A stretch of DNA of 42,044 nt, taken from the IMG/VR virus record IMGVR_UViG_3300034025_000089, positions 1-42,044 of that record; one strand, 5' to 3'. The position numbers and the translations under genes were made by a program. Source of the DNA: a virus (taxonomy: Duplodnaviria; Caudoviricetes). Under the pieces are notes generated by a model. That model was not told where the DNA came from, ran no database searches, and saw only the letters and a list, made by a program, of their open reading frames with translations. Of this stretch, positions 1-42,044 are shown piece by piece (positions within the stretch are counted from its first letter, which is position 1; each line of letters opens with the position of its first letter).

Positions 1-127
1 GATCGGCTTGCCCTGCCACCCGATCTTCTTCCCGGCGTAGAGGCCGTTCGGCCGAATGACCTGGAGGAACTGGATTTCGGTCGCGTGCTTCTTCGGATCC
101 TCCCAATCGCGTTGCAGCCGCGGCGAC
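1..127. repeat. 127-bp terminal direct repeat (copy 1), assembler overlap of a circular contig
   Basis: Bases 1-127 are identical to 41918-42044. The portal reading frame continues in phase across the junction. Confidence 0.97.
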
Positions 128-708
128 AGGTTCTCGAGCCCGAATTCGTCAACGGCCTGGGCGAGCGTGCGGGTATATTTGCGATGCACCCGATCGACGC
201 GGCCGTAATAATTTTCTTCGATGTAGATTTCGGACAGGTGCAGGGACTTGTAGAAGATCCCCTTGCGCGGATCCTCGCCGATCCAGAACGGCGCGGTGCC
301 GTATTTCAGCTCTTGCCGCACGTCCTCATGGGCCTGGACTTCAAAGCCCGCGGTCGGCGCATAGCGGGCCGCGAAAAGCCGATCGGTCGCCAGCGCGCAC
401 CAGCGCCGGACCTCGGGGAGCTTGTTCAGCTCGGGATCCGGGAACTCGAGCCCATGCCAGCGCTGATTGCTGGGGATGGTGACGCCGGCGATCGCGGCCG
501 TGCCGCGGTCTAGGCCGTCGATGCCGGTTGTGTCGTAAAGGTTCTCGATCGATCGCATCGAGGCGCCCTGGACGAAGCCGCCGGCGCCGAACGGATCGAT
601 GTAGGTATCGATGTCCCGGTAGATCGGTTCATAGAGCGCGCGGACGCCTTCCATCCTGGTCTGATCGGCCAGGAGGCACTTAACGAGATCCGCATCTTGC
701 TCGACCAT
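1..708 (-). CDS. Portal (head-tail connector) protein, N-terminal part; continues at 41917-40970 (about 551 aa total)
   Basis: ATG at 708 gives MVEQDADLVKCLLADQ...LYDTTGIDGLDRGTAAIAGVTIPSNQRWHGL, a T7/BPP-1-type portal N-terminal pattern. The frame joins the 40970..41884 ORF across the circular junction. Confidence 0.9.
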   Translation of the reverse strand, partial: MVEQDADLVKCLLADQTRMEGVRALYEPIYRDIDTYIDPFGAGGFVQGASMRSIENLYDTTGIDGLDRGTAAIAGVTIPSNQRWHGLEFPDPELNKLPEVRRWCALATDRLFAARYAPTAGFEVQAHEDVRQELKYGTAPFWIGEDPRKGIFYKSLHLSEIYIEENYYGRVDRVHRKYTRTLAQAVDEFGLENLSPRLQRDWEDPKKHATEIQFLQVIRPNGLYAGKKIGWQGKPI

Positions 709-733
709 GCCCCACCCCTGAGACAGCGACGCC

Positions 734-773
734 AAAGAACAGGATCGGCGAGGGCGTCGCACCCCCGCCGATC
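734..773 (-). terminator. Probable intrinsic terminator/attenuator upstream of the portal gene
   Basis: Minus strand reads GATCGGCGGGGGTG-CGA-CGCCCTCGCCGATC (hairpin) followed by CTGTTCTTT. Confidence 0.55.
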
Positions 774-787
774 GGTACGCAGATCGC

Positions 788-1660
788 CTAGAAGGCGATC
801 ATTCGGTCGAACTTCACTTCGCCGCCGAGCGGAACCTCGACCGGATCCGGGAACTCGCACCAGGCGATTTGCTCGCCGTCAGCAAGCAGGCCGACGCCGC
901 GGACACGGAGGGACGGGTTGACCGTACCCCTGACATGCGGGGCAGCAATCAGCGCCAGGCGCGCCCCGGCGCGGCGAAAACCCGCCGGCCACACTTCGAG
1001 CGGGTCGATTTCGAGGATCTCGCGCTTGCCGTCCGAAAAGACCAGCTCGAGCGGCTTGTCACGGGCGCTTTGCATGATGTCATCGAACGCCTGGCGGATC
1101 ATCGGCTCGGCGGGCGCGCCGATCGCGCGCGCCTTGCCGGCGCTCTCGCGAGCAACCGGCTTGGCGGCCGATTTCACCTTGCGCTGGGCGCGATCGAGCT
1201 TGCCCTGGACCTTCGCGAGATCCTCGGTTTTGGTGCGCAGCAGCGCCTGCACGTTGTCGAGTTCGATCCCACGATCGGCGTAAGCCTGTGTGAGATCAGC
1301 AAAGCCGGGCGCCGCCGCATGGACAACCGCCCGAAAAAGAGTGTCCTTCAACTGTTGCCCAGGCGGGAGCTGATCGAACGGAACCAGGCAGGGATGAGTT
1401 TTCTTCTTCTCATCCTTGCCCCCCCCTACCACCCAACCCGCAGCGACTTTTTCGGCCATCCAGTTTTCATGACTGGCCGCATCGCCGGCGTCGGGATTTT
1501 CCAGGTGAAAGGCCACGCCGTTTGCAGCGCTTTCCCTTTGCCACTCAGGCGCATCGGCCCAAGGCTTTTGACTGTCATCGCCGATCGACCGGCAATAAGC
1601 GGCGTTGACACCATGGCAGATCGCCGCGATCGCCAAAACGGATGCACTGTGAGCTTTCAT
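788..1660 (-). CDS. RyR-domain protein with coiled-coil and C-terminal extension (290 aa)
   Basis: The segment CHGVNAAYC...W...SHENWMAEKVAAGWVVG..KDEKKKTHPCLVPFDQLP..QQLKD matches the phage RyR (ryanodine receptor repeat) domain pattern. ATG at 1660 is preceded by GGGGTGG. Confidence 0.8.
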   Translation of the reverse strand: MKAHSASVLAIAAICHGVNAAYCRSIGDDSQKPWADAPEWQRESAANGVAFHLENPDAGDAASHENWMAEKVAAGWVVGGGKDEKKKTHPCLVPFDQLPPGQQLKDTLFRAVVHAAAPGFADLTQAYADRGIELDNVQALLRTKTEDLAKVQGKLDRAQRKVKSAAKPVARESAGKARAIGAPAEPMIRQAFDDIMQSARDKPLELVFSDGKREILEIDPLEVWPAGFRRAGARLALIAAPHVRGTVNPSLRVRGVGLLADGEQIAWCEFPDPVEVPLGGEVKFDRMIAF

Positions 1661-1690
1661 GTAAACCACCCCTGGTTTGTGAAGGATTTT

Positions 1691-1927
1691 TTAGCCGAGC
1701 TGCGCGCGCTTGCCGCCGCCGCCTTCTGCACCGCCCGATCCGGTCATCATGTCGGCGAGCCCGCCCTTGCGGCGGCGCAGTTCATCGAGGCGCTCGGAAT
1801 CGTCGCGGATTTCGTCGCGCCGGGCGGATGCCGCAGGCATGGCGGCCGCGGCGTTAGGCGCCTTCGGCTTCTTGATGATGCCGAGCATTTTCAGCCCACC
1901 ACCGATAACGGATCCAGCACCTTTCAT
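1691..1927 (-). CDS. Small virion-associated protein upstream of portal (78 aa)
   Basis: Lies between TerL and portal. The RRRKGG...T...G....LG C-terminus is typical of the small podovirus protein at this position. Confidence 0.7.
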   Translation of the reverse strand: MKGAGSVIGGGLKMLGIIKKPKAPNAAAAMPAASARRDEIRDDSERLDELRRRKGGLADMMTGSGGAEGGGGKRAQLG

Positions 1928-3510
1928 CGTCCACCCCCGAAAACATCGTAAGCGCCCTCTGTTTTTACGGGTCGCCTACCGTTTTCCCGGCCTTCGCCTG
2001 GGTGACCCGTGTTCGAGTTCTCCCCATTCCCGGCCTTCGCAAGACCAACACACCCGTATTGGGCGGCGTCTTGAACGTGTGAATAGTCGTTTTTCACCGG
2101 CTCGTCTACATAACGGCCGTGGCCGCCCTGCAAATTCGAGCGGCGATACACGTACATTCCTTTGAAGCCCCGTCGCAGCACCTTGCACCGGGTCGGACAG
2201 AGCAGGAAACCAGGCTGGCCGCCTTCGACCAGGGTAAGCATCGGCTTTCGCACCGCCTCGAGGCGCGGCGTCAGCGCGTTACCCTTGACCGGCGCGGGCC
2301 GCACCCGCGTTTTCCGCTCGATCGCCTTCGACAGCTCTTTTTGGAACGTCTGCCGCCACGAAAGATCCTCGCCGCCGGCATTCTCACCCGCCGTTGTCGC
2401 CGGATCCGCCCAGGCTGTCTCGGCCAGCTCGCTATTGGGGAAATGATCCTGGAAATAGCGGGCGCACATTTTCGCGAAGGCTGTCGGCCCGAGCTGCTCG
2501 AGCTCGGTTTCCTCATTGTCGGCGAAGGTGACGCACTCGCCCAGGATCCGCACCTGGCCGCGATGGTCGCGCTGCATGAACACCGCCGCCGGCGTAAGGC
2601 CGCCGTCGACCGCCAGGCGGATCGGCACGCCGTCGATCGGTTTCAGCGTCTCTTTCGCGCAATGGAGTTCGTCCTGGTACTCAGGATAAACCGGCTGACC
2701 CCGCCGCACCGCGCCGAATTGGTTGTCGACCATGCGCCGGATATAATCCTGCGTCTGCCCGATCATTTGCTGCGCGTAATAGCCCTTCGGCAAGTTCGCG
2801 ATGTTCTCAGGCGGCGGATCCTTGGAGCGGCCGCCCGGCTGCACGTAGAAACCGACGCCGAACAGGTCGCCGAGCTCCTCGCGAAGCATCTCCTCGAGCT
2901 CGCGATCGAGCCCTAGGTTCTGGTCGACCAACAGATCGTAGGTCCAATTCTCCACGTCCGGCGCGTTCATGTCGATGATGATCCCGCGCCAGGTGCAACC
3001 GCCCAATTTCGCGTCGGGATAGCGGCCGACGCGGCCCATACCGAAGGAGAACACCGCCTTGGCGAGCAGATCCGCTTCGTTGAGCCACAGGCCGGTGAGC
3101 TCCCACCCGCGCATGACATCTTCCGCGCGCGCTTCGCCCATGGCGGCAAACAGAACCTCGAGCTCGATCGTGCCGAAGCCTGGGATCAGGAGGCGAATGT
3201 TGTGCTGGAAGGGGCTTTCGCCGTTCCACTGACCGATTTCCTTCGGAAACCAGCTAAACCAGCTTTGCAGCACCGTCTTTCTGAGCAACGGATAGGTGTC
3301 GCGCACCACTGCCCAGCGCGCCCGCCGCACCCCATCGGGGCCGGGGTTCTGCCACATCGCCGCGTGGATCATCTTGCGGGCACAACTTGTCGTTTTCGCC
3401 GATCCGACCGGCCCCATGATCCCGGTGATGATCCGCTTATCCCACACAAAGGCTTCCGCCTTCGGCCCAACAGGCATCATCAGCGCGGCGATCGAGGTAG
3501 AGGTGTTCAC
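1924..3510 (-). CDS. terL: Terminase large subunit (about 528 aa)
   Basis: Walker A GPVGSAKT, Walker B-like LWLNEAD, RNase H-like nuclease AVDGGLTPAAV and C-terminal KNDYSHVQDA. The GTG start at 3510 overlaps the TGA of the upstream gene. Confidence 0.93.
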   Translation of the reverse strand: MNTSTSIAALMMPVGPKAEAFVWDKRIITGIMGPVGSAKTTSCARKMIHAAMWQNPGPDGVRRARWAVVRDTYPLLRKTVLQSWFSWFPKEIGQWNGESPFQHNIRLLIPGFGTIELEVLFAAMGEARAEDVMRGWELTGLWLNEADLLAKAVFSFGMGRVGRYPDAKLGGCTWRGIIIDMNAPDVENWTYDLLVDQNLGLDRELEEMLREELGDLFGVGFYVQPGGRSKDPPPENIANLPKGYYAQQMIGQTQDYIRRMVDNQFGAVRRGQPVYPEYQDELHCAKETLKPIDGVPIRLAVDGGLTPAAVFMQRDHRGQVRILGECVTFADNEETELEQLGPTAFAKMCARYFQDHFPNSELAETAWADPATTAGENAGGEDLSWRQTFQKELSKAIERKTRVRPAPVKGNALTPRLEAVRKPMLTLVEGGQPGFLLCPTRCKVLRRGFKGMYVYRRSNLQGGHGRYVDEPVKNDYSHVQDAAQYGCVGLAKAGNGENSNTGHPGEGRENGRRPVKTEGAYDVFGGGR

Positions 3511-3704
3511 CGCGCAGCGCGCTTTCTCGGCTCGCCCTTTGAGGTAAGCCCCAACGCCAGGTGCCGCTCGCTCCGATTGCGCCGGTGCCTTTCCTGCGCG
3601 AGCCGGTTGCACTCCCGGCAAACCCGGCTTCCCCGCCGATCGACGCGGAGATTTCGCCCGGTCAGATCATGGCCGTGGCGGCAAGTGTCGGCGGCGGCAC
3701 TCAT
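3507..3704 (-). CDS. Small zinc-finger protein (HNH-associated C-x2-GH...C-x2-C module), 65 aa
   Basis: Contains TCRHGHDLTGRNLRVDRRGSRVCREC and is translationally coupled on both sides. Confidence 0.7.
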   Translation of the reverse strand: MSAAADTCRHGHDLTGRNLRVDRRGSRVCRECNRLAQERHRRNRSERHLALGLTSKGEPRKRAAR

Positions 3705-3766
3705 CGCCGGCGGCGCCGATCGCGAAGCAGGGCATAGCCGGCGAACAGGAGAAATTGGTAGCTCAT
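3701..3766 (-). CDS. 21-aa microprotein MSYQFLLFAGYALLRDRRRRR
   Basis: ATGA overlaps with both the upstream (3763) and downstream (3704) genes. Confidence 0.5.
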   Translation of the reverse strand: MSYQFLLFAGYALLRDRRRRR

Positions 3767-4188
3767 TGCAGCCGCGCGCCAGGCCGGCGCGTCAGGCCCT
3801 CGACCGCGCCCCTGGTGAGCGCGTCCATGACCTCCTCGATCATCGCCTGGCGCGCCCGATCGAGCGCGGGAATAGGCAGGCCATTGCCAACAATCTTGAG
3901 CATGAAGCCCGCGGCCAAGCCGGGACGCCAGCTTTCTTCGCCGTCGCGGCCGCGGGCGAGCTCCTCGACGCGGCCGCCGATCCATTCCAGGTGCCAGGGA
4001 TTGCCGCGCCGCAGCCGCGCGATCGCCGCGTCGTCGCGATCGAGCACGGCCGCCAGGGCCTCGGCCGCGACTAGCGTGTCGTCGCGCGTCAGGCGCCCGG
4101 TCGGCCCCTTCGGCGTCGCAACGTAGCCCGCGCTCGAGGCGAGAAGGGAGGCGGTCAGGGTCCGCTTGTTGGTCAAAAACTCAGCCAC
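3763..4188 (-). CDS. Hypothetical protein (141 aa)
   Basis: GTG start with an AGAGGG RBS, coding-like codon usage, coupled to the downstream gene. Confidence 0.65.
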   Translation of the reverse strand: MAEFLTNKRTLTASLLASSAGYVATPKGPTGRLTRDDTLVAAEALAAVLDRDDAAIARLRRGNPWHLEWIGGRVEELARGRDGEESWRPGLAAGFMLKIVGNGLPIPALDRARQAMIEEVMDALTRGAVEGLTRRPGARLQ

Positions 4189-4764
4189 GCTCGAGACCCT
4201 CTAAAAAGTTACCGCGATCCACCCTTGGTGCTTTCAAAAACGACAGGGGATCCACCAACCCCCCGCCGCCGGCGGGCACACTTCCACGTCACCGCCGCGC
4301 GAAAGGCGCGCTTCGGCTTGAGCAGGATGAATTTGTTTTACCGGCTCGCGGCATATCCGGCAGAAGAGCCCGCCAATGAATTTCGTTGTCGTTCCGCGGC
4401 CCAGGAACCGGGCGCGGCACGAAATGTCGAACAACATGAATTGAAACGGCGAGCATCATGCCGCGCGACCAAGCGCCGGCGCCGCGCTGGATAGATCCAG
4501 CCCGAAAATCCGATCGCAACTGTCGAGCCGAAAGCCCGCAAGCATAGGAACCACCCCATATGCGGGAACGCGCGGCCCGCCTTTTCGGCTGATCCCGCAC
4601 CCTTCCCGCTTGCACCCCGGCCCATCGCCGTGTCACCCAAAGCTGCGCGCCCGATTCGGCGTTGTCAATCCGAAAACCCGAACCCTGACCCCGCGCCCCA
4701 TGCCGTCGCTGCAAATTTACCGCGTCTCCGAACCGCCGACAGGATCGGGGGAACCCGATTTAGC

Positions 4765-4885
4765 CCAGAAATTTTACGTGTATCGCGCGAAGGGGGGGAA
4801 TGGACAGGCGCGCGTGGCTTTGGGGGGGCCGGGGGGCCTCGCCACGATCCGCGGGCCGCGGGCCGCGGTGAGGAGGGGGGCTGTC
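4765..4885. other. Candidate packaging (pac/terminus) region with G/C runs next to an AT-rich patch
   Basis: Non-coding gap just downstream of TerS with AGAAATTTTACG, GGGGGGG and GGGGGGGCCGGGGGG. Function is inferred from position and composition. Confidence 0.35.
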
Positions 4886-4974
4886 TCAACCATGTCTAGA
4901 CCCGGCGAAATGCGCCCGATCGGCCCCGCTCAGCCCCTCTAAGCGGTGCGCGACCTGAGACGCCTCGGCCTAGT

Positions 4975-5508
4975 CTACTCGCGCGAGACGATTTCGCCGT
5001 CGACCAAGGCGCCGTCCCAATCGATCGGCCCGTCGCTGCCGAGCGCGTTGACCTGGGCGGCGATCGCCTCGAGCTGCGCGGCGCCGACGCCAGGCCCGCC
5101 GGCAAGCACCATGACCATATCGTGCTTCTGGCGCACATCGAGCGTCACCGGCTGCTTGCCTTCGATGTACGGGAGGAGCTCGGCCGCCGCGCGGATCTGG
5201 ATCTTGAACGCCTCCTCTTTCGAGCAGCCGAGCTCGGCCGCCAGGAGCTCCACCGGGCGATCGTAAGCGCGCGCCAAGGCGACGCCAGGGTGCGAATGAA
5301 GCGAGAGGATCTGGTCGCGGAACTTCGTGTTGCGCTTGTTCCGAGCGCCAGGCGGCCGACCGCGGCCGCGATATTCGGCCACGGCCGAGGCGGCGTCCCG
5401 GTTCGGCGTCGCATCGCGGATCAGCTCGAGCTGCTCGGCGTCAGGAAGCGCGGCAAGGTCCCGCGCGACGGCGAGATCAGCCTCTAGCGGCGTTGGAGTA
5501 TCAACCAT
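4975..5508 (-). CDS. terS: Terminase small subunit (177 aa)
   Basis: Has the GRGRPPGARNKRN motif and AAAELLPYIEGK helix, lies upstream of TerL, and the ATG at 5508 is preceded by GGGGTGG. Confidence 0.75.
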   Translation of the reverse strand: MVDTPTPLEADLAVARDLAALPDAEQLELIRDATPNRDAASAVAEYRGRGRPPGARNKRNTKFRDQILSLHSHPGVALARAYDRPVELLAAELGCSKEEAFKIQIRAAAELLPYIEGKQPVTLDVRQKHDMVMVLAGGPGVGAAQLEAIAAQVNALGSDGPIDWDGALVDGEIVSRE

Positions 5509-5591
5509 CTGAATATCCACCCCTTTTTTTATTCCAACGGCCGCGACGTGCTCGCCGTCGACCGCGATCGGGAGCCTAACACAGCCGCGAC

Positions 5592-5845
5592 TTGTTCCCA
5601 AAGCCCCGCCGTTGGAAACAACCTTGGAAACACAAAAGCCGAGCGATTTCAGCCGCTTGCCTGTACTGTTTCCAATGTTTCCAACGTTCCAAGGTAAATG
5701 AAGGTATACGCGCGCACGCGCGAGCGCATGCACATATGCTCACCTCGTGTTTCACTGGAAACAGTGGAAACAACGCCATAAGTCGTTGGTGTTATTGGGT
5801 TATGTTGTTTCCAAGGCTGGAAACAAAGCTGGGAACATGGGAACA
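5592..5845. repeat. Iteron array TGG(A/G)AACA in both orientations; probable replication origin
   Basis: About 12 copies start at about 5593, 5613, 5625, 5667, 5676, 5685, 5748, 5756, 5765, 5806, 5818, 5830 and 5838 (some degenerate). They surround a central alternating purine/pyrimidine tract (5704-5738) in a locally AT-richer non-coding region. Confidence 0.75.
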
Positions 5846-6224
5846 ACCCCCGGCCCCTGGTAGAGCGGGCAATCTGGCCCTCTTTGTGCCCGAAGGCAAG
5901 GGCGCGGGTGCGGGTGCGGAAAGAGAGCTTGCCACACCCACCGCCACCGCGCCGCCGGCGACAAGGGCGCGGGATCACCGGGCGGAAGGATGAGCGGCCG
6001 ACCGCGCGCACCAGGCGCCGGCCTTCGGCCGCCACCTTGCGCGGTCGAGTTGCGGCCTGGCGGCCTATCTCCTCGAGCTGACGCTCGAGGAGGAAAGGAC
6101 GATCGCGCGCACCAGGTCGACGGCCTAACGGCCGCCAACCTTGCGCGATCGGCGCCCGCTAGGCGGGCTAAGGGTGTTGCATCAAAACCACACATCAAGC
6201 TCAAACGCAGAAAATTTGCTTGCC

Positions 6225-6310
6225 GTGCAACTTTTTTTATGAGGCACTGTTGACACATTGTTGATACACGTCAATGAGACGTGCGAACAGGCTACGCAGA
6301 GGAGGGCACG
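6225..6310 (+). promoter_or_regulatory. Promoter of the first plus-strand early operon with operator-like repeats
   Basis: TTGACA at 6250-6255 follows an upstream T-tract. Direct repeats TGTTGACACA/TGTTGATACA lie at 6248-6268, and the RBS GAGGAGG precedes ATG 6312. Confidence 0.6.
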
Positions 6311-6311
6311 A

Positions 6312-6452
6312 ATGGTTGTGATCGACCGAGCCGCGGCGGCGAGGGCAATGGCGAAAGCGATCGCCTACAAGCAATGCGGCAAAGACCAGGAGGCGGCCGA
6401 TTGGGCGCGCCAGTTGGTCCAACTCCTCGAGTGCGCGGACATTCTTCGGTGA
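6312..6452 (+). CDS. Small early protein (46 aa)
   Basis: Strong RBS, sequence MVVIDRAAAARAMAKAIAYKQCGK..., GTGA overlap with the next gene. Confidence 0.7.
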   Translation: MVVIDRAAAARAMAKAIAYKQCGKDQEAADWARQLVQLLECADILR

Positions 6453-6658
6453 GCGCCGACCTCTTTGGACCTCGCCCGCCGCGCCGCAAGCCGCGCGTCA
6501 TGATGCACTACGTCGACGCGGGCTGCTTACCCGGCGGCCAAAGCGGTGCCCACTTCGTATGCGGCCGCTGCGGCCACGACGCAGGGTGGATGCCCTGCTC
6601 AGCCAATGTTTCCGAGATCCGCCGGGGCAAGCCATGTCCCCAATGCAACCCCGAATAG
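6449..6658 (+). CDS. Zinc-ribbon protein (69 aa)
   Basis: CGRCGHDAGW and CPQC cysteine pairs. Confidence 0.7.
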   Translation: MSADLFGPRPPRRKPRVMMHYVDAGCLPGGQSGAHFVCGRCGHDAGWMPCSANVSEIRRGKPCPQCNPE

Positions 6659-6669
6659 GAGAGACGCCC

Positions 6670-7341
6670 ATGCAGATTGAACGCGCCTACATCGACGCCG
6701 CCCAGGTCGCAAAAATGGTGCGGAAGGCTCTCAAGGAGAGCTTCCCCGGCGTGCCGTTCAGCGTCCGCACGTCGAAATATAGCGGCGGCGCCTCGATCGA
6801 CATCGACTATCTGGACGGCCCGCCGATCGCGGCCGTTGAAGCGGTCGCGAAGATCTACGCCGGATCCTACTTCGACGGCTCGATCGACTATAAGGGCGCC
6901 GTCTACCACTTGCTCGACGGCAAGCCGGTGCGCTTCCTTGCAAACTTCGTGTTCGTCAACCGCCAGCTCTCGGCCGCCGCGCTCCGCAAGGGGATCGCCG
7001 CCTATCGGGCCGCCGGCAACGACGCCGCTGGCCTCGATGTCGAGGAGTTCACGAACTACAAGGGCAAGCCCGACGCCCGGCTTTCCGGCAAGGGCGCGGG
7101 CGAGCAGATCTGGGGAGCCGATGGGCGCCCCTATTATGCCGAGCTCGCCCTCGCGACCTGGTTTGACCAGGGCCGCCCGGCGGCCGAGATCGAGGCGAAG
7201 CCCAGCGCCGAGCTCGCCCGGCTCCAGCTCGCCGGCGACGATGGGTACAGCCGGCAATGCGGCGCCGGCCTCTCCCACGAAGGCCCGGAGCTGAACCTGG
7301 CCGCCATACCGGCAGAGCGCGCCGCCGCCTCGCTTCACTGA
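6670..7341 (+). CDS. LPD29 (large polyvalent protein-associated domain 29)-like protein (223 aa)
   Basis: Pattern AKMVRKALKESFPGVPFSVRTSKYSGGASIDI.Y.DGP...FDGSIDY...FVFVNRQLS with an AGGAG RBS. Confidence 0.8.
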   Translation: MQIERAYIDAAQVAKMVRKALKESFPGVPFSVRTSKYSGGASIDIDYLDGPPIAAVEAVAKIYAGSYFDGSIDYKGAVYHLLDGKPVRFLANFVFVNRQLSAAALRKGIAAYRAAGNDAAGLDVEEFTNYKGKPDARLSGKGAGEQIWGADGRPYYAELALATWFDQGRPAAEIEAKPSAELARLQLAGDDGYSRQCGAGLSHEGPELNLAAIPAERAAASLH

Positions 7342-7406
7342 TCCCCCAAGACGGCGCCGGCCACGATCGGCGCCGCGATGATGGGACCAGCCCTAGGAGA
7401 ACGAAC

Positions 7407-7601
7407 ATGGCGAGCCCGATCTTTTCCATTCTGATCTGCACCGCCCGCGGCGACCTAATCGAAACCAAGCGCATGAGCTACGATCGCGCGCGCCGAGCCT
7501 ACGACAGCCTTGAGCCGAACCGCGACGGCTGCCTAGCCCGCGTAGAGCTCCACCAACGCGGCGCCGCAATCTTCAAGAAAGAACGCAAACTCGGCGCCTG
7601 A
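7407..7601 (+). CDS. Hypothetical early protein (64 aa)
   Basis: AGGAG RBS; sequence begins MASPIFSILICTARGD. Confidence 0.65.
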   Translation: MASPIFSILICTARGDLIETKRMSYDRARRAYDSLEPNRDGCLARVELHQRGAAIFKKERKLGA

Positions 7602-7842
7602 TCCCCACCGACGAACCCCGAACGAAGGAGACAAACCATGTGCCTCGAGCGTCTCCTGGCGATCGCCAGGGACCACAAGACCAGCACCGAGGAGGAGCCG
7701 CGGATCGAGAACGGCCGCGTCGTTATCCCGATCGATGTCAAGCTCGCCGGCGGCGGGTGGGGGATCACCTACGAAACCGCCGGCAACCGCGCCGAGCTGC
7801 TTCAAGCGCTCGGCTACTGATCCCCACCGACGAACCCCGAAC
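7598..7842 (+). repeat. 26-bp direct repeat CTGATCCCCACCGACGAACCCCGAAC flanking one gene
   Basis: Exact copies at 7598-7623 and 7817-7842. Each contains the upstream stop codon and leads into the next RBS. Confidence 0.9.
7638..7820 (+). CDS. Hypothetical early protein (60 aa)
   Basis: AAGGAG RBS; lies between the two direct repeats. Confidence 0.7.
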   Translation: MCLERLLAIARDHKTSTEEEPRIENGRVVIPIDVKLAGGGWGITYETAGNRAELLQALGY

Positions 7843-7855
7843 AGGAGGAACACCA

Positions 7856-8299
7856 ATGATCTTCAAAACCGACACCTGCCCACCCATGCACCCCGGCGCC
7901 GAGACCGGCCTTCCGCGGGTCCACATGGAGTTTGCAAACGGCTACACGGCGAGCATCGTATTCGGCCAGCTCAGCGCCTATCTCGCCTATCTCGACCCGT
8001 TCGGGGCGGTGAACCTGGACAGCCAGGAAGCATCGCCGGAGCAAGTCGCCCGCTTCCTTATGGGCGTCGCCACCATGAAGCGGCCAAGCCGCAAGGAGCT
8101 CGGCGTCACCGCCCGCCAGATCGAGGCTTTGGAGGCCGCGCGGGACAAAGGCGGTGCGATATTCGCCCGCGGCCGCAACATGGGCGGCGCCTTCAAGCGC
8201 CTGTGCGACGGCCTTGCCCGCCGCGACTTGGTTGAGCGCCGATCGCCGCACCCGATCACGGACAAGGGCCGCCGGATCCTCGACCTGTTGAACCTTTGA
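7856..8299 (+). CDS. Hypothetical protein with winged-helix-like C-terminus (147 aa)
   Basis: AGGAGG RBS. The ending TARQIEALEA...LARRDLVE...ITDKGRRIL resembles a wHTH. Confidence 0.65.
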   Translation: MIFKTDTCPPMHPGAETGLPRVHMEFANGYTASIVFGQLSAYLAYLDPFGAVNLDSQEASPEQVARFLMGVATMKRPSRKELGVTARQIEALEAARDKGGAIFARGRNMGGAFKRLCDGLARRDLVERRSPHPITDKGRRILDLLNL

Positions 8300-8317
8300 C
8301 GGAAAGGAAGGGGTGGA

Positions 8318-8698
8318 ATGACCAAGCTATACCACGACAAGGGGGCCTGGGTCATACCAGGCAACCAGGAGCGGGGCGCTGAGCGCGTCGACGTTCCCAG
8401 CGCACCGCAAGCGCTCGCCGATTGGCTGAACTACCGGCGCGTGCCTCCGATCGCAGTTCCGACGCAACCGGCGCCAAGCCCGCCGGCGCCGGCGGCCGCT
8501 GCGCCCCCGAACACGCCGCCGACCGTAGGAGGGGAGCCCCCGAACGAACGTAAGCAGCGCGCGGCCGAGCTCCTCGCCATGGGCGACGACGCCGACGCGA
8601 TCGCCGCGTGGATCCTGGGAGCCGCACCCTGGCAGATCGAGCGCCTGTTCGGCACGATCGGGGCGCGGGTGTCCGAGCTGGTAGGAGGCGCCCGGTGA
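8318..8698 (+). CDS. Hypothetical protein with Pro-rich linker (126 aa)
   Basis: ORF with RBS and GGGGTGG immediately before the ATG; coupled to the next gene. Confidence 0.7.
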   Translation: MTKLYHDKGAWVIPGNQERGAERVDVPSAPQALADWLNYRRVPPIAVPTQPAPSPPAPAAAAPPNTPPTVGGEPPNERKQRAAELLAMGDDADAIAAWILGAAPWQIERLFGTIGARVSELVGGAR

Positions 8699-9171
8699 AA
8701 ACGCTAATCCTCGCGTGCAGCGCGACCAAACGGCCGAGCTCGGCGCCGGTGCCGGCGATCGAGCTCTACGATGGGCCGGCCTTTCGCACCGTGCGGAAGA
8801 ACCGGCGCCAGGATCTCGCCGTGCTGATCTTGTCGGCCGAGCACGGCTTGATCGCCGAGCACGAACGGATCGCCACCTACGATCGCAAGATGGACAGGGC
8901 GCGGGCGGCCGAGCTCGCCGACCAGGTAGGGCGGACGTTGCTCGAGCTCGAGCGCGCCGCCACGCTCGCGTGCAACGTCCTCCTCTACGGCGGCGCCGCC
9001 TACCGCCTGGCCGTTCGGCTCGGCCTCGAGCGCAACCGCGGCGAGTTCCTGTGGCGCCGGATGCACCGCACCCGCGGCGCGATCGGCGAGCAGCTCGGCC
9101 AGCTTAAAGCCTGGCTCACCGCGGCGCCGGCGGCCCGCCACTGGAACGCAGACACGATGGAGCTCGCATGA
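8695..9171 (+). CDS. DUF6884-like (YaaA/TGT-associated) protein (158 aa)
   Basis: Pattern LILACSATKR...PAIELYDGPAF...ILSAEHGLI.....IATYDRKM, then YGGAAY and GAIGEQL. Confidence 0.75.
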   Translation: MKTLILACSATKRPSSAPVPAIELYDGPAFRTVRKNRRQDLAVLILSAEHGLIAEHERIATYDRKMDRARAAELADQVGRTLLELERAATLACNVLLYGGAAYRLAVRLGLERNRGEFLWRRMHRTRGAIGEQLGQLKAWLTAAPAARHWNADTMELA

Positions 9172-9359
9172 AGTGGCGGCACGATGAGCGGCTCGAGGCG
9201 CGCGGCTACCGGGATCCCGACGATCGCAAGGCTTTCGGGGGCGGCTACAGCGACGGCTTCCACGGCTATCGAATGTGGGCGAGCAACGAGCGGGATTGGC
9301 ACCCCAACGCCTACAGCGCCGGCTATTGGGAAGGCAAAGCCGACAAGGAAGGCGCATGA
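9168..9359 (+). CDS. Hypothetical protein (63 aa)
   Basis: ATGA-coupled; repeated GYxDG and AYSAGYWEG motifs. Confidence 0.6.
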   Translation: MKWRHDERLEARGYRDPDDRKAFGGGYSDGFHGYRMWASNERDWHPNAYSAGYWEGKADKEGA

Positions 9360-9520
9360 ACGCTACAGCCCCGAACACGAAGGTTCCTTGCGACGGGTGC
9401 GGCGGCAACGGCCGCGGCCGCTACCCACCCACCTACGAGCTGAGCAAGTGCCGGCGCGACGGGTGCAACGGCAAAGGGTGGATCACCTACAAGAAGCTAA
9501 CCGAAATCAAATGGTACTAA
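9356..9520 (+). CDS. DnaJ-type Cys-rich zinc-finger microprotein (54 aa)
   Basis: CDGCGGNG and CRRDGCNGKG (CxxCxGxG-like). Confidence 0.65.
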   Translation: MNATAPNTKVPCDGCGGNGRGRYPPTYELSKCRRDGCNGKGWITYKKLTEIKWY

Positions 9521-9529
9521 GGAGGACGT

Positions 9530-9787
9530 ATGAGAGGCCACACCGATCGGGCAACGATCAACGCGCGAAAGCCGCTGAGCGAAGCCATGGCAACGATGCT
9601 GCGCCGCGTCCGCGAGCTCGAGCAGCGCGCCGAGGAAAAAGGAAGCGAGCCGATAATCTGGCGCGAGCTGACCAATGCGGACAAGAACAGGATCCGCGCC
9701 CTTCGCGACCGCGGCCTGGTCTACCAGGTCGGCAGCACGCTGGACTATATCCTGCAAACCGACGCAGGAAAGGCGACCGAGCTATGA
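9530..9787 (+). CDS. Hypothetical protein, possible winged helix (85 aa)
   Basis: TAAGGAGG RBS; contains ALRDRGLV...LQTDAGK. Confidence 0.65.
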   Translation: MRGHTDRATINARKPLSEAMATMLRRVRELEQRAEEKGSEPIIWRELTNADKNRIRALRDRGLVYQVGSTLDYILQTDAGKATEL

Positions 9788-10146
9788 ACACACCCCCGAA
9801 CAACCCAGGGAACGGGGCGAACGACGCGGCCGCGATAGCCGCCGACGAAGCGCGCGAGAAGCGCCTCGCCGAGTGCAAGGCTTACGCCATGCGCTTCCTC
9901 GACCAGCGCGACCCGGATCTTGCCGGCGCCCTGGTCGCGTTCGCCAGCGAGGCGGCGAAACCCTATGCGGACAAGCCGCACCTGATCGAGCTCGGGAATG
10001 CCTTTTGGGCCTTCGCCGCCGGCAAGATGATACTGGCCCGCGTCGACCAGGGGACCGAGGAGCTCGGCGGATCAGAGGAGGCCGCCCGGATCGTCCGACT
10101 TGGCGAGCGCGAGAATATGCGGGCATGGATCAACGGTTTTCGGTGA
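9784..10146 (+). CDS. Hypothetical protein (120 aa)
   Basis: ATGA-coupled start, MNTPPNNPG... Confidence 0.65.
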   Translation: MNTPPNNPGNGANDAAAIAADEAREKRLAECKAYAMRFLDQRDPDLAGALVAFASEAAKPYADKPHLIELGNAFWAFAAGKMILARVDQGTEELGGSEEAARIVRLGERENMRAWINGFR

Positions 10147-10160
10147 ACGGAGGTTCGACT

Positions 10161-10478
10161 ATGGCGAATTGGCACACGGCGAACAGGCGCCGCCGCAGGC
10201 AGTTGGGAACGGCACCCTCTCTAACCCTGCCGGGCGCAGTCCCGCCTTTCACAAGCAAGAGCGGTGAACTTATCGGCTTTTGGGACGATGAAACGTCATG
10301 GACCCGAGCCTTTCTCGAGGACCGCCGCGAGTCGTTGGAGGATGCCGAATGGCGTCGGCTCTATCAGGCCAAGTTTCCTCCGCCTACCGAGGAGGAGATC
10401 GCCTACCAGAAGCGGAAGCGCGAGCGGGACCACATCTACGATGACCTCTACGTCACAAGGTACGGGGACAGAATATGA
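10161..10478 (+). CDS. Hypothetical protein (105 aa)
   Basis: GGAGGT RBS; its stop overlaps the recombinase start. Confidence 0.6.
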   Translation: MANWHTANRRRRRQLGTAPSLTLPGAVPPFTSKSGELIGFWDDETSWTRAFLEDRRESLEDAEWRRLYQAKFPPPTEEEIAYQKRKRERDHIYDDLYVTRYGDRI

Positions 10479-11071
10479 AAATCGGCTACGCCCGCGTCTC
10501 GAGCGCCGGCCAGAACCTCGAAACCCAGGTCGCCGCCCTCGAGGCCGCCGGGTGCGAGCGGATCTTCCAGGAGAAGCGCAGCGGAACGTCGACGGACGGC
10601 CGCCAGGAGCTTGAGCGCGCGCTGGACGCGCTTCGCCCCGGCGACACCCTCACCGTGACCAGGCTTGACCGCCTGGCGCGCTCCGTGGGCGATCTGCACC
10701 GCATTGTGGAGCGGATCGACGCCGGCGGCGCCACCTTCGCCTGTTTGCAGCAGGGCGGCGTCGACACCACCAGCTCGACAGGCAAGCTCATGCTGGCGAT
10801 CCTGGGCGCCGTTGCCGAGTTCGAGAACGACATTCGCCGCGATCGCCAGCGCGACGGGATCGAGCGGGCGAGGGAGAAAGGCGTGTATCAGCGCCGCAAG
10901 GCCGGCAAGAAGATCCCCGAAGCAAAGCGCCGTCAGGTTGTGGAGCTGCTCGACGCCGGCAAGCTCGGCCCAACCGAGATCGCGTCGACAGTTGGCATCG
11001 GCCGCGCAACCGTTTATCGGATCGAGGCAGAGATTCGCCAAGAGAGGCAGGATCTTGAGGGCGTCACATAA
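10475..11071 (+). CDS. Small serine recombinase (resolvase/invertase family) with C-terminal HTH
   Basis: N-terminal IGYARVSS..QNLE.Q catalytic-Ser motif, VTRLDRLARS, AEFE, and C-terminal EIASTVGIGRATVYR. Confidence 0.95.
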   Translation: MKIGYARVSSAGQNLETQVAALEAAGCERIFQEKRSGTSTDGRQELERALDALRPGDTLTVTRLDRLARSVGDLHRIVERIDAGGATFACLQQGGVDTTSSTGKLMLAILGAVAEFENDIRRDRQRDGIERAREKGVYQRRKAGKKIPEAKRRQVVELLDAGKLGPTEIASTVGIGRATVYRIEAEIRQERQDLEGVT

Positions 11072-11271
11072 GCGTAAAGAACCGTATCGCGCCCGCAACA
11101 GTACCGCATAAACAAAGTTAACAATTTTGGCGGTAAGTATTACCCGCGAGACTCGCCGCCCTGTAACCGTATAGGCGGCCCGCTTCGCCCCCATGGGGAG
11201 AGTCGGCATACCACCCCTTGTCGACTCGGGGGCGACGGCCGCCGTTCCGAAAGGGGCGGCGGCCGCCCCGC

Positions 11272-11280
11272 TTATCCACA
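11272..11280 (+). promoter_or_regulatory. Perfect DnaA box TTATCCACA
   Basis: Exact consensus, 6 bp upstream of the predicted sRNA -35 element. Confidence 0.55.
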
Positions 11281-11286
11281 GGGGCT

Positions 11287-11314
11287 TTGCAAGGAATTTG
11301 AATCGGGCTATCTA
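11287..11314 (+). promoter_or_regulatory. Sigma70-type promoter for the predicted sRNA
   Basis: TTGCAA (11287-11292), 16-bp spacer, then (GC)TATCTA (11309-11314), resembling alphaproteobacterial TTG...GCTANAWC promoters. Confidence 0.6.
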
Positions 11315-11320
11315 GGCCAC

Positions 11321-11420
11321 AACTCGCGCGTGAGCGTTCGCAAGTTTAACCACCCCCGCGAAACCGATCGAGCGAAACCTCCCCGCCGGCGGACCCTCGA
11401 GGGCGCCGGCGGTTTTTTTT
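11321..11420 (+). ncRNA. Predicted structured small regulatory RNA with loop seed AACCACCCCC
   Basis: It has an upstream promoter and a downstream intrinsic terminator, with no credible ORF. It folds as a CTCG/CGAG closing stem, a CGC-GTGA-GCG GNRA hairpin and a TTCGC/GCGAA stem with a 16-nt loop. The seed is complementary to a motif before about 15 phage start codons. Confidence 0.65.
11383..11420 (+). terminator. Rho-independent terminator
   Basis: CCGCCGGCG...CGCCGGCGG stem followed by T8. Confidence 0.85.
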
Positions 11421-11548
11421 GGCGGCGCTGCGGCCGCTCAACCAGGTTAGCCGCTTCGGGGCTTGACCGGCCAACCGCCCCGACTCATTCTGCACCTGGT
11501 CGGCGCGGGTGATCCCACAGATCTTAAAACCCCAAAAGCCCGCGCCGG

Positions 11549-11983
11549 CTACAGCACCTTACGGATGGAGAGGTTGTCCACTGCAAGGTTGGTGTTCGGA
11601 CTCGCAAACAGGATGGCACCCGTCCCAGCCTGGGCTACAATGTCCTCGACATAGACGCCTACAGCGCCTCGGATCGTTCCTACCCCGTTGCCATAACGCA
11701 CCGAGACGCCGCCGGTGGTGTAGGATACGACCTCGAACGAAACCCGGTAGGTCGCGCCGATTTCTGCAAGGGGCGTGTTGGGATTCGAACACCCGCGCGG
11801 GACGCCAGTCGTCGCGGCTGTCATGACGCCGCTACCGAGGGTCCAGGATGGACCGACCCACCCCGCGACATCGTCAAATGTGCCGTTGACCGCCAGCTCC
11901 GGCCCAAGGCCGCCGCCACCCGGCGCCGGCGCCGCGTGCCTGGCGATCGCCGCCGGCGAGACGGCCGAGCCGCTCACCAGCAC
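11549..11983 (-). CDS. Putative head fibre / carbohydrate-binding jelly-roll virion protein (144 aa)
   Basis: A Gly/Pro linker precedes ELAVNGTFD...TYRVSFEV...VDNLSIRKV, typical of galactose-binding-like beta sandwiches. It follows a spike-base-like gene. Confidence 0.55.
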   Translation of the reverse strand: MLVSGSAVSPAAIARHAAPAPGGGGLGPELAVNGTFDDVAGWVGPSWTLGSGVMTAATTGVPRGCSNPNTPLAEIGATYRVSFEVVSYTTGGVSVRYGNGVGTIRGAVGVYVEDIVAQAGTGAILFASPNTNLAVDNLSIRKVL

Positions 11984-11984
11984 G

Positions 11985-12212
11985 TCAGTAACCGATCTTG
12001 ACGGTGCCGGCGGACACGGCGCGGATCTTGATCGCCGCGATCGGGTTGACGCCGCGGTTCAGCGGCACGCCGTCGACATCGCCCCCATCGGCCTGGGTAA
12101 TGTCGGCCGTGCAATCCTCGCTGGCGAGGATCGCGCGGCATTCCGCGAACGAAACGCCGATCGTCGGCATCGTGATGGTCGTAAGGGAGCCGAGACGGCT
12201 TGCATTGCTCAT
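11985..12212 (-). CDS. Putative head spike base protein (RcGTA Rcc01079-like), 75 aa
   Basis: CRAILAS..CTADIT.ADG.DV.GVPL..GVNPIAAIKIRAVS resembles the Rcc01079-family pattern as I recall it. Confidence 0.5.
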   Translation of the reverse strand: MSNASRLGSLTTITMPTIGVSFAECRAILASEDCTADITQADGGDVDGVPLNRGVNPIAAIKIRAVSAGTVKIGY

Positions 12213-12263
12213 GATTTTCCACCCCTGGAAAGCTGGCCTCTCGGCCCGACAGGCAAGGGTGTA

Positions 12264-14129
12264 TCAGTCCTCGGGCGTCAGGTCCACGATCGCCTCGAGC
12301 GGAACCAGCGTCGACCACAAGGCCGCGGATCCGGCGAACCGCACGTTGACCCGCTTGATCGCGGCCGCGTCGACCTCGAGATCGCGGCCGCCATGGTCCG
12401 TAATCGTCAGCTTGCGGACGGCGCCCGCCTGGTCGAGCAGCTTGACGCGGGCGAGGGCCTGGGACCACACGCCTTCCGCCCACCGGCTCCCGTCGAAGAT
12501 CTTGGCAAGCGCTTCGTGCTTGTTGGCGATCGCCAGGAACAGCGCCTTGCCGGCGACCGGCTTGACGGCGCCGATCGCGCCCTTCTCCGTCGCCCTGGCG
12601 TTCACGATCTTCATGCCGAAATTCTCGAGGCGATCCATCGCGTAGCGCGCGGAATCGTCGGCACCGAGCGCGCGCTTGATGTGGCGGGTGACCGGCATGG
12701 GCTCATCGCCGCCGCGGCTCTGCAAGTGCCGCGAGCCGAGATATTGCACCGCTTCTTCTTCGTCCGACACATCGCCCGCCTTCTCGGCCATGCTCGAGGC
12801 GGGAAGCATGGCACCCCAATGGCTGAGCAGCGCCTTGTCGGGCGCATGGTCGTAGAGGAGGAGATCCGCGCAGGCGAGCAGCGTCCCGAACTGATCCTGC
12901 GAGCGGCCGTTGTGGCCGGCGTCGCCGAGCGCCTGACGATAGGCTTGCAGCGTCGTTTCGAAGCGTGACCATTGTGCGACCAGGCGCGCCCGCAATTCGC
13001 GTCCCGTTTCACGCAACGCGCCTTCATCGATAACCGGCGCCACCGCCCCATCGGGGATCCGCTCGAGCTCGAGCATGGCGAGGCGGTTGCGATCCTGGGC
13101 GAGCTGCGGCGGAACCAGGATCGAGGAGAACAGGAAGCAGCTTCGCGCGGTGAACTCATGCGCGTTGTGATCTTGGCCGCCGCGACCGATCTTGCCGCCC
13201 GAGCTCGCCAGGCGCGCCAGTTTGATAACCGCCTTGTTGCGCCGGTTGTCGCCGCCTTCGTCGGGCTCGAGCTCGTCAAAGAATACGGGCATGGTTTGCA
13301 GGCCGAGAAGCTGGCGGATCGCCGCCTCGGTTGCGTCGTGCGTATGGAGCGCGCCACCGTCCATCAGCGCCTCGAGCGCCATTTGCAGCGTCGACTTGCC
13401 GGTCGAGCTCGAGCCCGTAATCCAGGCGTGCGGGCGCCAGCGCAGCACGCCGCCGATCATCGCCGCGCCGACCCAGCCCAACAGAAAGAACGGATCCACA
13501 TCGGGCCGCGCCCAATACCAGGATCCGAACAGCGACAGCAGGCTTTCGGCCGAGACGCCAAGCGAGGTGGCCGGCGCCGGGCGCGGGATCCCCGGCGCCG
13601 TGGGGTAGACGAAGCGCCCGAGCTTGCCGGGCTGGTGGTAAACCGCCCCGTCCTTGCCGGCGACAAGCACCACGTCGCCGCAATGCAGGATCAGTTCGCC
13701 GTTTAACCCACGGTGCGCGCCGCGATCGCGCACCTTGCCTTGCGGATCGAATATCCCCTCGAAGGCGGCCGCGCGGGCGAGCAGATCGCTTGCCACCTGG
13801 GGCTTCCACCCGTTTTGCTTGCCGTTGTCGCCGAACCGCGGCCACAGTTCATCGCACAACGCCGATTGGCGGCCGAACAGGTTGCGGATATTCTTGTCGC
13901 CCATTTTCTGGGGCTCGAGCGCGACGAGCTGGCCGAGTTCATCCAGGAAGTAGCAGACCTGGCCGAGCTTCCCCAAGGGAATGACCGGGCAGCGCGGATC
14001 CAGGAGCGGCAGTTCGGGTTCGTCGGCGACTTCCTCGCGCGGCGGCCGCGACACCTTGGGCGCCGGCAAAGCCTGGTCGATCGCCTCACCTACCACGCGA
14101 AGGCCGCTGCGCGCGCGATCGTCACTCAT
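12264..14129 (-). CDS. Replicative helicase (P-loop, SF3/DUF927-like) partnering the primase (621 aa)
   Basis: Walker A GSSSTGKST, Walker B FFDELE, RLASSGG and FLFSSI motifs; directly downstream of the primase. Confidence 0.85.
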   Translation of the reverse strand: MSDDRARSGLRVVGEAIDQALPAPKVSRPPREEVADEPELPLLDPRCPVIPLGKLGQVCYFLDELGQLVALEPQKMGDKNIRNLFGRQSALCDELWPRFGDNGKQNGWKPQVASDLLARAAAFEGIFDPQGKVRDRGAHRGLNGELILHCGDVVLVAGKDGAVYHQPGKLGRFVYPTAPGIPRPAPATSLGVSAESLLSLFGSWYWARPDVDPFFLLGWVGAAMIGGVLRWRPHAWITGSSSTGKSTLQMALEALMDGGALHTHDATEAAIRQLLGLQTMPVFFDELEPDEGGDNRRNKAVIKLARLASSGGKIGRGGQDHNAHEFTARSCFLFSSILVPPQLAQDRNRLAMLELERIPDGAVAPVIDEGALRETGRELRARLVAQWSRFETTLQAYRQALGDAGHNGRSQDQFGTLLACADLLLYDHAPDKALLSHWGAMLPASSMAEKAGDVSDEEEAVQYLGSRHLQSRGGDEPMPVTRHIKRALGADDSARYAMDRLENFGMKIVNARATEKGAIGAVKPVAGKALFLAIANKHEALAKIFDGSRWAEGVWSQALARVKLLDQAGAVRKLTITDHGGRDLEVDAAAIKRVNVRFAGSAALWSTLVPLEAIVDLTPED

Positions 14130-15240
14130 TTACACCACCCCACAAATTATCCTGCGCGCCGGCGTCCGATTTCGGATCTACCAGCTCGTTATAATCCTTC
14201 ACGCCCTTGGGCGGGTAAGCGAGCCGCACGTCGCGGCCTGCGCTTTGGTGCCTGGCAACGGCGCGCTCGAGCGCGTCGATCGCGCCCTGCTTTTCGTCGC
14301 GCTGCGCCAGGATGATGAGCGGCCCCATGTCGGGCGGCAGCACCAGGGCGCCGATGTTCGACAGGGAGATCGCGGCAATGACGCGGTATTGCGGGCGGGC
14401 CATGGCCGCGGTGAGCCCGTCCTCGATCCCTTCCGAGACCAGGATCGGCTCGCCGGCCTTGTGGTGGCGCATGGATTGAGCGCTCTCCCCCTTCCACAAG
14501 GGGATGAAGCCGCCGGCGAACTTGCCGAGCGCCTTTTTCGGCTCAACCAGGCCGGCCTTCCCGGATCCATCGGGGCGGATCCACGTCCGGTGCGTCGCGA
14601 CATGGTGCCCCTCGAGGTTGACCACGCCGGCGACCATGCACGGCATCTTCTTCTCGACTTCCTTGCAGTAGACTTCCGGGTGGAACTTGATCGAGCCCGG
14701 CGAATCGAGCCCCACCGCCCGAAGGTCGATCCCCCGCGACACCAGGTAGGCTTCGGCCGCCGTTCCGGGGATCGGCCGCGCCGACAGGTAAAGGTTCTGC
14801 GCCGATCGGCGGCGCTGCTCGGCAACCTTGGCAGCTTCCTGTTGGGCGTCGTTCGCGGCCTTGTTCGCCTCGGCGCGGCGGGTGGCGAGCCGGTTCGGAT
14901 CGAGCCCATCGAGGCCAAGGTAGGAGATCCCCCAGGAGATCGCGTCGGCAAGGTTGCCCCCGAACCGAACGCGCGCCGCCAGCCAAAGCAGATCCCCCGA
15001 ACGTTCGGGGCTCTTGTCCGGTGCCGAAAAGTCCGTCCACACGCCGCGCATCGGGCCGCCCAGGTTCAGCGCCAGGCTTTGGCCCGGCTCCCCCTCGATC
15101 GAGCCGACGCGCCAATAGCCGCACTCCTCGCGGCCGTTTGGCAACAAATGGGTTGCAACCGCCTGCACCTGGCCGCGAAGCATTTGCTCGAGCTCGCGCG
15201 GCTCGATCGCGACCCGGCTCTTGGGGCGGTTGTCACTCAT
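14122..15240 (-). CDS. Toprim DNA primase (P4 alpha / DUF7146-like), 372 aa
   Basis: N-terminal LLPNGR...WRVGSIEGEPGQSL...WTDF...GDLL, then AEAYLVSRGI, HRTWI and the Toprim motif VSEGIEDGLT. Confidence 0.88.
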   Translation of the reverse strand: MSDNRPKSRVAIEPRELEQMLRGQVQAVATHLLPNGREECGYWRVGSIEGEPGQSLALNLGGPMRGVWTDFSAPDKSPERSGDLLWLAARVRFGGNLADAISWGISYLGLDGLDPNRLATRRAEANKAANDAQQEAAKVAEQRRRSAQNLYLSARPIPGTAAEAYLVSRGIDLRAVGLDSPGSIKFHPEVYCKEVEKKMPCMVAGVVNLEGHHVATHRTWIRPDGSGKAGLVEPKKALGKFAGGFIPLWKGESAQSMRHHKAGEPILVSEGIEDGLTAAMARPQYRVIAAISLSNIGALVLPPDMGPLIILAQRDEKQGAIDALERAVARHQSAGRDVRLAYPPKGVKDYNELVDPKSDAGAQDNLWGGVNE

Positions 15241-15485
15241 TCGCTGATGCCGGCAAATTCGAGCAGCTCGAGCCGCGACATTTCGCGCCGATCGCCCGCC
15301 TGGCTGACTCGGAAGCGATCGCCGCCGAGCGGGCGCACCGTCCAGCCACACCCCCGGCACGATCGCATCGCACGTTGCAGCGGCGTGTTGCTCCGCGGTT
15401 CCGGTTCCGGTGTGTAATCCCCGAACGGCACATCGTCGTTGAGAGGAGGCAGATCGGCGTCGGGGTTCGTCGGAGGGGAGCTCAT
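15237..15485 (-). CDS. Hypothetical protein (82 aa)
   Basis: GGGGAGGT RBS and ATGA coupling to the primase. Confidence 0.65.
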   Translation of the reverse strand: MSSPPTNPDADLPPLNDDVPFGDYTPEPEPRSNTPLQRAMRSCRGCGWTVRPLGGDRFRVSQAGDRREMSRLELLEFAGISE

Positions 15486-15640
15486 GCCCGTACCTCCCCG
15501 GCGAGCTGCTCGGCCGCGGCGCACAGCGCTTCGATCTTCTGGCGCTGCTTGGGCGTCACCGTGCCGCGCAGCCTGCCCGCCGGCACGTTGTCGCGCACCC
15601 ACCAGGCGAGTTCGCGAACCTGGTTAGGATCCGGCTTCAT
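15482..15640 (-). CDS. Hypothetical protein (52 aa), MKPDPNQVRELAWWVRDN...
   Basis: ATGA overlaps on both sides; below the ORF-track size cutoff. Confidence 0.6.
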   Translation of the reverse strand: MKPDPNQVRELAWWVRDNVPAGRLRGTVTPKQRQKIEALCAAAEQLAGEVRA

Positions 15641-16227
15641 TGACCGCCCTCCGCTTGCGCCAGAGCCTCCTCGAGCGCCACGAAGCCGGGGCAGGGATCA
15701 TCGAGCGCAGCCGTGCATTGGTCGGCATAGGTTGCGAGCGTCGCACCGCAGCGATTGCAGATCGCACCGTCCGGCAATCGCTTGCCGATACGATCGGACA
15801 ATGCCGCCGCACCGCAGCACGTTTTGAGTTTAGCCGGCGGATCCATCGGCACCGGCGGCGCGCCGGCGAGCTCGGCCACCTGGCGCAGCTCGGCCGACAG
15901 CTCGAGCGCGTCGGCCGCGCCATAGCGGGCAATCAGTTCGTCGCCCAGGAACAGGTTGACGCCCCAGCTCCCATCGGCCTGGCGCGCGGCCACGGCCCTG
16001 ATCGGCATATGCCCGTCGATCAGTTGCAGCCGCACCCGATCTCCCCAGGCCGAGACCGGCACGGCGCCGATCGTTAGAACGTGGATCCGCATGGCGAGCT
16101 GGGGCTCGGGCTCGACCTGGCCGCACTCGATCCGTCCGAACAGCTCGGGCGAAATGCCGAGCACGGCCGCGGCGACGTGATCCTGGATGCCGAAGCGGTG
16201 CCGCCACTGGCGCAGACCGTTCCTCAC
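15637..16227 (-). CDS. XRE-type HTH protein with C-terminal Cys-rich domain (196 aa)
   Basis: HTH LRQWRHRFGIQDHVAAAVLGISPELFGRIECG, plus ICNRCGATL and C...CPGF. Confidence 0.7.
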   Translation of the reverse strand: MRNGLRQWRHRFGIQDHVAAAVLGISPELFGRIECGQVEPEPQLAMRIHVLTIGAVPVSAWGDRVRLQLIDGHMPIRAVAARQADGSWGVNLFLGDELIARYGAADALELSAELRQVAELAGAPPVPMDPPAKLKTCCGAAALSDRIGKRLPDGAICNRCGATLATYADQCTAALDDPCPGFVALEEALAQAEGGQ

Positions 16228-16682
16228 TCTCCGCCCTCGATCAGCTCGAGGAAGCGCGCACGGTCGACGTCGATCAGCAAACCCGCGCCGCCACCCGCGG
16301 GAAAGGTGACGGCGCCGGCGATCGCATCCACCACCACGCCTTCGGGCAGGGCAGCGATGAGCGCCGAGACTTCCCCGACCTTGCCGAAGGTTTCGGGCAT
16401 CTCGCGCGGGTCGATCGGGTCGCCGTGCTCGTCCTTCGGCATCGCTGCGAGGACAATGTTTAGGAGCGTTCCACCTAAGTCACCGTCGAACTCCTCAGTC
16501 CCATCGCAGACTTCGTAGTTCGTCACCTTGAGCACCGTCGCCAGCAGCTCGACGGCATACTGGATGCCACTTTCGTAGACGGGCCGCAGCGGATGATCGA
16601 AGTCGGGCAGGTCGCCGTGATAGTTCGCCCAAGGCTGCAACAGCTCAGGAGGAAAAGCGGCCGAAGCATTAGCCCCGCTCAT
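16224..16682 (-). CDS. Hypothetical acidic protein (152 aa)
   Basis: Coupled ORF in the leftward operon. Confidence 0.65.
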   Translation of the reverse strand: MSGANASAAFPPELLQPWANYHGDLPDFDHPLRPVYESGIQYAVELLATVLKVTNYEVCDGTEEFDGDLGGTLLNIVLAAMPKDEHGDPIDPREMPETFGKVGEVSALIAALPEGVVVDAIAGAVTFPAGGGAGLLIDVDRARFLELIEGGE

Positions 16683-16831
16683 GGCCGCGCCGCCGTGCGG
16701 GGATCGAAACCGAAATCGAGATCCCGTTCATCGACCGCGCTGGCATACTCGGCGGCCGCCGCAATCAGGATTGCAATCACGCCCAACGTCAGGACTACGC
16801 CGACCGCGAGCCCACCAAAAAATTCAACCAT
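16679..16831 (-). CDS. Small membrane protein (50 aa), MVEFFGGLAVGVVLTLGVIAILIAAAAEY...
   Basis: Single hydrophobic helix, GGGGTGG before the ATG, ATGA overlap with the next gene. Confidence 0.65.
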   Translation of the reverse strand: MVEFFGGLAVGVVLTLGVIAILIAAAAEYASAVDERDLDFGFDPRTAARP

Positions 16832-16852
16832 GAAACCACCCCTCTAAAGCTC

Positions 16853-17080
16853 CTAGTCGTTGACAGAACTGGACGGTTGGCCCGCCTCGTGTTCGGTTTC
16901 GTAAAAATCGGAAAGTGCGATCGGCGTGTGGACCAGCTCGCCGTCGACGAATTCGACAAGCACCACCGCCGGTGGCGCGCCGTAGCCGCGATCTTCCATG
17001 AAGCGCTGGAACGCCCGTTCGGTAACGGCGTCGAGGGCTTCGGAAAGGTCCGAGCCGCTACCGCCTAAGTTTGTTCCCAT
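16853..17080 (-). CDS. Hypothetical protein (75 aa)
   Basis: ATG at 17080 is preceded by GAGGGGTGGTT. Confidence 0.6.
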   Translation of the reverse strand: MGTNLGGSGSDLSEALDAVTERAFQRFMEDRGYGAPPAVVLVEFVDGELVHTPIALSDFYETEHEAGQPSSSVND

Positions 17081-17103
17081 AACCACCCCTCACAACCTGG
17101 CCC

Positions 17104-17370
17104 TCAGACCAGTGCGAGCTGTCCGAGCGGCGCCTTTGGCGTCTCGCTCGGCTTCACCCGCGGATAAAAATCGTCGGCCGAAAGGCCGGTCAGCTCGCGC
17201 ACCAGCGGCATGTGGTCCTTGGACGGCACGCGCCGCCCGCTTTCCCAGGCATGCCACGTCGCCTTGTGCGTCGGAGCGCCGTCGACAACGATCTGCACGG
17301 CCGCTTCCTCGAGCGTCAGGTTGCGCGACTTGCGCCACTCGATCAGCTTTTGAACCGGCGTGTGCTTCAT
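17104..17370 (-). CDS. Cro-like XRE HTH regulator (88 aa)
   Basis: Contains LIEWRKSRNLTLEEAA...KATWHAWESGRRVP and is the first gene of the leftward operon from the divergent promoter region. Confidence 0.85.
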   Translation of the reverse strand: MKHTPVQKLIEWRKSRNLTLEEAAVQIVVDGAPTHKATWHAWESGRRVPSKDHMPLVRELTGLSADDFYPRVKPSETPKAPLGQLALV

Positions 17371-17501
17371 GGCGCCGATTGTTGTCAGTTCGCAAACCGA
17401 TTGACAAGCCCATTTATCCACAGCATTAAAAGTTGTCGGAACCGCAACAGACCCAAAGGGCGACGGTCCCCGGCGAACAACCCGAACAGTGGGGTGGTAA
17501 C
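17371..17501. promoter_or_regulatory. Divergent early promoter/operator region with DnaA box
   Basis: TTGACA at 17401-17406 overlaps a leftward TTGTCA. TTATCCACA lies at 17414-17422. Related operator-like sites GTTGTCAGTTCGCAAAC and GTTGTCGGAACCGCAAC flank it. Confidence 0.7.
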
Positions 17502-17807
17502 ATGACTGACGCACGAGGCGGACTGATCCGCTTTACCAAACTACGTCGCAACTACGTGAGCGACGGCGTTTTCGAGCTCCTCGAGGACGGCGACCTATGG
17601 CTCCCCGAACGGACCTACAGCGTTCGGGGAGCAAGCCATACGCAGCCGGACGAAAACGCCCTCGCATACTCTGTGGTGACGGTTCTCGCCACCGGCGAGA
17701 CGATGGAAGCGCTCGAGACGGTTGAGGCGACGCTAACCCGCCAGGAAGAAGCGCTCGACCAGACCCGCGTGTTCGAGCAGCAGCCGCCGCAGGAACAGAT
17801 CCCATGA
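17502..17807 (+). CDS. Hypothetical protein (101 aa)
   Basis: First rightward gene, start context GGGGTGGTAAC-ATG; no HTH or S24 peptidase motif seen. Confidence 0.65.
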   Translation: MTDARGGLIRFTKLRRNYVSDGVFELLEDGDLWLPERTYSVRGASHTQPDENALAYSVVTVLATGETMEALETVEATLTRQEEALDQTRVFEQQPPQEQIP

Positions 17808-17962
17808 GCGCGGGCAAGCCCTACCGCGCCCATGGCGAGATCCTCCCCATGGAAGAAGCGCCGCCGCCCGCCTGGGTCGTTCGGCTCGAGAACCGGGCGA
17901 CCTGGTTTGCGCTCGCCTCGCTGCCTGTGTCGGCGCTCCTGGTGTGGATCGTTCACCAATGA
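17804..17962 (+). CDS. Small protein with C-terminal TM helix (52 aa)
   Basis: ATGA coupling on both sides; contains WFALASLPVSALLVWIV. Confidence 0.55.
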   Translation: MSAGKPYRAHGEILPMEEAPPPAWVVRLENRATWFALASLPVSALLVWIVHQ

Positions 17963-18264
17963 GCGGCCCCGTCGCCTTGCCGCCGGCGATGACGCTGGCA
18001 ACCGCCGTCGACCTTGCCCAGATCATGACCGCGCGCGCCGAGCAGATCGGCCGCGGCTATACCGAGCAAGCCGACGACCTGATCGCACCGGAGGTGCTCG
18101 CCAGCAAGGCGATCGCCATGGCCTCCGGCGGCCGCGACCTCATGCACGAAGGCGACCGCCAGAACCTCGAGGTAGCTTACGCCAGGTGCGCGCGATCGGC
18201 GGCGCTCCTCCTGGCGACGATGGGCAGGATCCGCCGGATGCAATCAGGAAGGGATGAAGGATGA
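17959..18264 (+). CDS. Hypothetical protein (101 aa)
   Basis: Coupled ORF with RAEQIGRGYTEQADD...RSAALLLA. Confidence 0.65.
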   Translation: MSGPVALPPAMTLATAVDLAQIMTARAEQIGRGYTEQADDLIAPEVLASKAIAMASGGRDLMHEGDRQNLEVAYARCARSAALLLATMGRIRRMQSGRDEG

Positions 18265-18479
18265 TAGACGATGCCGATTTCGTGCCGATCGACGCGGCCG
18301 CCAAGGACGGCAACCGCCAGCTCGTAAGGCGCGGATCAACCTACGCGGCCGCACAATGGACGGGGGATTTTTGGTCCGAGCCCTACGGCCCCGGCAAGAT
18401 GGAAGCGGACACGCCCTGTCAGCTCAACTTCGAGCCGACCCACTATGCGAAGAGGGAGGACGAGCATGGGGGTGCTTAG
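18261..18479 (+). CDS. Hypothetical protein, DUF551-like (72 aa)
   Basis: FVPIDAAAKDG...W...EPTHY resembles the W.PI..APKDG...PTHW family. Confidence 0.55.
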   Translation: MIDDADFVPIDAAAKDGNRQLVRRGSTYAAAQWTGDFWSEPYGPGKMEADTPCQLNFEPTHYAKREDEHGGA

Positions 18480-18747
18480 CGGCCACTCCGTTGCGACGTT
18501 CGCCGAGGCGACGCACGGCTTGTTGGAGGGCGCAAGCCTCAACGCGCCTTACCCCTTCCATTGGGTTGAGGTGCAGCGCGTCGAAGGGCGAACACTCGTC
18601 TGCACCGGCGGCGGCAAGCCAATGCGCTTGCCATTCCGCAAGACGCCGCTCGGCGAGCGCGCCAGCGTAACGATCCAGGATCCGTTTTTCGGGCCGCAAC
18701 GCTTCCCCGTTCGCCCGTTCAAAAGAGAGGACATTAAGCATGGCTGA
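18466..18747 (+). CDS. Hypothetical protein (93 aa)
   Basis: GGAGG RBS before MGVLSGHS. Confidence 0.55.
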   Translation: MGVLSGHSVATFAEATHGLLEGASLNAPYPFHWVEVQRVEGRTLVCTGGGKPMRLPFRKTPLGERASVTIQDPFFGPQRFPVRPFKREDIKHG

Positions 18748-19171
18748 CACCCCGCTAACCGCCGCCGACGCGGCCGAGCTCGAGGCGCTGATCGCCCAGG
18801 CGACAGACGAGGATCTGTCAGACGGCGGCCGCTACTTCGACGGCCACTATAACGATCTCACCCAATGTGGGCACGGCGATACCGGCAACTACGGCAACCA
18901 GAAAGACGGCGAGCTGGTCGAGTTCCTCTGGAACCGCCGGCACCAGATCCTCGCGCTGCTCTCGAAAGCAGCCACCACGAACGAGGCGGCGGAACGCGGC
19001 TACAACGCTGCAATCGCCGCGATCCGCGCATGGGCGCCGGGCTTTGAAAACGCCGACTCCCGCGCTCGCCTTGAGGCTGTAGGTCGTGACCTTGAGAGCA
19101 ATCGCGGCGCTGCCCTTTCCGCAGCCTTTGAGGAGAAGATGATCTCGACTCCCACCCCGAACGCCGAGTAG
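18740..19171 (+). CDS. Hypothetical protein (143 aa)
   Basis: GAGG RBS; begins ELEALIAQAT, an Ead/Ea22-like opening. Confidence 0.65.
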   Translation: MADTPLTAADAAELEALIAQATDEDLSDGGRYFDGHYNDLTQCGHGDTGNYGNQKDGELVEFLWNRRHQILALLSKAATTNEAAERGYNAAIAAIRAWAPGFENADSRARLEAVGRDLESNRGAALSAAFEEKMISTPTPNAE

Positions 19172-19197
19172 ACCGTCGCCCCCTACGGAGGCGAACA

Positions 19198-19296
19198 ATG
19201 CAGCGGTGGACCAGCGAACGGGAACGGGCCGTTGTCTACTTCATCTTGGGCGCGATCGCCGCGGCGGCCGTCCTTAGCTCGATAGGATGCCAATGA
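19198..19296 (+). CDS. 32-aa membrane microprotein MQRWTSERERAVVYFILGAIAAAAVLSSIGCQ
   Basis: GGAGG RBS, hydrophobic helix, ATGA coupling to the next gene. Confidence 0.55.
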   Translation: MQRWTSERERAVVYFILGAIAAAAVLSSIGCQ

Positions 19297-19604
19297 TGGA
19301 AGGTTACTTGATGATCGGCGGTCCCGGCGACGGAGAGCTGATCGAGCCCCTTCATGGGGACGTACCCTCGCCAGTCTATTACTACCATGCACCGCTCAAA
19401 CCTATGCTCGGCATCCGCCGAGGTTCCGACGTCGATTTGACCGCGCCGACATCGCCCGAGCGCTACGAGCGCCACATGCTAAGGGAGAGCGGCGGGCGCG
19501 ACCTGTTCGTCTACCTTGCCCGTGGTGTAGACCCTGACAAGGTACTGGCGCACCTTATCGAACGCTACGCGGCGCCGCGCTTCCCGCGGAGGTCGAGCTG
19601 GTGA
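19293..19604 (+). CDS. Hypothetical protein (about 103 aa)
   Basis: Has the IGGPGDG motif common in small phage proteins. Confidence 0.6.
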   Translation: MMEGYLMIGGPGDGELIEPLHGDVPSPVYYYHAPLKPMLGIRRGSDVDLTAPTSPERYERHMLRESGGRDLFVYLARGVDPDKVLAHLIERYAAPRFPRRSSW

Positions 19605-20095
19605 CCGAGGAAACCACCCGGCTCACCTATCGCCAGCTCGCCGCCGCCTTCGGCTTGAAGTCGGCCGATGCGGCGCGGATGAAGGCGAAGCGGGAAACCG
19701 CCAAGCCGGGCACGCGCTGGCAGATCATCCAGGGCAACCATCCGTCCGATCCCGTTCACGTCGAGCTGCCGATCGACGCTCTCCCCCCGACGCCGCCCGT
19801 ACGCCCGACGCCGCCCGTACGCCCGACGCCGCCACCCCCCGACGCGCCGCCCGCGTCGGAGGGGACGCCCCCGAACAATGACGGCATCGCCGCCCTGATC
19901 GGCGATCTCAGCGGCCGCCTGGTCGCGGAGACGGAAGCGCACGGCCGCACGCGCGCCGAGCTCGCCGGCGTCACGGTCGAGCTCGCCGGCGCCCGCGGCG
20001 CCCTCGAGGCGAAAGATGCCGAACTCGAGAACCTGCGCGGCCGCCACGCCTTCCTGATCGCAGAGTTCAGCAAGCCATGGTGGAAGCTGTGGTGA
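19601..20095 (+). CDS. HTH / Pro-linker / coiled-coil protein ending PWWKLW (plasmid-type DNA-binding protein)
   Basis: N-terminal LTYRQLAAAFGLKSADAARMKAKR, PTPPVR repeats, heptad region and amphipathic KPWWKLW terminus. Confidence 0.7.
   Translation: MTEETTRLTYRQLAAAFGLKSADAARMKAKRETAKPGTRWQIIQGNHPSDPVHVELPIDALPPTPPVRPTPPVRPTPPPPDAPPASEGTPPNNDGIAALIGDLSGRLVAETEAHGRTRAELAGVTVELAGARGALEAKDAELENLRGRHAFLIAEFSKPWWKLW
19786..19833 (+). repeat. 18-bp tandem repeat CCCGACGCCGCCCGTACG (about 2.6 copies) encoding PTPPVR
   Basis: Seen directly in the sequence. Confidence 0.85.
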
Positions 20096-20517
20096 ACGAA
20101 ACGGCCGCCGGCAGAGACGGCTTCATTCTGGCGATGGGCCGCCGGATCTACCACGTCTACAAGCAAGACTTCCCGATGGAGTTCATCTATGGGCTCACCC
20201 CCGATGCGAACAGGGAATACAGCCCTGGCTTGGTCGATGTCCGCACCCTGCCCGAAAAGTACCACGCCACAGGGATCCACGTTGCCTGGCTCCAGGTTCA
20301 GAAGCGTAGCGCTGGCAAGCGGATCCGAGAGCAGCTCGAAGCCCACGCGATGACCTTCGCCTACGCGATTGCCGACGGGTACGATCTTGAAGGGCACGCC
20401 CGGCGCGAGGAAGAAGCAGCGCTTCGAATAAGCCGTGAATACCGCGAATTCATCGAGGGCTCCGCCAAGGCCCGCGCCGCCGCCGGCGAGATCGAGGACG
20501 ACGACATCCCGTTTTAA
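20092..20517 (+). CDS. Hypothetical protein with SSB-like acidic tail DDDIPF (141 aa)
   Basis: GTGA coupling; C-terminus GEIEDDDIPF. Confidence 0.7.
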   Translation: MNETAAGRDGFILAMGRRIYHVYKQDFPMEFIYGLTPDANREYSPGLVDVRTLPEKYHATGIHVAWLQVQKRSAGKRIREQLEAHAMTFAYAIADGYDLEGHARREEEAALRISREYREFIEGSAKARAAAGEIEDDDIPF

Positions 20518-20533
20518 AGCCCGTAGACGCACG

Positions 20534-20573
20534 AAGGGCGCCAGCGGCACTTCCCCCGCCGGCGCCCTCTTTT
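20534..20573 (+). terminator. Terminator between the convergent early and lysis operons
   Basis: AGGGCGCC...GGCGCCCT stem followed by CTTTT. Confidence 0.6.
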
Positions 20574-20609
20574 GCGTCTGAGCGCCGCTTATGGCGCCCT
20601 CACGTCGAT

Positions 20610-20984
20610 TTAAATGGGCACCGGGTCGGGCGCCGTGTCGACGGGCGCGGATGCCGGCGCCGGCGACGGCCCGGCCACCACGATGCCGCAGCTTCGGTTG
20701 GTCAGGTCGCGCGCCGCGGCGACGCGATCGCGCTGCCCTGGCGACAACGCCGGCGCCACGATCGCATCGAACGTCTGTCGGCCGCCGACCACCACCGCGA
20801 GCTCGACCATGTTTTTCGGACAGCGAAGGCGAACGCCGCTCTCGGTTGCCTCGGCCGCAAGCGTGTGGATCTCGCTCTCGGCCGCGCTGGCGACGGGACC
20901 GCCGCCCAACGTCGCGCAGCCGGCAAGCGGGATGCACGCCAGCGCAAGCGCCGCGGCCGCCATCATTCGGATTGCATTTTTCAT
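20610..20984 (-). CDS. Lipoprotein, spanin-like candidate (124 aa)
   Basis: Signal peptide with lipobox LAGC; downstream of the endolysin. Confidence 0.65.
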   Translation of the reverse strand: MKNAIRMMAAAALALACIPLAGCATLGGGPVASAAESEIHTLAAEATESGVRLRCPKNMVELAVVVGGRQTFDAIVAPALSPGQRDRVAAARDLTNRSCGIVVAGPSPAPASAPVDTAPDPVPI

Positions 20985-21036
20985 AACCCACCCCTCTTCC
21001 ATCCGGCTTGATCGCCGGGATCCTTTTGATTTCGAG

Positions 21037-21648
21037 TTAGGCGGCCGCCCGGTACAGCGCCGCCTCATCTTTGCGCCGGCGCACCAGCCCTTCCAGCTTG
21101 CGGCCGCCGCCGTTCACCCACTTGCCGAACTCGGCCGCGGCGCCGGCATAGTCCCCGGCCAGGTGCAGCCGGAGCAGGCCGCTATCGCCAAGCCCTTCCG
21201 GCGTATGGTCATTGTCGATGTCGGAGCCGCAATTGTAGGCGAACGAGACCATCGCATCGAACTGCCCCTGGGTCGCGCGCTTGCCGGCGAGCAGGAATCG
21301 AACGGCTTCCTCGAAAGCGCGCACGTCCTCGAGGAGCCGGCGATCGGCTTGCTCCTGGGTCCACACCAGGCCGGGGCCGATGCCGGCGCCGGTGGCGCCA
21401 TAGCCGATCGTCCAAATGCCGGCGGGGCACTTGTAGGCCGAGAGGCGCAGCCCTTCGTAGCGCTTGATGAGCTCGATCGCGGCCGAGCTCGCACGCTGGG
21501 CCCCGGCGCCGATCGGCGCGGCGCCGGCGCGTGGCACGCCCAGGCGGTCGAGCAGCGCGTCGACCTCCTGGACTTCCGGCGTGGTAAAGCGCCGGCCTTC
21601 CCGCTCGGCCGTGATTGCGTCGAAAACCCCCTTACGTGGCTGATCCAT
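21037..21648 (-). CDS. Endolysin, GH24 (T4/P22-like lysozyme), 203 aa
   Basis: Catalytic region IKRYEGLRLSAYKCPAGIWTIGYG (E-x8-C-x5-T), QGQFDAMVSFAYN and GLVRRR. Confidence 0.93.
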   Translation of the reverse strand: MDQPRKGVFDAITAEREGRRFTTPEVQEVDALLDRLGVPRAGAAPIGAGAQRASSAAIELIKRYEGLRLSAYKCPAGIWTIGYGATGAGIGPGLVWTQEQADRRLLEDVRAFEEAVRFLLAGKRATQGQFDAMVSFAYNCGSDIDNDHTPEGLGDSGLLRLHLAGDYAGAAAEFGKWVNGGGRKLEGLVRRRKDEAALYRAAA

Positions 21649-21856
21649 GATTACCCTCCCCTTGCGATCCTAGTTTGCTGAGCGTCTCGAGCAGCGCCGG
21701 CGGTACTGGTTCGTCGACTGTGCTTTGGTACATGCGCCGCAGCTCGATGCTGGCAACGTCGCTCGCGAATGTGATAGGGCCGCCCACCGCTTCGAGCAGC
21801 CGATCGGCCGCGGCGAAGCGCATTTCGACTGCCCGGCGCGCCGAGGCCCTATTCAT
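21632..21856 (-). CDS. NepR-like anti-sigma factor homologue (74 aa)
   Basis: LRRMYQSTVDEPVPPALLETLSKL matches the NepR core LRxxYxxxxxExVPxxxxxLLxxL. It overlaps both neighbouring genes. Confidence 0.75.
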   Translation of the reverse strand: MNRASARRAVEMRFAAADRLLEAVGGPITFASDVASIELRRMYQSTVDEPVPPALLETLSKLGSQGEGNHGSAT

Positions 21857-22052
21857 CTTCGGCCTCTGGGATCGAGAGGGGCTTGCCGGTCAGGTGAACG
21901 AATAGCCGATCGATCGCCATTGCCAGGCGCAAGTCGGCTTTCGCGCGTATCTTGCGCTCGGCACGTTCAACAGCATCCTTGTTGATCAGGTAGAGAATGA
22001 AGATGCCGCCTATGCCGAAATTGGCGACATCCCCGATCGTAAGCCCGTCCAT
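21849..22052 (-). CDS. Putative holin / small membrane protein (67 aa)
   Basis: N-terminal TM segment FGIGGIFILYLI; first gene of the lysis cassette. Confidence 0.6.
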   Translation of the reverse strand: MDGLTIGDVANFGIGGIFILYLINKDAVERAERKIRAKADLRLAMAIDRLFVHLTGKPLSIPEAEDE

Positions 22053-22128
22053 GTTACCACCCCCTTTGCGGGCCGCCGGCGCTTTGCGCTCGTCCAGCCC
22101 TAGTCTCACCCACGCCGGGCGAGCTAAA

Positions 22129-24753
22129 TCATGCGTCGATCACTCCGAAGGCTTTGTAGACGAACGGCACCGCCACATACGTCCAGACCACCCCGGCGCC
22201 CGGCGTGGCCGGGTTCTCGTCAATGATCGCCGCGCCGGTGCCGGTCGGCGCCGCGTAGCTCACCCCCTTCTTGGTGGCGACGTAGGTTTTCCCGCCGTCG
22301 CTGGTTCTCGTATCGCCAAGCTCATAGGTCTGCCCGGCAGCCCAGGCGCCCGCCGCGATCGCTCCCGTCTGCGTACAAACCCAGCCAACCTTGCCGCCGG
22401 CTGTGGCGTTGAGGTTGAAGATGATCTCGCCCCTGGCGCGACTGCCCGAAGTGGGCGGCCCGGCAGCGATGCCCGGACCAAGCCGCATGTCGGCCAGGCT
22501 TCCGCCTATGTTGCTCGGATCGGTCATCACAAGCCGGGCAGGAGCAAACGCGAACGGCACGCCCGCATGGCGTCCAAAGCTCCAAGTCGTGGTGCGCGCG
22601 GCAAGCCGATAAGCGTATCCGCCGCCGCCCACATTGGGAGTTCCGTTGTCGTAGACCCAGCCACCGGCGGTCCGATAATAGTTCATATCGTCAACCGGGT
22701 ACTTGGTATCTCCGTGGAAGAACGCGAGGGTATAGCTGCCCTTGTCGACGCCCATGCCGGCGTAGCTCGTGTCGCCGTGAATAGCCTTCTTCGACGGCGC
22801 GGCATGGTTGCGGCGGGAGAACAGGCCCTGCGTGTTGCCAAGTCCGCCGCCGAGGTTCTGATCGACGTACAACTGCGGCATGTTGAAGAACGGCCCGAAG
22901 GTGCCGCCGATCGTGATGCACTTGGAGCCGAACGTCGAAACCAGAAGGCTCTCGCTGTAGCCGCCGCAAATCACACTGGCGTTCGAGTTGCCGTAGACGA
23001 TCATGCCGGCGCCGCTGTTGTAAGTGACCAGCGAGGACCATGCGGGCCAATAGGGCTCAGCAGCCGCGACGGCGCCAACGGGGATCCAGTGATCGGCGGC
23101 GGCGTCCGTCCCCGGCTCGACGTTCAGTGAAATGTGGGCGGCCAGCTTATAAACGATGCCGTTGTGCCAGCAGCGGCCGCGCCCTTCGGCTGCGTCCCGC
23201 ACTTCGCCGGACCCGTCGAGCGCCGGGTTGATGTAGGTATTTCCGTAGCGCGAGCCGTCGAAGATGCCGATGCCATAGGCGTCCTTGACCCGGATGCTGT
23301 CGTAAGTGGATGCGTTCGAGTCGGCGGCCGCCGGCTCCGTCGCAGTCCAGCAGGAGGCGAAGCCCTTGCAGGCGCGGAACTCCAAACGCCGGAAGTGCGA
23401 TTCGTTGGTGCCGCCGCGGTTAGCGCCGGCGGCACCGTAATCGCCGCTGCAATACATTCCAGCGCCCGGCCAACTGTCAAAGGTGCAGTCATAGACGAAG
23501 GCTGTTGCGCGGTTCCAAAGGCCATGAAGCGCGTCGTTGCGCGCGCCGCCGCTGCCGAGGAAGTAGATACCCTCGATGCAAGAACCGGAGGCGGCCCCAC
23601 CTTCATCGGATCCCCAGGTGATTTGCCCGCCAAGCCCGGTGTCGTGGCCGTTGATGGTAATGCCGCGCGTGCCCGCCGGCCATTTCAGGACGGTGCCGAC
23701 ATTGATGCCCGAGCCTGGCCCACCGACGCCCTTGAGGTGGATCTTCGAGCGCGGCTCCCATTCGGCGCTGACAAAGTAACCCGCCGCGCCGAGGTGCAGC
23801 GTCGGGACCATATGCCGGTAGCTGCTCTCGAAGTGAAAGCGCGCATAGCTGTCATAGGCATCCAAGGCGGGGAGGTTGTCAGTCTCTGCCCCGGTGATGA
23901 CGCCCGGTATCGTGCCCTCGCCAGCGCCAGGCCCCCAGTTGCCGCGCCCACCGAACATCTCGATCGTGAGGCGTTGCATCGGTGCGAGTTGGAAAAACCG
24001 ACCGTTCGCTGTTTTTGCAATGCACCGCGGCTGCGCCGCCACATCGGCATCGGTTAGGGCGGTGTTCTCGAGATAGAACGCATCGCCGACGCCCTTCCAG
24101 GTGTGGCAGGAAGTCCGTACTGCATCGGTGCCGAGCGGAATGTTGAGGGCGGACATGGAAGCGAAGCTCCCCACCGCCATGACGTTGCCGCCGGGATCGC
24201 CCTTGAAGTTGGAGGGCAGGATCGCAACCAGGGACGCGAGCAGCATATTCGCCAGCTCGGCCGCGCTCAGCGCGGTGGCCGAGCCGGTGCCGGCGAGCCA
24301 GGCGAAGATCTTGCCCGCCCGGCTTGTCTTGGTCGGGAGCGTCGCGATCGTCTCGCCAGGCGGGACAAGCAAGGCTCGGTTGCCGAACTCAACGATATGG
24401 CCCGCAAGCTCCTGACTGACCATGGCTTGCCGATCGAGCGCCTGTTCGTGGCTTTCCGCTGGGAAGGTGTCGTTGGCCGTGTAATCGGTCGGCTGATAGC
24501 GCTTGGTGTTGCCGCGGATCCGAAGCACGGTTCCGCCGGCGGTGGCGGCGGCGGTAGTGATCGAGCCGCCCGCGTCGACGTTGGCGCCGGCAACCGAATA
24601 ATCGGCGCCCAGGGAAAGGGCGGTTTCCACCCCGCCCGAGATCCGCGACACGGCGAGCTCGCCGGCGGTCAGGAAACGAAAGGGAACCGCGTGCGTCTTG
24701 GTGACGCCATTACCCGAATAATCGATCAGCCGCGGCTGAGTATTGACTGTCAT
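22129..24753 (-). CDS. Tail fibre/tailspike with T7-type N-terminal anchor and beta-helix depolymerase-like body (874 aa)
   Basis: Anchor YSGNGVTKT..VPFRF...GADYSV...FPAESHEQALDR, then EMFGGRG...TDNLPAL entering a pectin-lyase-like beta helix, and a C-terminal W.AGQTY..GD binding-module-like segment. Confidence 0.88.
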   Translation of the reverse strand: MTVNTQPRLIDYSGNGVTKTHAVPFRFLTAGELAVSRISGGVETALSLGADYSVAGANVDAGGSITTAAATAGGTVLRIRGNTKRYQPTDYTANDTFPAESHEQALDRQAMVSQELAGHIVEFGNRALLVPPGETIATLPTKTSRAGKIFAWLAGTGSATALSAAELANMLLASLVAILPSNFKGDPGGNVMAVGSFASMSALNIPLGTDAVRTSCHTWKGVGDAFYLENTALTDADVAAQPRCIAKTANGRFFQLAPMQRLTIEMFGGRGNWGPGAGEGTIPGVITGAETDNLPALDAYDSYARFHFESSYRHMVPTLHLGAAGYFVSAEWEPRSKIHLKGVGGPGSGINVGTVLKWPAGTRGITINGHDTGLGGQITWGSDEGGAASGSCIEGIYFLGSGGARNDALHGLWNRATAFVYDCTFDSWPGAGMYCSGDYGAAGANRGGTNESHFRRLEFRACKGFASCWTATEPAAADSNASTYDSIRVKDAYGIGIFDGSRYGNTYINPALDGSGEVRDAAEGRGRCWHNGIVYKLAAHISLNVEPGTDAAADHWIPVGAVAAAEPYWPAWSSLVTYNSGAGMIVYGNSNASVICGGYSESLLVSTFGSKCITIGGTFGPFFNMPQLYVDQNLGGGLGNTQGLFSRRNHAAPSKKAIHGDTSYAGMGVDKGSYTLAFFHGDTKYPVDDMNYYRTAGGWVYDNGTPNVGGGGYAYRLAARTTTWSFGRHAGVPFAFAPARLVMTDPSNIGGSLADMRLGPGIAAGPPTSGSRARGEIIFNLNATAGGKVGWVCTQTGAIAAGAWAAGQTYELGDTRTSDGGKTYVATKKGVSYAAPTGTGAAIIDENPATPGAGVVWTYVAVPFVYKAFGVIDA

Positions 24754-24777
24754 TTTCCACCCCCCGGTGAAGGGGAA

Positions 24778-27213
24778 CTACAGAGCGGGCGCCCTTGTGG
24801 GCGTCACCTCTCCCGGTTCCCAGAAAAACTCTTGGCCGCGATCGTCGGCCCTTTCCTCCATGCGCCGCCAGCTCTTGCGGTAATTGGGATCAATCTCTCT
24901 TTGGATTTGGTCCGTAATCAACCGCTCGAAAGCAAGCCGGGTGTACCATATCGATCCCCCCGGTGTCTCTTGTTTTAACAGCTTCACCGCGTCGGCGCCG
25001 AGATCCGTCTTGTCGCCGCGTGCCGCCTTGCTGATATTGCCGACCGTCGCGTCGCCGACATTCTGCACCGTCTGCACGCCGGGCCCGGCAAGGGTCGACG
25101 CAAGCCCGCCGCCGAAGCGATTTTCCGAGGAGCCGAGGAAATCGCCGAAGATGCCGAAGCCGCCACCCTGCAAGGCGGCCGCACCCCAGAACTCGGCCGC
25201 CTTGTCGTCGTTCATCGGCCGCGGATCCTTGCCCTTGCTCACTTCCTTGAGCTGCAACGCCACGGCGCCAAGCAGGGTGGTGCCGATGAACAGGCCAGCG
25301 GCGTAGCGCGCGGCGTTGCCGGAAGATTGCTCCATCATCCGGCGGCCGTGCTGGATGATGATGGAAATGCCGAAGCCCTTGAACTGGAAGGCCGAGCGAA
25401 CCGCCTCGCCCGTCCAGGTGCCGCGCGGCGCGACGCCGTTGATGAGCGCTTGCGTGCGAAGGTCCGGCACCGGCACCGCCAGGTCTACTTCGCTGTGGAT
25501 CATTTCCATGACCCGATCGGCGTCCGCCTGATCCATGTTGCGAACTGTCAGCCATTCGGCGCCGCGCTCCTCCTCGAGCGTGGTTGCCCGGATCCGATCC
25601 CAACCATCCTCGCCGATGCCGTAGCGGCCGAGCGACTGGCGAAGCCGATCAGGGAGCTCGCCATAGCGGCGGCCGACATGCTCGGTCAGCGTGGCGAGAT
25701 ATTCCATGCCCAAAGCCCAGCGGCCAGCCTGGGTCCAACGTGCAAGGCCGGTGACGCGCAGCACGCCTTCGGCAAGCCGCCGCGCCCATTCGCCGGTGAG
25801 CTCCTCGCTCAAGTGGCGGTTCTGCCCCGCCACCATGCTTGACCAGGCTTCGGCGATCCCCACCCGCCGCACCGCCATTTGCCGATCGGCGAGGGTGCCG
25901 GGCATGAAGTGCTTGAGGTATTGGCCGATCATCGGCGCCACCGGAAGGCCGTTGAACTTGCGGGTGGTGCCCCCGAAAGCGAGGTCGGTTACGGCCGACA
26001 GCATCGCCCCGCCGAGCTTGGCGGCGGTTTGAACCGAGCGAAAGGCGCTGAACCCGAGCGCGATCGCGCGGCTCTCGGGCCGGCGAAGCGCACCGGTATA
26101 TTCGTCATAAAGCCGCTGGATCTGGCGGCTCGCCTTGAAAGCGGCGTCGCCGGCGCCGCCGTCATCGTCGGCGAGCCGGCCCGATTTCTCGATCGTGTCT
26201 TTGAGCCAGCGCACGGTCGCATCGGGGTTGGGGCCGAGGATCTCCATGGCGGAAATGTCGCGGCTCATTGCCTCGATATGCCCCATCATCGCGTCGAACA
26301 CCGTCCCCGATGAGAACCGATCGTGATATTGCAGCCAGGCGTCAGCATCGCGAAAGTGCAGGAAGCGGTGTTCGGCCTTTTGGTTGGCAAGCATCTTGCC
26401 GCCGCCGGCGCCGCCAGCCTGGATCTTCGACCATCCATCGGTGCGGATCGTCTCGTGAACGTCGCGGAGCGCGAGCTCGAGCGCCCCATCCGAGAAAGGC
26501 GCGCCGGTGCGCTGGTCGATCATGCGGCCGCGATCGAGCAGCGGCAACACGAAGTCCCGCCACGTGCGATAGCCCGCCTGGCGAACGGCGCGGCTTTCAT
26601 GCGCCTGGGGCAATCCCCATTTCTCGAGCTTGCCGATGTGACCGCCGGCAGCATTGTAGCGGCCGCGCAGATATTCCGCGCCGGCGGTCCAAGCGCTGGC
26701 GAGCTCGCGTGCCGCCAGGTTGCCGCTGTCCTCGCCGAACGCTTCGGCGACGAGCGCCCGCTCGCCCGCCGGATCGCGCGCCTGGCCGAGAACGCGCTTG
26801 CGGTGAGTGGCAAGCAGCTCATCCATGTGCATGTGCGCCTGGCTCTTGATCGCCTTACGCCGGGCTTCGATGTTAGAATAATCCGCAAAACCATCCCGGT
26901 CGAACAGAGCGACGCCCGCCCGCGGGTCGATCGGCCCGCCGTCCAACGCCGAGCCGCCCTTGTAGCGCGCCATGTTCGACAGCGCGCCTTTCTGGGCGGC
27001 CGCCTGCAAGAGCATTTGCCGCTTCTTTTGGGCGGCGCGGATCTCGAGCTGGCGGATCGTCGCGTCGCTCGCCATGGCCTTGGCGGCCTGGTCGCCGAAC
27101 TGGCGCCGGAACACCTGCTCGAGCTCGCCGTAAAGCCCCTCGATCTCGCGGCCGCGTTCGGGCGAGATCTGGCCGCTCGAGACGAGATCGGGCAAGCAGC
27201 GGTCGATCGACAT
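24778..27213 (-). CDS. Internal virion (ejection) protein, BPP-1-type (811 aa)
   Basis: Position before the tail fibre; motifs QFKGF, hydrophobic GAAALQGGGFGIFGDFL and TPGGSIWYTRLAFERLI. Confidence 0.8.
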   Translation of the reverse strand: MSIDRCLPDLVSSGQISPERGREIEGLYGELEQVFRRQFGDQAAKAMASDATIRQLEIRAAQKKRQMLLQAAAQKGALSNMARYKGGSALDGGPIDPRAGVALFDRDGFADYSNIEARRKAIKSQAHMHMDELLATHRKRVLGQARDPAGERALVAEAFGEDSGNLAARELASAWTAGAEYLRGRYNAAGGHIGKLEKWGLPQAHESRAVRQAGYRTWRDFVLPLLDRGRMIDQRTGAPFSDGALELALRDVHETIRTDGWSKIQAGGAGGGKMLANQKAEHRFLHFRDADAWLQYHDRFSSGTVFDAMMGHIEAMSRDISAMEILGPNPDATVRWLKDTIEKSGRLADDDGGAGDAAFKASRQIQRLYDEYTGALRRPESRAIALGFSAFRSVQTAAKLGGAMLSAVTDLAFGGTTRKFNGLPVAPMIGQYLKHFMPGTLADRQMAVRRVGIAEAWSSMVAGQNRHLSEELTGEWARRLAEGVLRVTGLARWTQAGRWALGMEYLATLTEHVGRRYGELPDRLRQSLGRYGIGEDGWDRIRATTLEEERGAEWLTVRNMDQADADRVMEMIHSEVDLAVPVPDLRTQALINGVAPRGTWTGEAVRSAFQFKGFGISIIIQHGRRMMEQSSGNAARYAAGLFIGTTLLGAVALQLKEVSKGKDPRPMNDDKAAEFWGAAALQGGGFGIFGDFLGSSENRFGGGLASTLAGPGVQTVQNVGDATVGNISKAARGDKTDLGADAVKLLKQETPGGSIWYTRLAFERLITDQIQREIDPNYRKSWRRMEERADDRGQEFFWEPGEVTPTRAPAL

Positions 27214-30200
27214 TCAGGCGGCCTTTCCTGGCAGGGCGCAGAGCTTGAGCGCGTCGATGGTGGCGGCGTCCTCCTCGAGCTCGGCGAGAATGTGGCCGGC
27301 GGTGCGCTCCTCACCATCGAGATCGAGGCGGAAGGTGGGCTGGTCGGCCGCATCGAACAGGCCAAGGCCCATCGTGCCGTCCTGGTCGGCCGCGCCGCGC
27401 ATCGGGGCCGCGGCGCCGAGCGCGCCGAGCTGGGCATCGCGCGCCGCCTTGCCAGGATCGGGCCTTGCCCCCATATCTAGCGCAGCAGCGGAGGTTGATC
27501 CCATGAGGTTGTTCGAGCTCGAGGACAGGCCGGTTTCGGTGGACGGAGAGACCGCGGTGGTTTTCAACGGCACCGCCTGGGCGGCCGCATCGCCGGCGCT
27601 TGCCCGCAAGGCGCTGGTCGACGGAACCGAGCTGTCGGCCGCCGACTTCGCCGCGGCCTTCCCCAAGGCGGCGAACTCGCTTCCTTCCAGCAAGACGGAA
27701 TAATCGTCGCGCATCTGCGCAACGACCCGCTCGAAATCCGCGATCGGCAAGGACGGATCCCGCGCCTTCTTATAGAGCGCGTGCCCGTCGCCGAACTTAT
27801 ATTCGGCGATCGCCGCCGGCACGATCTGGACTTCGGCAACGCCCCCGTTCGGGAAGCGGATAACCACCTTGCGATCGACATAGCCCGACGCGAGCTGCTT
27901 CCACCCTTTGTCGAACACCGGATAACGGCGGCCGAGCTCGGCAACGATCTTGTCGGCGTCGGCCGCGGCCGAGACGGTGAACGCGCCGCCGGCGAGATCC
28001 TTGATCTGCCCCGGATCCGAATAGCCTTCGTTGGCGACCTTCTCGAGCACCCGCTCTTTCGACTTCGCCCCAGGATCCTTGAACGGCGCGCCGATCGACG
28101 CCTCGAGCTCGCGCGCGACGGCGGCGAGCTCGGCCTGGTTTGCGGCCGCGCGGCCGATCAGGTCATCGAGGGTAGCGCCGGCCTGGCCTGACAGGATGGT
28201 GTCGGGATCCATCGCCCGATCGGCCGCCGGCGGCTTGCCGGCTTCGATGTCCATCTTGAGATCGTGCTCGAGGCTCTCGACCTGGGCGCGTGCGCCGTCG
28301 CCGGCGGGATCATCGAAGCGCGCCGCGGCGTCGAGATCGAAGGCGGTAAGCTGTCCGGCCTCCTCGAGCTCGGCCGCGCTTACTCCTGGTTGTAGGTCGC
28401 CTTCACCCCCAGATTGCGCCGATGATCCTGGACCTTCTTCGCCAGCATCGCCCCCGCGTCCCGCTCCATCAGGAACGAGACTATCCCCGCGTGCTCTTGG
28501 GGTGTCCTTTGCGGCGGCGTTGAGGTCGATCCCCCGAACGGATCGAACGAACCCGTCGACAACCCCGGCGAGGGGCTCGCCGCCGGCGAGGCGCCCGGCA
28601 GCGTCGTTGAGGGCGTCGGAGATTGGCCCGGCGCTGAATGCGAGCCGGGAGACGATTTCGATTGCGTCGGCATTTTGCTTCGCCTCCCTTTCCGTTCGGC
28701 CGCGCGCGATCTTGGACCCGGCCCTCTCGAGGGTATCGGCTTCCTTGGCGGCGGTGCCGTATACCAGCTTGAGCTTCTTAAGGCGAGCGAGACCGCGCTC
28801 GAGCACCTTTGCCCGCTCCATGAACAATGACGTGGTGCTGTCGAAGGTTCCGAACAGGTCAGTTTGCTCGGATTTGTGGAAGCCGGCGGCGATCGCCTGG
28901 CGGACAATACTCTCAGCCTGGCCCCTGTTCGGGGGATCAAGCCGGATTAGGAGCTGCACCATGCCGGCGTGGGCGTCGGGCTGATCGGGGAGCATGTGGC
29001 CGATAACCGCGGCCTGGTCGGCCGACAGGTGCCCGTTGTAGACAGCGCCGAAAGCATCATCCGACAGGCGAGCTAGGGCGGCCCCGTCACGCACCAGCGG
29101 CGATTTCGGCGGAAGGTGGGAGAGGACGCGCTCGATCCCGCCGTCGCGCACCACCTTTGCGCCGTCGACGGTGGCTCCGGTGCCTTCGGCGATGTTCTTG
29201 ATTGCAGCCCAAAGCCGCGCGTCCTGGGCCGACACCCCATCGGCTTCGCGAAGCACGGTTGCATCGAGCCATATCTCGGCGCCCGTTTGATCCTCGATCC
29301 GACGCGCCAGGCCGCTTCGTTGGTGGCCGTCCGCAACGAAGCGGGATCCATCGGCGCGCTCCCATACGACCAGGCTCCCCGACAACATCGGGTTCCACTC
29401 AGTGACGCCGGCGAGCCGCTCCGTCACGCCATAGGCGTCGCCGCCGCCCTTGAACTGGAAGGTGTCGGCGTCGACCAGGAGCGAGGAGGGGCGAAAGGAT
29501 CCGCTGTGCATCGGCGGCGCGCCGGTGGGCGAGGCGAGCGCGCGCAGCGCATCGGCCTGGGAGCGAAGCGCCGCGGCTTCGCCGTTGAGCTGGGCCGACA
29601 GGGTAGCGGCATCCTGGACGGCGCCGCCGATCGACAGGCCCGGCGCCAGCGGAACGGCCGAGACCTCGCCGCCCATTCTACCGTGCGCCCATTGAATAAC
29701 CTGGCTTGCCGTCTTGCCCTTGATGACATTGCCGTTGTTGGCGATCGCCGCGGCCGCGTTCCTGGGATCGACCCGGCGCCAGATCGCTTCCGCGCTTTCA
29801 CCCGGCGCCGCGCGCAGCAGCGCCTTCGCCATGGCCGGCCCCGCGAAATGGGCAAGGTAGAGGTTGCCGGGGTTGACGCCGGCGCCGATCGAGCGGAGCG
29901 TTCGCGCATTGTCCTCGAGCAGATCGTTGACCAGGACATCGTTGAGCTGCGGATCCCGGCGCTTGCCGGCGATCTGGGCGTCGCTGAGCCCCTGGGATCC
30001 GAAGCGCCGCTTGTAGTAGCTCAGCCAGGTCGATTTGAGGAACTGGTACGGCCCCAACGCGCCCGACGCTTCGTTGAAATCATCGGTGGCGCTTGTCTCG
30101 GCCCGGTGGATCTTGCGCTTCACCTGGTCGAACGCGGCCGCCGACGACACCGGCGCGGCCGAGCTCGAGGGAGTGCGGGCGGCCGAGCTTGTGGAATCGG

Positions 30201-31434
30201 CCGCCCGCCCGACAGGAGGGAGCGAAAGGGACGCAACAGCCTCCCCCCCATCGGTTTCTGTAGCCGCCCGCACCACCGGCCCTTCGGACGGCTCGGGAGC
30301 GGCGCGGCCCGCCAGGATCGCATCCAGCGCACCGGCTAGGTTTTCGGCGTGCGCGGCGTCGCCGGCGGGCGAAGCGGTGAAAGGCGAACTCTCCTCGAGA
30401 TCGGCCACGTCATCGAGGACGTGGAGCGCCGATTGTTCGTGCGGCGTCAGGCGATCGGGCGCGATCGTCTCACGCGCAAGGATGGCGAGATCTCGGCTCG
30501 AGAGGGTGGCCGCCCATTCGTTGAACGGCATGTTGCCGCCGTCAGGGGTGGCAACCTTCATCCGATCGGCCCATTTGCGCTGCACGCTTTCGGGCATGAG
30601 GTTGAACACCTGCGCGACCGACGCATCGTAGCCGCGGCCAAGCCCCTTGCCGCCGACGTGTAGGCCGGTGCCGAGCACGGCCGAACCGGCGGCACCCATT
30701 AACGTGTTGGTGGCAGCCTCCTCCAAGGTGAGCGTTTCGCCGAGCTCGGCGCGCCGTTCGGCGACGAACGGCTGCGACAGCCCGGTAACGACGCCGCCAA
30801 CCAGCGCTTCGCGGGCGAATGTCGTTGCAACCGTTTTGCCGGGGCCGCCGAGCGGCATGGTGGCGATGTTGATCGGATCGAGCATCAGCGATGCCGAGCC
30901 GGCGGCGAAGCCGACACCCCATTGCCGCCAGGATCCATCGGTACGGGAAAGCACTTCGGCGTTGACCGCCCTGTTCGCCTTCGCCTTGTCGCGAAACATT
31001 TGCCGGATCCCGGACATGGTATCGGGCACGCCGGGCAGGAAATTGGGGTCTTGCTGGCGCCGCTTGCGGATCTCGAGCCCGATCAGCACTTCCTGATCGG
31101 TTCGGAACACCATGCGGCTTCCGACGCCCCGATCGCGCGCGAGATCCGAGCGGCGCAGGATCGGCTCGCGGAAATAGCCGCTCATTCCGGTGTCGGAGAA
31201 CAGGATAGGGTTTTGGCTGGGGTTGAGCCCCAGGGCTTCCACGATCGGCGCGTAGCCCTCGGCTACACGGATATTCTCCGCCGAAGAACGATCGTCGGCC
31301 GAGTGCCCCCATTGGGCGTCCCAGATCTCGCCGTCCGTCGCCGGCAGCGCGGCCGCCGGCGCCTGCACGAACGGGTTCGACGGAACGAGCTCGAAAGCAT
31401 CGGTGACATTGGGAGGAGGGGCGCGATCGCTCAT
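27214..31434 (-). CDS. Large internal virion polyvalent protein: lytic transglycosylase + ParB-like + RelA/SpoT-like domains (1406 aa)
   Basis: The likely start MSDRAPP at 31434 is ATGA-coupled. Domains: SLT-like AETS...GALGPYQFLKSTW...YLAHFAG (about 30130-29670), ParB-like VWE..DG..FVADGHQR (about 29500-29150), and RelA/SpoT-like KSKERVLEK...IKDLAG...GYVD...EVQI...H.LY (about 28090-27730). Confidence 0.82.
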   Translation of the reverse strand: MSDRAPPPNVTDAFELVPSNPFVQAPAAALPATDGEIWDAQWGHSADDRSSAENIRVAEGYAPIVEALGLNPSQNPILFSDTGMSGYFREPILRRSDLARDRGVGSRMVFRTDQEVLIGLEIRKRRQQDPNFLPGVPDTMSGIRQMFRDKAKANRAVNAEVLSRTDGSWRQWGVGFAAGSASLMLDPINIATMPLGGPGKTVATTFAREALVGGVVTGLSQPFVAERRAELGETLTLEEAATNTLMGAAGSAVLGTGLHVGGKGLGRGYDASVAQVFNLMPESVQRKWADRMKVATPDGGNMPFNEWAATLSSRDLAILARETIAPDRLTPHEQSALHVLDDVADLEESSPFTASPAGDAAHAENLAGALDAILAGRAAPEPSEGPVVRAATETDGGEAVASLSLPPVGRAADSTSSAARTPSSSAAPVSSAAAFDQVKRKIHRAETSATDDFNEASGALGPYQFLKSTWLSYYKRRFGSQGLSDAQIAGKRRDPQLNDVLVNDLLEDNARTLRSIGAGVNPGNLYLAHFAGPAMAKALLRAAPGESAEAIWRRVDPRNAAAAIANNGNVIKGKTASQVIQWAHGRMGGEVSAVPLAPGLSIGGAVQDAATLSAQLNGEAAALRSQADALRALASPTGAPPMHSGSFRPSSLLVDADTFQFKGGGDAYGVTERLAGVTEWNPMLSGSLVVWERADGSRFVADGHQRSGLARRIEDQTGAEIWLDATVLREADGVSAQDARLWAAIKNIAEGTGATVDGAKVVRDGGIERVLSHLPPKSPLVRDGAALARLSDDAFGAVYNGHLSADQAAVIGHMLPDQPDAHAGMVQLLIRLDPPNRGQAESIVRQAIAAGFHKSEQTDLFGTFDSTTSLFMERAKVLERGLARLKKLKLVYGTAAKEADTLERAGSKIARGRTEREAKQNADAIEIVSRLAFSAGPISDALNDAAGRLAGGEPLAGVVDGFVRSVRGIDLNAAAKDTPRARGDSLVPDGAGRGGDAGEEGPGSSAQSGGEGDLQPGVSAAELEEAGQLTAFDLDAAARFDDPAGDGARAQVESLEHDLKMDIEAGKPPAADRAMDPDTILSGQAGATLDDLIGRAAANQAELAAVARELEASIGAPFKDPGAKSKERVLEKVANEGYSDPGQIKDLAGGAFTVSAAADADKIVAELGRRYPVFDKGWKQLASGYVDRKVVIRFPNGGVAEVQIVPAAIAEYKFGDGHALYKKARDPSLPIADFERVVAQMRDDYSVLLEGSEFAALGKAAAKSAADSSVPSTSALRASAGDAAAQAVPLKTTAVSPSTETGLSSSSNNLMGSTSAAALDMGARPDPGKAARDAQLGALGAAAPMRGAADQDGTMGLGLFDAADQPTFRLDLDGEERTAGHILAELEEDAATIDALKLCALPGKAA
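27449..27495 (+). promoter_or_regulatory. Antisense promoter and RBS inside the polyvalent gene
   Basis: TTGCCA (27449-27454), 17-bp spacer, CATATC (27472-27477), then GGAGGT (27490-27495) 7 nt before ATG 27503. Confidence 0.55.
27503..27703 (+). CDS. Nested antisense gene (66 aa), candidate antitoxin of the RelA/SpoT domain
   Basis: Encodes MRLFELEDRPVSVDGETAVVFNGTAWAAASPALARKALVDGTELSAADFAAAFPKAANSLPSSKTE, with its own promoter and RBS. The host frame becomes a low-complexity Ser/Ala linker here. Confidence 0.65.
   Translation: MRLFELEDRPVSVDGETAVVFNGTAWAAASPALARKALVDGTELSAADFAAAFPKAANSLPSSKTE
28380..28673 (-). CDS. Nested same-strand alternative-frame gene (97 aa)
   Basis: AGGGAGG lies 9 nt before ATG 28673. 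The C-terminal half (QEHAGIVSFLMERDAGAMLAKKVQDHRRNLGVKATYNQE) uses GC3-rich codons while the main frame there is a Gly-rich linker with A/T-ending codons. Confidence 0.5.
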   Translation of the reverse strand: MPTQSKSSPGSHSAPGQSPTPSTTLPGASPAASPSPGLSTGSFDPFGGSTSTPPQRTPQEHAGIVSFLMERDAGAMLAKKVQDHRRNLGVKATYNQE

Positions 31435-33755
31435 TTTGCCGGCAGCTTCCGAATATCCAGCACCACGTCGCGGCCTTTGTCGTCTTTCAGGCGGCCGAAC
31501 TGGTTGGTGAAGAAGTAGAGCCCCACCTGGCCCGCGCTCTCGAGCTGCATCGCCTTCGCCTGGCTCGACATGACGCCTTGGCCATTGCGCCACTTGGGGG
31601 TGACGTTGCCGGTCGCGGCCATGAGCTCTTTCAGCGAAGCGCGCGAGATCCTCGCGTCGAACTGCTCGGGCTTCATGCCCCGCGGCAGCACGATCGGCGG
31701 CCCATCGTGCCAGCGGTGGAAGCCGCCGGTGCGGTTTCCGCCCTGGCCGCTCGAGCCGACCGCTCGCATCAGGGCAAGGCGGTAGGTGCCCTCGCTCCAT
31801 TCATCGATGCCGCCATGCTCCTCGAGCATTTGGGCATAGATCCGCTTGGCGGCGTCGCGCACCACGCCGCGCATCGATTCGGGCAGGGCGCGGCCGTGCT
31901 CGTTCCAGATCGCGGCCTCCTCCTCTTTGTCCCAGGTCTTCTCGCCGAGGTTTTTTACGCTGTCGCGGCCGAGCAGGACGTGCCGCTGCGTCTCCCACGG
32001 CAAGGCGATCGCGAGCTTGAGCGCTTCCTTGTCGCCTTCCGGGGCGAGCTCATCGATGATCGCGGCGGCCGCCGGCGCGCCGAACTGTTGCACCAGGCCA
32101 AGCGCGCCGAGCTGCCCGGCGGCACCCGCGTTGAACCGCTCCTGGACCATCGGCTTTTCGTCGCGAAGGAGGTACGGCGTCTTTCCGCCGGTAGCGGCCG
32201 CGTAGGCTTCCGCGCTTTGCCGGCGCCTGGCGAAGCTCGACGGATCGTTGAAATCGATCGTGCCGAGCTTCATTCCAAGCCGGGCGGCGTGCATTTCGGG
32301 CTCGTTTGAAAACTCCTCCCTCTGCGCCGGAAGGCGGCCACCCAGGAACTCGAGCTGGCGGTTTTCCTGCGGGGTCCGCTTCTGCCCCTTCGCCTCGAGA
32401 CCACGCACCACTTCGGAAAGCTGCGCCGGCGTCATCTTCTCGACCGCCGTTTTCCAGGTCACTTGCTCGCGCAGGGTGGTGAGCTTGAGCAGCTCGCCCT
32501 TGAATTTCTCCGGGTGCCGCCCGAGCGCCGTGGCGATGCCCTTGAACTCCTCCTCCGTCGGGATTTCCTTGCCGGTGCTGATCCGGTCGACAAAGAAGCT
32601 GTAATCGGACGCGATCTGGGCCTGTTCGGCTTTCACCGCCGCTTCGGCTTCGGCCGCCCTGGCGCGCATCCTGGCTTCCGCCTTGGCGATCAGGGGCGGG
32701 AAATCCTGGGGATCGAGCAGGCCGATTAGCGGGTTGTTGGGTCCGACCTTGATGTAGGTTGCTTGTGCTTCGTGGAGCGCGGTCGCGTAGGCCGTCGCGT
32801 GCTCGGCCGTGTCGAACTTGCCAAGGTGCTCGCCGGTCGACCGATAATGGGCGATCGCCTCCTCATCGCTTACGATCTTGTCGCCCACCACCGTTGGAAT
32901 AAGCACCTGGTTGCCGTCCTCCTCGATCGAGATCGAGCGCACGGTAGCGATTTCGCCCTTGCCGGCGTCGACCTGGGGCCGGTGCCACAGATCCACGGTG
33001 CCGGCGGCGAGCTGGCCCTCAAAGCTTTGGGTCGGCGCCGGCGACGCGCCCGGGAAGCTCAGGAGATCGAGCGCCTCGGCCTCGCGGCCGTGAACGATCA
33101 GGCCCTCGATCCGCGCCCGGCTCATTGCCTCCCGACCATCGCGCACCAATTTGTCGGCCAGATCCGGGTTCTTTACCATGGCGCGAACCCCGACCTCGTA
33201 GGAGGTAAGGCGATCCGTCCAATCCTTGTTGGTGCCGGGGTTGGTGAGTAGCTGGTTGGCGTAGAGCTTGCTGGTATGGCCTACGTCATCGACCGTTTTT
33301 TCGATCCGGCGGCCTGCCTCCCACGCCTTTTCGTCGCCGATCGTACGCGCCTCGAGCTGCGCGACGTTCAGCCGCCAGTAGTTTTGCACCCGATCATCTT
33401 GGTAGCCGGCGCCAAGCGGCTCGAGCCTATCCCGGATCTTCTTTCGCACCGCCTCGGCGTGGCCGGCGGCGCCCGGTGCCGCACCTTCGCGCAGGGCTAT
33501 GATCTCTTCCCCGACTTCACCGGTAACGCGCGCAATTGTCACGGCCGCGTCGGCCATTTCGCTTTCGCGAGCTTTCTCTTTTTCCTCCTCCTCGCGCCGT
33601 TTTTCTTCTTCCTGGCGCCGTTCGATCAACCCGCCGATTTCGTGGAAAGCCTCGCCGATCGGCGCGCCGAACGCATCGGCGCCAACGGGCCTGAAATCAG
33701 CCACGCCGCCGGGTGCGCTTTCCGCGCGGTATACCCCCTGGAAGGTGCTCGCCAT
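31431..33755 (-). CDS. Internal virion protein (774 aa)
   Basis: Position in the ejection-protein cluster; helical and coiled, with an inserted domain GTVDLWHRP...ATVRSISI...VLIPTV...HLGKF. Confidence 0.78.
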   Translation of the reverse strand: MASTFQGVYRAESAPGGVADFRPVGADAFGAPIGEAFHEIGGLIERRQEEEKRREEEEKEKARESEMADAAVTIARVTGEVGEEIIALREGAAPGAAGHAEAVRKKIRDRLEPLGAGYQDDRVQNYWRLNVAQLEARTIGDEKAWEAGRRIEKTVDDVGHTSKLYANQLLTNPGTNKDWTDRLTSYEVGVRAMVKNPDLADKLVRDGREAMSRARIEGLIVHGREAEALDLLSFPGASPAPTQSFEGQLAAGTVDLWHRPQVDAGKGEIATVRSISIEEDGNQVLIPTVVGDKIVSDEEAIAHYRSTGEHLGKFDTAEHATAYATALHEAQATYIKVGPNNPLIGLLDPQDFPPLIAKAEARMRARAAEAEAAVKAEQAQIASDYSFFVDRISTGKEIPTEEEFKGIATALGRHPEKFKGELLKLTTLREQVTWKTAVEKMTPAQLSEVVRGLEAKGQKRTPQENRQLEFLGGRLPAQREEFSNEPEMHAARLGMKLGTIDFNDPSSFARRRQSAEAYAAATGGKTPYLLRDEKPMVQERFNAGAAGQLGALGLVQQFGAPAAAAIIDELAPEGDKEALKLAIALPWETQRHVLLGRDSVKNLGEKTWDKEEEAAIWNEHGRALPESMRGVVRDAAKRIYAQMLEEHGGIDEWSEGTYRLALMRAVGSSGQGGNRTGGFHRWHDGPPIVLPRGMKPEQFDARISRASLKELMAATGNVTPKWRNGQGVMSSQAKAMQLESAGQVGLYFFTNQFGRLKDDKGRDVVLDIRKLPAK

Positions 33756-33760
33756 GCCCC

Positions 33761-34162
33761 TTACTTCCCTCCGCCGAAGGATTGCGCGGCCATGTCGCCG
33801 ATCTTGGCGAGCCCACTCATGTAGCTTGCCGACATCTGGTTATAGCCCGCGGAATAGGCCGCATTTCCCTGATTGCGCTGAACCTCTGCCTCAACCGTCG
33901 CGCGGCGGCGGGTTTGCGAGATCTCGACTTCGCTTTCGATCAGGCTTTCGCGAAGCGCATCGAGCGCCGAGCCGGTGCCCGTGTGGAAGCCGCTCGAGGC
34001 AAGGCTCGCCACCTGGCGGCCGCGGACAATGCGCGACGTGTCGCGGATCCGTTCGACCTCGAGCGCCCCATCGCGCTCCCGGTTCGTTGCGTTGATCCGC
34101 ATGAGGTTGCGGGTGAACTTGCCGGCGTCCATCGCCGCCGTTCCCCCGACGAAATCTCCCAT
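33761..34162 (-). CDS. Internal virion protein B (T7 gp14-like), about 133 aa
   Basis: GRQVASLASSG...GSALD motif; follows the acetyltransferase-like gene. Confidence 0.7.
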   Translation of the reverse strand: MGDFVGGTAAMDAGKFTRNLMRINATNRERDGALEVERIRDTSRIVRGRQVASLASSGFHTGTGSALDALRESLIESEVEISQTRRRATVEAEVQRNQGNAAYSAGYNQMSASYMSGLAKIGDMAAQSFGGGK

Positions 34163-34167
34163 CGCCT

Positions 34168-34614
34168 TCAAAGCCGGATCCTCTCGAAAAGAATATGCGG
34201 CGCGCTGTCGAAGCCGAAGCACTCGAGCCGGTGCGCGGCGTGAAGCCCGACCAGCTTCGCCCACATGACCGCCGGGTTATTGTCCGCCTCGACCAGCGCC
34301 TCGAGGCGGCGATAGGGCGCCTTGCGGATCTCCTCGCGGGCGTAGCGCGTAATCGCCAGATGCGCCTTGGGGCCGATGTCGCGGGCGAGCATCGCCCAGG
34401 CGACGGCCTGCACCGGCGGAAAGGTTTCGCGGAAGCCGGCGCAGCACAGTATCCGACCGCCTTCATGGGCGGTCCAACCCGGCCCATGCAGCACCAGGTC
34501 GCGCGCCCGCTGCATGTCGATCTCGCCTTCCTCGATCCCGAGCTCGAGGTGTTGCGAGGGCTGCAACTTGAGCTGCACCAGGTCGCCGGCGAGGAGGGGG
34601 CGAAAGGAGATCAT
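34168..34614 (-). CDS. GNAT-fold protein (T7 gp13-like tail assembly protein), 148 aa
   Basis: ILCCAGF...AWAML...RLEALV...WAKLVGL; standard position after tail tube B. Confidence 0.72.
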   Translation of the reverse strand: MISFRPLLAGDLVQLKLQPSQHLELGIEEGEIDMQRARDLVLHGPGWTAHEGGRILCCAGFRETFPPVQAVAWAMLARDIGPKAHLAITRYAREEIRKAPYRRLEALVEADNNPAVMWAKLVGLHAAHRLECFGFDSAPHILFERIRL

Positions 34615-36860
34615 GCGTCTTCCGACTCGATCGTGGGCATGAGGCAAACCACCATGCAGGGCAGGGGATCGTCGGAAACGATCGTCGGCTGCGCGGCGCG
34701 ATCGTAGCCGCCGCCGGTGGCCTTGTTTTCCGTGTCGCCGGTGAACAGCGGAACCGGGGCGTTCATTGTGCTGTTGCCGGCGCGGTCGATCAGCCGCTCG
34801 AGCGTGCCGCGCTGCGGATCCCGAACCGCCAGCGCAGCCGTGTCGATCAGCCGCGCGACCAGGCGGATGATCCGCTTGCGGGCGCCCTGGACGGTTCCGC
34901 CCGGCGCGCCGCGGATCTCGGGTCGAAGCGGCGTAAGGCGGGCCTGGTAGCCGAGCCCGATATGGACGTCGCCGGCGGCATAGGGGAGCGTCACCTTGGG
35001 ATTGCTCGCCTGCACCACCTGGGGAGGGCATACGCCCCCATCGGCCAGGATCCGAACCTCTAGGCCGATCAGGTGCTCGAGCCCTTCGTTGAACTCGCTC
35101 TTAGGCGGGCCGCTGTAGGACACCCCCCAATCGACGTAGAAGGCGGCTTTGAGCTTGGCGAGCTGCTCGGCCTCGCCGAGCTCCGCATCCTCCTCCCACC
35201 AATCGCCGAGCTTGCAGATCCCCTTGGTGCCGGCGCGATCGGTAAGCAGCCACAGATCGTCCAGGGTGCCGGCGTCGCTCGGGATCGACACGGCCGACAG
35301 CACGGAGATCTCGCCATTGGCAAGCGCGACGCGGGCGAAACCCTTGGTTTGCTGCTCGGGGCTATGGGCGTGGCAGGCCAGGATCCCGTCATTCCTGACG
35401 CCCCACAGCATTTGCTCCGGCTCTTGCTGAAAGGCGAGCTGGCGCACCCCCGATCGGCTGATATGGCGCGACCAGACGTTGAGGTTGACCCCGACGAACC
35501 GATCGCGCTCGAACTCGTAAGCGGCCTCGCGGATCTTGCGGGCGCCGCGCTGGACGAACACAACGCCCGTTCCGATGTCGACCGGCCACACCGCGGCCGA
35601 GCCATAGCTCGATTGACCAGGCGCCTTGATGTTGTCGCCGGCGAGCGGCGCCGACATATTGATTTGCCCGATCAGGATCTCGCCCGAAGCGGTGCCGACC
35701 AGGAGCTGATCGTCGGCCTTCACCCAAAGCGGCGGATCCGCGGCGTCGAGCGTGCGGCGGAAAGCCATGTCTGGGGTAAAGCTCCCCGAATCGGTGAGCG
35801 GCGCGAAATTGGTCAGGTCGCCCGCCACCGAAGCGTAGAGCTCTACGCCCTTGAAGAAGATCAGTCGCCCGGCCCAGATGCACACCAAGTGCGGCCAGCC
35901 TTCCGCTTCTGAAAAAGCGCCGTGCGCCCACCGCCAGGATCCGCCGCCGGCGAGATCGTCGGCGAGGCGGCGCGTCACGGTGGCGGTGACTTGCGTAGAG
36001 CTGACAAAGCCGGTGATCGTCACCATGCCGAAACGGTCATGGAGATACGTCCACTTGACGCCGTAGGGGCCTTTCGCGCCTACGTCCTGGCCGCTTTCCA
36101 TGCCGTCGCTTTCGGTGCCGCGGCTATGCGTCGGCTGCACCGATCCGGTGCGCCCCGAGCTCGCCGCAACATAGACCCTTCCGTCCGATCGGCGCTTGCT
36201 CGAGCCCGCGACAACCCCGTCGATCCCAACTTCCCAGGCAGGAACGGCGCCGAAATCGGCCGCTTCGAGCAGGAACGGCGCGCCCACATGGCCGGCCTGG
36301 AAGATCGGCTCCGATGCCGTGAGGGTGACGCTGCCGGTTGTCCCGTCCGCCGAAACCGTAATAGTTTCATCGGTGTTCGCATCGCGGAACGGCCCGCGGC
36401 GAAGCGCCAGCGGACCATGAGTGAACGCCTCGGCGCCGGTGCGGGTCAGCGCCGCCGGCGCGTGCGCCCCATGCGCCAGGTAAAGCCGATCGTAGCTTTG
36501 CACCTGGGAGACGCGCGCGGCTTCGGCGGCCGTGTAGGGCACCGCGAGCTCGTAAGGCACGCCGGGCGCGCTCTCGATCTGGCCGCCGTTGGTGTAGAAG
36601 CGAACCGCGCCCTCGAGCCATTCCAGCACATAGGCTTGGGTGGTGTTGAACACGAAGCTGGAAAGCCAGGTGGAGCTCAGAGCCGCCGCCTTGATCCAGT
36701 AGACGCCGGGCCGCTTCATGGCCGGGCCCTCGATCGTCGGCACAAAATTGAACATTTCTGTGAGCGCGCGATCGTAAATGTCCGCGTCGGTACGACCGGC
36801 AAGCCGGCCCGAGACTTCGCCGCCGTTGAAGCTCGTGAGGATCGAGCGGACCTTGACCAT
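34611..36860 (-). CDS. Tail tubular protein B / nozzle (749 aa)
   Basis: SFNGGEVS..L.GRTD...G.A.KRPG, QSYD.LY, GWP......GRL and VHIGL.Y; start at 36860 in a TGATG overlap. Confidence 0.88.
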   Translation of the reverse strand: MVKVRSILTSFNGGEVSGRLAGRTDADIYDRALTEMFNFVPTIEGPAMKRPGVYWIKAAALSSTWLSSFVFNTTQAYVLEWLEGAVRFYTNGGQIESAPGVPYELAVPYTAAEAARVSQVQSYDRLYLAHGAHAPAALTRTGAEAFTHGPLALRRGPFRDANTDETITVSADGTTGSVTLTASEPIFQAGHVGAPFLLEAADFGAVPAWEVGIDGVVAGSSKRRSDGRVYVAASSGRTGSVQPTHSRGTESDGMESGQDVGAKGPYGVKWTYLHDRFGMVTITGFVSSTQVTATVTRRLADDLAGGGSWRWAHGAFSEAEGWPHLVCIWAGRLIFFKGVELYASVAGDLTNFAPLTDSGSFTPDMAFRRTLDAADPPLWVKADDQLLVGTASGEILIGQINMSAPLAGDNIKAPGQSSYGSAAVWPVDIGTGVVFVQRGARKIREAAYEFERDRFVGVNLNVWSRHISRSGVRQLAFQQEPEQMLWGVRNDGILACHAHSPEQQTKGFARVALANGEISVLSAVSIPSDAGTLDDLWLLTDRAGTKGICKLGDWWEEDAELGEAEQLAKLKAAFYVDWGVSYSGPPKSEFNEGLEHLIGLEVRILADGGVCPPQVVQASNPKVTLPYAAGDVHIGLGYQARLTPLRPEIRGAPGGTVQGARKRIIRLVARLIDTAALAVRDPQRGTLERLIDRAGNSTMNAPVPLFTGDTENKATGGGYDRAAQPTIVSDDPLPCMVVCLMPTIESEDA

Positions 36861-37462
36861 CAGTGGCGGCCCGTCGACAGGTCCGAGAGCCCCGCCTGGC
36901 GCGCGCGGGTCCATTCCGTTTCCGGGTGTTGCCGCGGCGGGTTCTGCTTCGCATCGACGCCTTTGGCTTCCTTGAGCGCCTCTTTGTAGGCCGCCCACGC
37001 TTCGCGCTTGCGCTGCTTGTCGCCCGACAGGCGATCGGCGACGCGCCAGGCCAGCCACATTGAAAAGGCTTCCACGAAGCCGTCAGACCACAAGGCCGGC
37101 TCGGAAATGTCGCGCACATAGCGGATCTTCACCGGACCCAGATCGTCGCACAGGATATTGCCGCCCTCGAGGCTGTAATCGAGCTCGCGCGGATCGAGTA
37201 TCTCGACCAGGCGGCGATAGTCGGAAGGGAGGGGAAAGGCGTACAGGAAGCCGATCGGCGCGTCGCCGGCGGTGGCGGTGAGCTCGGCGCGGTGCATGGC
37301 GAAATCCCATTCGCCTTTGGAGAGAACGATCTTGCGCCCCTCCTCCCAAACCGCCTGAATCGACCGTGCGGGCTTGCTGTCCTCGTTCGGGTCGCGGATC
37401 TGATCGTCCTCGCCGAAGAAGCCCGTTGCCATGTTGGCGATCGTTACAAAGTCCCGCGCCAT
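36860..37462 (-). CDS. Tail tubular protein A / adaptor (200 aa)
   Basis: IANMA, WDFA..R..L, FLYAFPLPSDY and FVEAF...LA. Confidence 0.85.
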   Translation of the reverse strand: MARDFVTIANMATGFFGEDDQIRDPNEDSKPARSIQAVWEEGRKIVLSKGEWDFAMHRAELTATAGDAPIGFLYAFPLPSDYRRLVEILDPRELDYSLEGGNILCDDLGPVKIRYVRDISEPALWSDGFVEAFSMWLAWRVADRLSGDKQRKREAWAAYKEALKEAKGVDAKQNPPRQHPETEWTRARQAGLSDLSTGRH

Positions 37463-37600
37463 GGTCCCGCTCCTGGAAAGGTAAAGGGGCGGCCCCAGCT
37501 TGGGGAAAGGAGCCGCCCCGGTTCGCGATCCTGTTAGCGGGACCGCGAAATGAGGCGGCCGTGACCTGGGGGGTTAATCGGCCGCCCCCGTTCGTGATCC
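37463..37600 (-). promoter_or_regulatory. Structured intergenic RNA (three hairpins, terminator/anti-RBS) between head and tail genes
   Basis: Stems GGGGCGGCCG/CGGCCGCCTC, TTCGCGGTCC/GGATCGCGAA and GGGGCGGCTCC/GGGGCCGCCCC followed by TTTACCTTT. Confidence 0.55.
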
Positions 37601-38038
37601 CTAGTTCGGGATCGCGAAGTAGAAATCGCACACCAAATTGCCGGCGCCGGGCAGGGCCGCGGTGCCGACCGTGAGAAAGATTTCCTCCGCTTCGGCGTTG
37701 GGCGCCGCGGCCTTGGCGGCCGCCTTGCCGTAGCTGGTCGGCGTGTCCGTTGCGGTGAAGGTGCCGGCAGCTTTGTAGGTCGCGGCGCTGGTCGCGTTGC
37801 CGAGCGCCAGCGTCGCGGTGCCGAGGCTGGTATCGGTGGTCAGCTCGGCGCGCAAAAAGGTCGAGTTCGGCGGGCGGACGCCCACCACGATCGTATCGGC
37901 CGACGCCTGCGCAGCAAGCGCCACAACCGCGGAAATCACCCGCACGTTGGCGCCGACGCGGCGCCCATCGGCGAGATCCGCCGGCTGCTTGGTGCCGTCG
38001 AGGACGCCGACAAAGGTAGAAGCGAAACGCTTGGTCAT
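37601..38038 (-). CDS. Capsid decoration/cement protein (Bbp16-like), 145 aa
   Basis: Directly after the major capsid gene; Ala/Thr-rich beta-sandwich-like sequence ending GNLVCDFYF. Confidence 0.7.
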   Translation of the reverse strand: MTKRFASTFVGVLDGTKQPADLADGRRVGANVRVISAVVALAAQASADTIVVGVRPPNSTFLRAELTTDTSLGTATLALGNATSAATYKAAGTFTATDTPTSYGKAAAKAAAPNAEAEEIFLTVGTAALPGAGNLVCDFYFAIPN

Positions 38039-38165
38039 GCTCTGTCTCCCACTAGGTTCCCTGCGAACCTTCCGCGACTAGGTGCGCGGATCCCCTTGAA
38101 AATTCGTCCGCGGCCGCCGGCGGGATTGTTTCCTTGCTCGGCGGCCGCGGCACCCCCGCGAACCG

Positions 38166-39092
38166 TTATTCGGCGTTGAGAATGTAGCCGCACCGATTTT
38201 GATCGGTGCGCGATCCGATGCCGCAAGTCCGGGCATAGACCTGGACTTCGTAATGCTGGGTCGGGAGCTTATCGACCGCGGTAAACAGCTCCTCCCAATA
38301 GTTCATCGCCATGCCGTCAGCCGTCCAGAACGGCGTCTTGCGATAGCCAGAGCCGTCGACAGTAAGGTCGCTGTTGTCGAGCAGCGGGTTGCCGAGCTCC
38401 ATTTCGATGAAGTTGAAGCCGCCGGCGGCGAGCAGGCTCTTGCCGTCCGCCGACCAGACCGGCTTCACGGACGTTTTGTAATCGTCGGAAATGATGGTCA
38501 TTTCCCTGGACAGATCCTCGATCTGCTGCGCCGTCTGAGCCATGTAGAAAGCCTGGCTCATGTCGACGTAGTTTTCGGCCAGGATCTTGCGAGCCCGGCG
38601 GATCTTGGCGACGTTCTGCCCGGTGGCGCCGGAACCGCTGTCGCGGTGGTCGACGGCCACGATGTTGCCCGCCGGGAACGGGTTGAGCGTCGTTCCCTGC
38701 TTGCCGGTGATGAGGCTGCCGTAGAAGCCGGCCAGGAACATATCATCCTTGGCGCGCTGGATCGCCGAGGCACCCGCCTTGACGTAGCCGCCCTGGATGT
38801 CGACGCCGGTCATCAGCTTGTCGTCGCTGTCGACCAGCGCCGAGTAGAAATCGGCTTCGGGCTTCGCAACCCAGATGCCGTCCCAGCCAATCTCGTTGTA
38901 CGTCACCGGCGCGTGGCGCGTCGACTTCTTCTGGGTTTTGGCGTTGGAGATCAGGTTCTCGAGCTTGACCTTTTCGGAGCCCGCTTCGTTCCGCTGAATG
39001 GCGGTGTGGGCGAGCAGCGTCGCGTGCTGATTGAGCTCGAGGCGGAGATTGTTGGAAAAGCGCGTCTGCGCGGTATTGGTGATGTCGCCCAT
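38166..39092 (-). CDS. Major capsid protein (BPP-1 Bbp17-like), 308 aa
   Basis: FSNNL...LNQ, STRHAP, LVDSDDKL, AIQRAKDD and QVYA....G..R; follows the scaffold. Confidence 0.9.
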   Translation of the reverse strand: MGDITNTAQTRFSNNLRLELNQHATLLAHTAIQRNEAGSEKVKLENLISNAKTQKKSTRHAPVTYNEIGWDGIWVAKPEADFYSALVDSDDKLMTGVDIQGGYVKAGASAIQRAKDDMFLAGFYGSLITGKQGTTLNPFPAGNIVAVDHRDSGSGATGQNVAKIRRARKILAENYVDMSQAFYMAQTAQQIEDLSREMTIISDDYKTSVKPVWSADGKSLLAAGGFNFIEMELGNPLLDNSDLTVDGSGYRKTPFWTADGMAMNYWEELFTAVDKLPTQHYEVQVYARTCGIGSRTDQNRCGYILNAE

Positions 39093-39316
39093 CGGGGCCT
39101 CCCTGCAAAAAGTTACCTTCCTGCGAGGGGCTTGGCGGCTGTTGGGCCGGGCCTCTCTATCACTTTAACGGCTGCGGTCGCCGGGTGATTTCCCCACCAA
39201 GGTCCGGGGCCAGTTACGGCTTGGCCGGTTTCCTCAAAGCCCACCCCTGGGATTAGAGACGGCCGCCAAGTTCACACGGAACCAAGCGGCCGTCAAGACG
39301 TTTGATCGCGAAGCGA
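39093..39316 (-). promoter_or_regulatory. Long structured leader / late promoter region of the capsid gene
   Basis: About 220 nt non-coding. TTGACG overlaps a GACGGCCGC/GCGGCCGTC stem, a GGGGTGG site lies at 39241-39247, and the RBS is AGGGAGG. Confidence 0.5.
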
Positions 39317-39520
39317 TCAACCAGCAGGCGTAAAGTTTGCCTTAACGGCCCACATCGCCGCCTGCTCGTAATTCGTGATCGCGATCGACCGCTCCCGGTT
39401 TCCCGGCACATTCTCGCGAAGATAATCGAGCAGGGCTTCGGTGCGCTCCTTGATGCCCGCTACAACGTCGCTGCCGCTCGGGTTGAAGCTGGGAAGGGTG
39501 CTCGCTTTTTCGTCGGCCAT
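39317..39520 (-). CDS. Acb2/Tad1-like helical hairpin anti-defence (nucleotide sponge) candidate (67 aa)
   Basis: FNPSG..VV..IK...LL...RERSIAITNYEQAAMWAVKA with an AGGAG RBS. Confidence 0.7.
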   Translation of the reverse strand: MADEKASTLPSFNPSGSDVVAGIKERTEALLDYLRENVPGNRERSIAITNYEQAAMWAVKANFTPAG

Positions 39521-39587
39521 AGTGTCTCCTGTGGCGTTGTAAGGCGCTGTCCGGCGCCACGGTCCCCGGCTTGCTGCCGGAAGATGC

Positions 39588-40652
39588 TTAACCCTGGCGG
39601 TTCCGTTCGAGCTGGCCGAAATGCGCGATCGCGTCGTTGAGCCGGTTGTACCGGGCAACCGCCGTAGGATCCTTGGCGCGCAGCTTGGCGGCCGTTTCCT
39701 TGTCGCCGATCATCGCGTCGACCTGGGCCTGCGCTTCGGCCGCACTCGCGACGCCGAACTGCTTGCCGCCGCTCCCGCGAAGCGGATCCTCGCCGACCAT
39801 GCCGCCGACACGGGCGAGCAGCTCGGCCGCCTTGCCGGCGCCGAGCGCCATTTGCAGCGCCGCCCGGCCTTCGCGGTCGATCTCGAGGAAACGGCACGCG
39901 GCGAGCACATCGGCCGTCTTGGCCTGCGCTTCGGCGCCCCACTCCTTCTGCTTCGCCGACCAATCGGTGTCGTGCCGCGAGATGTCGGCCGCTTGCTGGT
40001 CGAGCTGCCATTGCACGAAGCCCTCCGCCAGGCCCTTGAACGCCGTCGCCGGCACGCCGTTTTTCAGCGCGAGCTCTTTCATCGGCTCGAAAAAGCCGGT
40101 GTCGATCTCGAGCTGCGCGTCGTTGCCGGCCTCATCCTTCACCGTGGGCAGGTCGAAGGTGTAGCCTTCCGCCTTGTCGGGCACGCCGATCGCCCGGTGG
40201 AAGGTGGCGAGCTGCTCGGGCGTGGCGTCCTTGCCGGGCACCACCACCTTGTCGCTTGCGCGGTAGACCTTCTCGAGCTCTCGATAGCTCTGGATCGCAT
40301 CGTCGGGGCTTTTCCAGCCCTTACCGACCGCGAAATCCCTGTGGCTCGGATCTGCGCCGGCGGCCTCGGCCGACAGCATTTGCGCCCAAGCGTTCGGCGC
40401 CGCGCCGCCCTGGCCGCCGTCGCCGCCACCCGTAGCGGTAGCGGTGGAACCCCCGGTTCCACCGCCTGCTGCCTGTCCGCCGTCTCCGTCGTCCAAACCA
40501 GCAAGACCACCGCCGCCACCCCCGGCGCTGGCCGCCCCCCCGCCACCACTTTGCCCGTCATCGATCGAGCAAAGCGAACTCGATTCCTCGCCAAAATTAA
40601 CACAAAGCGCCGTCGACGCCATTAGTAATTTCCGCAGGTTAGCCTTGTTCAT
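39588..40652 (-). CDS. Capsid scaffold/assembly protein (354 aa)
   Basis: Gly-rich N-terminus, KGWKS.DD...SY.ELEK, G.PDKAEGY and KEWG; GGAGG RBS before ATG 40652. Confidence 0.82.
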   Translation of the reverse strand: MNKANLRKLLMASTALCVNFGEESSSLCSIDDGQSGGGGAASAGGGGGGLAGLDDGDGGQAAGGGTGGSTATATGGGDGGQGGAAPNAWAQMLSAEAAGADPSHRDFAVGKGWKSPDDAIQSYRELEKVYRASDKVVVPGKDATPEQLATFHRAIGVPDKAEGYTFDLPTVKDEAGNDAQLEIDTGFFEPMKELALKNGVPATAFKGLAEGFVQWQLDQQAADISRHDTDWSAKQKEWGAEAQAKTADVLAACRFLEIDREGRAALQMALGAGKAAELLARVGGMVGEDPLRGSGGKQFGVASAAEAQAQVDAMIGDKETAAKLRAKDPTAVARYNRLNDAIAHFGQLERNRQG

Positions 40653-40968
40653 GTTGTACCTCCACAAGCGAACGGATCTTTGTCTCGTCCAGGTTCAGAT
40701 GATGAAAAATGTGGCGCGCGAGCTCGCGCCGTCCCTCGATCCTCGCCATGCCGATCGGGTCTATCCGCCCTTGAAGATCGCGCATGAAGCTGTGCTCCTC
40801 GAGCTTCGCGAACTGGCGAATATCGGCGAGCGCGCGGTTGCCCTCATAGGTGAGAGCGCCCTTCGCATCCTGGAAACAGGCTTTGTAGCAACGCGCTCGC
40901 GTCACCAGCCAACGCCGCTGGATGATCTCCGCGACCTGGCGGGCCTTGGTGGCGATCGCCTCGCCCAC
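40639..40968 (-). CDS. Bbp19-like protein between portal and scaffold (109 aa)
   Basis: YKACF...G...LAD....A and DPI.MA..EGRRE. Confidence 0.75.
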   Translation of the reverse strand: MGEAIATKARQVAEIIQRRWLVTRARCYKACFQDAKGALTYEGNRALADIRQFAKLEEHSFMRDLQGRIDPIGMARIEGRRELARHIFHHLNLDETKIRSLVEVQHEQG

Positions 40969-40969
40969 G

Positions 40970-42044
40970 TTACAACCCCCCCGGTATGCCGAGCCCGGCG
41001 AGCTCGTTTGCCTTTGCCATGTCCAGCGCCGCACCGGCGGCCGCCGGCATGACCTGGGTGGCCTGGGCCGCTTCCTTCTCGGCCTGGCGTGCCTCCTGGA
41101 TTGCGGCGATTTCCTCATCGCTGCGAACGTGCGTCGGCCGCACGCCAAGCACTTCGGCAATATCGGGCATGGCCGTGTCCCAATTGACGCGATCGAGCGC
41201 GCCCTCGGCGCCGGCGCTGGCGGCCGAGACGCCGATCTCCGCCCAGCGGGTGAAGCCGGAAACCTCCTCGGCGCGCGCCATGCGGGCGAGCGGGTTGGTC
41301 ATCAACGGCCGCGGCGCCTCGCCTGCCTCGCGCACCACCGGCGGCGGCTGCGGGATCGTGCCGCGGCGCATATGGATCTCGAGCTCGCGCTCGATCGTCG
41401 GCCCAACCTTTTCCGTTTCCCGGCGGCCCGCGAACGGCCGAATGAGCACGCCCTCCTTTTGGAGCGTCTCCATAACCTGTGTTGCAGTCATGCGATCGGA
41501 GGGGTCGGACAGGAGCCGGAAAAACTCCTCGAGGAACGACTGCTTGACCACCGCGCGCTCGCCGGCGAGCAGCTCCATGCCGATCGGCAGCTCGCCGCCC
41601 ATCTGCAAAGGCTGGATCATCTGGCGGCCGAACTCATCGATACCGCCGGGGTTGAGCCCGCCAGGCCGCGTCACCACCTTGGTAATGTCCGCATCGTCGT
41701 AGAACAGCAAAGGCGGGTTCACCGCCCGGTTGCCGGCGTCGAGGATCGTTCGCGCCATGGCATTGGCGCCCTTGATCGTCGCCAAAACCTTCATCGCCGG
41801 CGAACGGCCGTACACGTCGCGCGGCCCGGTGATATGGCGCGAAACTGCGATCGGCATCGAGTAATAGCCGCCCCGCGCGACCATGTGCTTTTCGTCAATT
41901 TCGATGTGAAGGCTTTCGATCGGCTTGCCCTGCCACCCGATCTTCTTCCCGGCGTAGAGGCCGTTCGGCCGAATGACCTGGAGGAACTGGATTTCGGTCG
42001 CGTGCTTCTTCGGATCCTCCCAATCGCGTTGCAGCCGCGGCGAC
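40970..42044 (-). CDS. Portal protein, C-terminal part (joins 1..708)
   Basis: YGRSPAM, NPPL, MTATQV and NPLAR portal motifs. Confidence 0.9.
   Translation of the reverse strand, partial: SPRLQRDWEDPKKHATEIQFLQVIRPNGLYAGKKIGWQGKPIESLHIEIDEKHMVARGGYYSMPIAVSRHITGPRDVYGRSPAMKVLATIKGANAMARTILDAGNRAVNPPLLFYDDADITKVVTRPGGLNPGGIDEFGRQMIQPLQMGGELPIGMELLAGERAVVKQSFLEEFFRLLSDPSDRMTATQVMETLQKEGVLIRPFAGRRETEKVGPTIERELEIHMRRGTIPQPPPVVREAGEAPRPLMTNPLARMARAEEVSGFTRWAEIGVSAASAGAEGALDRVNWDTAMPDIAEVLGVRPTHVRSDEEIAAIQEARQAEKEAAQATQVMPAAAGAALDMAKANELAGLGIPGGL
41918..42044. repeat. 127-bp terminal direct repeat (copy 2)
   Basis: Identical to bases 1-127. Confidence 0.97.

Follow-up and report, generated by a model that had tools for sequence, protein, structure and literature searches.

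Two predicted small RNAs whose loops mirror a start-site tag in a phage genome

Can a phage genome carry small RNAs that address many of its own genes through a motif shared at their starts? The question is raised by a locus between the resolvase and helicase genes of a virus record, for which an earlier note had proposed one trans-acting RNA as a regulator of about 15 phage genes. The window, which is the whole stretch of DNA analysed here (42,044 nt), represents a complete virus record, has direct terminal repeats and is 66% GC. Gene calls, made with a simple script in the window and in its relatives, together with family scans give the layout of a podovirus, with portal, terminase, capsid, tail, endolysin, Toprim primase and a primase/helicase-like gene. 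The sequencing runs that contain window DNA are biocrust metagenomes, and no RNA run is among those listed. Helicase homologues with a named source, at 41-45% identity, belong to Sphingomonas, Allosphingosinicella and Rhizorhabdus, which points to a sphingomonad host. No close cultured or plasmid relative was found, the best capsid match being 41% and the best helicase match 42% among phages and 31% among plasmids. Comparison of 11100-11600 with cultured phages by blastn returned one 27-nt match, which is at chance level. The window was found to have no tRNA or tmRNA.

The locus lies directly downstream of a small serine resolvase gene (10475-11071, plus strand). The early cassette (6312-11071, plus strand) encodes LPD29 and DUF6884 domains, and an intergenic unit is repeated in it near 7599 and 7818; in relatives MPTase-PolyVal and DUF2958 occupy this region. 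An Acb2/Tad1 hairpin-domain protein, likely an anti-defence nucleotide sponge, is encoded within the head operon (39317-39520, minus strand), and a small gene between the putative holin and the endolysin (21632-21856, minus strand) gave a NepR anti-sigma-factor match barely above the cut-off. The stretch 4700-5000, between the terminase genes TerS and TerL, is non-coding and rich in G/C runs, with similar runs in the clade and in outgroups, and GGAAACA-like words are repeated upstream of TerS at 5590-5900; both stretches are possible packaging or origin signals. Two distant sphingomonad-associated relatives (L062 and L063) display dense TGC-type repeats, with 41 and 69 copies of TGCTGCT.

Start tags and hairpin loops of the window

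GGGGTGG occurs 24 times on the two strands of the window, and 15 of these copies sit 1-8 nt ahead of an ATG on the gene strand. In 200 dinucleotide shuffles the mean was 0.65 and the maximum 3. It is the top 7-mer before ATG in the window, with 16/24 copies within 10 nt (binomial p ~4e-10). The same word stands before ATG in 79/668, 97/1010 and 90/967 cases in three alphaproteobacterial genomes, and the enrichment of the window over a Sphingomonas genome has a Fisher p of 1.6e-8. Shine-Dalgarno (SD) spellings that contain A are rare before ATG (GAGGTGA 1/2, GAGGTGG 0/2, GGGGTGA 1/4), as is G6 (1/15). AGGAG or GGAGG is found instead before other genes of the window, among them those for the capsid and scaffold-like proteins and most of the early cassette. 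Because of these two facts, the rarity of the A-containing spellings and the use of AGGAG or GGAGG elsewhere, the tag marks a subset of genes.

Each of the 15 sites that the earlier note listed was confirmed on the gene strand, 1-8 nt upstream of an ATG. One of them, at 11209, had been taken for a target; it is in fact the loop of a second plus-strand hairpin (stems 11200-11208 and 11219-11227) and hence a second seed, and the frame that starts there is antisense to the resolvase. Once it is removed there are 14 true start tags, of which one precedes a frame of only 29 codons, so that 13/55 called genes, about a quarter, are tagged. On the minus strand, tags were found at 712-718 before the portal gene (ATG 708), which crosses the record end to 40970, at 1666-1672 before a RyR-domain gene (ATG 1660) and at 1931-1937 before a 78-aa gene (ATG 1927), most orthologues of which have GGGAG instead. 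The tag at 4551-4557 precedes the 29-codon frame (ATG 4545), which lies between TerS and TerL and is uncertain as a gene. The tag at 5517-5523 precedes the putative small terminase gene TerS (ATG 5508), whose name comes from its position and from the label in the earlier note, its PHROG match being of unknown function. Further tags on this strand belong to a 75-aa gene (12219-12225, ATG 12212), the primase/helicase-like gene (14135-14141, ATG 14129), a 50-aa gene (16836-16842, ATG 16831) and the first gene behind the Cro-like gene (17083-17089, ATG 17080). In the lysis and tail region they precede a gene behind the endolysin that looks lipoprotein-like from its sequence (20988-20994, ATG 20984), the putative holin gene (22057-22063, ATG 22052), labelled by position and size with no family match, and the tail-fibre gene (24757-24763, ATG 24753). 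The two tags of the plus strand stand before an early-cassette gene (8310-8316, ATG 8318) and before the gene that opens the divergent early operon (17491-17497, ATG 17502). The other early-cassette genes keep AGGAG sites that match neither of the loops described below.

The tag could itself act as an SD sequence. For the 14 tags, pairing with what we take to be the anti-SD core is predicted at -9.7 to -15.8 kcal/mol. The predicted values for the loops against the same tags are -15.5 to -21.1 kcal/mol, which is stronger than the anti-SD at every site, and the match between loop and tag is a perfect complement of 7-10 nt.

The locus consists of two tandem predicted RNAs on the plus strand, RNA-A (~11176-11270) and RNA-B (~11321-11420), and both hold CCACCCC unpaired. 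RNA-A is preceded by a -10-like hexamer (11170-11175, plus strand), and no -35 match is present at 17 nt in the window; in 4/4 relatives examined the RNA-A promoter is of the TTG-17-TATA type. Its predicted helices, 11185-11192/11228-11235 and 11200-11208/11219-11227, leave a 10-nt loop (11209-11218) that contains CCACCCC at 11211-11217, with an unpaired probability of 1.00 for the seed. The fold of 11176-11280 is better than that of shuffled sequences (z -3.13, 0/200 as good). At the 3' end there is a GC hairpin (11237-11264) with a GAAA loop and without a U-tract, so RNA-A may read through into RNA-B. Between the units lies TTATCCACA (11272-11280, plus strand), a 9-mer that we take to be DnaA-box-like. 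A copy lies between the units in relative G004 too, a second window copy is at 17414-17422 in the divergent early control region, and relatives G002-G005 have 9-mers like it close to the RNA locus or to the early control region.

RNA-B is the unit that had been described in the earlier note, and its promoter-like site (11287-11314, plus strand; TTGCAA at 11287-11292, a 16-nt spacer and TATCTA at 11309-11314), loop, second C-rich stretch and T8 are all where they were reported. The loop (11342-11357) holds AACCACCCCC with the seed CCACCCC at 11350-11356, for which the unpaired probability is 0.93. The 3' end is a terminator-like GC stem (11383-11412) followed by T8 at 11413-11420, a tail that is compatible with Hfq dependence. 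A consensus promoter and terminator scan of the window listed neither the promoter nor the terminator of RNA-B. As for the compact fold described for this unit, RNA-B alone folds no better than shuffled sequences (z -1.14, 28/200 as good). Support for a regulon of the second C-rich stretch, the linker ACCTCCCC at 11377-11384 (unpaired probability 0.74), goes no further than one 9-nt match (15485), and the stretch could not be told from a generic anti-SD sequence.

At 8 nt, RNA-A matches 10/55 and RNA-B 8/55 called genes, which places them at ranks 5 and 39 of 26,239 genome windows, ranks that are not clean p-values because the seeds were chosen after the tags had been seen. A sibling contig of depth 4, which is weak evidence, has a 2-base insertion in the 11209 frame and an A-to-G change that keeps the stem as a U-G pair. 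In a near-identical sibling (X2) one contig covers 10988-11383 and has no difference in 11225-11383, being too close and too shallow to weigh, and a sequencing run (X3) gave no long piece at the RNA locus.

Loops and tags in the relatives

Relatives were collected by helicase, primase and TerS scans, and the clade shares its gene order with the window. There are 15 records, of which G001-G005 have the locus, G006-G008 are clade fragments without it and G009-G015 are outgroups; G006, G007 and G008 are incomplete and inform on tags only. The helicases of G001-G005 are 50-58% identical to that of the window. Neither pattern scans with the RNA-B core and the RNA-A tag nor the primase and TerS scans yielded a further genome with the locus, and metagenome and genome scans gave only the twin of G001 and distant kin.

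Both units are found at the same site in all five relatives, where RNA-A keeps its architecture. The loops are other ones, and the start tags differ to match. In G002-G005 RNA-B has a promoter like that of the window, a long hairpin with C7-8 at the tip and a terminator-like hairpin. G6 runs stand before ATG in 6/14, 12/20, 8/15, 14/27 and 10/22 cases in G001-G005, and GGGGTGG in 1/7, 1/4, 0/1, 0/3 and 0/1. Orthologous starts switch in place, TerS having G6 in 7/7 clade orthologues, the helicase G6-7 in G002-G005 and the tail fibre G6-8 in six genomes (G001-G005 and G008). The C-run is predicted to be partly paired in the tip stem of RNA-B in several relatives.

It was observed that the relatives have a second class of tag on the early cassette, from TerS to the resolvase, and this class is complementary to the tip of RNA-A. 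The tag is GAGCACCGATC in G002-G004, which share one seed (7/55, 7/40 and 5/49 genes at 8 nt; up to 14 nt), GGAGCACTA in G005 (4/52 genes at 8 nt; up to 13 nt) and GAGCAACC in G001 (3/46 genes at 8 nt; up to 11 nt). In these matches the 3' half of the SD is paired together with the spacer that leads to the start codon, and this spacer is not read by the 16S tail. Four seed states of RNA-A are thus known, that of the window and three others, and each matches its own genome best at a perfect complement of at least 8 nt. The two seeds of the window, when set against the five relatives, match 0 called genes at 8 nt in each. Gene 8318 swaps its tag class together with the RNA-A loop, with GGGGTGG in the window and an RNA-A-type tag (AGGAGCA...) in 5/5 orthologues. 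RNA-A folds beat 200/200 shuffles in all six genomes (z -3.05 to -5.18). An extra RNA-A-type tag without its own ATG was seen shortly upstream of a tagged early start in three genomes (G002:11480, G003:5656, G004:37750).

A joint change of seed and tag in relatives, which the earlier note had named as a check, was thus seen in four relatives and weakly in the fifth. G001 has G6 tags, yet its RNA-B has other loops; at 8 nt its RNA-A matches 3/46 genes (rank 0.063) and its RNA-B 1/46 (rank 0.43). The idea of one trans-acting RNA survives in part, in that the loop matches a start tag across replication, packaging, tail and lysis genes, but there are two units and, in relatives, two sets of genes. 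Since G002-G004 form one tight clade in the tree (FastTree; G015 was left out for too few core matches), the number of independent changes is about three for RNA-A and one clear change for RNA-B. In an unbiased scan, non-coding-strand C-runs elsewhere in the relatives tie with or outrank the RNA-B loops, and counts of duplexes at -13 kcal/mol with G-U allowed fail, for several seeds, to tell the own genome from foreign ones. Only 4 consensus pairs came out of an automatic alignment of the six RNA-A units, and covariation in RNA-B concerns 5/42 pairs, from 3 sequences. The set of tagged genes varies between genomes. In the seven outgroups neither tag was among the top enriched words.

One further site stands apart from the starts. 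The major capsid gene has a GGGGTGG copy at 39241-39247 (minus strand) in its 5' leader, 148 nt upstream of the capsid ATG, and G5-7 occupies the aligned position in 6/6 relatives. The distance from this tag to the ATG is 146-218 nt across genomes, and the tag lies close to the predicted 5' end; the genomes share no start codon downstream of it, and predicted loop duplexes at it reach -25 to -29 kcal/mol in G002, G004 and G005. The leader (39095-39260, minus strand) is conserved and structured and lies behind a TTGAC promoter-like site with an inverted repeat; when it was aligned with those of G001, G002, G004, G005, G006 and G008 several stems were kept in 7/7 sequences. It has no Rfam match. 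In the consensus fold a pyrimidine stretch adjoining the tag pairs with the capsid SD. An activation switch in this leader was considered and found no support, as in most genomes the exposure of the SD hardly changed when the tag was blocked in silico (in the window from 0.19 to 0.17; the largest rise, in G008, was from 0.28 to 0.43).

Repression, its alternatives and the lifestyle of the phage

On balance we think it probable that the two predicted RNAs repress the tagged genes by masking their ribosome-binding sites. The proposal is built on what can be read in the sequences, namely the tags and the pair of mirror loops, a cassette shared with five relatives and the matched changes of loop and tag, and on predicted folds, promoters, terminators and pairing energies. 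Host RNA polymerase would make both RNAs steadily. The GC-rich loop would bind the tag more tightly than the 16S tail does; the tag is the SD site itself or, for RNA-A of the relatives, the 3' half of that site together with the nucleotides between it and the start codon. Pairing between loop and tag would block the entry of ribosomes, and tagged genes would be translated only while their message exceeds the RNA. This would allow a burst on entry into a naive cell and silence once the RNAs accumulate. It would also set a threshold for leaky replication, packaging, tail and lysis transcripts, to be passed as replication and late transcription increase. RNA-A of the relatives would be responsible for the early accessory cassette, and their RNA-B for the entry points of replication, virion and lysis genes; in the window both loops would have converged on one tag. 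The position of RNA-A, at the end of the early cassette whose tags it mirrors, would suit shut-off by feedback, as in zygotic induction. Among the points that speak against repression are the RNA-A of the window, which has neither a -35 match nor a U-tract, and the other early genes there, which match neither loop.

Pairing could also have a different outcome. The RNAs could act mainly by message decay or premature termination, for which P4 CI RNA is a precedent (PMC4825925), and the capsid-leader tag, which covaries, lies ~150-220 nt before the start near a predicted 5' end and forms the strongly paired predicted duplexes described above, would fit such a mode. However, 14/15 sense-strand sites overlap the ribosome-binding position, and decay or termination as the main mode is unlikely. 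It is likewise improbable that the RNAs switch translation on, or time it upward, by opening leaders or bridging to the ribosome. The tagged set does include genes that are needed late (terminase, portal, fibre, lysis), the lineage is without sign of integration, and the capsid-leader tag adjoins the pyrimidine stretch predicted to pair with the capsid SD. The RNA-B of G002, G003 and G005 also holds a G-rich, SD-like strand, but this strand is missing in the window, G001 and G004 and is predicted to lie within the closing helix; a ribosome-adaptor role was rejected because only 3/6 RNA-B units have it. The tag, moreover, pairs with the anti-SD unaided and RNA pairing would cover it, and blocking of the capsid-leader tag barely alters SD exposure in most genomes.

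Other readings do without RNA pairing altogether. The tags might be nothing but the SD spelling of this lineage, with G-U wobble, and the C-rich loops a generic anti-SD-like sequence or chance, as GGGGTGG and G6 both pair with the anti-SD (energies computed for the window) and C-runs are common in these 66% GC genomes. This is weakened because loops and tags covary. Within the same genomes AGGAG or GGAGG serves other genes, a single-base switch is mirrored in both window loops, the RNA-A matches of up to 14 nt span a spacer that the 16S tail does not read and the capsid-leader site has no shared start codon; a plain spelling is therefore very unlikely. A protein of the phage or the host might instead read the tags at the RNA or DNA level, the reverse copies being operators or decoys beside two promoters, and a Cro-like protein and DnaA-box-like 9-mers are at hand. 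A study of the SAS motif of mycobacteriophages, in the text available, leaves protein or RNA binding open for that motif (PMC3203893). We give this reading little credence, since the tags are strand-specific and at ribosome distance, the reverse copies are in loops of folds that beat shuffles and an RNA decoy would bear the tag itself and not its complement.

The earlier note had seen no CI-type repressor gene. A single Cro/C1-type HTH gene does exist (17104-17370, minus strand), co-oriented with the replication genes, while no divergent CI-like partner for it and no integrase were found in the window. By Pfam, applied to 58 window proteins and 83/87 listed non-structural proteins of G001, G002 and G005, each of these four genomes has one stand-alone Cro-like HTH gene and a resolvase; no integrase or S24 domain was found in them, and a divergent, Pfam-negative repressor is possible. 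Additional HTH signals are a weak match at 15637-16227 and a winged-helix protein in G005. No antirepressor family was found among the 58 window proteins scanned and no partition gene among the window proteins, and no plasmid record or cultured member of the clade was found. In four outgroup proviruses (94/115 listed proteins scanned) the picture is different, as three have a divergent HTH pair and the fourth has one HTH gene and an integrase match; one of the four has an S24 protein. The provirus class applies to 0/6 genomes with the locus vs 6/7 outgroups. The RNA cassette thus appears to accompany the loss of the usual repressor switch, which counts as one event on the tree. We are least sure of the suggestion that the system stands in for CI by supporting a non-integrated carrier state and immunity, rather than timing a purely lytic cycle, and the carrier-state part is weakened because no partition gene was found.

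Known systems and meaning

No Rfam family accounts for the locus. The Rfam search that the earlier note had suggested, so as to exclude c4 and other known families, gave 0 matches in the window at gathering and only sub-threshold ones at E up to 5, and c4, P4 CI and the other Rfam phage antisense RNAs had none at E up to 5 in 9700-13000. On the plus strand, RNA-A is overlapped by a single Rfam match, to 6C (RF01066; 11197-11271, 23.7 bits vs a gathering score of 47, E 3.9). The 6C sRNA of Actinobacteria resembles RNA-A in that a second hairpin comes after one whose loop is C-rich; its loops pair with the G-rich ribosome-binding sites of many messages and repress them, and panD is repressed by the C-rich loops on an AGGGGGG ribosome-binding site (PMC6486639). 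However, 6C has C-rich loops in both hairpins and the second hairpin of RNA-A has a GAAA loop. Also, 6C as described is host-encoded with constant C loops, whereas the window RNAs are phage-encoded, have seeds that change with lineage and match the phage's own tags.

Among phages, c4 of P1/P7 and sar of P22 are like the window RNAs in being phage RNAs that block translation at a ribosome-binding site; c4 blocks ant translation via loop-held pairing sequences and is linked with heteroimmunity between relatives (PMC12197685). In the account available c4 and sar each control the antirepressor message only, whereas the window has 14 tagged starts across modules. P4 CI RNA is an RNA that serves as the immunity factor of a phage-plasmid (PMC4825925), but it is described as processed from its own operon and as terminating via two flanking sites, whereas the window has stand-alone predicted units that mirror distant starts. 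VpdS (VP882) and PreS (lambda) are trans-acting phage sRNAs with several targets; in the passages on them they are Hfq-bound and lysis-promoting with mostly host RNA targets, and a shared phage start tag is not described (PMC12197685). In the zygotic induction of Reg576 (p576) scattered entry genes share a regulatory tag and are on until repressor accumulates, but this repressor is a DNA-binding protein on promoters, whereas the window has predicted RNAs on start tags (PMC6294495). The RNA-A cassette resembles such a plasmid establishment setting through its polyvalent-protein domains, LPD29 and MPTase-PolyVal. A lead from pLS20 ended in work on a protein repressor and yielded no RNA precedent.

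The SAS of cluster K mycobacteriophages is a private, asymmetric motif of unknown function at the ribosome-binding position of 11-19 genes, and four of the phages each carry one reverse copy (PMC3203893, PMC12699233). Like SAS, the window tag stands in one orientation at ribosome distance from ATG and has a rare reverse copy. SAS differs in being an unrelated 13 nt, confined in the published text to non-structural genes of phages with integrase and repressor, whereas the window tag is another 7-mer. No RNA partner for SAS is named in the main-text passages, supplements aside (PMC3203893, PMC12699233). It was found that the right 36 kb of phage Anaya has 16 forward SAS copies and one reverse copy, and the reverse copy (JF704106, ~59830-59905, gp96-gp97) lies over the 10-nt loop of a predicted long intergenic hairpin, which appeared in 3/3 folding windows of this one phage with no shuffle control.

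The window system would work like 6C, c4 and sar, recalls P4 CI RNA and is a member of none. What would set it apart among anti-RBS RNAs is its breadth, the two channels, the lineage-specific seeds and the missing CI switch. The remark in the earlier note that no regulon of such breadth has been described stands for the literature searched, mostly without subscription papers and supplements, in which no phage RNA matched to a genome-wide start tag was described. A bolder picture, which we consider doubtful at present, is that these phages gave up CI and integrase, that a dormant non-integrated state is run by a two-RNA address code in which seed switches create new immunity groups, and that the same design explains SAS in cluster K and is a general mode of phage control.

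The phage antisense RNAs covered in the consulted part of a review control one or a few messages (PMC12197685). The phage studied here appears to have rewritten the ribosome-binding sites of 13/55 called genes into a private tag that small RNAs can address. In its relatives there would be two separate channels, and the code appears to change between lineages. The reverse SAS copy in the predicted hairpin loop of Anaya, a cultured phage of Mycobacterium smegmatis, bears on a question about SAS that has been open since 2011. If the reading is true, phage developmental control and immunity can reside in RNA pairing rules that are missed by protein-based annotation.
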